A DNA stretch of 64,000 bases from Octopus vulgaris. Its lineage: Eukaryota. A program made the translations under genes and the position numbers. Positions 1 through 64,000 of this stretch are shown one piece after another (within the stretch, counting starts at the first letter, position 1; each line of letters begins with the position of its first letter). Location: contig OX597818.1 in assembly GCA_951406725.2 (NCBI GenBank), positions 83,018,001-83,082,000 on the forward strand, given 5' to 3'. Below the pieces are notes generated by a model, which did not search any database, was not told where the DNA came from, and saw only the letters and a program-made list of their open reading frames with translations.

Positions 1-284
1 CCCCTTTTATTGAAGCTCTTTTGTAATTTTTCCTAGCTGTAATTACTAGTATTAAGGTTGTGTAGCGAAAGCCTGCCAGGATAAGAGCAGAGAAGCCAGA
101 TGCAATGAAAATTATTACAGTCCTCTCTATCTCCACCTATCTCAGCTATTACCAACGAAACACGCTAATTTTTACATGTAAATTCAGATGGTTGTAGATA
201 TATAAAGTAACCTAATTGGATTCCCTATTTTTAAATATTTTACCATGCTTTCTTTCATTTTGTATTTGCAGTCATTTATGCGAG

Positions 285-647
285 CTTCATACACACGCAC
301 ACACACACACACACACAATCACTCACACGTGCACGCATTCACATATACATGCATGTGTGAGGGTGTGCCTGTATCTACATACGTACGTAGATGCAAATAT
401 ATATATATATATAAACGCCCACGCATACGCATATATGTGTGTGTGTGTGTGTGCATATACACATACATACATACATACATACATACATACATACATACAT
501 TGGCATAGAGAGTTCTCCGCAATATTCTATTAAAGCCTCTGTTAGAAACTTAGGAATAATTTTAATAGGCAATCACTTATTAAAGCGGGAATAGTTATCT
601 ATTGATCGATCCCGTTTATAGATGGAGGCGCGTGTACATATAAATAC

Positions 648-680
<33 letters not shown>

Positions 681-797
681 ATGATATATAAATATGTATA
701 TATAAATATACATACAAATATATATACATATATACATACATACATACATATATAATATAGATAGATATATTTTGTGTGCCTGAGTATGTGTGTGTGC

Positions 798-850
<53 letters not shown>
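285..850. repeat. Compound microsatellite block (CA)n/(TA)n/(CATA)n/(TG)n
   Basis: Directly visible; explains the HT/IY/CV-rich ORFs. Confidence 0.95.
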
Positions 851-1029
851 TACGTGCTACGTGATGCTACGTGATTTGTTTATCTGAATTTTCTTCACAT
901 TTATTATGTTGCTTTAAAATGGAATCAGATTATCGTATGATGAAATATTTGAATACAAACGCGATGCATGAATTCTAAACGCACACATGCATTTGCACTC
1001 ACTTTATACATATAAATATTTTAAGTTTT

Positions 1030-1205
1030 ACTTTTTTCAGTCATTAGACAGCGGCCATGCTGGGACACCGCCTTGAACCACTTTTACTCGAATGTATCAA
1101 CTCTAGGACCTTTTAAAGCCTGGTATTTATTCTATCGAACATTGAATGCGAAGCGTTAAGTTAACGTAAAAACACCAACACCTGTTGTCAAATGATGATG
1201 GGGAT
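1030..1205 (-). mobile_element. 3' part of SINE group C
   Basis: tttcagtcattagacagcggccatgctgggacaccgccttgaa matches the reverse complement of the tail at 63940-63985 and the copies at 21950 and 52750. Confidence 0.75.
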
Positions 1206-1215
1206 ACACATGCTG

Positions 1216-1273
<58 letters not shown>

Positions 1274-1282
1274 TCACACACA

Positions 1283-1812
1283 CATGGTGCGGTGAATAAA
1301 CTGTCGTCTAAATTACGCAAAAATGAAATTAACACTGACATCTCATTTTAGCAGATATATTTACATAAAAATATCTTGAGATACTAAAGAGTAAATATAC
1401 TCAATAGTATTGCCATTGGCTTCAAGTACGGCCTCCAGACAACTTCGGAATCTCCTAACTTATCCGGGAGGTTTCATTGTTTAAGTTTGTGAATGCTGCC
1501 ATAATCTTTTGCCTTCAGTTCATCTTTGGTGTAACGAGTTTTGTCGATCTCTCGCTCAACTGCGCCCCACACATAAGAATCGAGGGGTTGCAGTCTGGAG
1601 ACTTAGGTGGCTAGATGTAAGGGATAATGTGGTCGCAAGAATTGTCTGGCAGCCATGACTGGGTTTTGCTTGTGTGGCATGGTTCAAAGTCCTGTTGCCA
1701 GACATAGGATTTTCTAGGAGTCAAACTTTTGACCCAGCGCAGCACTACCCCCTCCAGGCACTTGATGTAGGCCTATGTGTTGTCTCTGAGGCCGCGTAGG
1801 AAGATGATGTTC
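1283..1812 (-). mobile_element. Tc1/mariner DD37D (maT-type) transposon relic, C-terminal half plus TIR
   Basis: Minus-strand translation gives AYIKCLEGVVLRWVK..YVWQQD..PCHTS..PPKSPDCNPLDSYVWGAVERE..RRFRSCLEAVLEANGNTIE*, with stops and frameshifts; TIR-like catggtgcggtgaataaactgtcgtc. Confidence 0.85.
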
Positions 1813-2244
1813 ATTAGACGTTTGATTTTTATCACTCTCGGTACATGTCCTCAGATTGACACCCGAACACTCTAAAATGTTCGTATTGGAGCTTCCGTTG
1901 AATATGCCAAGCAGTACAACATGTCGTTTCCAAATTTTTGGCAGAGTGAATTGCATCATGTTGCCGATTTTTTCGAAGACTGGTACTTATTTTATCAATG
2001 ACTGTGTTGACATATTCTTTGATTTTGTAGGACTTTACTGACCATGAAAAGTAAGCTGCACGTTTACATACACAAAAATGCTGCGAAATGCCATTAGGAA
2101 ATAGAGAAAGAATGGAGATTGAACTTGATCTACATTCAACATGACAATGTACGACCACGCATATAACATAAAGGATAAAGAATTTTCTCGAATCACAGAG
2201 ACTCATAGATTCATAAGACCTCTTTCTCAGTTTTTGTGGCGTAT

Positions 2245-2430
2245 GTTTTTCCCACTGACTTGACGCCGGCCCGTCGCAAGTATACTCAATTTTACCAGCT
2301 GAGTAGACTCGAGAAATGTGAAATGAAGTGTTTTGCAAGAGAACACAATGCATCGCCTGATTTCAAGAATCAAAACTGCAACCTTACTATAATGAATCCA
2401 TACCCTAAACTCTAAGGCCCGCACCTTCAC
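2245..2430 (-). mobile_element. tRNA-headed SINE, group B (Meta-domain-like), degraded
   Basis: Reverse complement aligns by eye with the head and central domain of 2989-3245. Confidence 0.7.
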
Positions 2431-2988
2431 TGAGATCATGTATTCTTGGACAGAACTTACGTAATTAGCAGGTTTTAAAAGTTATGTTGATCAAAAGTTA
2501 TGTTGATCTGCAGTGTTAATTAATAGCAACAACAAAACAAGAACACCAGGCATAGAAAACAAAATGAAAATCAAAGAAAATTCAGCCTATGTTAGCACAA
2601 TGCACCACGTAAGATAAAGCTGTCATTGGTATAATGCCCTACGACATCGAAGGTTTTTAAAAATGGATTGAAGTGAATATATATATAAATATCTTATAAA
2701 AATTGTAAGTGTGTATGCGGTGAGAAAGATACAACACCAGCTTAATGTACTAGTGTTTTAATTATCTTTATATTACAATTATGATGATAGCAGATATATA
2801 AATTGATTGGTTGGTTAGTTGATTGATTGAATCTCCTGTCACACTTTACATTACACAGAGAGAAGGTGGAGAGAGAGACAGCAAGAGAGAGAGAGAGATA
2901 TAGAGTAACCGTTAATATAAGAGGCGCAGTATGATTGAAACCGCAAGATTTGGTGATTGGGAATGAGTAAACAGATGCTACATAAACA

Positions 2989-3245
2989 CGTGGAGGTGCG
3001 TGGTTTAGTGGTGAGAGTGTTGGACTCATGATTGTAAGATTATGGTTTCGATTCCTGGACCGGGCGATGAGTTGTGTTCTGGAGTAAAACACCTCATTTC
3101 ATGTTGCTCCAGTCCACTCAGCTAGCAAAAATGAGTATTCCTGTGACTGACCGGCGTCCCGTCCAGGTGGAAGATATACACACCGCAGGAAACCGGAAAC
3201 CGGCCCTTATGAGATTAGCATGGTTCGAGAAGGAAACATTTATTT
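2989..3245 (+). mobile_element. tRNA-headed SINE, group B
   Basis: A box tggtttagtgg, B box gtttcgattcc, central domain tgtgttctggagtaaaacacctcatttcatgttgctccagtccactcagct resembling the Meta-SINE domain, then gaccggcgtcccgtccagg. Confidence 0.8.
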
Positions 3246-3369
3246 TCATCTTACATAAATACATACACGCTCGCGCGGCGGAGACAGTGAGAGAGAAAGA
3301 TTCAGACACAGAGGTGAAGTAGGGAAAGTCAACCTGGAATTGAGGGAGTAATTGACAGTGTAATAAATA

Positions 3370-4445
3370 TTGATTTCACATTTTGGTACGAGCCCTGCAA
3401 TTTCGAGAGAGGGTTTAAGTCGATTACATCGACTGGTACTTATTTTATCAACACCAAAAGGATTAAAGGAAAAAGTCGACCTCTGCGGAAATTGAACCTA
3501 GAATGTAAAGACGAACAAAAACACCCGTTAGGCATTTTTCCCGGTGATCTAACAATTCTACCAGCTCACCGACAGTAGATATTGATTTCAAATTTTGGCA
3601 CAAGGTCAGCAATACCGGAAGAGGGAGCTAAGTCGGTTACATCAACCCAAGTGTTCAACTGGTAATTATTTTATTGACCCAGAAAGGATGAAAGGCAAAG
3701 TCGACTCCGGCGGCATTTGAACTCAGAACATGAAGACAGATGAAATACCGCTAATCATTCCGTCCGGCTTGCTAACGATAGTGCCAGCTCGCTACCTTTC
3801 CTGAACTCAAATAATACCAAGGACGATTTAGTCTTTAATCTTTTCGGAGTCTCTAAATGAAGTATCGGCCAAGTATTGAAATCTACGTAACCGACTTACC
3901 CACACTCCAATCATAATTGCAGGATTTGTGCCAAGGTTTAAAAAATCCAATGGCAGATGTTACGGCTAATCACAAAAATATATTTCCAAAGTTGACCGTC
4001 ATATGATGGGTAATTTTCTAGTTGAAATATTCTGTTCTACACTACGCACAAGGCCCAACATTTTGGGGGAAGGGACCAGTCGATTAGATCGACCCATTAA
4101 GTAACTGCCACTTAATTTATCGATGAAAGGCAAAGTCAACCTCAGCGATATTTGAACTCAGAACGTAATGGCAGACGAAATAACGCTAAGCATTTCGCTC
4201 GGCGTGCTAACGTTTCTTATTTATTGCCCACAAGGGGCTAAACATAGAGGGGACGAACAAGGACAGACAAAGAAATTAAGTCGATTACATCGTCACCAGT
4301 GCGTAACTGGTACTTAATTTATCGATCCCGAAAGGATTAAAGTCCAAGTCAAACTCAGTGGTATTTGAACTCAGAATGTAAAGACAGATGAAATGACGCT
4401 AAGCATTTCACTCGGCGTGCTAACGTTTCTGCCAGCTCGCTGCCT
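3370..4445 (-). mobile_element. Cluster of about 5 co-oriented group A SINEs (Nin/Deu-domain-like core)
   Basis: Repeated ctggtacttaatttatcgaccccgaaaggatgaaaggcaaagtcgacctcggcggaatttgaactcagaac; on the minus strand B box gagttcaaattcc followed by gtcgactttgcctttcatcc. Confidence 0.85.
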
Positions 4446-4459
4446 TTTTCTAATTGAAA

Positions 4460-4773
4460 TATTGGCACTCCATCGCTTACGACGATGAAGGTTCCGATCA
4501 ACAGAACAGCCTGCTCGTGAAATTAACGTGCAAGTGACTGAGCACTCCACAGACAGGTGCACTTTTTACGTAGTTCTCAAGGAGATTCAGCATGATACAG
4601 AGTGTGACAAGGCTGGGTCCTTTGAAATTCAGGTACTATTTTGCCAGCTGGATGATCTAGAGCCACGTAAACTAAAGTGTCTCGCTCAAGGTCACAATGC
4701 GCCGCCGGAAAGCGAACACATGACCTTACAATCATGAGCCCAATACCCTAACCACTAAGCTAAACGCCTGCAC
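4460..4773 (-). mobile_element. Group B SINE with a different 3' tail
   Basis: Head (rc) gtgcaggcgtttagcttagtggttagggtattgggctcatgattgtaagg matches the 2989 copy; the tail at 4460-4630 is unrelated to that copy's tail. Confidence 0.75.
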
Positions 4774-4784
4774 ATAGAATACTG

Positions 4785-4996
4785 TTTTCTACTCTAGGCA
4801 CAAGGGCCGAAATTTTGGGGGAGGGGTTACTCGATTAGATCGACTCCAGTACGCAACTGGTACTTAATTTATCGACTCCGAAAGGATAAAACGCAAAGTC
4901 GACCTTAGCGGAATATGAACTCAGAACACAAAGACAGACGAAATACAGCTAAGCATTTCGCTCGGCATGTTAACGTTCCTGCCAGCTCACCGCCTT
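4785..4996 (-). mobile_element. Group A SINE, full length, tail type B
   Basis: Same core as 3370-4445; head gccagctcaccgcct at about 4995. Confidence 0.85.
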
Positions 4997-5069
4997 ACTT
5001 AAAATATTATTCGCCATTAGACAAACGTTGCTCTGCCATCGCATAATTGCATTGAAATAGACTTCTCAT

Positions 5070-5284
5070 CTTTTCTTTATTCTTACCACTTGTTTCCGTC
5101 GTTAGACTACACCCAGTCTGGAGCAGAGCCTACATGAATTTTACCCGACCACTCTACATGTTTTCTTTATAACCGAGATACTTCTCTCGGTGTCTTTTGC
5201 CGAATCGTTAGGTGATGGGGAAATAAAGACACCAAAACTGGTCTTCAACCGGTGTTGGGATGCAAACTAGGACACAAAGACACC

Positions 5285-5322
<38 letters not shown>

Positions 5323-5556
5323 CGCACACACACATACACAAACACACAAACAGTCACACACATACAAGCACATACATGTGCGCGCGCGTATATTTATACG
5401 CCGGTCTTCTTTCAGTTTCCGCCAACCAAATTCACTCGTAAGGCTCAGGTCGACCTGAGGTTATAGTAGAAGACACCCACGGTTGCACGTAGTGGGACTG
5501 AACCTGGGATAATGTGGTTGGGAACCAAGCTTCTTACCACACAGCCACGCCTGCGC
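5070..5556 (-). mobile_element. Group C SINE with internal (CA)n microsatellite
   Basis: Head (rc) gcgcaggcgtggctgtgtggtaagaagc..ggttcagtccc matches the plus-strand copy at 63617. Confidence 0.8.
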
Positions 5557-6113
5557 ATGGTTTCATGGGTCACATCTAATGTTTCGCTTGCCACTTTACA
5601 ATATATGTAGCCAGGAAAAATTCATTGCACATAACATTAAAAACAACGTGTTCTACGCTATTCAGTATTAAATTCTAAGAACATTTAGATAAAAATTTAG
5701 ATTCTTGGACGTTGGTAGAGATAAGAAGAATATTTTCTTCTTTCTTTCTTCATTGATTGCATGCTAAAATGGCTGAAAACAGAAAGAGATATACATCGAA
5801 TACTCACATACATAAATACACAGACACACACACATACACACGCACACCTGAAACGCCTACGGCATCCCAAATTTCGTCTCCATTGTGCTACCGAAGTTTA
5901 GGGATATTTTCAATAAAGAAGAACTACAAAAACAAAACGGTCTTCTAACTTAACTCTTTGTTGCGGTTCTTCCTCTCGTTCTTACAATTGTAGTTGATAT
6001 TGTTGTTACTGATGTTGCTGTCGTTCTTCTTAATTTATGTTTTCTTTATATTTAGTTTTCATTTACGTGCTACTATATTTTTTCTACTTTGTTATCAATC
6101 TTTCTAATGCATG

Positions 6114-6114
<1 letters not shown>

Positions 6115-6180
<66 letters not shown>

Positions 6181-6463
6181 GAACACACACGCATACACAC
6201 ATATATAGGTATGCGTATATGTAAGTCAATCACCCATACGTTGTGCATTTATTTATTTATCTGGATATATATATATGTATGTGTGTGTGTGTGAGTGCGT
6301 ATATATATATGTATATATATATCCATACATATATACTATATCTATGTATATTTATATATACACATACATATATACTATATGTCCCTATATAAACATATAT
6401 GTATATATATACAGATGTATATATACATATATATATATATATGTATATATATTTACATATATT

Positions 6464-6527
<64 letters not shown>

Positions 6528-6570
6528 TATACATACATACATACATACGCATACATATATACACCTACAT
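6115..6570. repeat. (TA)n/(TACA)n low-complexity block
   Basis: Directly visible. Confidence 0.95.
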
Positions 6571-7657
6571 ATATTTCTGTGCGTGTGCGGTTTATTTTTT
6601 TCTCTTAACTTTCATTTGACAAATGGCGATTTCGAATTCTTTTATAACATCATATCCACGTCGAAAACATCTGCAAAGGAACTGAAGAGACTAATACAGG
6701 AAAAGAATCTTTGACATTTGTTTCTGTTGTAAACACAAAGAAAACCCCTCACATTTTTTTTTCAAACATTTATTTAAACGTCTTTTTATACGTGTATTTC
6801 ATTATTTCTTGTTTTTAGTTTTAGTTTTACTTTCCCCCATCCCTCCCGATTAAACGTATCCATTGAATAAAGTTTTTCAGCCTTTGTCAATGGTTTCGAC
6901 CTTTTGACTCTGTAACAAGATAAGGCTATGATAGTTAGAAACGAAATTTCGTATTGTTGAAACGAAGTATTCCTATGTTTGTGTTTGTGTGTGTGTGTGT
7001 GAGTATACCTGTGTATGTGTGTGTATGCTTGCATTTACGCATACACATTTACATGTGCACATTCATGCATTTATACATGATTACATGCTTGCATACACAT
7101 ACTCACGTGAGTATATCTGAATTCGTATACATATGTATGTATGTATGTCTTTATGTATGCATGTATGCATGCATGTATATATGTATGCATGTACGTATGT
7201 GTATGTATATATTTATATATATATACATGTAACACATATATAACTTCATATCTGCAGGTATATATTAATATACGTATGTATGCATAGTATGTATGTATGT
7301 ATGTGTGTATGCATATATGTATCCATATATAAATGGATAGATTGCTGGATACATGTTCTTGCATAGTCAAAAAGCACACACTCACGCAGACTCACACATA
7401 CACACACATACATACTTACACACATATATATGCATATATACACATGTATGTATGTTAATGCATTTGTATACACAAAAGTGTATACATAAGTAATTGAGTT
7501 TTTCTGTGCTCATTTAATACGTGTAATCTAGCCGCGCGTTTACAATCAGTGGCTAGAATACAGGACTCCCTGTACAACAGAGAATTTTCACCTGTCATGT
7601 AGAATCTCCTCAGGTACCTCTATTCCATGCTTTCCACGGAAGGTGAGAGAGAGAGAC

Positions 7658-7702
<45 letters not shown>

Positions 7703-7705
7703 GAC

Positions 7706-7747
<42 letters not shown>

Positions 7748-8696
7748 GCAGAGAGTGACAGAGAGGAAAATGGCGGAGTTGTTCAGCGCATTATACTGCT
7801 ACTTATTAAAAGTGAGATGAACAACATAACCTTTACATGTACATTTGGATAACAGTTCATTCGTTAGCGTCTGCTGTCCACAATATACAATAAAAAAGAT
7901 ATCATGTTTGTGTGTAAGTTTTGAACAAATGTGTACAAATCGTTGAGTCCAAACGTAACAAACAGAAATAGTATTTTTTGTTTAACATGACAGCCTGGTT
8001 ATCTTTCATGTCTGTCAGAGTAAATGAATAAATCAACTGCAATGTTAACAAGAGCTTGACGACTACAAATTCCATCTGGCATGGTCATGTATCACACTGA
8101 AAATACTGACGAAATGCACAAACCGCTGAATAGGAATGATAATAATTAGTTGTAAACTAAACAGTTATGGTTAACTTATTAACTGGTAAGTAAGAGTGAC
8201 CTGCCCTTCTTATACAGCAGATCTATTACATATGTATCAGCTACGCACTCCTGCTTAGTCTTACGCTCTTACACATGGCAATGGATTTCTCTGTCCTGCA
8301 TTGAGTCGGTTTATCTGTGCTCCGACTTTTATACAAATCAGTATTACATGCGAAATGGGGCATAGTTTTGCAGCTTCCTCAAATCTTCTGCAGATGAGGA
8401 CGCGCATTGCTATTTTCCAGCAGCCTACTTCACTCACAGGTGTCCTACAATACGCCATTTATTCTGAAAGAGAAACCGTTTGTTGACATCAAATGCAAAG
8501 CACACGAGACGCATTACTCCCTTCCGCTGATTACTATACCTTTTCAGCAGTCACATATAGGTATTGCTTCTCTCGTACATACACAATCCCATGCTTACAT
8601 GCACAATCTTATGCATACATACACAATCCCATGCATACATACACAAGTACATATGTAAACTATATCCGTATTAGGATCTAAAACGTCAAACATAAA

Positions 8697-9087
8697 TAGT
8701 AATAGTAGTAGTAGAAGTAGTAGTAGTAGTAGCAGCAGCAGCAGCAGTAACAGCAGCAGTACCAGTAGCAGTAGTAGTAGTAGTATCAGTAGCAGCAGTA
8801 GTAGTAGTAGTAGTAGTAGATGAGTAGCAGTACCAGTAGTAGTAGTAGTAGTAGCAGCAGCAGCAGTAACAGCAGCAGTACCAGTAGCAGTAGTAGTAGT
8901 AGTAGTACCTGTAGCAGTAGTAGTAGTAGTAGTAGTAGCAGCAGCAGTACCAGTAGTAGTAGTAGCAGTAGCAGTACTAGTAGTAGTGGTAGTAGCAGCA
9001 GTGGTGATTGTTGTACTAGTAGAAGAAGGGGGAGAAGGAGGAGGAGGAAGAGAAGAAGCAGGAGGAGAAGGGGAAGAAAAGTAGTAG

Positions 9088-9173
<86 letters not shown>

Positions 9174-9195
9174 ATAGCAGCAGCCATCAGCAGCA
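8697..9195. repeat. (AGT)n/(AGC)n trinucleotide block with internal higher-order duplication
   Basis: gcagcagcagtaacagcagcagtaccagtagcagtagtag occurs at about 8738 and about 8857. Confidence 0.9.
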
Positions 9196-10284
9196 TATAG
9201 TATTGGGTTGAATCTGTTTAGAAATACATTAAAATAAAGGCTGTCACCAGATTGAGTGTAACAACCTTATTACTAATGACCTAAACATAATAGAAGATAT
9301 GCAGCAATACTTTGTTGTAAGAGCAAAAACAACAAAATACCTCGTGGAGTGCCCCTGGTGTGACCTGGTGTGACCTGGTGTGCCCTTGGTGTTCAAACTC
9401 TTATGGGAGAGTGAATCTTTTCTGAAGTAAATTAAGATGACGAGGGATTGAAAGTTTGAAATTTATATGGAAGTGGTGTACTGCGTATACACATTTAGTT
9501 TCTTTTTTTTCTCCACAATACAAAATGTCTTCAAATTTGTAGCCGTTTGTAGCCATGAAAAGTGCTATTTTGTCCTTCTTTTCAATCGTCAGCTCGGCAT
9601 GACTTGAGACAATTTCATTGGGGTTAATTCACCCTTTTACGAATTTGGAGGATAGTTATTGGGAGAAAATAATTTTAAAGTAATTTCTGATTGTTTTCGT
9701 TAACTGTCCAGCAATATAGAAGAGAGAGGGAGAGGGAGAGAGAGAAGGGGTGAGGGAGAGGGAATGTGAGGAGAGAGAGGACTGAGAAAAAGAGAGGGGA
9801 GGGAAGAAAGAGAGTTATTTCTTAAATGTGTGATTACTGGACTTTAATAGTAAAAGAAATTAAGAACTATAACTTTATAAAAAATATATTAGTCTCACGA
9901 ATTTTAACCGGAATTGCAATAATATCAGCACATTTTTCCTAAATAGGAACTGGTGATTTCCGAAAGTACTATATTCTTAGCTTAAACTCAAATTCTGAGT
10001 AAACTTATTCAAAGTCATTACCATAGGTTACATACAACTACTTATTTTGTGGATTTGAAAATAGAAATTTGAACCAGAATGTCGAAGGCTCGAAAATGAT
10101 ATAACTTAAATGAACATCATAATAACACTGGATAATGTTCTGACATGTGATCAGAAGCTTGACGGATATATTGAGTTCGTTGAGCAATTCGAAATTAATG
10201 TTTCTAAAAATGAATAAAGAAGAATGTCGTAGACAATAAAATAAATAAAATACTAAACTAAATAAAATAGAAACAAAATTATTT

Positions 10285-10615
10285 GTAATACAGGGTGAAC
10301 ATAGGTACGAAACCCTCGTCTAAGGATCGTTTGCTGGAGCTGTCGCAATACCGTATAAGCACTAGCAATTCTAGAATCCAGTCCAGCCTCCTGCTTCCCA
10401 TCAGGTGTGAATTCAGACCTGCGACACTTAAACGCCACCACTTGTCCGGATGGTGCTGAGTAATGAGTGATCGAAAAAGTTCGATCGCAAATGCCAGCGG
10501 CCGAGATGGGCTTTCTCTGAAGGATCTCTGTTGTAACATTAGTCGGCGGTCAGAGTTTCTCTCCACATCAACCTGCTACTTATCCACAATGAGAGGTCAC
10601 AGCTGAGGTACTACA
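10285..10615 (-). mobile_element. RTE-clade LINE reverse transcriptase fragment nested in the Gypsy element
   Basis: QVVAFKCRRSEFTPDGKQEAGLDSRIASAYTVLRQL resembles the RTE/Expander motif QVxxFKYLGxxFTSDGRxxxExDxRIGxAxxVMRxL. Confidence 0.65.
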
Positions 10616-11650
10616 GTCACGTTCATGGTCATGGTCACAGTATTGCCATGTGTCATTCAAACGAGATAATATCCATAGTCTCATTTGGTTACACTTGGAA
10701 ATCCACCTGGAAAATTTAATGACATTCGCTCCTTAAAGGACACTATGGAGTAAGTGGCTAAGGTTTCTAATTCATCTCCATTCTTAGGATTGATGAGCGA
10801 AGATGGATGTATAGACGAATGTAACAAAAGGTGGACCTCATGAATTTTGGTGTGTCACATTATATTAGAAGCAAGTGTAAATCTGGATCTATATACTGGT
10901 TTGTGGATATAAATATGCAACATTAAAGTGTCCCACATTTTGTTAAACCTATTTTGAGTGTAATAAATGAAAACAAAATGCACGCTTTGAAGCAATAATT
11001 TATTTTACAAAAACTGAAGAATGTTAAAGAAATTAAAAATGAATTTTAAGAAGCTATCTATGACATTGCCCTGAAATATTCTATAAATATTAGAGTAAAA
11101 TTCAACAACGTTAATTTTATGATGTTGGTTGATACTAGAAGTCAGTTAAATCTAACATCTCAGAATTTCTGGATCATTTTAAATAAATCATAATTACGAA
11201 AGTAAGATTTCAAATTATAAAATATTTCCTTGAAATTTTGGGGAAGTTTGTCGCTCATTACTGGAAACTGATGAAAGAATAGCAAGTTGTAACTGTCATT
11301 AGTGTTGAACGTAAAAATATAATCACAGGTTACTTGATACGAACATGATGAATGTCGATAGTTCAAATGAAATTCATGAGAGTAATGTTCTAGGACACTT
11401 TGAGAGGAATAAAGCTAAGGGAAGCATCAGGCCACGTCAGTTTGAAGTAAGTCCATTACCAATACACATTAAATCATTAATTACACTGAAACTGAGGGAT
11501 CTAATTAATGGAGATCTTTCAGAAGAAACGCTTTTCGGAATAACTAAATTGATCTCCCCTTTAGTGGTTGTTTGAAAGGCGCATGGAGATCTCAGGATAT
11601 GTTGGAGTTATAAAGTAGTTACAAATGATAAACTACAAATTTAAAATACG

Positions 11651-11865
11651 CGAGGGGTGCTGAAAAATTCCTCTTTTTAATGATATCGTGAAAGACCTGA
11701 CTGGAGGCCCAACCTTCCGAGTTCTTTTACAGGGCATAGAAGAACTGAAGGACCGCTGCAAAAGATGTGTGAATGTGAGAGGAGAATACGTTGAATAAAG
11801 TCATAATTAACTGGTCCTCCAGTATTTTCTCTGATCCAAAGCCATGAAATTTTAAGCACCCCTGG
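11651..11865 (+). mobile_element. Short internally deleted mariner (MITE-like) inside the Gypsy RT
   Basis: TIRs cgaggggtgctgaaaaattc / gaaattttaagcacccctgg followed by TA; retains the mariner C-terminus LQGIEELKDRCKRCVNVRGEYVE*. Confidence 0.85.
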
Positions 11866-12189
11866 TATGTTTTTCATTTATACTTTGGCGCATGTTACAT
11901 TAGGAAACTTCATTTTAAAAGCATATTATCAGATAGAAATATATTCTTAAGAAAGGAAGATGCTACGATAAAGCCACTCACCGAGTCTTTTTAAGATTGG
12001 TTCATGTACCATTTGAAATTGAAAGAGACAGATTTACATATCAGTAATTAAACATAATCTTGAAATTAACGTTGCTAATGGTGGACTCTTTTATCGTGAA
12101 AGATCGATGAGGGGTACGCTACATTTTGCTAAACAAGCTGTAGACATATTTGTTTATAATGATGAAATATTTGTGCTAAATATTACCTC

Positions 12190-12355
12190 ATTCACTCCCT
12201 CGAAGCAACATTGCCTGTACAGGATCCATCACATCAGATACTGAAGTGGTCGCAGAAAACGAGAAATGAGTTTTACTGAAGTATTCAACACACTACTCGG
12301 TCCGTGAATCGATACCACGTGCTTTTGTGATCGTGAGTGTAACTACTCGAGCATG
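12190..12355 (-). mobile_element. Degraded group B SINE fragment inside the Gypsy RT
   Basis: ctgaagtggtcgcagaaaacgagaaatgag..tgatcgtgagtgtaactact resembles 47058-47170. Confidence 0.5.
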
Positions 12356-14281
12356 CGTCGAATATTGCTAATATTTAGCAAACTGATGTACATTTGGAGA
12401 GTAAGGCTATTGAATATCAATATTTAGAAGAAAGCTAAATTTATAAAAAAATTCGGTATTAACAAGCATGGTGAGCAATGGAACTAAATCATTGTTAGAT
12501 GCTGCTGTTTCGTGTTTTGGGGGTTACAAAATGGCGAAAGACATCATATCACCAGATCAATGTCCAGTTGTTAAAATTATGAATATAGAAACTTCTAAAG
12601 ATAAGACGCAATTAGAATGTTTTCATAGACAAATCAATTTCTGTGGGATATATATAAATCCGTATTCTGGCCTAGCGAAAGCACGTCGACCAATGATGAA
12701 AATGTTGTTCAACGTCTGTCCACATATTGCTGCATGTATCAGTTTATAAGGAGTTCAATACGAAACACATTTGAATATGTAACGCCAATGTAAGGATCAA
12801 AGACGATGGTTCAGATTTTTGATGTCCTAAACGAGATATCCTTAAGAGTTAATGCAAGTAAAACAGTTGTATCACTAATATATATATTTACTAAACAAAA
12901 AATCTATACTATAATTGTCAACAATGTTAACCATAGCTAAAACATCAAATTCAAATACCAAAAGGGAAACTTTGGTGATTTTATGGTTCACTTGAACAGC
13001 ACGAAGAGAAATGCGTAACTGAATATCAGAATCAATTTTAACGTAATTTTTTTGTGAGAATTATTGTTTATCAAAAGTAGTATTTGATTTAGAACCATGA
13101 AGAAGTTTTTACAAACGATGGCATTTCACTGTGAATCACCATACGTAAAAGGGAGTCAAACATTACACGTTGATGCATCAACACGTTTGGAAACTTTATT
13201 ATTAATGGTGGATTGTATGAATATAATCTCCATGAGGATGATTCCTTGATCCATCTTGGAGAAATTAATGTCACAAAATGCCAATTTAGTGATAATAACT
13301 TTCGTACATAGCCTCGTAAGATCAGAAGTAAACATTTGAAACGTCTCCGTATCATTCTGAATGGAATGGAATTGCTGAAAGGATGGTCACAAATGTTAAA
13401 ATGGATCTGAAAGAATATTCTCTAAATAAAGAAACTATTTATATTTATATATGGCATGCTTTTGAGTTAGCGGACAATTTCTCACCGAGGAAGACTTATT
13501 AATCCTTCTGCTTTGCTATGCAGACAGATATGCGATCACCAATAACAATATAGTTTGAAAATGTAACTGTAGTTGGTGTTGATACAGAAGAAATCATAAA
13601 CCAAACCACTAGCTCGATATTTATCACAAACAGGAAATAAAACCTCTCTGATTCTTAAGGGTGAATAGTCTATGCAAGACCATGCAGATCAAATATACAA
13701 TGACACAAATATTGATAGCGAACAGAATGTAGAATCAGTCCCTCAAGCTTTGAAAGCTATTCCAGACTCTATTAATAAATATTGTAATTTGATAACTGAT
13801 ACAGGAACAAACATTGCAAATGGTGATGCTAGATGATGGCCTCGAAGAACGATAGAAATGAAATCATTTCGTTTCCGGGAGATGTGCTGCTAATGTTAGA
13901 CTAATATTGTTGCAGCGATTGCAAGCGTTTTACATGTTAAGATCATTGAAGGAGGCTACGAGTTCGATATAGGAGATTGGCTATTCAGCTGAATAAAACT
14001 TCTGCATACAAAACTGGATCGTATTATACAACGGATCTGGTTGAATAAATACTGTAATGCACGACATATTTCTATAGTATTTATGACAAACGAACGCTAT
14101 TATAGTACGTATATGCAGATATTATTTGAAGAGATCCCAAACTGATCTTATATGATAGAAGCAAACTTCATCATGTAAAAAATATTTACTTTCATTAAGC
14201 AGCTTGCACATCGTTTCAATACAGAGAAAAATAGTATTATAAGAGTAGTAGAATATATATATATGTGTGTGCGTGTGTGTG

Positions 14282-14339
<58 letters not shown>

Positions 14340-15302
14340 CACAGACACAAAACCCCACACACATACAGAAAAGGACAGAATGTGAAAATTGCGAATGTAA
14401 AATAGGAGTTACATAATGAATAAAACCGAAACTTCAGGCACTTTCCTCTAAAAACGAACTATATTCATTTGTAACAACTGGTTATTAGAACTGCTAAGCT
14501 TAATTGAGATAATAGTGTACCTTCCTACCTACCTACAAGAATACATATATGTATTACATACATATATCCATGTATAATATATATGTATATATAAACATTC
14601 CTGGACCTTGAAGACTGCTTAAATACAAGAGAGTATACTAGTTCCTTAATATTTGATATTCAATATTTCATCTAATCAATAAGATAATCAATACTTCATT
14701 TCATTTTACTATATATACTATTTATACTATATATTCTATATTCTGCATTAATATTATAAAGAATATAAATGAAACATAAAACATAAAAAACAGAGTTGGA
14801 ATTCCTTTGAATAATATATATCCCTCTATACACAATCATACAAAGCCCTTTATATATATATATATATATATGTATATATAAAGTATATATATATGGAGAG
14901 AGAGAGACACACACAAGTATAGATAAAAAAATTATGAATGTGTGTGTGTCTATGTGCGTGTAAGTAAGCATAGGATGTTAAGCTTGAGAGTGACTTTCGA
15001 ATTTCACTGTAGATCGCGTTCGTTAGATTTCGTCCCTACACCTTCCTTCAACGAAACTTCAAATTACGCTAATGGTTTTCTTGTGAACATCATTGTTATT
15101 CTACTGAGACGTATTGCATAATATCTCTGTTGATATTTGACTATTCCCATAATTGTATACACGTACTATATAAGAACGTATATGAATACATACACAGGCA
15201 CACTGGACCCCGTCATAAGCATATGCATAAAGATATAAATATATGATATATGTTATACACACACACGTATATGAATGTATATTTTTAAATATCTGTATAT
15301 CT

Positions 15303-15338
<36 letters not shown>

Positions 15339-15512
15339 ATACACACATACATATATGTATATATATTTATATATATATGCATACATATATATATGCATGC
15401 ATATATATGTAAATATACATACACACACGTATATATATATATAAAGATAGATAAATAGATAGGCAGAGAGACAGAGAGACAGATAGATAGATAGGTAGAT
15501 AGATAAATTGAG

Positions 15513-15567
<55 letters not shown>

Positions 15568-16300
15568 CCTCATATACACCATTTCCTGCAACATTATCAA
15601 CAGCACCAACACAGCTACCACCAATGCTATTACCATTACCATGACGACGACCAGGAACACCACCACAAAACCAACACTAATCCAGCAGCTACAGCAACAG
15701 TAGCAACAACATCTACAACAACAAGATTAAAAAATAAAGAAAGAAATAATCAACAACATCTTAAAAACCGGAAAGGTCGCCTGTTGCAGCCTTTACCTGA
15801 GGCTTGACACTTTCACCGTTGCGAAATTGATAAAAATACGTAGTTATTTTTTTATTTACTCTCTATATCTCATTGTCATTCGGAATAAAATCATCTTCCC
15901 TAATTACCATTTCAATGAAGGATAAGAATAAAAAATAAACACGAAGGCATTACATTGAATACAAGACAATTGTTAGACAAATAATGGAATTGGGTTGTGT
16001 TTTCTTTATGCCCTTATATTTTCTTCTTTGTGTTTCGCGGCTTTTAGAAACATATGTTTATTTTCGGTTTCTTTTTCTTTTCTTCTTTAATTTCCTTCTT
16101 TTTCATTTTTTTTTTTTTGCGTCTATGCTTCATATCGGGAGTTCGTATTCTATACCTTTCATACGTTATGCTTTTTTCTATTTTTTTTCTTTCCATCTCT
16201 GTCAATCAATTGGTCACTCTTTCACTCCCTCTCAATCCCTGTCTTTCTTTCTCTCTCTCTCTCTCAGTACGTATTTATGTAGGCATGTATATATGTAGGC

Positions 16301-16349
<49 letters not shown>

Positions 16350-16355
<6 letters not shown>

Positions 16356-16443
16356 TATATACACCCCCACCACAAATATATATATATATATACATATATA
16401 TGTATGTGTGTATGTATGTATGTATATATGTATGTGTGTATGA

Positions 16444-16504
<61 letters not shown>

Positions 16505-16691
16505 TATTTAAACCCATATATGCATGATATATATTTAATGTATCTATACATTATATATAACTGTCAATATATATGTATGTAACTATTTATTTATCTATCT
16601 ACAGTCTTTCCCTCTCTCTTTGTATATATATAATATATATATATATGTACACACACGAACATATACATGCATACGCATCTCTCTCTCTCTC

Positions 16692-16736
<45 letters not shown>

Positions 16737-16922
16737 GAGAGAGAGAGATGCGTATGCATGTATATGTTCGTGTGTGTACATATATATATATATTATATAT
16801 ATACAAAGAGAGAGGGAAAGACTGCTAGATAGATAAATAAATAGTTACATACATATATATTGACAGTTATATATAATGTATAGATACATTAAATATATAT
16901 CATGCATATATGGGTTTAAATA

Positions 16923-16962
<40 letters not shown>

Positions 16963-17042
16963 CATACATACATACATACATACACACATACATATATATA
17001 TATGTATATATATATTTGTGGTGGGGGTGTATAAGGATGCAT
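16350..17042. repeat. ~690-bp near-perfect palindrome (inverted duplication) centred on (TA)n
   Basis: Unique words mirrored: acacccccaccacaaat/atttgtggtgggggtgt, tttaaacccatat/atatgggtttaaa, cagtctttccctctctctttg/caaagagagagggaaagactg, cacacacgaacat/atgttcgtgtgtg. Confidence 0.95.
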
Positions 17043-17719
17043 AGCAAATATGTACAGGAACAGAAACGAAAGAAGAAACGTAAGTTAAAAAAGAATATAG
17101 AAACATTGGAATATCTGAAGACACTTTCTTTGACCATTACCATTATCACCACTGCCATCACCAACCACAACAATAGCAATAACCACCACTGTCTTAATCC
17201 TCCATTTCCACTTCCTTGTCACTATCAACAGAATCCCCATCATCGTCATTATCCTCATCACCAGAACCACAAGAATACAAAACCTGCATGAGCCTAACAT
17301 TAAAAAACAAACAATTAAGCGGGAAAATAACGTATTCAAAATTCCTGTTCTACGTTGTTTTTTTTTCTGTGCGGTTTGTTTTCCCATTATTTTTTTGTCT
17401 GTTTCTTTTAGGGAGCAGGGCTTATTTTTGGAGAAATGGTTCCCTCGGGGCTTTTTGATATTATGGCACCTTGCTGGGGTAATAATGTAATAATAATAGC
17501 AATATCAACAACGTGAATGACTCTAAGGAAAATATGGAAGTACACAACGAGAAGTAAATACACTAGCAGCAATTATAGACAACGAACGACAATATGGAGA
17601 ATATATAAAATACATATAGGAGAGACTGAATAATGAAGGAAGCCAATATGGAGTCGGAGAAGGAGCAGATGAAATACAAAGAAAGGAAGGGAGAAGGAAA
17701 GAGAGTAAGAACAAAGATG

Positions 17720-17893
17720 ACTATGATGATGATAATGATGATGATGATGATGATGACGACGACGAAGTGGAAGACGGGAAAAGTGGAGGGAGAGAATGGG
17801 AAACAAATATAAAAGAAAACAGAAGAAATTCAAGTAGTAGTAGTAGTAGTGGTAGCAGCCGCATTGGTAGTAATAGCAGTTGTAGTAATAGTG

Positions 17894-17937
<44 letters not shown>

Positions 17938-18147
17938 TGTAGGTGGAGGAGGAGAAGGAGCAATAAAAGAGGGAGACGGTGGCGAGAAGAGATAAATGGA
18001 AGAAGAAAAGGAAAGAAAGATGTGAAAGGAAAAGTAGGAGAAGGTAAGTAGAAAAAGAAGAAACAGAAGAAATGAGGTATAAGAAGAAACGGAGGAGGCG
18101 GGTGAGGAGGAGTAGGAAGAGGAAGAGGAGAAGAAGCGGAAGAAGAC

Positions 18148-18199
<52 letters not shown>

Positions 18200-18420
18200 A
18201 AGAAGAAGAAGAAGAAGAAGAAGAAGAAGAAGAAGAAGAAAAAAAAAGAAGGATGAGTGGGAGGAGAAGCATCGAAGAAATGGAAATACTACCAGAACAA
18301 TAATGTAAAAAACAATAACAACAACTTCAACAACAAGTGTAACTGATTGGTTGTCAGAAAGGGAAACATAGAATCGAAAGAAAACAACAACAACAACAAC
18401 AACCAACAACAACAATAACG
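17720..18420. repeat. Mixed (GAT)n/(AGT)n/(AGA)n/(AAC)n low-complexity block
   Basis: Directly visible; source of the 300-aa poly-L/Y ORF. Confidence 0.9.
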
Positions 18421-18929
18421 AAAAAGAAAATCTGCGTGTCCGACTGGTTAATACAAGCCTCATTGAAACTCGCAAAACATTGAAGTGGTCTGAGCGAAAA
18501 GGAGATTAAATATGCGTATATGTGTGTGTATGTGTGTGTGTGTGTGTGTATGCGTGCGTGTGTGTGTGTGTGTGTGTTTGTGTGTATGTGTGTAGATTGT
18601 GGATTTTATGTTGGCATGTAATGCAGATTAGGGAGGTATATGTCTAATTGTATGTTTTGTGTCTGCGCATGAATGTATGGGTGTACGTGTTTGTGTATTT
18701 GTCGAATATGGCGATGGGGAATGATTTGTTTTTGTTTATGCTTTATCCTAGTATGATCAGGTTCTGTGTGCGCATGCGTTTTCTTAAATTGGATGTTTAT
18801 TTATGCAGCCATTCATGCCGTTGTGCATAATAAGATGTGACAGGTTAACTGGCCCTTACATATATGTACATTCATACATACGTTGATATTTCCGTCCCTA
18901 CGTACATGAATATACGCACACAAACATAG

Positions 18930-18967
<38 letters not shown>

Positions 18968-19001
18968 GTAAATAGACTGGTAGATATGGGAGTAAATAGA
19001 T

Positions 19002-19107
<106 letters not shown>

Positions 19108-19362
19108 GTAGATAAATAGATATATAGATAGACGTGTAGAAAATATGTGTGTGCCCGTTGTTTGCGTATATAAATACATACATGCATTCGTACATATCGC
19201 ATATGTGTATATGATATATACATTATATACACACACATACATTCATACATACATGCATAATACATACATACATACATACATACACACATATATTCATACA
19301 TACATAATACATACACACATACATATATAAATGCATAGATGCATACGTATGTATGTATATAA

Positions 19363-19404
<42 letters not shown>

Positions 19405-20648
19405 ATATGTATATATATCGATGTAGACATATGTTAAAATATGTGTGCATACAAGCACACACATATATGCCCGTACATGTTTTTTGCCCACATACGCATA
19501 TATTTTCTGGTTTATTTCTGTCATTTCAACTCCCCTGTTTTCGCTTGTTGCCCGGTTTCTCATGTTTTTCAAATATTTAGCTATTCTGGGAGGCCATGCT
19601 GTCACTGCGAGTATTTGTGCACATTTACAATCTCTACGTAACTTTCTTTAAGCAAATACATACACACCCTCACTCACACACACACATACACACACACCCA
19701 CACTCTCTCTCTCACACACACACATAAGCACACACACGTACACACACCGAAATACGTATTTTCCTTGCATTCATTTATTACTCCTTTCAGTTATTGGACT
19801 TCAGCCATACTGGTGGTTTGCTATTTCACCAGAAGTTAATTTATCGGTAACTTTAGCCGAACTGCTAGCTTACGTGGGAGTATACTCGCCCTCACACCAC
19901 CAGTTGTTAAGCAATTGCGTGTTGTTAAAGTAAACGCAGAGACATCAATATGCAAGCATATACATATATGCATATTTAAATAGAGATAGATTATTCGGGC
20001 TAGATTGACGATTTTTATGTCACCCTTTTTTTAAGAACCGCTTGACACAGATGATCACTCAACGACGTTGAAGAGGATAACAAGTAATGTTGTAGTAGAA
20101 TGAAGGCTATGACATTGTGACTGTTGTTCAATGCTCTGTGAACAGTCTAAACAATGTAGGACTAAGATATCCAATTTCACCCATGGTCTTTGGGTGTGAC
20201 TCTTGTGAAGGTTATGTCGTAACGCTCTACATCTTAGTTTATTTAGATATACTTATTTACGTATGTATATTTAGATACACACATATATATATGCATGTTA
20301 CGTATCTTTATATACACATACATATATGTATGTATATAATCTCATTCCGGACGCATGTAAAACGAACCTCCACCAACTATTCTGCCTCTATATCTGTGCA
20401 CATCTTTCAATGCAGTATACGCCATTAGGTCTGCAGATTTATCGTAGGCCTCAAAAGACATTTTGAGATCATAAAGATCAGATCATATCTGCAGCTTATG
20501 GTGGTTCAAATCAGATATGCAATCTATGTGGATGTCTTTTCAATACATTGTTTGATTTAAGGCGTCTCATCAGACACCATGATTGATCTAAGGTGTAAAT
20601 ACAAGGGGTGGCCAGAGTCTGTATAAGGAGTAGACCATCACGTTATAT

Positions 20649-21876
<1,228 letters not shown>

Positions 21877-21929
21877 ATACATACATATGTACATGCACAG
21901 GTACATAGATATATTCGTATATTCTTTCA

Positions 21930-22313
21930 TTCTTTTCTTGTATTTGTTTCAGTCATTTGACTGCAGCCATGCGGAAGCACCACCTTTAGTCGAACAAATC
22001 GACGCCAAGACTTATTCTTTGTAAGCAAGATACTTATTCTATCGGCCACTTAGGCTGAACCGCTAGTTTACGGTAACATAAACGCACCAACATCGGTTGT
22101 CAAGCGATGGCGAAGGGGTGACAATACGGACACGGACACATATACATATGTATAATTAGGTACATACGCCGGGCTTCTCTCAGTTTCCGTCTACCAAATC
22201 CGGTCACAAGGCTTCAGACGGCCCGAGGCTATAGTAGAAGACACTTACCCGAGGTGTCACGCAGAGGGACCGAACCCAGAGCCATATGCTTGGGAAGCAA
22301 GTTTCTTACCACA
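21930..22313 (-). mobile_element. Group C SINE
   Basis: cagtttccgtctaccaaatc..ggcccgaggctatagtagaagacactt and tail tttcagtcatttgactgcagccatgc. Confidence 0.85.
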
Positions 22314-22388
22314 CAATATATATATATATTTATACATACCTACATATCTATATAGATGTATTAGATATATGCATATATACATGCATAC

Positions 22389-22815
22389 AAGGCGGCTAGC
22401 AGGCAGAATCCTTAACGATCCGGGCGAAAAGCTTTGTGGTATTTCGTCCGCCGCTGCATTCTGAGTTCAAATTCTGCCAAGGTCGACTTTGCCTTTCATC
22501 ATTTCGGGGTCGATAAATTAAGTACCAGTGACGCACTGGGTTCGATGTAATCGACTTAATCCGTTTGTCTGTACTTGTTTGTCCCCTCTATGTTTAGCCA
22601 CTTGTGGGTTCTAAAGAAATAGAAATAGGTATTTCGTCTATCATTACATTCTGAGTTCTAATTCCGCCGAGGTCGACTTTGCCTTTCATCTTTTCGGGGT
22701 CGATTAAATAAGTACCAGTTACGCACTGGGGTCGATGTAATCGACTTAATCCCTTTGTCCTTGTTTGTCACCTCTATGTTTAGCCCCTTGAAGGCGATAA
22801 AGAAATAAAAATAGA
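22389..22815 (+). mobile_element. Group A SINE head-to-tail dimer (tail type A)
   Basis: One head, two cores and tails; junction gaaatag|gtatttcgtc at about 22628; flanking repeat gatatatgcatat. Confidence 0.85.
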
Positions 22816-23392
22816 AATAAGATATATGCATATATGTATATATGCATATCTAAATGTACATAAATACCTATGTGTGTGTGTGTATGCATGAGAATATACA
22901 TATGTACATGCATATATATATTTATATATATGTGTGTGTATATATATATTTATATATATACATATATATATATGCATTCACACATGCGTATATATTTATA
23001 AACAATCATAGTAGTGAAGCGCGAGTAGTAATTATAATATAAACACATGGTGTGTGTGTGTGAGTGTGTGTATGCATATATGTTCGGATATACATGCACA
23101 CACGCACACATATATATATACTGCATAATGTATGAACTTTACATTTATATATGTATATGTGTGCGTTTGTCGGGTTGTGTATGTATGTATTTACAATGGA
23201 CAGATGGAATAATACAAATTTGATCGACCAGGAATATTTAGGACCGCGCGGATTACAATCAATGCATCTCATGTGTTTCCACGAATTTTCAATTAGTTTG
23301 CCTCGGGCCGTCACCATGTGAACAGTTCATGAATTGTTTGTGCATTTTTATCTACAAGAAGCTTTGCTGTTTTATGGAAATTGCCCTTCGTA

Positions 23393-23460
<68 letters not shown>

Positions 23461-23464
23461 CAAC

Positions 23465-23526
<62 letters not shown>

Positions 23527-23831
23527 TAAATAATAATAAAAAAGCGAGAGAAATTCTTATATTGCAAATGCTTCTTGTTTGAAAAGGTAAAAATAAAACA
23601 TACTTGCAATTACCTTCGAACAATAATTCGATGCGATGGAACTCTGTACACGTGACAATGGTAATTCGGAAATTGACAGAGATTTTACTGTGCCTGAATT
23701 ATTTGGTCCGAATTACAAATGTATTCGTGTGTGTGCGTGTGTGCGTGCGTGCGTGTGTGTGTGTGTACTCGCGTGTGTATACATATAGATAAAAAGATAC
23801 AAAATATATCTACCTTTGTAACTACCTAGCC

Positions 23832-23912
<81 letters not shown>

Positions 23913-24334
23913 AAAGTATATATATATGTATGCCTGGATGGATGGATGGATGGATATACAAATATGCAGGGGATATAAGTAAAAGAAAATTTGCAACAGT
24001 TTTGTTTTGCTTCGTATTTTCCAAGCTAATACAAAAATTGAAGCATTAAGTTAATAAAAATGGAATTTCTTCTGCTGTAGGGATTGAGGATTGTACCAAT
24101 CCAACATCTGAACAACCAATCTAACATCTGAAGTATGTCTGCAACCATAAAAATTATGAGAATTAATTCATCATTGGAAGACTATTGAATAGATGTGTTT
24201 GCTGGTGTGATTTAATTAAGAAGTCAACTGGATTGTGTAAAACATTGTTGGGTCATAGCTAGAAAAGAGATCCCTTTCCTGAAAAATATAAAGCGTGCTA
24301 CCTTAAACAAAATAAATATTTAACGTGAACAAAG

Positions 24335-24965
24335 CTTATTATTTTATGATCGAACGTCTTCAACAATATTTAGTCTTGTACATGTAAAATAAACCAGTCA
24401 TGTCACAAAACCCTTTGAAACTTCTTTGATGTTGTTATTTGCTGGAAAGAAAGACGCAAGCTTATACTAATGGCTATTTATTCTTCAGAAAATATGTTTG
24501 GCAAAGACTATCCCCTTCGATCTATCGCGATTTCTGTAGGTCAACAACTTACTTAGGTACCCAAGTCACTTTAGAAGTCTATTTTCATTTTTTTTTTAAT
24601 ATTCTGCTTCTTTTTTCTTTAATTTTTTATCTAGTTTCTGAGGAGAGTATTTAAAGTAAGCAATATTACATTTTAAACAATTCAAGGTATTGATTCTGCT
24701 CATGGAATTTCACGTGATCACATAATCAAGGAATGACCTTAACATCGAAATCCTGATACAAAAATCTTTTGTACATACAGTTGCTCAGAAACCAGGTGGC
24801 AACGCATTTTCCTTCGTTACCTTCCATGTTAAATAAAAACGAGAAAACCTGCCAATGACAATAGCCGACATGCTTAAGAGGAAATAACTTCGTGCAGTAT
24901 GCACCGTAATCACAAACATTTTCTCAAATTCAATAAATACTTTTAGAAAGAACATTCATTGAGAA
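24335..24965 (+). mobile_element. Possible MULE (Mutator-like) transposase fossil
   Basis: Ordered weak motifs FYDRT, CYLLERKTQAY, LSPSIYRDF, VYFHF, KYF-ERTFIE resemble MULE DGTF..LLxxKxxxxY..PxxIxxDFE..CxFH..YFExTxI; recognised by eye only. Confidence 0.4.
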
Positions 24966-25092
24966 ACACCTTGATTCGATGAACTTGACAATAAAATGCT
25001 TATGGATATCCATGCAAAAACATAGAAAACTTTTCTAATTATGATTTTGTTATTGTATATGAACAGAAGCAATCGAAGAAGCGAGTAACAAT

Positions 25093-26145
25093 ATTTTCTA
25101 CTAAACGAACAATACATGAAATTTTGGGTAAGTAAAGTTGCGGAAGTCGATTACAATGACGCAAGTTCTCAACCAGTATTTAAGGATAACAGGCGAAATC
25201 AACCTCAACGAATTTCAAACAGAGAACGTAAACGCAGATGAAATGCCGCATAGCGTCTTGTCCAGCGTGCTAACGATTCTGCCAACTCACCAAGTTAGAA
25301 GCAAGTAATAATTGTTTCTTATTTCTTTATTGCCCACAAGGGGCTAAACATAGAGGAGACAAACAAGGACAGACAAAGGGATTGAGTGGATTACATCGAC
25401 CCCAGTGCGTAACTGTTACTTATTTAATCGACCCCGAAAGGATGAAAAGCAAAGTGGACCTCGGTGGAATTTGAACTCTGAACATAACAGCAGACAAAAT
25501 ACCTATTTCTTTACTACCCACAAGGGGCGAAACACAGAGGACAAACAAAGACAGACAAAGGGATTAAGTCGATTATATCGACCCCAATGCGTAACTGGTA
25601 CTCATTTAATCGACCTCGAACGGATGAAACGCAAAGTTGACCTCGGCGGAATTTGAACTCAGAGCGTAACGGCGGACGAAATACGGCTACGCATTTCGCC
25701 CGGCATGCTAACGTTTCTGCCAGCTCGCTGCCTCGTTTATATTATACGCAATAATCATTTCTATTATACACAAATGGACTGAAATTTTGGGGGAGATGTG
25801 TAGTCGACTACATTGAGCCTTGAAAGGATGAAAAGCAAAGTTGGTGTCGGCGGAATTTTGAACTCAAAACATAAAGACTGATGAATTATGCTAAGTATTT
25901 TCAACGGCCTGCTACCGATACTGCCATTTCACCGCCATATATGCAGGTAATAATGATTTCAGATTATAGCACAAGGTCAACAATTTCGTGGGACTGGGTA
26001 AGTCAGTTACACCAATCCAGTTGCTCAAGTGTTACCTATTTTATCGAACCGGGAAGGATGAAAGGTGAAGTCGAATTGAGCGGAATTTGAACTCAGAACG
26101 TACAGGCAGATAAACGATTCTGTCAGGCAAACGATTCTACCTTAG
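25093..26145 (-). mobile_element. Cluster of about 5 co-oriented group A SINEs including a dimer (25316-25733)
   Basis: Repeated core; probable TSD agaagcgagtaacaat/agaagcaagtaataat around the first copy. Confidence 0.85.
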
Positions 26146-28000
26146 TTGCAGATAATAAAGAAAACGATGCGAATAAGCAAATAAAGAACCTCTCTATAAA
26201 AACAACAAAAGGAAAATGAAAAGGCATTTAAAAAAGTGAAGGCGTTAAATGAAATGTTGACACATACCGTTCGAAGCAGCAGAAGAATCATGAAAGTGCG
26301 CGAAAAACTCCATTAAGATTTTTCTAAATTGCAAGAGTCTGTTTGAAGATCTGAAGAAAGAGTTCTAGTTGCAACGTATACTGTTTTATTGTCTAAAAAA
26401 GATAATGTACGTAATATTGTCTGTGTATTCTTCTTTTGCTGTGTCAACATTTAGAATTCACTTAAATTTCCAAATTTCAGAGAATAATTATATGTTTCCC
26501 CAAAATTCAAATATTTCCTTTTCCAAAATAAATGTACTTTATTGCATTATTTATAATGTATATTAAAAAATATATTCAATATACTCATTTTATTATATTT
26601 TGGTATTAAATAAAATTTAAGAAATAAATATGCAATACACTTTCTAGAAATTTTTATTGAACGTTTTCATGGGGCTGAAATAAATATACACTGGATGTAT
26701 ATATAATTTAAAATATGAAGAAGTACATATATTTTGTTTTTATGAAGAGAACAAAGAAGTCAACACAAGAAAATTTAAATCGTAAAACGATATATAATAT
26801 AAAATTATTCTAGATTCTCTAGGTAAAATATTTGAATATATGAAATAGAAACAAAGCTAAGACTCCGAAGGATTTGATATTTATCATCCCCGAGTACACT
26901 CAACAGAAAAGGGAAGTTTAACGTGAATAATAATATTTATTTCACAAAAAGTCGATATTAAAAATATTTGAAAGGTCAAAGTTCTAAGCTAGAATGCAAA
27001 TGATTGGAATGTGTCATATCTAATATTTTAACCACAGAGTCCAGATAAATATATTGCAGAATTTCACTTAAATCACAAAAGAATTGATTTCAATTCACAT
27101 GTAACATACACACGTACACACATGTACGCACAAACACTCACTCACATATCCACACACAATTGCAGAGGCGTGGACACACGTACTTGCACATACGTATTTA
27201 GTAACATCGGGAAACACCAAATAAATCACTTTTAGCGTTGTACTACGAAGTAGAAAAAAATTTATAACCAAAACATCCTTCAATGGAAAAAGTCGAACGC
27301 TGTCTATGGTTGAAATCGTAATCATAGTAACAATGAATAGAACACATGGTCTGCAGTTGTCCATAAGTCAGGAAACAAGATTTCCATGGGACTACTAACC
27401 AGGACTATATATTTACCTCGAGCATTAAAGAGGCTATTAGTTTTCGGGTAGATGGTCTGAAGAATCGTGAGTATTGTCAAATCCCGTAATAGTTGCGAAA
27501 CCAATTGCAAGTTTCTGGGCAGTTATTTTCTATATCCAGGAATATTTTTTATATAAGTTATTATTCTTTATCTTCCTCTTTATTTATCAACGCGTGTATA
27601 CATCATAGGGGCACTGGGACATGTAGCTCACTGCCTAAATACCAATCACGAGAAATTAGGCTTCTCAAAACCAGAAAAGAGAAAGCTGATTCGAAGGCTA
27701 CAGATCCAGCCCATCAGTAGCACTTTAAAAATCTGTAGAACTTTCCAGGAGTTTATCATTAAAATATATATGAGGATGTCTAGATATACAAGTATATGCA
27801 TGAGAAGACATACATAAAACAAAGCATAAACATCTGCACGTGTACATACATAAAAACCAAAGCTAACTTCTTGTTGGTATTGGATCTAGGTTAGAAAACG
27901 TCCCTTTCTCTATTGACAAGAAATCTTGAAATAAAACTGAATAATGATATACATACATACACACATATATAAGGTTGTATATATATATATATATATATTG

Positions 28001-28085
<85 letters not shown>

Positions 28086-28103
28086 ATATATATATATATA
28101 TAT

Positions 28104-28285
<182 letters not shown>

Positions 28286-28722
28286 CTTATACACATATAT
28301 ATCTGTATATAATAAAATGTAGTATAATAGGACGATGAATTAGTATACAAAAAAGAGGAAAAAACAAACAAATGTGGAAGCGTTCTCCCCCTTCATTATC
28401 AACCAAAAATCATCGTGATTTCGACACATTTTCGATAATATTGTGCAGTTTCGCGGCGCCATTACTAAATCTACAAGGATGCAAATCAGAGGAAATGAAG
28501 GGCAGAGTGTGAAAAACTTGGAAAAAGACGGTGTATCTAAAGTGAACAGCAAAATAAGCACGTGATGATAATAATGGTAAAATATATAAAATGAAAACAT
28601 AAAGGCAGTAACGAAAAATATAAACATAATAAACAACACATTTACATTCATAGTAGGCCTTTCTACAGACATACTACAGACATAAGCGTGTGTGCTTGTG
28701 AGCCTGCGTGCGTGCGTGTGTT

Positions 28723-28776
<54 letters not shown>

Positions 28777-29297
28777 GTGTGTGTGTGTGTGTGTCTGTTT
28801 GTGTTTTTGGAAATTGATATCCAATCAGTACTTCTCAATTACGAAAATTGTTTTTTTATTAATATTTTCATTATTTAATTCTGATCCGTGATATTTTCCA
28901 TGGATTCTTTTCCTTATTGACAGATCTCACAATTTTCTTAATTTCTCTGTTCACTATCTGCAAAATTATAAGATATATGGTGACGACAACAACAACTACG
29001 ACAACACGAAACATTGAAATAACGAAGTGAAACTTAAGTCAAATAACGATAGTATAATGGGGTATTACAATCATTTCTTTCAATAGGCCAACCGGATTAC
29101 TCATTAGCATCATAATCGTTAACTCTATTACCGTAATAACACCGCCGTCATTGCTGTCGTCACCGTTTATCTCGTAGACCCTGTTGCAATCCTCGGCGTC
29201 GTGGCCACCACAACTGCAAGCAGCCAACGCCAGCATCGTTGTCGTCGTCTAAGTTATGGCGATCATCATCAACAACAACAACATAGAATGATGATAA

Positions 29298-29480
29298 GGA
29301 TTTCAAAGTTTGGCACAGAGCCAGATGTTTTTGGGAAGAGGGGAATGATGAGTACATGGTATTAATTTTCACAACACCGATAGGATGAAAGGAAAAAGTC
29401 GACCTCAGCAGAATTTGAACTCAGAACATAAAGACGGACGAAAAGCCGCTAAGCATTTCGTCCAGCATGCTAACGATCTT
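29298..29480 (-). mobile_element. Group A SINE, partial
   Basis: gtcgacctcagcagaatttgaactcagaacataaagacggacgaaa core. Confidence 0.8.
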
Positions 29481-29499
29481 GAATAATAATAATCATAAC

Positions 29500-29588
<89 letters not shown>

Positions 29589-29654
29589 CGACGATTATGA
29601 TGATGATATTGATAGTGAATATAATAATAATGATGATGATGAGAATGATGATGA

Positions 29655-30300
29655 TACCAAGTGAAAAAAGGAGCAGTTCAGGATAAAGCGTTTAGAACAA
29701 ATATGTCTAAGCGGAGGCGGTGAGTGAGTATTAGAACAAATTATCGCAGAATGGCCTAAGTCGTCTCAGAAAGAAGCTTTGTCAGAAAAGGGGTTTTGAA
29801 GCTAGAAGTACGTGGTAGTATATATCATCGGGTTAAAAGAGTGCTTGAGTAGGAGAAATGTAATATTTTATGAGAATTTCCAATTCAAATGGATGAGAAG
29901 GAAGAAACTAATGATCCAGATTTAACCATAATATACTAGGAAGAGCGAAGTTGCTACTGATTATCCACTTGATTTAAGGATTGTAAGGAAAGAAGTCCAG
30001 CATTAAAACAATACAATCCCTTAATGTTTGAAATTGCGACCATTTGGAAAATGAAAATTGTAAAGGCTATGCCTGTAATAATAGGTCCGTTAAAGACGGT
30101 GAGTAATGATATAGACAAATGGTTGAAGAAGATCGTAGAACATCCATTGAAAGTTTGCTCTTAGGAAGAGAAAAGATTATCAGAACAACTTCGAACACTT
30201 CAAAGATTATTGAAGCTTGTTGATATCGAAGGTTACAAGTAGTAGCACGCTACCGACATATATTGTGCCATGAATAAGACCAAACCTAAGACAAATCGAA
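29655..30300 (+). mobile_element. Old R4/Dong-like non-LTR retrotransposon 3' fragment between (TAA)n tracts
   Basis: IFL*EFPIQMD..PDLTII..QYNPLMFEIATIWKMK..MPVIIGPLKTV parallels the restriction-like endonuclease region at 40378-40750. Confidence 0.7.
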
Positions 30301-30818
30301 TAATAATAATGATAACGGCTCTCATGCCTTCTGATCTTAACTAATTTGAAGTGTTATCCTGTACATGTTTTGTCTTGGTATAAAAGATGAACTATAGCAA
30401 ATATTCTGCTCAATACCATAGATTTGCTTGACAGTTGTTTTACCTTAACCAGTTGAGCATGTCCCTCCGTAGCTGCCGATATGTGCATCTCTGATCACGA
30501 GCAGAGGTAGTTGGGGAGCATCATAGCCATATGTTCAGAGGAATTTTCTGGGAACATGTGTGTTTCGTTCAACATCCTTAAACAGCCTTTATTCATGAAT
30601 CTTTTGAGTGGGATGGGCTACGCGACCTGCAAAAAATTCTAATTGGGCTACACTTACAAGGTTATGCACTGTTTATAATGATATGAGGTCCCCATGTTGC
30701 GTATATATGGTTGTGATGCATGTACCTGGTGTATCTTTATCAGACGGGTAGTCATGATGAGTATACTGGACTTCGTATATTTTACCAGTGACACTTTGAT
30801 GGCATGCAATGCTCTCTC

Positions 30819-32110
<1,292 letters not shown>

Positions 32111-32377
32111 TGCCGTGTATATTTTCCTATTTCATCGATAATAGGTTTTGGTGTAATGTTTCATATTCTCTATATCTTCTGTGAGTTTTGTAAAAAGAAA
32201 ATGCAATCAATTGATGCTATGTCGCATTAATATTGTGTGTGTCTATATAAACGAATTCCTTTAGTGTATGAAATGATGTATACAGGATTAGGATCATTAT
32301 TTATATGTATTTACATGCAACGCACTGTGTTTCATCATACACGCTCAGTAGATATATATAAATAGATACACACGCAC

Positions 32378-32451
<74 letters not shown>

Positions 32452-32506
32452 TGACATATACGTGTACATCTATTGGGATTTTTTGCCATAGATATTTATG
32501 TATATG

Positions 32507-32563
<57 letters not shown>

Positions 32564-32863
32564 GTATATATATATATACATAAAACTATCTATCTATCTA
32601 TCTGTCGGTCTATCTATATCTATCTATATGGGTATTTATAATTATTGGAGAGAACGCACCAGTGTATACATGCATGACTTGTATACACTCAAGCATGTAT
32701 GTAAATATTTGTAAGATGATTAGAGACACAACACAGACGTAAACATATTTGTGTATACATACACACACACACATATATGTATATGTATGTATATATATAT
32801 TTCTATATAAATGTGTATATATATATAATATATGGACATTCATGTCCATATATATTCATACAT

Positions 32864-32913
<50 letters not shown>

Positions 32914-33831
32914 ACACAAAGTATTAATTACGTATATGTATGTGTATATGTGTATTCCTATGATTAGTTACATTAATGGTGATATCGATAGTGGTATCAG
33001 TACTTATTTTTTCTTTAAGAAAGAACAGAATGAGTCCTGATGGAAGAACATACAATCTAATTAATGTTGGCTGCCCTTAAGGGAATTCATTCATACTATA
33101 AATGCACACACATGTAAACAAACGCATACGTACTTATACACATTGTATACAGACACACTCACAGCGGCATAACCGAATGCATTAATTTAATACCTTGACA
33201 TTGATGCTCCCTCATCTTGGTGTTGTTACATTTAATCATCTGCTTTCTACATTTGTGTTGCTGTCATTGTTGCTATGTTCCAGCTCCCATCAAGGGATTT
33301 GTAGCATTAGCAGGAGATGAAATCTTAACGTTTCCTCATGATACTTCAGAATTATTTTACATCAACCGGAGAATGTTATACTGTCAGTTATATTTGGGTT
33401 TGCCATTGCAATTTCCACTTTTTTATTCCCTTTCCTTATGCAGTTCCTGTTGTTTTTGTGAATTTTTTGTTACTTATATTTCCTTCTTTATATTTCATAG
33501 TGTCCCTGGGCAAGAGACTTCGCATATAGTTAAGAAGAAAACTGACCAAACATCTGACACTCCTATAAGGCTTTGTTTGTATTTTCAGATGCATATACGC
33601 ATATATATATATATATAAATATATATGTTTGTGTGTGTGTGTGCGTATATATATATATATATGTGTGTGTGTATGTGTGCGTGTGCGTGTCTCCCTATAT
33701 ATACATACAATTATGTATGTGTTTAAATATTTTACTCACGCGCACACATTTATTTATTTACTGATGGATATATATTCCTACATATAAATCATATATGTAT
33801 GTATGTATATATATATATATATATATATACA

Positions 33832-33862
<31 letters not shown>

Positions 33863-34581
33863 CACATATGAGAAAGATTACCTGATAGGTTGATTGATAG
33901 GGAAAGCGCGTACGCGCTTAAGAGGGATTTAATATCTAATTAATCTAGCTTAATATCTTTGAATAAATATATTTTCCTTATTTATCTGAACAGTTTCATA
34001 CTACTACCCTACATACCAACAACAACACCAAACGAAGCAATATATCGTATACGAAGTAATAATACTTTCTTAGTCGCTCGCCTGTTTGGAAATACCAGCC
34101 AAATCACACGTTATTGCTTTAATATCGAAGAAGGCATTTGGCTACGACAGGATAATCTCGACTTGAGTACCTTTCACCATACCTCTGCTGGTACAGCGAT
34201 GATTGCTGGGAAATAACAAGAGCAACGCCAACTCCTAAACTGCTCACAAGCGTGTTTCTCTATCTTCATTCTCTTCTGATGACCCCATACACTTGCTGGC
34301 TTCCGTTATGCGGATTTCTCGACTGGTAGCACTTGCACGTGCAAGTTGCTTGCTAGACATTGTTCATCAATAATAGGTTATATTGACATTAAAACGGTGT
34401 CTATTAAGAAATTTTACACTGGTTTAAACGATGTGGTACATAAATTTGTTTCCACATATATTTAGTTATGCAGATCCGCAGGAAAATCCGTTGACGTACA
34501 GTTCATCATATCCATTTTGTCTCGTATGAGGAGGATATTTCTTAACCTCAATGAGAAATTTTAGTGACAGTGAACTAAAAC

Positions 34582-34631
<50 letters not shown>

Positions 34632-36479
34632 CCATCATCACAGTAATAAAAACAATCGTTGCTGTCGGAGGCACGAGTCTCAGTCAGAGTTTCATGTAAC
34701 CGCTCATTCAAATTAACCGACATATTTGTGGAGTATAAAACTTTAAGACGCAGCGAGAGACATCCTAGAGTGAAAATAGAAGCTTTAGATTTTTGAAAAA
34801 TTTGAAAGGTGAAAAATACGAAGAGTGTGAAAGGGAACAGATAAACGAAACGATCCACAATGGCAAGAGTGAGATGAGAGCTATTTGTTCAGTATTTGAA
34901 AGCAACTGAAAGAAAAATTCCTGTATTAATTGACGTCACAGAAAATAGAACAGAAGTGAGTTTGGCTGATGGAAGAAAGGAAGAAATAATTAAATAAAGG
35001 AACATTAGACAAAATTACAACCGTATTCCTTAAACTTAAACATATATTCATCTTGACCTTCCAAATCTCCAAAACTCATGCATATACACACGCACACTTG
35101 TATATAAACATACTTACGTCACGCAATCTAATTATAAACATCAATATAAACATTACTCCTGTCACTTTTCAATTTAAGGAATAGAAATTTTGTCACTTAG
35201 ATTTATTCAAAAGATTTTAAATTGAAAAATTCAATGGAATGAATCGACCAGTGATATATATTCAATGCGGAGCTTGATTTAATATCACATCCTCTCTTTC
35301 CCAACTTCGCGTTAAATTTCCTTTTCCTATATCTTCCATTCTTAATCTCTGTATCCGTTTCTCACTCTCTCTCTCTCTCTCTGGATCTCTCTCTGCCTGG
35401 GGATCTCACTCTCTCCCTCTCTCTCGCTGAATGTGTTTGTGTGGTTTGTTATCTGCTTCTGTTGCTCAATCAAATTTTGTATCCCATTTTAAATGTATCG
35501 ATGCTGTTATCTAATAGATTTTCGTTTTATATTTTTATTTACAAATAGGAAGCTATGAAGAAGAAGCAGAATTCAAGAGAAACGTTACCATATTATGCGA
35601 GTTGACTGAATTAGAATGAAACCTTTGAATAATACTAAGCAGGAATTTGATCTTTAGAAATAGGACTTGAAATATTTACAAATAGATCTTAAAATGCCAC
35701 AATGCTAGATTTTTGTAGAGAAGGGGCTCTGCTGTCTGAATGGATATAAAAATCTCTTAAAATAATCTCCAGTGACTAATAAAGCGTAAGCCCTACCATC
35801 ACACATATATACCTCAATAAATTGAACAAATAACCTTCCAAACTTAATTCACTCTTCACCTCCTACTGCGTTCTTTCTTCCCGTCTCTACCCTGTAGATA
35901 TGACATAGTACACAGCACCTCACATGTTACCATCTTTCCCAAACGGTAATAACTAGAAGCAAATAAGCGGCACGTAACATCCTAAAGAAAACTGTTCGCA
36001 ATCAATCCAAACATACAGACTTGATAACAAAGCTTATGAAAAATTCACATAAATCAATGAAATAATCATGTCCTCGTTCATAATAATCCCGAGTAATATC
36101 AGTTGAAGAAAATTGTCGTGTCACGTCATCCGTTAAATAAAGTTCGTCAACGCTTTCATATATAACAATGATACACTAGAAAGTAACTGATTCAAGGCAA
36201 TATTATATATACATACTCCTGACCCAGCCAACCAATAATTAAGAAAGACGCAATAATATCTTGTCACACCTCCATTTTCTCATTAATTCCAACATAACTA
36301 AAATGCCCCAAGCTTATTAAATATAGATTTGCTCATTAATAACTTATACAAAAGTATTTTATAGAACTAAACTAAAACTGACTTAGAGCTGCAATATTAT
36401 TTTGAAGAAATTAATATAAAGTATAGCGATATACTTACTCATGTTATGCTCGCTAGCAGAAACAAAAATATATAAATTG

Positions 36480-36662
36480 AAAACTGGTGCCGGTTTGTTT
36501 TTGTCCCAGTACACTTAGCAATTTGACAATAGAAACCGATAGAATGAGTGCTAGATTTAAAATATGAATATTGAGGGTGATTTACTCGACTAAAACTCTT
36601 CAAGGTAGTGCTCCAGTATGGTTGCAATCAAATGCTCGAAACAGATAAAAAATAAAAGAAAG
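36480..36662 (+). mobile_element. Group C SINE 3' half
   Basis: accgatagaatgagt..cttcaaggtagtgctccagtatgg tail. Confidence 0.7.
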
Positions 36663-37199
36663 AAGTTATACTATTAGTCGGTCACACAAATCTGAAGCGA
36701 TTGCCAGCAAGAGGAGAGCCACAGCCATCGAACGTGGACGTTAAACGCAAACATTTTGTGGGTATGATTCATGGTGAATTTAAATAAATGAAATTCAACC
36801 ATTCTACTACTTCTATAAATAGAGAAAAACGTTATGCAAAAGACTATCTCGTTACGTTTGGATTCTGAAAGAATGTACAACGGTAATCAACATTATGTAG
36901 ATTCTTCGAAAAGTAAATTATGCAGAAATGAAATAAATCTGGTTCGCTTCTATAACAACTTAATATTCAGAAACTTCAATAACTCGAAATTGCAACTACT
37001 TAAATATCCGGACGGGTATATTGGTTAGTACGGTTCGTTCGATAACTATTTTCGGAAACGATGCAAGATTGTGATGACCAAATGGAAGAGTGTAATACCA
37101 GACTATTTACTAGAATCCTATGTACTCTCTCTTTCTCTCTCCCTGAACATACACACACACTCATTCTTTACAGATACACACATACACATACATACACAC

Positions 37200-37365
37200 A
37201 CAGGCGCTGAATTGTCAGTTTGGTAAGAAGTTTGCTCCCTAACCAAATGCATCTGGATTCAACCCAACTATGTACAACCGCGATTAAACGTCTTCTACAT
37301 GAATCTCAGGACGACCCACTTCTGAGTGGATCTGATAGATGGAAAGTGAAATAAGTCAGTCGTAT
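37200..37365 (+). mobile_element. Group C SINE 5' half, degraded
   Basis: ggtaagaagtttgctccctaacc..gtcttctac..gagtggatctgatagatggaaagtgaa. Confidence 0.65.
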
Positions 37366-37892
37366 ATTAGAGATATACATATGTGTAATATATTTTATAG
37401 ACAGGAAACACTAAATATTTCACATCGTATTTTATGCTTTCTAAAATATCCTACGCCTACGAAATTTTTTCTGTGTCAAAGATAAAAGAGAATTAGAAAA
37501 CAAAATATGAATACAAAAGATAAAAATACTTTCTCTTAATTTCTAAAGTGATTAGAAATCAATTTTGTGCACCTTCCTTTCCTAAAATCAATTCCTAGAC
37601 CATATCGTATTTCACGAAGTGTCGAACAAACAGTTAGAAAGTGCTATATGAAGAAACCTCAATTTTTCTATCTGTCCCAATTCCTCTCGTGCCCATGCTT
37701 ATTTACGTCCATAAAATAATGTAGATAAACAACTAAAATCTGAGAGACACCTGAAGCTGACCTGTATTTCGTAACCGTAGCTGACTGAATGATTGACCGA
37801 TCGATTAATGAAACAACCGATCAAATTAATCAAATCAATTAAACAGCAGATTTGTTATTTAGTGAAATAGTTGAGCAATTGACGAATAAATA

Positions 37893-38103
37893 ATGATTTC
37901 AAATTTTGGCAAGGACCAGCATTTTCGATGGGAGGGGAAGTCAAGTACATTGATCCCAGTACTTTACTAGTGCTTATTTTGTCAAGCTCGAAAGAAGGAG
38001 GCAAAGTCGACTTCAGCTGCATTTGAACTCGGAGAGTAAAGCCGAACGAAATGCCTCTAATTATTTCACCTACCGGTGAAACAATCCTGCCACTTCACTA
38101 CCT
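37893..38103 (-). mobile_element. Group A SINE with TSD
   Basis: Core ggcaaagtcgacttcagctgcatttgaactc; flanks attgacgaataaata / attgacaaatatata. Confidence 0.75.
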
Positions 38104-38619
38104 TTATTGACAAATATATATTTAAAAAAATGAAGGAACCAACTCATTCATTTTTGAGAGAATTACCCTCCCTACATAAAAAAAAACATAAATAAAATGA
38201 AAATGTTCAAGTATACCTCCAAGTCTCACCTGAACAAGATATCAAATGGCCTTTCTTGGTAGGTCCACAAAGGAATTTGACGAATAATAATGTTTGGATG
38301 TAAATTTTAGTGAAGGTTTTACGTCATGTGAAAACGTAGAGTCAGTAGTTCAAGACAATATTTTATTGGATGGAGAAGACAAGAGAAGAAGACAAAAATA
38401 GTTTGAAAGAGAGAATGGGTCGTAGCAAGAGAATGGCCGGTGATCTGTCATGGCAGTTAAAAGGTGAAGAAAGGTGGAAAGCAAGACAGATACGAAAAAA
38501 GGAAATTTTACCTTACGAAAGTAGGAAATATAAAAAAAGACGTAACTGAACCATAAATAGAATTTGAATGCATTTCATATTGTTATCAAGGTTTTTATCA
38601 CAGTTTAGTCTTTGAACGC

Positions 38620-38691
<72 letters not shown>

Positions 38692-38860
38692 CTGTGTGTA
38701 TTTGTGTGCGTGCGTGTGTGATAAAGTATATGTGCAAATATGCCCTTGTCTGAGTGTGTATAGCGAGACTAACGACGCTGTTTCGTTGACAATGAAAATG
38801 ATCGTAGCCATCGATGTCGTTCACTAAATTGGTAGTCGTTTGGAGTGACTATTGTGGAGA

Positions 38861-38913
<53 letters not shown>

Positions 38914-39254
38914 TATGTGTGTGTGTATCTGTATGTATTTTTAATAAGAGGAAATATATTACAGATGTAAGTATATATTTGCTTGTGACTGTGTGTGTGT
39001 ATAAGTGATTGCGTCTGTGCAAAATGCTATGTGTGTGTTGTGTGCTTGTTCGAACGGACAAAACCAAGTTATGGCGGCTATAACGTCTCTGGTAATATCG
39101 TTGTTATGACATGTTATTCACAATAAATATATCAATTTTATAAAAGTATCAATGAACTTTGACAGGAACCTCTTGTTTGATAGTTAGTAGAAATATTGTG
39201 GTTTTGTAGATCAGTGTCCTATGGAAGTGCGTGTCAATCAATCAATCGATCAAC

Positions 39255-39270
39255 TAATCTATCTATCTAC

Positions 39271-39350
<80 letters not shown>

Positions 39351-39644
39351 ATCTCTCTCTCTCTGTCTGTGATTTTGTCTGTCTATCAGTCTATCTACCT
39401 ATCTATTTTCCTTCTATCTGATTGTCTTTCATTCTATCTACGTATCTATCTCTCAACCTGCCTGCATACCTTCCTACCTACCTACCTACCTACCTACCTA
39501 CCTACCTACCTACCTACCTACCTACCTACCTACCTACCTACCTACATACATACCTACCTACCTACCTACCTACCTACCTACCTACCTACCTACCTACCTA
39601 CTTACTTTCCTACCTTCCTATCTATCTATCTATCTATCTATCTA

Positions 39645-39723
<79 letters not shown>

Positions 39724-39745
39724 GTTTGTCTGTCTGTCTATCTGT
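39255..39745. repeat. (TATC)n/(CCTA)n tetranucleotide block
   Basis: Directly visible. Confidence 0.95.
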
Positions 39746-40091
39746 GCTAATATCTACAAATATCAGTGACAAAATATATCTATATATCTACGTGACAAAA
39801 TATCTATCTATATGTCTAATACTATGTATATGTTTATAAATATATAAATCCTACGCTCCTACAATTCTTATAATTCCTGTTGTGTTACTCGGATTTTCAT
39901 TAGATACACGTTTTGTCTACAAACAAATGTATTTTTTTAATGTGAAAATTTGAGAGTTCTAAAAATTGCCAAGATGACGTTATAACATATCGATTTTATT
40001 TTTTAAAACATCTCACATCGCTTTGTCGCCTTTACTCCATTTTTGTTTTGTCTGGAGGTGTCATTTCCCAACCTAGATCTCGCTTACTACA

Positions 40092-40175
<84 letters not shown>

Positions 40176-40209
40176 GTTATTGTTATTATTATTATTATTA
40201 TTATTGTTA

Positions 40210-40280
<71 letters not shown>

Positions 40281-40283
<3 letters not shown>

Positions 40284-40970
40284 TAGTTTTATTTTTATAG
40301 CGTGCTTTCACTTCACTACCGAGCGCAGCTCTGTGTGCCTTGGGTATGTGCTGTGATTTGTTGTGATGCTCTGATGGTTATTGTATGGAAAGTGTTCTGC
40401 GTAGGATGTGTACAGTGCCTAGTAGTGCAATTTTCTGTATGTTATATGTGTTTGTAAGTCCTGGTGTTTTTGTTATGTATTTGTTTGAATATTTTTTTAT
40501 CATGCCTAATGCACCTACTATGATAGGAATTGTTTCTGTTTTCAGGTTCCACATTCTAGTTACCTCTATTTCCAGGTCTTTGTATTTTGAGAGTTTCTCC
40601 ATTTCTTTTAGAGACACGTTGTCATCTGCCGGTATTGATACATCAATTAGAAAGCATTTTTTTCTTCATAATCTCTGACAACTATATCTGGTCTGTTGGC
40701 CTTAATTTCTCTATCTGTGTGTATCGGCATATCCCAGAGTATGGTTGCTTTCTCGTTTTCTGTGACCTTTTCTGGTGTGTGCCTATACCATCTTTTTTCT
40801 GTTGTTATTCCATAATGTTGGCATAGCTTCCAATGTATGTAGGTTCCAACTCTGTCATGTCTGTGAATATATTCCTTCTTAGCCAGGACTGGGCAGCTAG
40901 AGATATGATTTATTGTTTCTTGTCCATCTCCACATATTCTGCAGTTACTTGTAATATTTCTTTTCATTAC
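40281..40970 (-). mobile_element. 5'-truncated R4/Dong-like non-LTR retrotransposon (CCHC knuckle plus restriction-like endonuclease plus 3' UTR)
   Basis: CRICGDGQETINHISSCPVLAKKEYIHRHDRV..ILWDMPIHTDREIKANRPDIVV, then after a frameshift CFLIDVSIP..EKLSKYKDL..IPIIVGALG; embedded in (TAA)n on both sides. Confidence 0.9.
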
Positions 40971-40992
40971 ATTATTATTATTATTATTATTA

Positions 40993-41055
<63 letters not shown>

Positions 41056-41058
41056 TTA

Positions 41059-41091
<33 letters not shown>

Positions 41092-41138
41092 TTGTTGTTG
41101 TTGTTGTTGCTGTTTTTTATATTATTACCATTGAAAAA

Positions 41139-41237
<99 letters not shown>

Positions 41238-41258
41238 AACAACAACAACAACAATAAT

Positions 41259-42137
41259 GTGTTAGGTGATTTGAAGTGTACCATCGAAAGCCTGATCATT
41301 GCTTCACAAGACCAGGCTCTCGCTACCAATTCAGTGAAGTATAACATCTATAAAACTTCTGGCACCCAGAAATGCAGACTCTGTAGAAGCAGTATGGACA
41401 ATGTGACCCACTTGGTAAATGGATGTGAGAGCCTTGCACAAAATGAATACAAGCGCCGCCGTAATAAATTGTGTATCTTCATTGGCTCTTAGTCAGTAAA
41501 TACCAATATGTAGAAACATAGAATTGGTATGAGCATTCACTTTTCGGGGTCGATAAATTAAATACCAGTTACGCACTGGGGTCGATGTAATCGACTTAAT
41601 ACCTATGTCTGTCCCCTCTGTGTTTAGCTCCTTGTGGGTAATAAAGAAATAGGTATGAGCATGCACCAAGTAAAGTTATGCAGGAGGATGGAAAAGAAAG
41701 GATAATCTGGACTATGATTTGCAGACAATCGTGTAATCGAACACCATCGGCCTGATATTGTCATATTTAATAAGAGAGACACATAATGACAGATCATTGA
41801 TGTAACCATAACAAATGACATGAATGTTGGGAGTTAAATGCTAAAAAACTCACCACGTACACCGAATTAAAAGTAGAAATGGCAAGATTGTATGGAATGT
41901 GAAAGGGTAATGTAAAAGTGACACCACTGGTGATAGGAGGTGTTGGGATCAATCCCATTGAAACTTCAAAACTTCTTAAGACAACTGGAAATCCCATGCA
42001 AGATTATCTTGCAAAAAGCGATCTTATTGGTTACAGTGCACATTTTAAGGAAAGTATTATCTGTCTGCAGTCCTTGTTGTGACTTGACAGATGACTAAAA
42101 GACTCTTGTGCATTTTTACCTACACTGAGTTACTAAG
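41259..42137 (+). mobile_element. Second 5'-truncated R4/Dong-like element, more decayed, interrupted by a SINE
   Basis: ESLIIASQDQAL..KCRLC..NVTHLVNGCESLAQNEYKRRRN, then IEHHRPDIV..IIDVT; ends in (TAA)n. Confidence 0.85.
41537..41651 (+). mobile_element. 5'-truncated group A SINE with 11-bp TSD ggtatgagcat
   Basis: TSD at 41526-41536 and 41652-41662; core and tail A. Confidence 0.85.
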
Positions 42138-42142
42138 TAATG

Positions 42143-42214
<72 letters not shown>

Positions 42215-42625
42215 GCAACAAAAACGACATCGACGACGAGGTTGATCATGAGGATGATGATGATGTTATTTGTGTGTGGAAGCGAAGAACACGCTTGTTC
42301 GTGGCTCATAAGTCTTGTTTAAAACTGAGACTGAATTCTGAGATTTCAAATTACAAATTTAATATTTCAAAATAAAAAAATAAAAAATATATTTTCCCAA
42401 ATCGAGGAAAGCGAAGGTTGCTGGAACAACCGCTATATTGTTTTCCCAACGCTAGTTGATTTGGTCGGGAAACGAATCACAGACAGCAGAAGCAACGCCA
42501 CCAACAAAACCATCAACCGTAAAGTTAGCAATAACAATCAAAGCAGCAGCAGCAGCGGCGATGAGCAAGATATATTTTATATCTAAAGTGACGCAAGCAC
42601 GACGTCCACCATCGTCCCCACACCG

Positions 42626-43019
42626 CCACCATTGCTAATACCGTCACCATCACCATAAACATTAACAATGTCAAAAGCGACTATTCTTTTTTCTAAATAA
42701 AATGGTAACTCTTTCGCACAAGTCAGTCGCAAAAGGTTAAATGTTATCAAAATAAAGAAGCGAGTCACGCAAAGCTGCACTTAACAGAAATACCGTCAAA
42801 TCCTCCAGCTTTCTACGACGTTATTGGACGACTTAGAACTGCCTCTCTAGATGTCAAGCTGCAGGCACACTGACTTTTCTCCCTTAATTTTTGCTCCTGT
42901 CACCGCCTCGTATACTTTCAGAAGTGCCCACCAACTAATACCATCACCACCACCATAAACATTAACAAAATCTCAACAGCGACCGTTCTTTTTTGGATAC
43001 AAAGTGGAAACTTCTTCGC
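42626..43019. repeat. Old direct duplication of ~90 bp at ~300-bp spacing
   Basis: ctaatacc.tcacca.caccataaacattaacaa..agcgac..ttcttttt at about 42634 and about 42935. Confidence 0.75.
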
Positions 43020-43020
43020 T

Positions 43021-43793
43021 ATACGTTAATTGCGAAATCACAGGTGATCTGGAACTAAATTCGTTTTCTAAATGTCTTGCTTTGAGAAATGCATTCGGTA
43101 AGATCCGTTTATGCTTGGTAGTATTGACCTTGAAGGTCCCTCCTAGCGTGTGGCATTAATGTGTAATAATGCCCTCTATATAATATAAATAAATATTTTC
43201 AAGTGAAAAAGTTCTCAGATGTTTTCTCTTATGAGGTTTTTCACGCTAACTACCTGTTAATTTCTTGTTAAGATTTCTTTTCAAGATTTTATCCTTAATT
43301 GTTAAATTTGTTCCGATGAAACACGTTTCTCACCGAAATGCATTTCGAAAAAGCCAGCCATTTACATAAATATATGATGAATTAACATTTCCACGTGCTA
43401 CGATGGACTCAACGGTTGTCTGTTTGGTTCCGCCCGGTAGGTCGCTTTTGTTTATTTATGATATGTTTTGAATATGTTTCACTGATGAACAAAAGACGTA
43501 GATGATACGTTAATTGCGAAAACACAGGTGATCTGGAACTAAATTAATTTTGTAAATGTCTTGCTTTGAGAAATGCATTCGGTAAGATCCGTTTATGTTT
43601 GGTAGTATTGACCTTGAATGTCCCTCCTAGCGTGTGGCATTAATGTGTAATAATGCCCTCTATATAATATAAATAAATATTTTCAAGTGAAAAAGTTTTC
43701 AGATTTTTTCTCTTATGAGGTTTTTCACGCTAACTACCTGATAATTTTTTGTTAAGATTTCTTTTCAACATTTTATCTTTAATTGTTAAATTT
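43021..43793 (+). mobile_element. Non-coding partial-tandem element (289-bp direct repeats, period 484 bp) with a hammerhead ribozyme; retrozyme-like or Penelope pLTR-like
   Basis: 43021-43309 vs 43505-43793 differ by about 12 substitutions counted by eye; ends at a TA-rich tract. Confidence 0.8.
43476..43539 (+). ncRNA. Type-I hammerhead ribozyme, intact catalytic core, predicted cleavage after C43533
   Basis: gtttca CTGATGA a-caa..acgta gatga tacgt..ttg-c GAAA acac ag gtga TC tggaac; helix I gtttca/tggaac. The upstream half-copy has the perfect helix III tcac/gtga with its site at C43049. Confidence 0.8.
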
Positions 43794-44256
43794 ATATTTA
43801 TATATATATATATAAATGTATGTATGAGATGCTAGAGAAGAAAAAGAATGAAAAGAAAGCAGAAAGCAGAAAGCAATACAATGTTGAAAAGGGGTATACA
43901 GTGTTTTAACCGAAAAAAAACTTCTTTCTATTTCATTCAAACTCGATGTTTGAAGTTAACGAGTTAACACGCAGAATTACATTAAACATTTTACATAGAT
44001 ATCCGGTATTAAACATCAGCAAAGGATGTAAGTTCGATTGCAATCAGATGCGAGATACAACTTATGTAATGAAGAATAATGTAAATATGCTAATTAACCG
44101 AGTAAACGTTCGTAAACTTGATGAGCATTAATTGCTAAAGAGATATTTATGATAATGAAAACGGAGGAAGACGAAAAGAGAGAGGAGGAGAAGTGGAAGG
44201 AGAAAAGAAAAAAATTTTGATGTTCATGATGATTGTGATAATGGTGATGATGATGT

Positions 44257-44295
<39 letters not shown>

Positions 44296-44344
44296 GGAGG
44301 AGGATGAGAAGGAGGGGGAAGAAGACGTTTACGATGATGATGAC

Positions 44345-44970
44345 ACGTCTGTCTTCATTTCTGAGTTAAAATTTTACCTAAGTCACCTTTGCCTTTCATT
44401 CTTTCCGGGTCAATAAAATAAGCACCAGGTAATTCCTGGGGTCGATGTAATCGACTTACTCTGTTCCCAAAATTTCAGGCCTCGTGCCTGTAGTAGAAAA
44501 TATTATTATTATTATCATTATTATTATTATTACTATTTCTATTATTGTTGTTGTTTTCACGTTCTGAGTTCAAATTCCGCCGAGTTTAACTTTACCTTTG
44601 ATCCTTTCGGGACTGATAAATGAAGTATCAGTGAAACACTGGGTCGATATAATCGACTAGTCCCTACCCCACAAATTTGAGGCATTGTGCCTCCAATAGA
44701 AAAGGTTATTATTATTATCATTATTATTATTATTATTATTATGATTATTATACAAGGACACGATCTGGCACGATCGTTAACACGGCGGGCGAAATGCCTG
44801 GCGGTTTTTCGGCTGTGTTTACGCTCTGAGCTCAAATTCCACCGAGGTCGACTTTGCCCTTCATCCTTCCGGAGGTCGATCATTTAAGTACCAGTTGCTT
44901 ACCGGGATCGATCTAATTGACTGACCACTTCCCGAAAAATTTCGGGCCTTGTGCCTTGAGTAGAAAAGGA
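44345..44970 (+). mobile_element. Three co-oriented group A SINEs (tail type B) separated by (ATT)n
   Basis: Cores at about 44385, 44580 and 44845; tails aaatttcaggcc..gtgcct..agtagaaaa. Confidence 0.85.
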
Positions 44971-44981
44971 ATGAGGTAAAG

Positions 44982-45329
44982 CAGGGTTTCTTAACCATTT
45001 TCTATCTATGGAAGTCTTCCATTACTATTTTATTCTGGTGGACTCCCATACCCATTCACTGAGTAAAAACTAGTTTTATAGATAGTTCTTTCAAAATTTC
45101 TATTTCGTTAGTTCTACATTAATTTGAGAGGTTGAACTATGTAAAACATTAGAGAAAGAAATCTATCCGTTACTTACAATATATAACAATATATACATCT
45201 AAAGCAAAATTTCTTCAGACACTCCCAAATAACTATTGTGGAACTCCAATTTTCTATTTTATTGTGTGAACCCTACGCAATCCTATATGGACCCTCAGTG
45301 GTCGTATGGACAATGGTTGAGAACAACTG
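44982..45329. mobile_element. hAT-type non-autonomous element (MITE)
   Basis: 15-bp imperfect TIRs cagggtttcttaacc / ggttgagaacaactg, subterminal tggac repeats; 8-bp TSD not preserved. Confidence 0.6.
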
Positions 45330-45772
45330 ATGGAACACGATTTTTTAAAGAACTGAAACTGTCCATGGGAACGGCCCCAATATGTCGCGATATCATCGGA
45401 ATATCGAGTAGATACCTTCTACTGGAGATGCCCTCTTTTTACGGGTTCTCAACGCTGTTTCAAAACTGGATATACTCTGTATTGCCGTAAATTATCTTTG
45501 ATCTACCTAATATAAAAATTTAGATTTATATAAAGAAAACATACTTCTCAGTGACGCAAAATGTGCTCCTCACTCTGTGAGCGATGCATCGGATGAAAGC
45601 AAGTGGGTGTTGCTGAAATAATTGCTGAGAATCAAAGAAAAATTTAAATGCGACAAAAACGACAGGCTCTGATCAACATTACATCATTTGTTTACGATTT
45701 ATCTTCAGCACAACTGGTAACGCCCATGATCTCTTATCCAGTCACATGTACATCTGACATATATATAAGCAA

Positions 45773-45808
<36 letters not shown>

Positions 45809-45898
45809 TCGGAAATAGATACATCGCGTAAAATTGAATAATAATAAATAATAATAATATATAATATAATATATATATTATACTATTTAATATTTATT

Positions 45899-45929
<31 letters not shown>

Positions 45930-45959
45930 GATATATACATACATATATATACATATATA

Positions 45960-46268
45960 AACAGTGGCTTGAGCATGAGGTTTACAAACGGGAGGTTGTG
46001 AGCTCGATTCCCGGACCGGATTGTGTGTTTTGTTCTTGAGCGAGACAGTTCATTTGACGTTGCTTCAATTCACTTGGCTGTAGAAATGAGTTGCGACGTC
46101 AAAAGTACCAAGACCTATTGGCCTTTGCTTTTCCCTTGGATAACATCAGTGGTGTGTAGGAGGAGGCTGGTATGCATGGGTGACTGCTGGTCTTCGATAA
46201 ACAACTTTGCCCGGCCTTGTGCCTTTCTATGCAGTCCCATGGTCCTATGTGAACGAAGGGGATCTTTA
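45960..46268 (+). mobile_element. Group B SINE with a third tail type
   Basis: B box gctcgattccc, central tgttcttgagcgagacagttcatttgacgttgcttcaattcacttggctgtagaaatgag. Confidence 0.75.
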
Positions 46269-46546
46269 CTCGATAACTGCAACGAACACAACATTAAAAG
46301 CAACCGGTATCGGTGCCATAGTAGACGTATACACACGGTAAGAATACATCATGTAGTGGAATTGTTTCTGGTCAAAATATTTTCGTTGACAACATAAAAC
46401 AAGCTTAGGAAGTTTCATCTTCGACAATTCCACAATATCTTGCCTTATTAAAGTTTATATACATTTGGTATGATGCACAGATCGTCCTCTTCATAAATAA
46501 ACACACTCTTATACATACACAGTGACATGCGTACATAAATATATAA

Positions 46547-46586
<40 letters not shown>

Positions 46587-46590
<4 letters not shown>

Positions 46591-46763
46591 GATCCAAACA
46601 TGAAAACACAAAGAGAAAACACAACAACGCGAGGACGTGGAACAAATATAGTATTATTGGACGCTCAGGAAGGAAGGGAAGAAGGCGGGTTTAACGTTAC
46701 GAGCGGAGCTCTTTGTCAGAAACATAGGAAAAGGAAAGATTCAGAGAAGGGAAGCCGGAGGAA
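46587..46763 (-). mobile_element. Short element end abutting (TA)n with a degenerate minimal hammerhead (46689-46723)
   Basis: rc: gttt CTGACAA a gagc tcc gctc GTAA cg TT aaac; all three helices intact, two core substitutions. Confidence 0.6.
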
Positions 46764-46889
46764 ATATACGTACATACATGCGTACAAACATACATACGTA
46801 CAGACATAGACGCACATACATACACCTTACATACACACATAATGCATACACTTGCACATAATACATATATGCCTACTTACAAGCTTATA

Positions 46890-47186
46890 CGCTTGAATCA
46901 CCTTCGAAGACGATGTGTGAGTTTTCAGCTTTTGCTGAACGACTTGCACAAACGATTCGTTTATAGCGATCTTATGTATTTGCTGTGCATTACTTCACTC
47001 CCGCCATCGAATCGACGTTACCGGAACAGGTGCACGTTGTGGATCAGAACAGGTTTCAAAGTGATCGCAGAGCAGCGCGAAATGAAGTGGTTTGTGTAAG
47101 ACCGCAACGCACCACCCGAACCAGTAACCGAACCCATGAGCACGTGATCGTGACTGCCAGACCCTAACCACTCGTCCATGTGTCTC
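46890..47186 (-). mobile_element. Group B SINE with a fourth tail type
   Basis: Head (rc) agacacatggacgagtggttagggtctggcagtcacgatcacgtg..ggttcggttact; central cacttcatttcgcgctgctctgcgatcac. Confidence 0.7.
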
Positions 47187-47452
47187 TGCATAGAGATATG
47201 CAATCATGCATGCATGCATACATACATGCACATGCTCGAAATACGAGACTACAAAAACAGCGAACAACCGATAAAGGGGCCTACTTTATGTTTTTTGTTT
47301 TGTTTTCCATGTGTCTTTCGTTGTTTGAAAGAATAGTTCAAATTTCATGTACTCGCGCTTAGTATTTGTTTGTTGTACACGTTTCGTGACGTCCTGTGCT
47401 TACATATGCATATATATGCGTATAGATATATGTACATGAATGAACGTATATA

Positions 47453-47492
<40 letters not shown>

Positions 47493-48044
47493 ATATATAT
47501 ATTATTAATATTATCATATGATTGAACACGCCAAGCATCCTCTTATCCTCTTCCAAGTAAGTTTTATCTACATACATACATAGATATGCATCCATGCACA
47601 TATACATAACATATGCGTACACATAGTTCACTGTATAGGCTTTGTACTATGGTGATTGTAACTTTTCATTTCAACTCACTTTCTCTGTATCATAGTCCCC
47701 GCTATCAGATATATATTCCTAAGATCTCCAGTGCCCAAGAAGAATGCACTACTGAAAATCCGCACGCAATATTCTAGATACAATAAAAACAGAAAATATT
47801 CCTACGGCACATAGCTAATAACTAGGTTTATCTGGCAACTTTCATTTACCTTCAGATTGTACAAAACTTTTCTGATTCCGACGCTCTTTTTAGCTTACAG
47901 CTTCGGATAAGCGACTTCACCTAAAGGCTAGTACCAAGCGATTAACTATCCATCCCTGTAAACTATATCATGTTACTATTGTATCTTTGCAATCCCTATT
48001 TTGATATAGCTCTTTAGACATCTGTGAGATGGTTGACTCGTAAG

Positions 48045-48682
48045 AGTCGTAGTCACGACGCGTAAATTGCTTAGTGGTATTTCATCTGTATAAGGCGGCG
48101 AGCTGGCAGAAAGGTTAGCACGCCGAGCGAAATGCGTAGCTGTATTTCGTCTGTCGTTACGTTGTGAGTTCAAATTCTGCCGAGGTAAACTTTGCCATTC
48201 ATCCTTTCGGGGTCGATAAATTAAGTACCAGTTACGCATTGGGGTCGATGTAATCGACTTAATACCTATGTCTGTCCTTGTTTGTCCTCTCTATGTTTAG
48301 CCCTTTGTGGGTAATAAAGAAATAGGTATTTCGTCTGCCGTTACGTTCTGAGTTCAAATTCCGCCGAGATCGACTTTGCCTTTCATCCGTTCGGGGTCGA
48401 TCAAATAAATACCAGTTACGCACTGGGATCGACGTAATCGACTTAATCCGTTTATCTGTCCTTGTTAGTCCCCTCTGTGTTTAGCACCTTGTGGGTAGTA
48501 ACGAAATTGGTATTTCATCCGTGTTTCCGTTCTCTGTTCAAATCCGCCGGTGGTCTACTCTTGCCTTTCATCACTTTCAGAGTCGATAAAATAAGTGCCT
48601 GATGATGACTGGAGTCGATGTAATCGATTTAACTCCTTTCGACGAAATTGCTGGCCTTGTGCCAGTATTTCCCGTTAGAAAA
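48045..48682 (+). mobile_element. Group A SINE dimer (48092-48508) nested in an older group A SINE
   Basis: Duplication ggtatttcatc.gt at 48076 and 48509; internal junction gaaatag|gtatttcgtc at 48325. Confidence 0.85.
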
Positions 48683-48814
48683 CGAAATCACACCGCAACA
48701 CTGGCGTCATATCACACATCACATAACATTTATCCTTTACTTTTATTCCTTTTTCCGTTCTTCATTCACGTCTTCCTTTGTCCTTTGTTTTATTTATCCA
48801 TCATTACGTTTTCT

Positions 48815-49510
48815 TTCATTCTTCTTCTTCTTCTTCTTCTTCTTCTTCTTCTTCTTCTTCTTCTTCTTCTTCTTCTTCCACTTCTTCCTCTTCTTCTTCT
48901 CCACTTCTTCTTCTTTTTTCTTTCTCTTCTTCTTCTTCTTCTTCTTCCACTTCTTCTTTTTCTTCTTCTTCTTCTTCTTCTTCTTCTTCTTCTTCTTCTT
49001 TTTCTTCTTCTTCTTCCACCACTAACCCCTAACCCCTATTTCTCCTCCTTCTCCCCATTTTCCTCCATCTCCTCCTCCTCCTTATTTTCCTCCTCCTTCT
49101 TCTTCCACCACTAACCCCTTTTCCACCTCCTCCTCCTCCTCCTCCTCATTCTTCTTCTTCTTCTTCTTCTTTTCTTCTCTTTCTTCTTCTTCTTCTTCTT
49201 GTTGCACTACTCCACCTTTTCCACTTCCTCCTTTTCCTCCACTTTTTACTTCTTTCTATGCTTCTTGTTCTATTTTTTTCTTCCACCCTCCTCATTTTCT
49301 TCCTTTTTCTTCTTTTTCTTCTTTTCTTCTTCCATCTTCCCCATCTTGTCTTCCATCTTCGTCCCCTCCTCCTCCTTACTCCTCCACCTCGATAATCCTC
49401 CCCTCCTCCTCCTCTTCCTCCTTCTCCCCTTCCTCCAACTTCTGCTTCTGCCTACTTCAACTTCTCCATAATTTTTTTTTTCTTTTTCTTCGTCCTCGTC
49501 CTCGTCGTTG
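48815..49510. repeat. (CTT)n/(CCT)n polypyrimidine block
   Basis: Directly visible. Confidence 0.95.
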
Positions 49511-49749
49511 TCATTTTTGTCGTGGTCGCCATCTTATTTCTCTTTATTTTCTACTGCCTGAAATATATTTTTCCTCTCATGCTTCTTTCTCCAACTCTCA
49601 TCCTCCTCCTCTTTCTTCATCACCTCCTACTCCCTTTCCTACCTCTACATCTTCATACGTCTTCTTAACATGTTAAAACTTATCTCTACATATCTATTTA
49701 TTTATGTTTTAAATTTTTGTTTTTCGACAAATATATTCCTTCCTATTCA

Positions 49750-49762
49750 TTTAAACACACAT

Positions 49763-49829
<67 letters not shown>

Positions 49830-50295
49830 TATACATACATATATATACATATATATACATATATATATACATATATCATATATATCATAAATATACATAT
49901 ATACGTAAAAAAAATATATATATAATATATATATGTATGTGAACACAAACGTAAATTTATATATGTGTGTGTGTATTTTTATTAATTTATTTATTTTACT
50001 AACGAGATCTTTCTACAAAGAATAAGAAATTGATTCTTTGAAGTCTTAGAGAAGAAGTTATAACAAAATATAAATGCAAACAACATTGTAAAGATAAAAG
50101 CAGATTAGAAAAAAAAAAATACTATAAGAAGACGAGTAGTAAAACATATTGAAAGTTCGTTTAATAAATAAATAAATAAATAAATAAATAAATACTTTTT
50201 ATTATATATATATTTCTTTGGTTAGGGAGAATGTTCAGTATATACCTATGCTTATGTAGTGCGACTGCGTATGTGTGAGTGTGTGTACACACGTA

Positions 50296-50331
<36 letters not shown>

Positions 50332-50418
50332 TGTGATTTTATACGCGTATACGTGTGTGGATATTTATATATATATATATGAATGCCAAGTATATATGTA
50401 TATGTGTGTGTGTTGGTC

Positions 50419-50465
<47 letters not shown>

Positions 50466-50749
50466 CATTTATTTATATATGTATGTATAAGTGGGTATAT
50501 TTGTGTAGCATGTATGAGTTGGATACACTTGTGCATTTGGGTGGGTCTGCATGCGTTTTACAGGGTTGGCTATGATTGTGCGACTACGGATTTATATGCA
50601 TTCAAGCATGTGTACGCGTGTGTGTGCGCTCATACACACATATATACATACATGCATGTGTGTGTGTGTGTGTGTGTGTTTAAGTTTTCCTATCAGTATG
50701 TTTAGTATATTTTCGAATGCGTGTTAGGGATCCTATGTTTAGGATGTGA

Positions 50750-50830
<81 letters not shown>

Positions 50831-51548
50831 CATATATATATACATATACATATACATACATATATATATACATACATATATATATGTATATATATGTATA
50901 TATATCTATAAACATACATATAAAAAAAAAATATATATGTATAAATATATATATATATACATATGAATATATAGAGACACACACACACACACAGACACTC
51001 GAGACTAAGGAAAAGGGAAAAAAATGAAGAAAAGAAACATCGCTTGAGTTGAAACTGTTGCTCTTCAAGATATCAACAGATTACTGTGCAGGAACCAGTA
51101 TATCATTGGTGAGGAATCTTTGGGCCATTTTGGTGATTTTTGCATTTGGCAGATTGTTATCTGTTCCTCATAATCATGAAAGCTTGTGTGAGCGTGTGTA
51201 TACAAATGTGAGTGCGTGTTTTTTGGGCTTGTGTGTATGTTTGTGTATGAGGTTGATTGCGTCCGTGTCTGTCTCTATATGTGTGTATGTAAGTATTCAT
51301 GTATGAATGTACGATTGCATGAATTTATGCTCATACCACATAAGCTTATGTGTGTATATATAACTGTGTGTGTTATCTTCGTGTGTCTATGTATGTGTAC
51401 GTATGTATGTAAGTATGCGTGTATGTATATATCATATGAATGTATATATATATATGTGTGTATAGATATACATATATATATATATATGTATGTATATCCA
51501 TATCTATATCTACATATACATACATACAAATATACATATATATATGTT

Positions 51549-51607
<59 letters not shown>

Positions 51608-51976
51608 TTGATGGTGTATAAATATGAATGTTATATATATATATATATGATATTATTATTTATACACCCACAAACATACACACACATGTATATACAAACA
51701 TAAATATATATATCCACATCTGTACATATGTGTGTGTATATATGTATGTATTCAAGTATGTATGTATATGTATGTGCGTCTATGTATGCATGTGTATGGA
51801 TATAGATGTATCCATACACATGCTTGAATATATGCATATACGCACATTCATGCATTGGAAGTAATGTTTATCTCGATATAAATACTTATATTCTGGTACG
51901 AATATTTGTGAATATTTATGTTTGCCCACACATATCTCCGCCAGTATTCAAACGCATGCATTTACACACACACACA

Positions 51977-52035
<59 letters not shown>

Positions 52036-52050
52036 ACACACACACTTACA
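49750..52050. repeat. Extended (TA)n/(TG)n/(CA)n low-complexity region
   Basis: Directly visible. Confidence 0.9.
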
Positions 52051-52744
52051 CACGTACCCACATATAAATGCAGTCACTCGCAAAGACACTCTTTTTAACG
52101 GAGTCGTAATCTTCTCAATTCATACGTATATACAAGCGCAATGCACGCACAAACCACCGAAACATTTATATAATTTTGATTCCAGGAGCGACCACGTATT
52201 ACTGAATTCTCTTTGATGAAAAATAGAACATAAATGGCTAAATGTGTTCGAGTGATATTTATCAGTACATTACATTTGAAGAATAAATCCAGCTTTTCCG
52301 TGTTACTGCAGCATCGGCGTCTGATTTTGTGGGAGTTGTAATAGATGATAGAGTTTGCTAGGTTTGTGCCGATTAAAGGATGCGATATGGCGACTGATAC
52401 TTTAAATGGGCGGCGATGCATATTAGCATGTAACCGCGCGTTTTATGTGGGGAACGATATAGCCATATGTTACGTAGGATCTGGTGCCAAGGTTCATTTG
52501 GCATAGTTGATAATGGTAGAATATATCTATCTATTGCTTTTAGTTATAATTTTAAGGTAGCCACTGTGGTTAGATTGAAGATACGAATATATCGTAAACT
52601 ACTAACAGTGATGTAATGATGGTACTTTGAAACAGAAGGCAGTGAATTTGTAGAATAATAAAAGCGTCAGATAGAAAGTCTTTTAGTCTTTGTTTTAAAT
52701 CTCTGCTATGTGTGTTCAGATCTCTTCGAGATTATAACTTTACA

Positions 52745-53046
52745 TTTTTTCTTTCAGTGAATAGACTGCGGCCATGTCAAGGAACCGCCTTGAAGACATT
52801 TACTAGAACGAATCAACCATAGTAATTATATTTTGTTTAGCCTTGTACATATTATATCATTCTCTTTTACTGAACCGCTACTTCACAGAGGCGTAAACAC
52901 AAGAGCACCGGTTGCCAAGCAGTGATAAGGGATAACCACAGTCACAAAGACACGGACAAACACACCCACGCACACTCAAACGCAAACACAACCATACACA
53001 AACACATACGCACACATACACTCAAACATACGCATAGACAGACAGA

Positions 53047-53081
<35 letters not shown>

Positions 53082-53225
53082 CACGCTTCTTTCAGTTTCC
53101 GTTTACTAAATCCCCTTAGAAAGTTTTAGTTGGCCCTGGAGTATAACAGAAGACACTAGCCCAAATTGCCACGCAGTGAGACTGAACTTGAGACCATGTG
53201 GGGTGAATAAAAATGTACCAATCAT
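52745..53225 (-). mobile_element. Group C SINE with internal (CA)/(TA) microsatellite
   Basis: tttcagtgaatagactgcggccatg tail; cttctttcagtttccgtttactaaatcc; gccacgcagtgagactgaac. Confidence 0.8.
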
Positions 53226-53795
53226 TACTGGGTTGATTCTTTTCTTTCTTTCCTCCTTTCTTTCTTCCGTTCTTTCTTTCTCTCTTCCCTCTCTCTCTCT
53301 CTTTCTCTCCTTCTCTCTCGCTATCTATCAATTTCTCTCGCATCCCTCTTTTTCACATGTATGTCACCTTCTGTCGCCACACTGTCATTACTCTACCATT
53401 ATACCACTACTACCACCATCGCTACCATTACACCATCACCACCATCCCTACACTAAAGCTACAACCACCATCTCACAACCCCTTACACCAACATTACATT
53501 TCTACTACTACAACCATCACATCGCTATCAAACCATCACCCTTACATCACACTACTACACCCACGCTTATCGTCATACCAAAACTATAACCCCACAACAA
53601 CATCCATCACTACCACCGCCCCAAAGGATTAAAGGAATAGTTAGATGAGGAAGGACAGCGTCCATCGCGTTTTTTAAAACTATAATTATTGAGTAAAGAA
53701 GTGAAGAAATTGAGATCCTCAAATCGTTGAACTAGGCCTTATGCTTGTAATATTGACCGATATCAATGAAATCTCTAAGCAGCGTTTTAAGTATA

Positions 53796-54026
53796 TATTT
53801 CTTTACTACCCACAAGGGGATAAACACAGAGGGGACAAACAAGGACAGACAAAGAGATTAAGTCGTTTACATCGACTCCATTGCGTAACTGGTACTTAAT
53901 TTCTCGACCCCGAAAGGATGAAAGGCAAAGTCGACCTTGGTGGAATTTGAACTTGCAGCGTAAAAACAGACGAAATAAGGCTAGTTTTTCGCCCGGCGTG
54001 CTAACGTTTCTGCCAGCTCGCCGCCT
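53796..54026 (-). mobile_element. Full-length group A SINE (tail A) with TSD taagtata
   Basis: taagtata flanks both ends (about 53788 and about 54027); complete head gccagctcgccgcc. Confidence 0.9.
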
Positions 54027-54209
54027 AAGTATAATACACAAGATTAGGTACACTTCATCTACCAATCTCATGAATGACCTGCTTGTCTTCGTTGAATCAA
54101 AAGAGCTTAGGACTGAGTGAAAATCATGGTAGGACATAGTAACTAAATCTGCCATGTGTTTACGCCTCTGTGATTTACCCACGTGATTATGTTCAAGGAA
54201 CTTGTGCAG

Positions 54210-54407
54210 CCACGTGGTCTCACTTACGGTCACAATGGTGCCCCGGGCAAGTGTATTCTACAATAATCTCGGAGTGACCAATGCCTTGTCAGAGGATTGA
54301 TAAAAAGTAATTGTGAAGAGACCCAATATATGCATGTATGTATGTATGTATGTATGTATGTATGTATGTATGTATGTATGTATGTATGTATGTATGTATG
54401 TATTTAT

Positions 54408-54454
<47 letters not shown>

Positions 54455-54625
54455 TACATATATGCGAGTGGTGAAAAATTTGCTACCCAACCACATGGTT
54501 CCGAGTTCAATACCCACTACGTGGCACCTTGGGAAGTTGTCTTCTATTATAGCCACGGGCCGGGCAAAAGCTTGTCAGTGGATTTGGTAGACGGAAACTG
54601 AAAAGAAGCCCAACGTATATATATG

Positions 54626-54670
<45 letters not shown>

Positions 54671-54840
54671 GTGAGTGTGTTTGTCCCCAATCATCGCTTG
54701 ACAACCAATGCTCGTGTGATTACTTCCCCGTAATCTAGCAGTTCGGCAAAAGAGAACGATAGAGTAAGTACTAGTCCTACAAAGAAAGTTCTGGAGTCGA
54801 TTTGTTCGACGAAAGGCGGTGCTTCAGCATAAAAGTATAA
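54210..54840 (+). mobile_element. Group C SINE fragment (54210-54325) plus near-complete copy (54465-54840)
   Basis: ccaaccacatggttccgagttcaatacccactacgtggcaccttggg..gtggatttggtagacggaaactg. Confidence 0.8.
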
Positions 54841-55125
54841 AAGAGTATATATTTGAGTTATAATGAGTGATTCGTAATTGTGACTTTATGGAGTTATGGA
54901 TATGATCTATACACTGCTCCTCCAATGGGTTCCAATATATCGCAAATACTTGATATTGTACCAATTCAAGAAGACACTAATCTTATTTTCCCTACGTAGG
55001 TGGAAATGTTAATGAAAGATTCATAGCGTAAAGCTACTTTGGAACTGAACAAATGATCAATAATATTTACTGAAATATGTCTTCAAGTCTTCTGTACGTA
55101 GAAGAAAAAATATTTGGTAGATGTA

Positions 55126-55691
55126 TTGGGTTGTCCGCAAAGTTCGTGCCAATTTTTAAAGGAAAGAAAAAGGTCAATAAATACTTGCCATTACATTTTT
55201 AATCAACGAAGTATGAACCATTGTGTTGCACAATGCGTCTCCATCTTTCCTTTAACTTGAAAATACCCTCTTACCAGAATTGAGGTGGTTTCATGGCAAA
55301 GAATTTATCAAGGTATCTTTTTACGTCATCCAAGGAATTGAAATTTTTACCATTAAGACTATTCTACAGAGACCTAAATAAATGGAAATCCGAAGGAGCA
55401 ATATCTGGTGAATATGGAGGGTGGGGTAACATATCCCAGCCGAGCTGCAGCAATTTTTGTCTGGTTCCCAAAGCATCAAGTGCTGACAATGAACTTTCTT
55501 ATCATCCATTTTAAAGAGTTACAGAATTAACACAGGTTATAGGAACATAAATATTCCTCTCCGAAAAGATAGCTTAAACTGTGCTCTAAATGGAGGTGTC
55601 GTCAAATCCTATTTTATGGACTCAACCATGTTCTAAAATTAGTTGAATGGTAAACTACTATAAATCGACACGAACCTTCCGGACAACCCAA
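55126..55691 (-). mobile_element. Internally deleted mariner (DD34D) with both TIRs and TA TSD
   Basis: TIRs ttgggttgtccgcaaagttcgtgccaattt / aaatcgacacgaaccttccggacaacccaa; rc LPHPPYSPDIAPSDFHLFRSL..ERWRRIVQHNGSYFVD*. Confidence 0.92.
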
Positions 55692-57126
55692 TATATGTAT
55701 AATTATGCACACATACCCATACAAGCATATTTATATATGTTTTCATTTTTGGATTACCTTATGTTTCAACATTACCGTATGTTTCAGTCGTTTACACTTT
55801 TCAAGTTTGTTAGAGCTCATGTAGGTAGGTCGCTGCTGTACAAGAGAAAAAGGACTCATGAGAACGACATAAATCGTAGGACACATCAGAATACGTAGGA
55901 TATCGTTTAGAGAGAGCCCCATTAGCACACACGGTGCGAAAATATAATCTGACTTCATAGCCACTAACTCAACAGAGATAAATATATGAAGGGATGGAAC
56001 TCATAAGCGTCACGTTGTCACAGAACCTTCATATACCAGATACAGTCAAGCAAGTTGCTGATTTCTAGAGCATTAAATGAGAGAGTTAACTACTGAGCGA
56101 CATACGCAGATAATTCGTCAAGAAATCTGCCATCATTCGGATTGGAGACCGTTAAGGAAAGACATACATATATACGTATAGTGAAATAAGGAGAGTTAAA
56201 CGGAAAGAGATGAGAGGCAGGGGTCAACGTCGATGAAGGTGGTTAGTGGTTATCTCCATCAACTTTGAGATATTGGCTGGGACTACGATAGGTCGATAGT
56301 TATCAGGATCAGAGCGGAGATATATATGTAGATAACTAGACAGAATGATGGAGTGACATAGTTCCACAAGCACACAAATAGACACACACACACACACACA
56401 CACACTCATGCATTTGCATATATGTGTGTTTGTGCGTGTGTATGAATGTATGTTTGTGTGTTTGCAGAAGGCACACAAACCCTCATATAAACATGCATAC
56501 GCAAACATTTTTCTATCAAAACACACATACGTTTATATATGAAATACACCAACAAACATACCAATATGCTCAGAAATATACATCGATAAATGTCATGACA
56601 AATACGTGTACAATTGCGATAAGATCAGCATTTGAATATATATGCCGAACTCGCCAGCGAAATAAAACTGTATTCCCACACATAGTCACTGCATCATAGC
56701 ATATTACTGCCGCTGTAGAACCTACAGTCCTACACAACGTTCTACTGAAAATAACACTTTCTGTACCAATGATTTATGTAGCGAATAAAATTTTCACATT
56801 TTACGTTGCTACCAAGTAATATAAATGTGATTCTGAAGACAATATATACAAACAAACGCATTAATATACACAATTATGCACATAGATACACATACACATA
56901 TTATGTACAAAAACACACATGCACACACGCCGCTTCACACACGTAGTAACAAGAATCATCAACACAATACTTGGGGCTGACTGTCAACGTTTCATAGTAA
57001 CAATGGAAACTTTGGGAAGGTCATTATATATGTATGCGTATATGTATGTGTTTGTATATATAAGAATGCCTGTATGTATGCATTTAGGTATATATTCAAA
57101 TATGCATGTATATATATTAAAAGGAT

Positions 57127-57181
<55 letters not shown>

Positions 57182-57314
57182 CATATATATAGTGATCTAT
57201 ATAAAACTGTATGCATAAATATGTGAGCTTATATGAATATACATCGCTTGTTTATATATTTGTATACATATATATGTGTGTATGTGAGAGAGAGAGACAG
57301 AGAGAAAGTGTGCA

Positions 57315-57354
<40 letters not shown>

Positions 57355-57664
57355 TTAGAGGAAGTGTGTTTGTGTATTGTGGTGTGTGTATCTCTCCAAA
57401 CATAGAGAAAGTTCCCACAAAAATTCGATGCAGGCAACATGCAGAGAGCTGTACCAGTTTCGCAACTGCAACCATTCTTGAAACAGCTGTAATCATTATG
57501 CCAACTCATGTTTTTCTATTATTTCTCAGGATGCTACCAGTGACGCCATACATATGTCTTGCAATTGATATCATATCATTACCCTAAGCTTCTTTTGTGC
57601 GTTATCCTAAAGTCTAGCTTTTTACCTCGCATCTATTAAGTACTATTCCAGAAATCTTACAGTA

Positions 57665-58561
57665 GGCTAAATGGTAGGGGTTCTGTGATCATGAACATTT
57701 TCAGACATCAATTCCTGTGTTACTAGAGACGTGTGTGATAGTGCAGAATCTTACTTAAACACATATTACCTTCCACTGCATGCACTGCCTACCAAGGGTT
57801 TAACAATTATTTTCAGGACCATGGTGTAGGCGACAGAGGTAACTTCTAAGGCCTTGTGGAAAGAAGTAAGGAGGCATCACATGCTTACAACCCCCAAAAC
57901 CATGACGGTTGCTGGAAATTTTGTATGCATAACACATGGAACTTCACAAGGGTCTGCACATAACCATCTGTCATTTCTTTTGTTAACTTTTTGATATTTG
58001 TCGGAGTTTTTCTCGTTTGAGAAAAACCAAATCAAATCTTCTGCTAGATTTTTCAGTTTGTCTAAAAACCTTTTAGATCTGCTGTAGTGATTTCCTTTTA
58101 CTTTTTCTGACAAATTGACCTTTCCTCATTATATAAGACATATCTGATGCCTTTGTGGACAACATCTTCTGAGTGTTCCTTCTGACACATGGAGATCTTT
58201 TGCAATTAACCTCATTTATTTTCTGGCATTATAATAAATTGTCTGCTGAACTTACCGGATAAATTCTGGTGTTTTCAGCGTGCTTAGAATGCTTTTTTAT
58301 GCTTTGATACTGGTGATATGTTTCCATCTTCAGTGGTAACTTCTTACAAACTTTGTAGACAAAAGATCTGGCAACTTTTAAAAATCGAGATATTTCTAAA
58401 TCGCTATGCCCAGCCTTTATACCCACAATAATATCATGCCTCTTCGTTTCTTGAGTAAGCTGAGGGTCTACAATTATTACCTTCTGAAACAAAGATTATA
58501 CAGAGTTAGCAAAATATGTAGCAATGACCCAAAATATGTCTTCAAATACCGTACGCACCCT
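57665..58561 (-). mobile_element. Tc1/mariner DD37D (maT-type) relic, 5' TIR plus N-terminal three quarters
   Basis: TIR cagggtgcgtacggt; IIVGIKAGHSDLEISRFLKVARSFVYKV; IWFFSNEKN..NKRNDRWL..TKFPATVMVLGVVS; VMPPYFFPQGL; YVFK*DSALSHTS. Confidence 0.88.
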
Positions 58562-59077
58562 GTTGATATATTATATATATATATATTGGAAGGTTTGGAG
58601 ATGATGTACAGGTATTATATATTAGAAGAAATGAGGTAATCAGATCGGATGGTTCATATTTACAGATATTTATTTATATATTTTATTTTTTACATATATA
58701 TATCATATCATTCAGATCATTAGCGCTTTCTCCCATTCTAGTGGGGTTTTCAAATCAAAATAATTCCTTTGTGGGGAATTTTAATCATTTTATAGAGTTT
58801 CGTAGTGGTGGGGAGGAACAAGACAGCACAAGAGGGTGAAGTGGATGAGGAGGAAGTAAGAAAGAGAACATGTGTGTATGTGTGTGTGTGTGTCTGTGTG
58901 TGTGTGTCTGTGTGTGTGTGTGTGTGTGTGTGCGTTTGTATCTGAGGCTAAAGAGGAAGAGGGGAAGGGAGAGGGAAGAAGAAGAAGGAGTTCCTTTGGC
59001 CTGCTGGACCCCCAAAGGAGTTCTAAGAATTTTATCTTTCGTCCATTTTAGTGTCACTGAGTGTGTGTTGGTGTGTT

Positions 59078-59677
59078 TATAAACACACACAACCCTGGAG
59101 TTACCAACATCTTCCAAACCATACATTCAAACCTACCAATAGCCTTACAAAGCCCCAAAATGAAAAACATATTAAACAAATATAGCATAAAAACAGTAGA
59201 CGACAGGACAAAGACCTAAAGAAACACCTAACAAGAGCGAAATTCTCTTCAGAAACTAAAACGGAATTCTTTGCAAAAGAGTGCGGAGATGGTTGATATG
59301 GGATCTGCAGCAACCCCACCTACAAATACATAGAGGGTAACAGAAAGATGAGATTTAAAGATGGTGACATATTCAAAGTAAATGCAGATATGGACTGCAA
59401 GACGCAGAACGTCATATAATGCATAACCTGCCCCACGTTCAAGGAGAATTACGTAGGTGAAACTGGTAATTCTTTGTGCCAGCGAGCCAGGATTCACTGA
59501 CAATATATTCGGCAGGAAGAACTACGCAAAATACCACTAAGTACACACCTAGCTACATGTGGAGAAGGAAAATTTAAGATCTTTCCCTTCTACAAGTATC
59601 CGAAGAACGACACCTCTTTCAGGAGGAATATGGAAAAATATTTCATAGCTAAGTTCTCCCCCAAATTAAATGGCTGA
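59078..59677 (+). pseudogene. Penelope-like GIY-YIG endonuclease (ORF C-terminus), disrupted
   Basis: RRQDKDLKKHLTRAKF..ECGDG*YGIC..MDCKTQNVI*CITCPTFKENYVGETGNSLCQRARIH*QYI..EKYFIAKFSPKLNG*; the Cys-containing linker suggests the Neptune group. Confidence 0.9.
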
Positions 59678-59744
59678 AACTTTACTCAACATACATTGAA
59701 GGAAAAATTTTTCGATTTACAATATAATATAGTAGAACATTTAA

Positions 59745-59782
<38 letters not shown>

Positions 59783-59809
59783 TATATATATATATAGGTG
59801 TGTGTATAT

Positions 59810-60830
59810 ATATGTTTTGATGAAATGAAAGTAACTTATGGTGATGATGCCCTCATCATATGACCTTGTAAAACGCTGGCATCGTGAATTCAAACATGGT
59901 CAGAACTTTGTGGAAACAGCTCCCAGATCTGGTGGCCCCACTTCTGCCATTGATGAGGCATCTGTCCGTCAAGTTGAAGCTGCCATTTTGGATGATCGAC
60001 GCATAACTATTCGCCAAATACCCCATGAGGTCAAGATTAGTACCGGGTCTGTGGAAACTATCATTCATGACCATTTGCATATGCAAAATGTGTCTGCCAG
60101 ATGGATTCCCAGGTTGCTCATACCTTTCCAGAAGCAAGAACTCGTCGAGTGCTCCAGGATGAATTTGGAGATGAACCAAGAAGATGAGTCAAAATGTTTC
60201 AAAAGACTGATTACACAGGATGAAACCTGGGTCCATCGCTATGATCCAGAGACCAAAGCCCAGTTAATGCAGTGGACGCACCGTGACTCACCTCCAAAGA
60301 AGGCAAGGGTTCAGCCCTCCGTTGGCAAGGTCATGCTCACAGTCTTCTGGGGCCAGGACGGAGTAGTGATGACAGATTTCCTGGCAAAGGGTACCAAAAT
60401 TACAGGAGCCTATTGTGCTTCACTTTTGAGGAAATTAAGAGAAGCTATCAAAATCAAGAGGCAGAGCAAGATCAACAAAGACATCCTCCTCCTGCAGGAA
60501 AACGATCCAGACCAAAACTCGCGTGTCACCAGATCAGAAGCACAGGTGTGCAGCTATGAACTCCTCCCCCGTCCCCCCTACTCTCCTGACCTTGCACCCT
60601 CTGATTTTCACCTCTTCCCAGCCATGAAGTTGTTTTTGAAAGGAAAGCGTTTCCCAAAGGACCAAGCTGGGGTCTTCTACGAAAACGGTCTCCAGAGCTG
60701 CATCAAACGATGGCAGAAATGCGTAACTCTGAGTGATTCTTATGTAGACAAAGACTAATAATTATGCCAAGTTTCGTTGCTCTACTGCTAGGGAAGTGGG
60801 TCAAGGGCATTACTTATTGAACGCCCCTCG
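59810..60830 (+). mobile_element. 5'-truncated mariner (DD34D) nested in the Penelope-like element
   Basis: 3' TIR cattacttattgaacgcccctcg followed by TA; left end lost in (TA)n. Confidence 0.92.
59838..60758 (+). pseudogene. Mariner transposase ORF (306 aa), N-truncated, second catalytic motif degenerate
   Basis: ARWIPRLL, LITQDETW, KVMLTVFW, YSPDLAPSDFHLF present; expected QDNAPxH reads QENDPDQ. Confidence 0.9.
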
Positions 60831-61257
60831 TATATATATATATAGTGACATTGAAGGACGCATCTTTGGATTTACAATCTAATATAGTAGAACATTTAGT
60901 ATATGTCTGATTGTGTATATGTATATATATATATGTGTGTATGTATATATATATATTGCCTGTAATATACATTATATTATTATTTTTATTATTTACTTCC
61001 ATCTTTACTTTTTAATTGTCACTTTAATTTTAACTTTCCTATGATATACAATTTTCAAGATGGTGTAATTTGGTTGTTCATTTTGAACCGAGAAAAGGTT
61101 TTTTTTCCAAATATTTCATGTATAAGTCTGTGTATATATATGTAGTGGTATAAATATCAACCCAATTTTTTTTTTCTTCTCCCCTTCCTCCCTTATTTTT
61201 ATTTTTATTTTCCCTTTTCCCTTTTTGTTTCTCTCCCCTTCTCCAAACACACAGACA

Positions 61258-61308
<51 letters not shown>

Positions 61309-61860
61309 ACGGACACACAGAGACACACACACACACCTCCACAAAACGATCATACAAAGTAGAAAGAGTTCTTAGACACCAAATGGCATTTGACCATCCT
61401 CAAAATCATAAAAGGTGCAATTTATGGCCTGCCTACCCACCACAACACACTCAGTGACACTAAAGTGGACAAAAGCTAAAATTCTTAGAACTCCCTTGGG
61501 GGTCTAGTAGGCCAAAGGAAATCCTTCTTCTTCCCTCTCCCTTCCCCCTTTCTCTTTAGCCTCAGATACAAACGCACACACACACACACACACGCACATA
61601 TGTTCTCTCTCTTACTTCCTCCTCATCCACTTCACCCTCTTGTGCTGTCTTGTTCCTCCCCACCACTACGAAACTCTATAAAATGATTAAAATTCTCCAC
61701 AAAGGAATTATTTTGATTTGAAAACCCCACTAGAATGGGAGAAAGCGCTAATGATCTGAATGATATGATCTGAATGATATGATATATATATGTAAAAAAT
61801 GTAATATATAAATAAATATCTGTAAATATGAACCATCCGATCTTCTGATTACCTCATTTC

Positions 61861-61931
<71 letters not shown>

Positions 61932-62754
61932 ATGTCCCCTACACCATTACTCAACACACAAATGGGCGCTTATAAATAAATAAATATAAACACACATATA
62001 TATATGTTGAGTCATGGTGTTGGGGACATACTGGATTTTAATGGAAAAGAAAATACAATGCGGCATGGATTTAAATAATGCAGTGTAGACAGCTGACATT
62101 TCAGTCTCGATGGGATGATTACTATAAGTACACTTGTATAAAATGTGCAAACGTAAATAAATATATGACAATTCTTCATGGGAAAATATTACAATCATAT
62201 AAAACCACATTGAGAATTATAAATATCGTATTTAATGGTATATATATCACACATGTATAGAAGACGCTATCGCGTACTAATTGCATTTTATATAAGTCGA
62301 AATCGTGTACAAGGCACACTTTGTATATGTTGCACACGTGTACAGGGTGCACTGACGTATAAATTTCAACTTAACTTCAAGCGTGTAAGTTTCAACCTAG
62401 TTTAAGCCGTGTCATATGTACAAGTAGCACCTCAGGTATTTTCTTGTTTAAGGGAAGCTTAGAGTAATTCGACATTTACACATAATGTAAGTTGATATGA
62501 AAATTGTAAACAATCAAAATACAAAAAACACTTTCGTTTGTCGTTAAGCTGCAGGTAAGGCAGATGATTTTTTATATTGGCCACAAGGGTGCAGGATAAC
62601 ATGCAGGGCAGCATGAAACGAAGTGTTTTACTCAAGAATACAGCGTTCCTTCTTCGGCAGTAATCGAACGCATGATCTTGTGTTAGTGAGTGCAAAACCC
62701 CATTCACTAATCCACGGACCTTCACAGCTTTAATAGCAAGAATACATGATAGAA

Positions 62755-62965
62755 AGCAGGCAGCTGGAAGAATCGTTAGCACGCCAGCAAATTTCTTAGC
62801 GACTTTTCATCCGTCCTTATGTTTTGCGTTCATGTTTCGCTAAGGTCAGCTTTGCATTTCATCCTTTCGGGATCGATAAAATAGGTATCTGTTGAGCACT
62901 AGGGTCGATAAAACCGAGTTGTTACTTTCCTACGAAACTGCTGGCCATGAGCCAAAATTTGAAGT
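62755..62965 (+). mobile_element. Group A SINE, degraded
   Basis: cagctggaagaatcgttagcacgcc..tttgcatttcatcctttcgggatcgataaa. Confidence 0.8.
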
Positions 62966-63479
62966 CAATGATACATGGAAGAAAGAAGCAAGAAAATCCG
63001 AGAAAATTAGTGTTGGAAAGCAAAAAGAAATATTCGTAGAGTGAAATAAATCGTTATGCCGAGAGTAGGAACTCAAAGGTTTTAGGTGTAAATCTTGGGT
63101 TCCTACGTCTCTTTGGTAAAAGGTTTTCTTTGAATAATTAAATTTTGCTACTTCCGAGCACAATCGTTGGATAATAATTTATTCCGCTGTGAAGTAACAC
63201 ATGGCAGCTGACATAATCTGTTAAAATATATTGTGACATGAAACGCCATGCAGGTCGCAGGACGAGACGTACATTCTATGTGGATGTCCTAGCCATGGCT
63301 CTGTCGTCGCGGTTCGCGTTGCGAAAGCAGACATTGAGAGTCAATGTCTTCAGTCTTAGCTACGGGCCAACAAATGACTTTTGAGTGGAAGCTTGTTATA
63401 AATATCAGTGTACGTGTTTGTGTATTTACCTCTGTGTATGCATGCGTGTGTGTGTGTGTGTGTGTGTGCTCGTGTGTGT

Positions 63480-64000
63480 GTTTGTGTGTTTCTATTTGTG
63501 TTGATCCCCTTCTCACTGCTTGAGAACCAGTGTTACTTTGTTAACGTTACCGTAACAGAAGCGGTCCGGCCAATGAGACCGATAAAATAAGTACCAAAAA
63601 TAAAAGCAAACATAAAGGCGCAGGCGTGGCTGTGTGATAAGAATCTTTTTTCCCAACCATATGGTTCCAGGTTTCACTTCCACTGGCTGAAACCTTGAGC
63701 AAATGTCTTCTACTATAGACGAGGGCTGACTCAATCTCTGTGAGTAGATTTGTTAGAAGCAAAGTGAAAGAAACCCGTCACATATATGTATATCTATGTG
63801 TGTGTGTCTGTATCTGTCCGTCCCCATCACCGTTTGACAATCGGTGTTGGTGTGTTTATGTCCCTGTAACTTAGCTGTTCGGTAAAACAAACCGATAGAA
63901 TAAATTTCTAGGCTTAAAAATAAGATTGTTCGATTAAAATCCTTCAAGGTGTTGCTCCAGCATGGCTACATTTAAATGACTGAAAGAAATAAAAAAATGA
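63480..64000 (+). mobile_element. Group C SINE 3' fragment (63480-63605) followed by a full copy (63617-64000)
   Basis: Head ggcgcaggcgtggctgtgtgataag, internal (TG)n, tail cttcaaggtgttgctccagcatggc..aatgactgaaa. Confidence 0.85.

Follow-up and report, generated by a model that had tools for sequence, protein, structure and literature searches.

A candidate non-autonomous, Penelope-derived element with a type I hammerhead motif in the genome of Octopus vulgaris

In the genome of Octopus vulgaris, an insertion at positions 43021..43793 of the window considered here (the whole stretch of DNA that was analysed, 64 kb in length) consists of 1.6 copies of a non-coding 484-nt unit that carries a type I hammerhead motif and belongs to a multi-copy family. 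We think it fairly probable that this is a non-autonomous Penelope-derived unit, of the type of the non-LTR retrozymes, which was copied 1.6 times by a Penelope reverse transcriptase (RT). The parts of the insertion and its target are as follows.

43021..43793, plus strand: whole insertion, 1.6 copies of the non-coding 484-nt unit (repeat comparison)
43021..43309, plus strand: upstream repeat, 5'-truncated, its end being the 3' terminus of the family (drop in contig depth after 43307)
43021..43055, plus strand: 3' half of a hammerhead, with the 3' strand of helix II, GAAA, a near-palindromic helix III, AUC and the 3' strand of helix I (sequence)
43050..43533, plus strand: putative 484-nt monomer between the two sites, predicted to be highly self-paired (folding against shuffles)
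43310..43504, plus strand: middle segment, present once at the locus, multi-copy in the runs and far rarer there than the repeat part (contig depth)
43319..43393, minus strand: sequence complementary to the 59-67 nt that follow the cleavage site, or an old inverted copy of them, predicted to form a long stem of the monomer (alignment against shuffles)
43423..43432, plus strand: short segment predicted to pair with the 3' strand of helix I (pair probability 0.56-0.95)
43476..43539, plus strand: complete type I hammerhead motif, cleavage residue C43533 (strict descriptor, pair listing, relatives)
43505..43793, plus strand: downstream repeat, comprising the complete ribozyme's 3' half and a 3' terminal sequence of 260 nt (repeat comparison)
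43794..43814, no strand assigned: (TA)n-rich target tract (sequence)

The preliminary description of this DNA, made from the letters alone, had reported two 289-bp direct repeats 484 bp apart, without an ORF and ending at a TA tract, and all of this holds. The repeats (43021-43309 and 43505-43793) measure 289 nt each at a spacing of 484 and differ at 12 positions (95.8 % identity), the longest stop-free stretch within the element is 45 codons, and the sequence is TA-rich from 43794. No ORF of at least 100 codons lies between 41492 and 44557, no RT or GIY-YIG Pfam family was matched by 35 selected frames of the window, and a search of the rest of the window gave no further copy of the unit. The G+C content of the unit is 33-35 % (34.5 % for the monomer at 43050..43533), under the 45 % limit used for retrozymes. 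A target-site duplication was not found, the longest match between the flanks of the element being 4 nt. At its 5' end the element interrupts an older repeat, which forms a pair (42635-42717 and 42935-43019, 300 nt apart, 81 % identity) and is itself multi-copy in the sequencing runs; its second copy is cut off by the element and does not resume downstream.

The complete hammerhead had been recognized at the junction of the two units, and a closer look bears this out. Its core consists of CUGAUGA at 43482-88, GAAA at 43518-21 and AUC with the C at 43533; helix I (43476-81/43534-39) has six of six pairs, one of them of the G.U type, and helix II (43489-43517) comprises an A.C at its base (10.1-11.1), three pairs, an internal loop and five pairs. 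Helix III has an A.A mismatch at 15.2-16.2, so that both flaws listed earlier, at the base of helix II and in helix III, are real. The upstream copy is indeed truncated inside the ribozyme, retaining a half motif with C at 43049 and without CUGANGA, in which the 15.2-16.2 pair is intact. That intact form is a 12-nt near-palindrome of five pairs around a 2-nt centre, which does not agree with the very short helix III first described. A strict hammerhead descriptor gave one match in the window, as compared with two matches in 30 shuffled windows. Scoring against Rfam brought up no hammerhead family, with 0 matches in the window reaching the gathering score and no hammerhead among the seven matches at E<=10 around the locus, and pattern scans of metagenome contigs, viral contigs and prokaryote genomes returned 0 loci. 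By itself the motif folds no better than shuffles (z -0.9).

Contigs assembled from sequencing runs place the insertion within a family. Twenty of the 24 listed runs (five organism codes, 12 studies) contain part of the element, none of them as much as half of its words, and contigs from four of those runs were placed on 42930-43545 at likeness 80; this reference contains the unit once, and tandem read-through therefore cannot appear in it as a joint. From these placements 24 of 269 loose ends, 40 of 146 differences and 32 of 2156 pieces were listed. In two DNA-like runs, 1159 and 946 contigs match the element. None of the runs that contain the element is listed as RNA; two others, X8 and X11, with 17 and 13 contigs, are RNA only by guess, and the contigs say nothing on transcription, ends or circles. 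No position at which many molecules start or stop stood out, a feature that contigs could not reveal in any case. Summed contig depth rises from 5-22 in the bin that flanks the element upstream to approximately 1,800-400,000 over 43035-43307, and then drops about 15-fold after 43307, a point equal to the 3' end of the element. Over the middle it is 771-3,855, against approximately 20-46 for single-locus contigs, figures that are not copy numbers; the middle thus lies tens to approximately 100 times above single-locus depth and is roughly flat up to the 43309/43310 junction, while the repeat part is 10-100 times deeper again. As these depths show, the 3' part of the family is very abundant and its middle much rarer, with an abrupt drop where the 3' end of the element lies. 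The view that the element is multi-copy is upheld by the number of contigs as well as by a middle well above single-locus depth. No contig spans the whole placed stretch (42930-43545). One contig of run X3 (record 16) crosses the 5' junction and differs at five of 147 letters; the organism of that run therefore shares the insertion. Another (record 22) crosses the 43309/43310 junction with 22 aligned letters on the left, below the 31-letter rule, and differs from the window further left, which weakly hints at a second locus. Several relatives stop at 43177-43196 and continue as TA or GATA repeats, possibly marking a second 3' end or an internal break point of the family. Loose ends at 43276 were considered as a Penelope-type tail of 30-40 bp and look like an indel variant instead.

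The same contigs bear on whether the motif has been maintained. In relatives from run X8, among the 24 of 269 loose ends listed, the N7 letter is another one and the base of helix II is G-C; one X8 relative has a different but paired helix II, its core C and U lying outside the 30 letters listed. The core is kept, and helix II is changed yet still paired, in diverged relatives. That a hammerhead-like motif is present by chance in what is no more than a local DNA duplication is very improbable and largely refuted: the lack of an Rfam score, the unremarkable folding of the motif alone and the lack of a second copy in the window would suit it, but the descriptor gives only two matches in 30 shuffled windows and in each DNA-like run roughly a thousand contigs are related to the element, core and pairing being preserved.

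Whether the copy in the window could still work is a separate matter. An A-to-G change at 10.1 does not occur among the 40 of 146 differences listed. Record 31 of run X8 covers 43489 (A10.1) with two differences, both at other positions, and the A at 10.1 is therefore not private decay; record 15 of run X11 covers the whole ribozyme with seven differences, six of which are listed at other positions, and this means that one or both of the ribozyme mismatches are shared. Such sharing could reflect an orthologous locus or a trait of a subfamily. In minimal hammerheads a G-C at 10.1-11.1 has been described as highly conserved; ribozymes of the Hydra clade of Penelope-like elements often have U.U or U.C there (PMC8557442), and A.C thus need not be fatal. 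The copy at 43021..43793, a few percent diverged, is probably weak or dead.

Predicted folding of the entire unit is stronger than that of its motif. The 484-nt unit folds better than all shuffles (z -4.6, 0/100), and a second test gave z -3.7 for the linear and -5.3 for the circular form, with 0/40 shuffles as good in each of four folds; separate parts of the unit fold no better than shuffles. The strong predicted self-pairing is due to the segment at 43319-43393, which complements the 5' part of the unit over 55/63 and 48/59 aligned letters, with gaps, a score that 0/300 shuffles reach. This complement extends to about 9 nt from the 43309/43310 junction, and it ends exactly at the cleavage site, even if the comparison is extended upstream. 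Either selection has maintained a stem here, or the segment is an old Penelope-type inverted copy whose cDNA stopped at a cut 5' end; the match is short in its terminal part, for which reason its ending at the site is taken as a lead only. No specific role is assigned to the segment at 43423-43432, because helix I is equally rare when the middle is shuffled, and a viroid-like self-blocking of the ribozyme in the circle was likewise set aside, the probability of helix I being <=0.01 in 38/40 shuffled-middle controls too.

For cleavage itself, predictions are less favourable. The active ribozyme fold is predicted to lie 6.7 kcal/mol above the ensemble alone and 9.5-21 kcal/mol above it in context. 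The helix III strand is predicted to pair with itself at -11.2 kcal/mol when intact, against -7.4 when mismatched, and this strong self-pairing of the intact form would fit action as a dimer. A paper of 2017 reportedly dealt with dimer-cleaving variants of Penelope hammerheads. It had been claimed that two cleavage sites bound a 484-nt monomer which is released from the tandem. The sites are there (43049 and 43533, 484 nt apart), but the locus has one complete ribozyme, so that release at both sites would need one enzyme strand acting twice, and predicted folds do not favour this: in co-folds the enzyme strand formed helix I with neither half, and a single strand cutting both sites was rejected on that ground.

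The window contains a second, older, ORF-less partial tandem with a hammerhead, at 21296-21892 on the minus strand, with a unit of about 475 nt. Its direct repeats of about 120 nt agree at 96/119 aligned letters (81 %; 0/300 shuffles), its Hydra-like hammerhead has a core at 21504, a G-C at the base of helix II, a palindromic helix III and a G as the cleavage residue, at 21446, and it has a TA tract at its 3' end and no ORF above 45 codons on its own strand. It folds no better than shuffles. Similarity between the two elements, which are AT-rich, gave a score that one of 100 shuffles reached and is not relied on. That two units without an ORF agree in size speaks for defined short elements rather than random truncation, with n=2.

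The window as a whole is microsatellite-rich animal DNA. At 27457-27515, on the plus strand, a CUGAAGA...GAAA core with poor helices is a decayed hammerhead or a chance match. A 95-codon frame between TTA/TAA tracts (40381-40665, minus strand) belongs to a retroelement fragment. It matches a protein of Octopus bimaculoides at 86 % identity, whereas the next organism-named match is at 59 %, and this agrees with an Octopus host; it had no match in Pfam, and it looks like the endonuclease end of an R4/Dong-type retroelement. A remnant of a mariner-type transposase (PF01359; 59835-60755, plus strand), at 79 % to its best relative, sits between an inverted pair (58566-59076 and 61435-61923, 83 %). 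An abundant repeat family of head-to-tail units of about 184 nt occurs at 22387-22814, 25316-25736, 48078-48639 and 53796-54026, and a search of it found no hammerhead core. Large self-inverted stretches at 16350-17043 and 20645-21168 (88 % and 84 % identity) are transposon-like.

Among known systems, the non-LTR retrozymes of animals are alike in having a type I hammerhead in a short, non-coding, low-GC, self-paired and multi-copy unit, and an origin from, and mobilisation by, Penelope elements have been proposed for them (PMC7229834; 10.64898/2026.07.22.740005). The octopus unit of 484 nt is longer than the 170-400 nt of one account (PMC7229834) and lies inside the 51-972 bp of another (10.64898/2026.07.22.740005). 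It differs from retrozymes in its long, interrupted helix II. With only 1.6 units, and one complete ribozyme plus a half motif where an 'active' retrozyme has two complete ones, the locus falls into the 'monomer' class and not the 'active' one (10.64898/2026.07.22.740005). No cephalopod is named in the searched portions of these two texts.

The preliminary description had assigned the hammerhead to the minimal metazoan type; by helix III, 3' position and (TA)n target it is closer to the Hydra-clade type. Hammerheads of that clade have a palindromic helix III with a 0-3 nt centre, lie near the 3' end and go with a (TA)n target (PMC8557442), and one Hydra-clade family is listed for O. bimaculoides (PMC8557442). 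Shared with the clade are a near-palindromic helix III, a 3' ribozyme, tolerance of a non-standard pair at the base of helix II, the (TA)n target, partial tandems and inverted copies, whereas the octopus element has no ORF, is unlike the listed Hydra-1_Obim ribozyme in sequence, has a helix III one pair longer and has a helix II interrupted by an internal loop (PMC8557442). As judged from sequence, the resemblance appears limited to the shape of the ribozyme, its 3' position and the target. With the minimal hammerheads of Penelope/Poseidon and Neptune pLTRs the motif shares type I topology, an enlarged helix II, a palindromic helix III region and probable action as a dimer; it differs from them in a helix III of 4-5 pairs, a helix I of six pairs and the lack of an extra nucleotide before 10.1 (PMC4209133). 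Chlamys derivatives such as MRC1 are likewise ORF-less and of the Penelope type, form pLTRs and share their 3' end with autonomous families, but they are algal and without canonical hammerheads (PMC8557442). A Naiad origin was discarded, the 3' ends of octopus Naiad elements being unlike the element by eye and motif searches blank. In O. vulgaris, Penelope-like elements make up 6.83 % of the genome in 190 families, 30 Penelope families have recently been active, and the portion of this repeat text that was available does not mention ribozymes (PMC13282606). Our survey of the literature on octopus and cephalopod hammerheads, Penelope elements and retrozymes did not find the family described; Repbase, Dfam, the octopus repeat library or supplements to papers may hold it.

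Under the preferred reading, a Penelope-derived unit, the insertion would have arisen as follows. A source copy would be transcribed, and its type I hammerhead could cut after AUC; given the near-palindromic helix III it would most likely act as a dimer, and the cut monomers may then ligate into circles. An autonomous Penelope-like element, most likely a Hydra-like one, would supply the RT/GIY-YIG protein that nicks (TA)n, and reverse transcription, by analogy with a Poseidon element, would start internally, about 260 nt downstream of the site, at 43793. The RT would copy 484 + 289 nt and cross the cleavage junction twice, in which case the template would be a ligated circle or an uncut multimer and not a cut linear monomer. 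Internal initiation downstream of the ribozyme has been demonstrated for the Poseidon element; in vitro, cleavage was unnecessary for its insertion, no reads ended at the site and uncut RNA was the dominant substrate (PMC11167929). Given insertion without cleavage there, and given that 8/9 hammerhead dimers of Xenopus are without cleavage, circles are something that we infer. Four of five joints in the contigs are strand inversions, at a likeness of 80 at which joints can also arise from repeats, and strand inversions are a signature of Penelope (PMC8557442). The earlier proposal of mobilisation by Penelope thus holds in part, on the strength of the partial tandem, the inversions, the TA target, the lack of a target-site duplication and the non-coding, structured unit.

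One alternative accepts this classification and contests the cleavage, circle and template steps: in this non-autonomous Penelope derivative the ribozyme would be a passenger, inert or gated by protein, and the element would move as uncut read-through tandem RNA, without circles. We give this a substantial chance, albeit less than an even one. The weak predicted active fold, the presence of A10.1 in at least one other contig and the dominance of uncut RNA as in vitro substrate of the Poseidon element (PMC11167929) speak for a passenger, but diverged relatives preserve the core and the pairing of the helices, the inverted segment has its end precisely at the cleavage site, and retrozymes of mussel and coral do cleave and form circles (PMC7229834).

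The main rival to the classification itself, to which we give a slightly smaller chance, is a solo pLTR tandem. Here re-initiation at the same 3' site would have produced two 5'-truncated 3' ends, 289 and 484 nt long, from an autonomous element of the Hydra or Neptune type, with no independent unit and a middle that is simply 3' UTR. The locus by itself does not separate this from the preferred reading, and neither a full second locus nor an autonomous partner came up in the window and the contigs. Each repeat does stop where the family has its 3' terminus, depth is by far the greatest close to that terminus, as expected of truncated 3' ends of longer elements, Hydra consensus sequences have a 3' UTR of similar size before the ribozyme, and O. 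vulgaris has its 30 recently active Penelope families (PMC13282606). Against this stand the flat, untapered depth of the middle, a self-complement that comes so near the junction, the other ORF-less tandem of the window with its comparable unit length and, weakly, the X3 contig that has another sequence to the left of this junction; moreover, five short motifs of the element have no exact match in published Naiad, Chlamys and Hydra consensus files, in which line breaks can hide a match.

A bolder extension of the preferred, Penelope-derived reading would be that octopus genomes harbour several ORF-less, circular-RNA retroelements of about 480 nt that ride on Hydra-clade Penelope-like elements, and that the inverted segment is the fossil cDNA of a ribozyme-cut RNA. 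We regard this as improbable; if true, that fossil would be genomic evidence of hammerhead cleavage in the Penelope cycle in vivo, which the one in vitro study was unable to show. Since the class is already described, the gain lies in range and mechanism and not in a new kind of system. The element would extend animal retrozymes to cephalopods, with Hydra as the candidate partner clade, a partner left open for invertebrates in the available text of the 2026 survey (10.64898/2026.07.22.740005), and its many copies offer a direct test of whether hammerhead cleavage and circles serve the mobilisation of Penelope elements.
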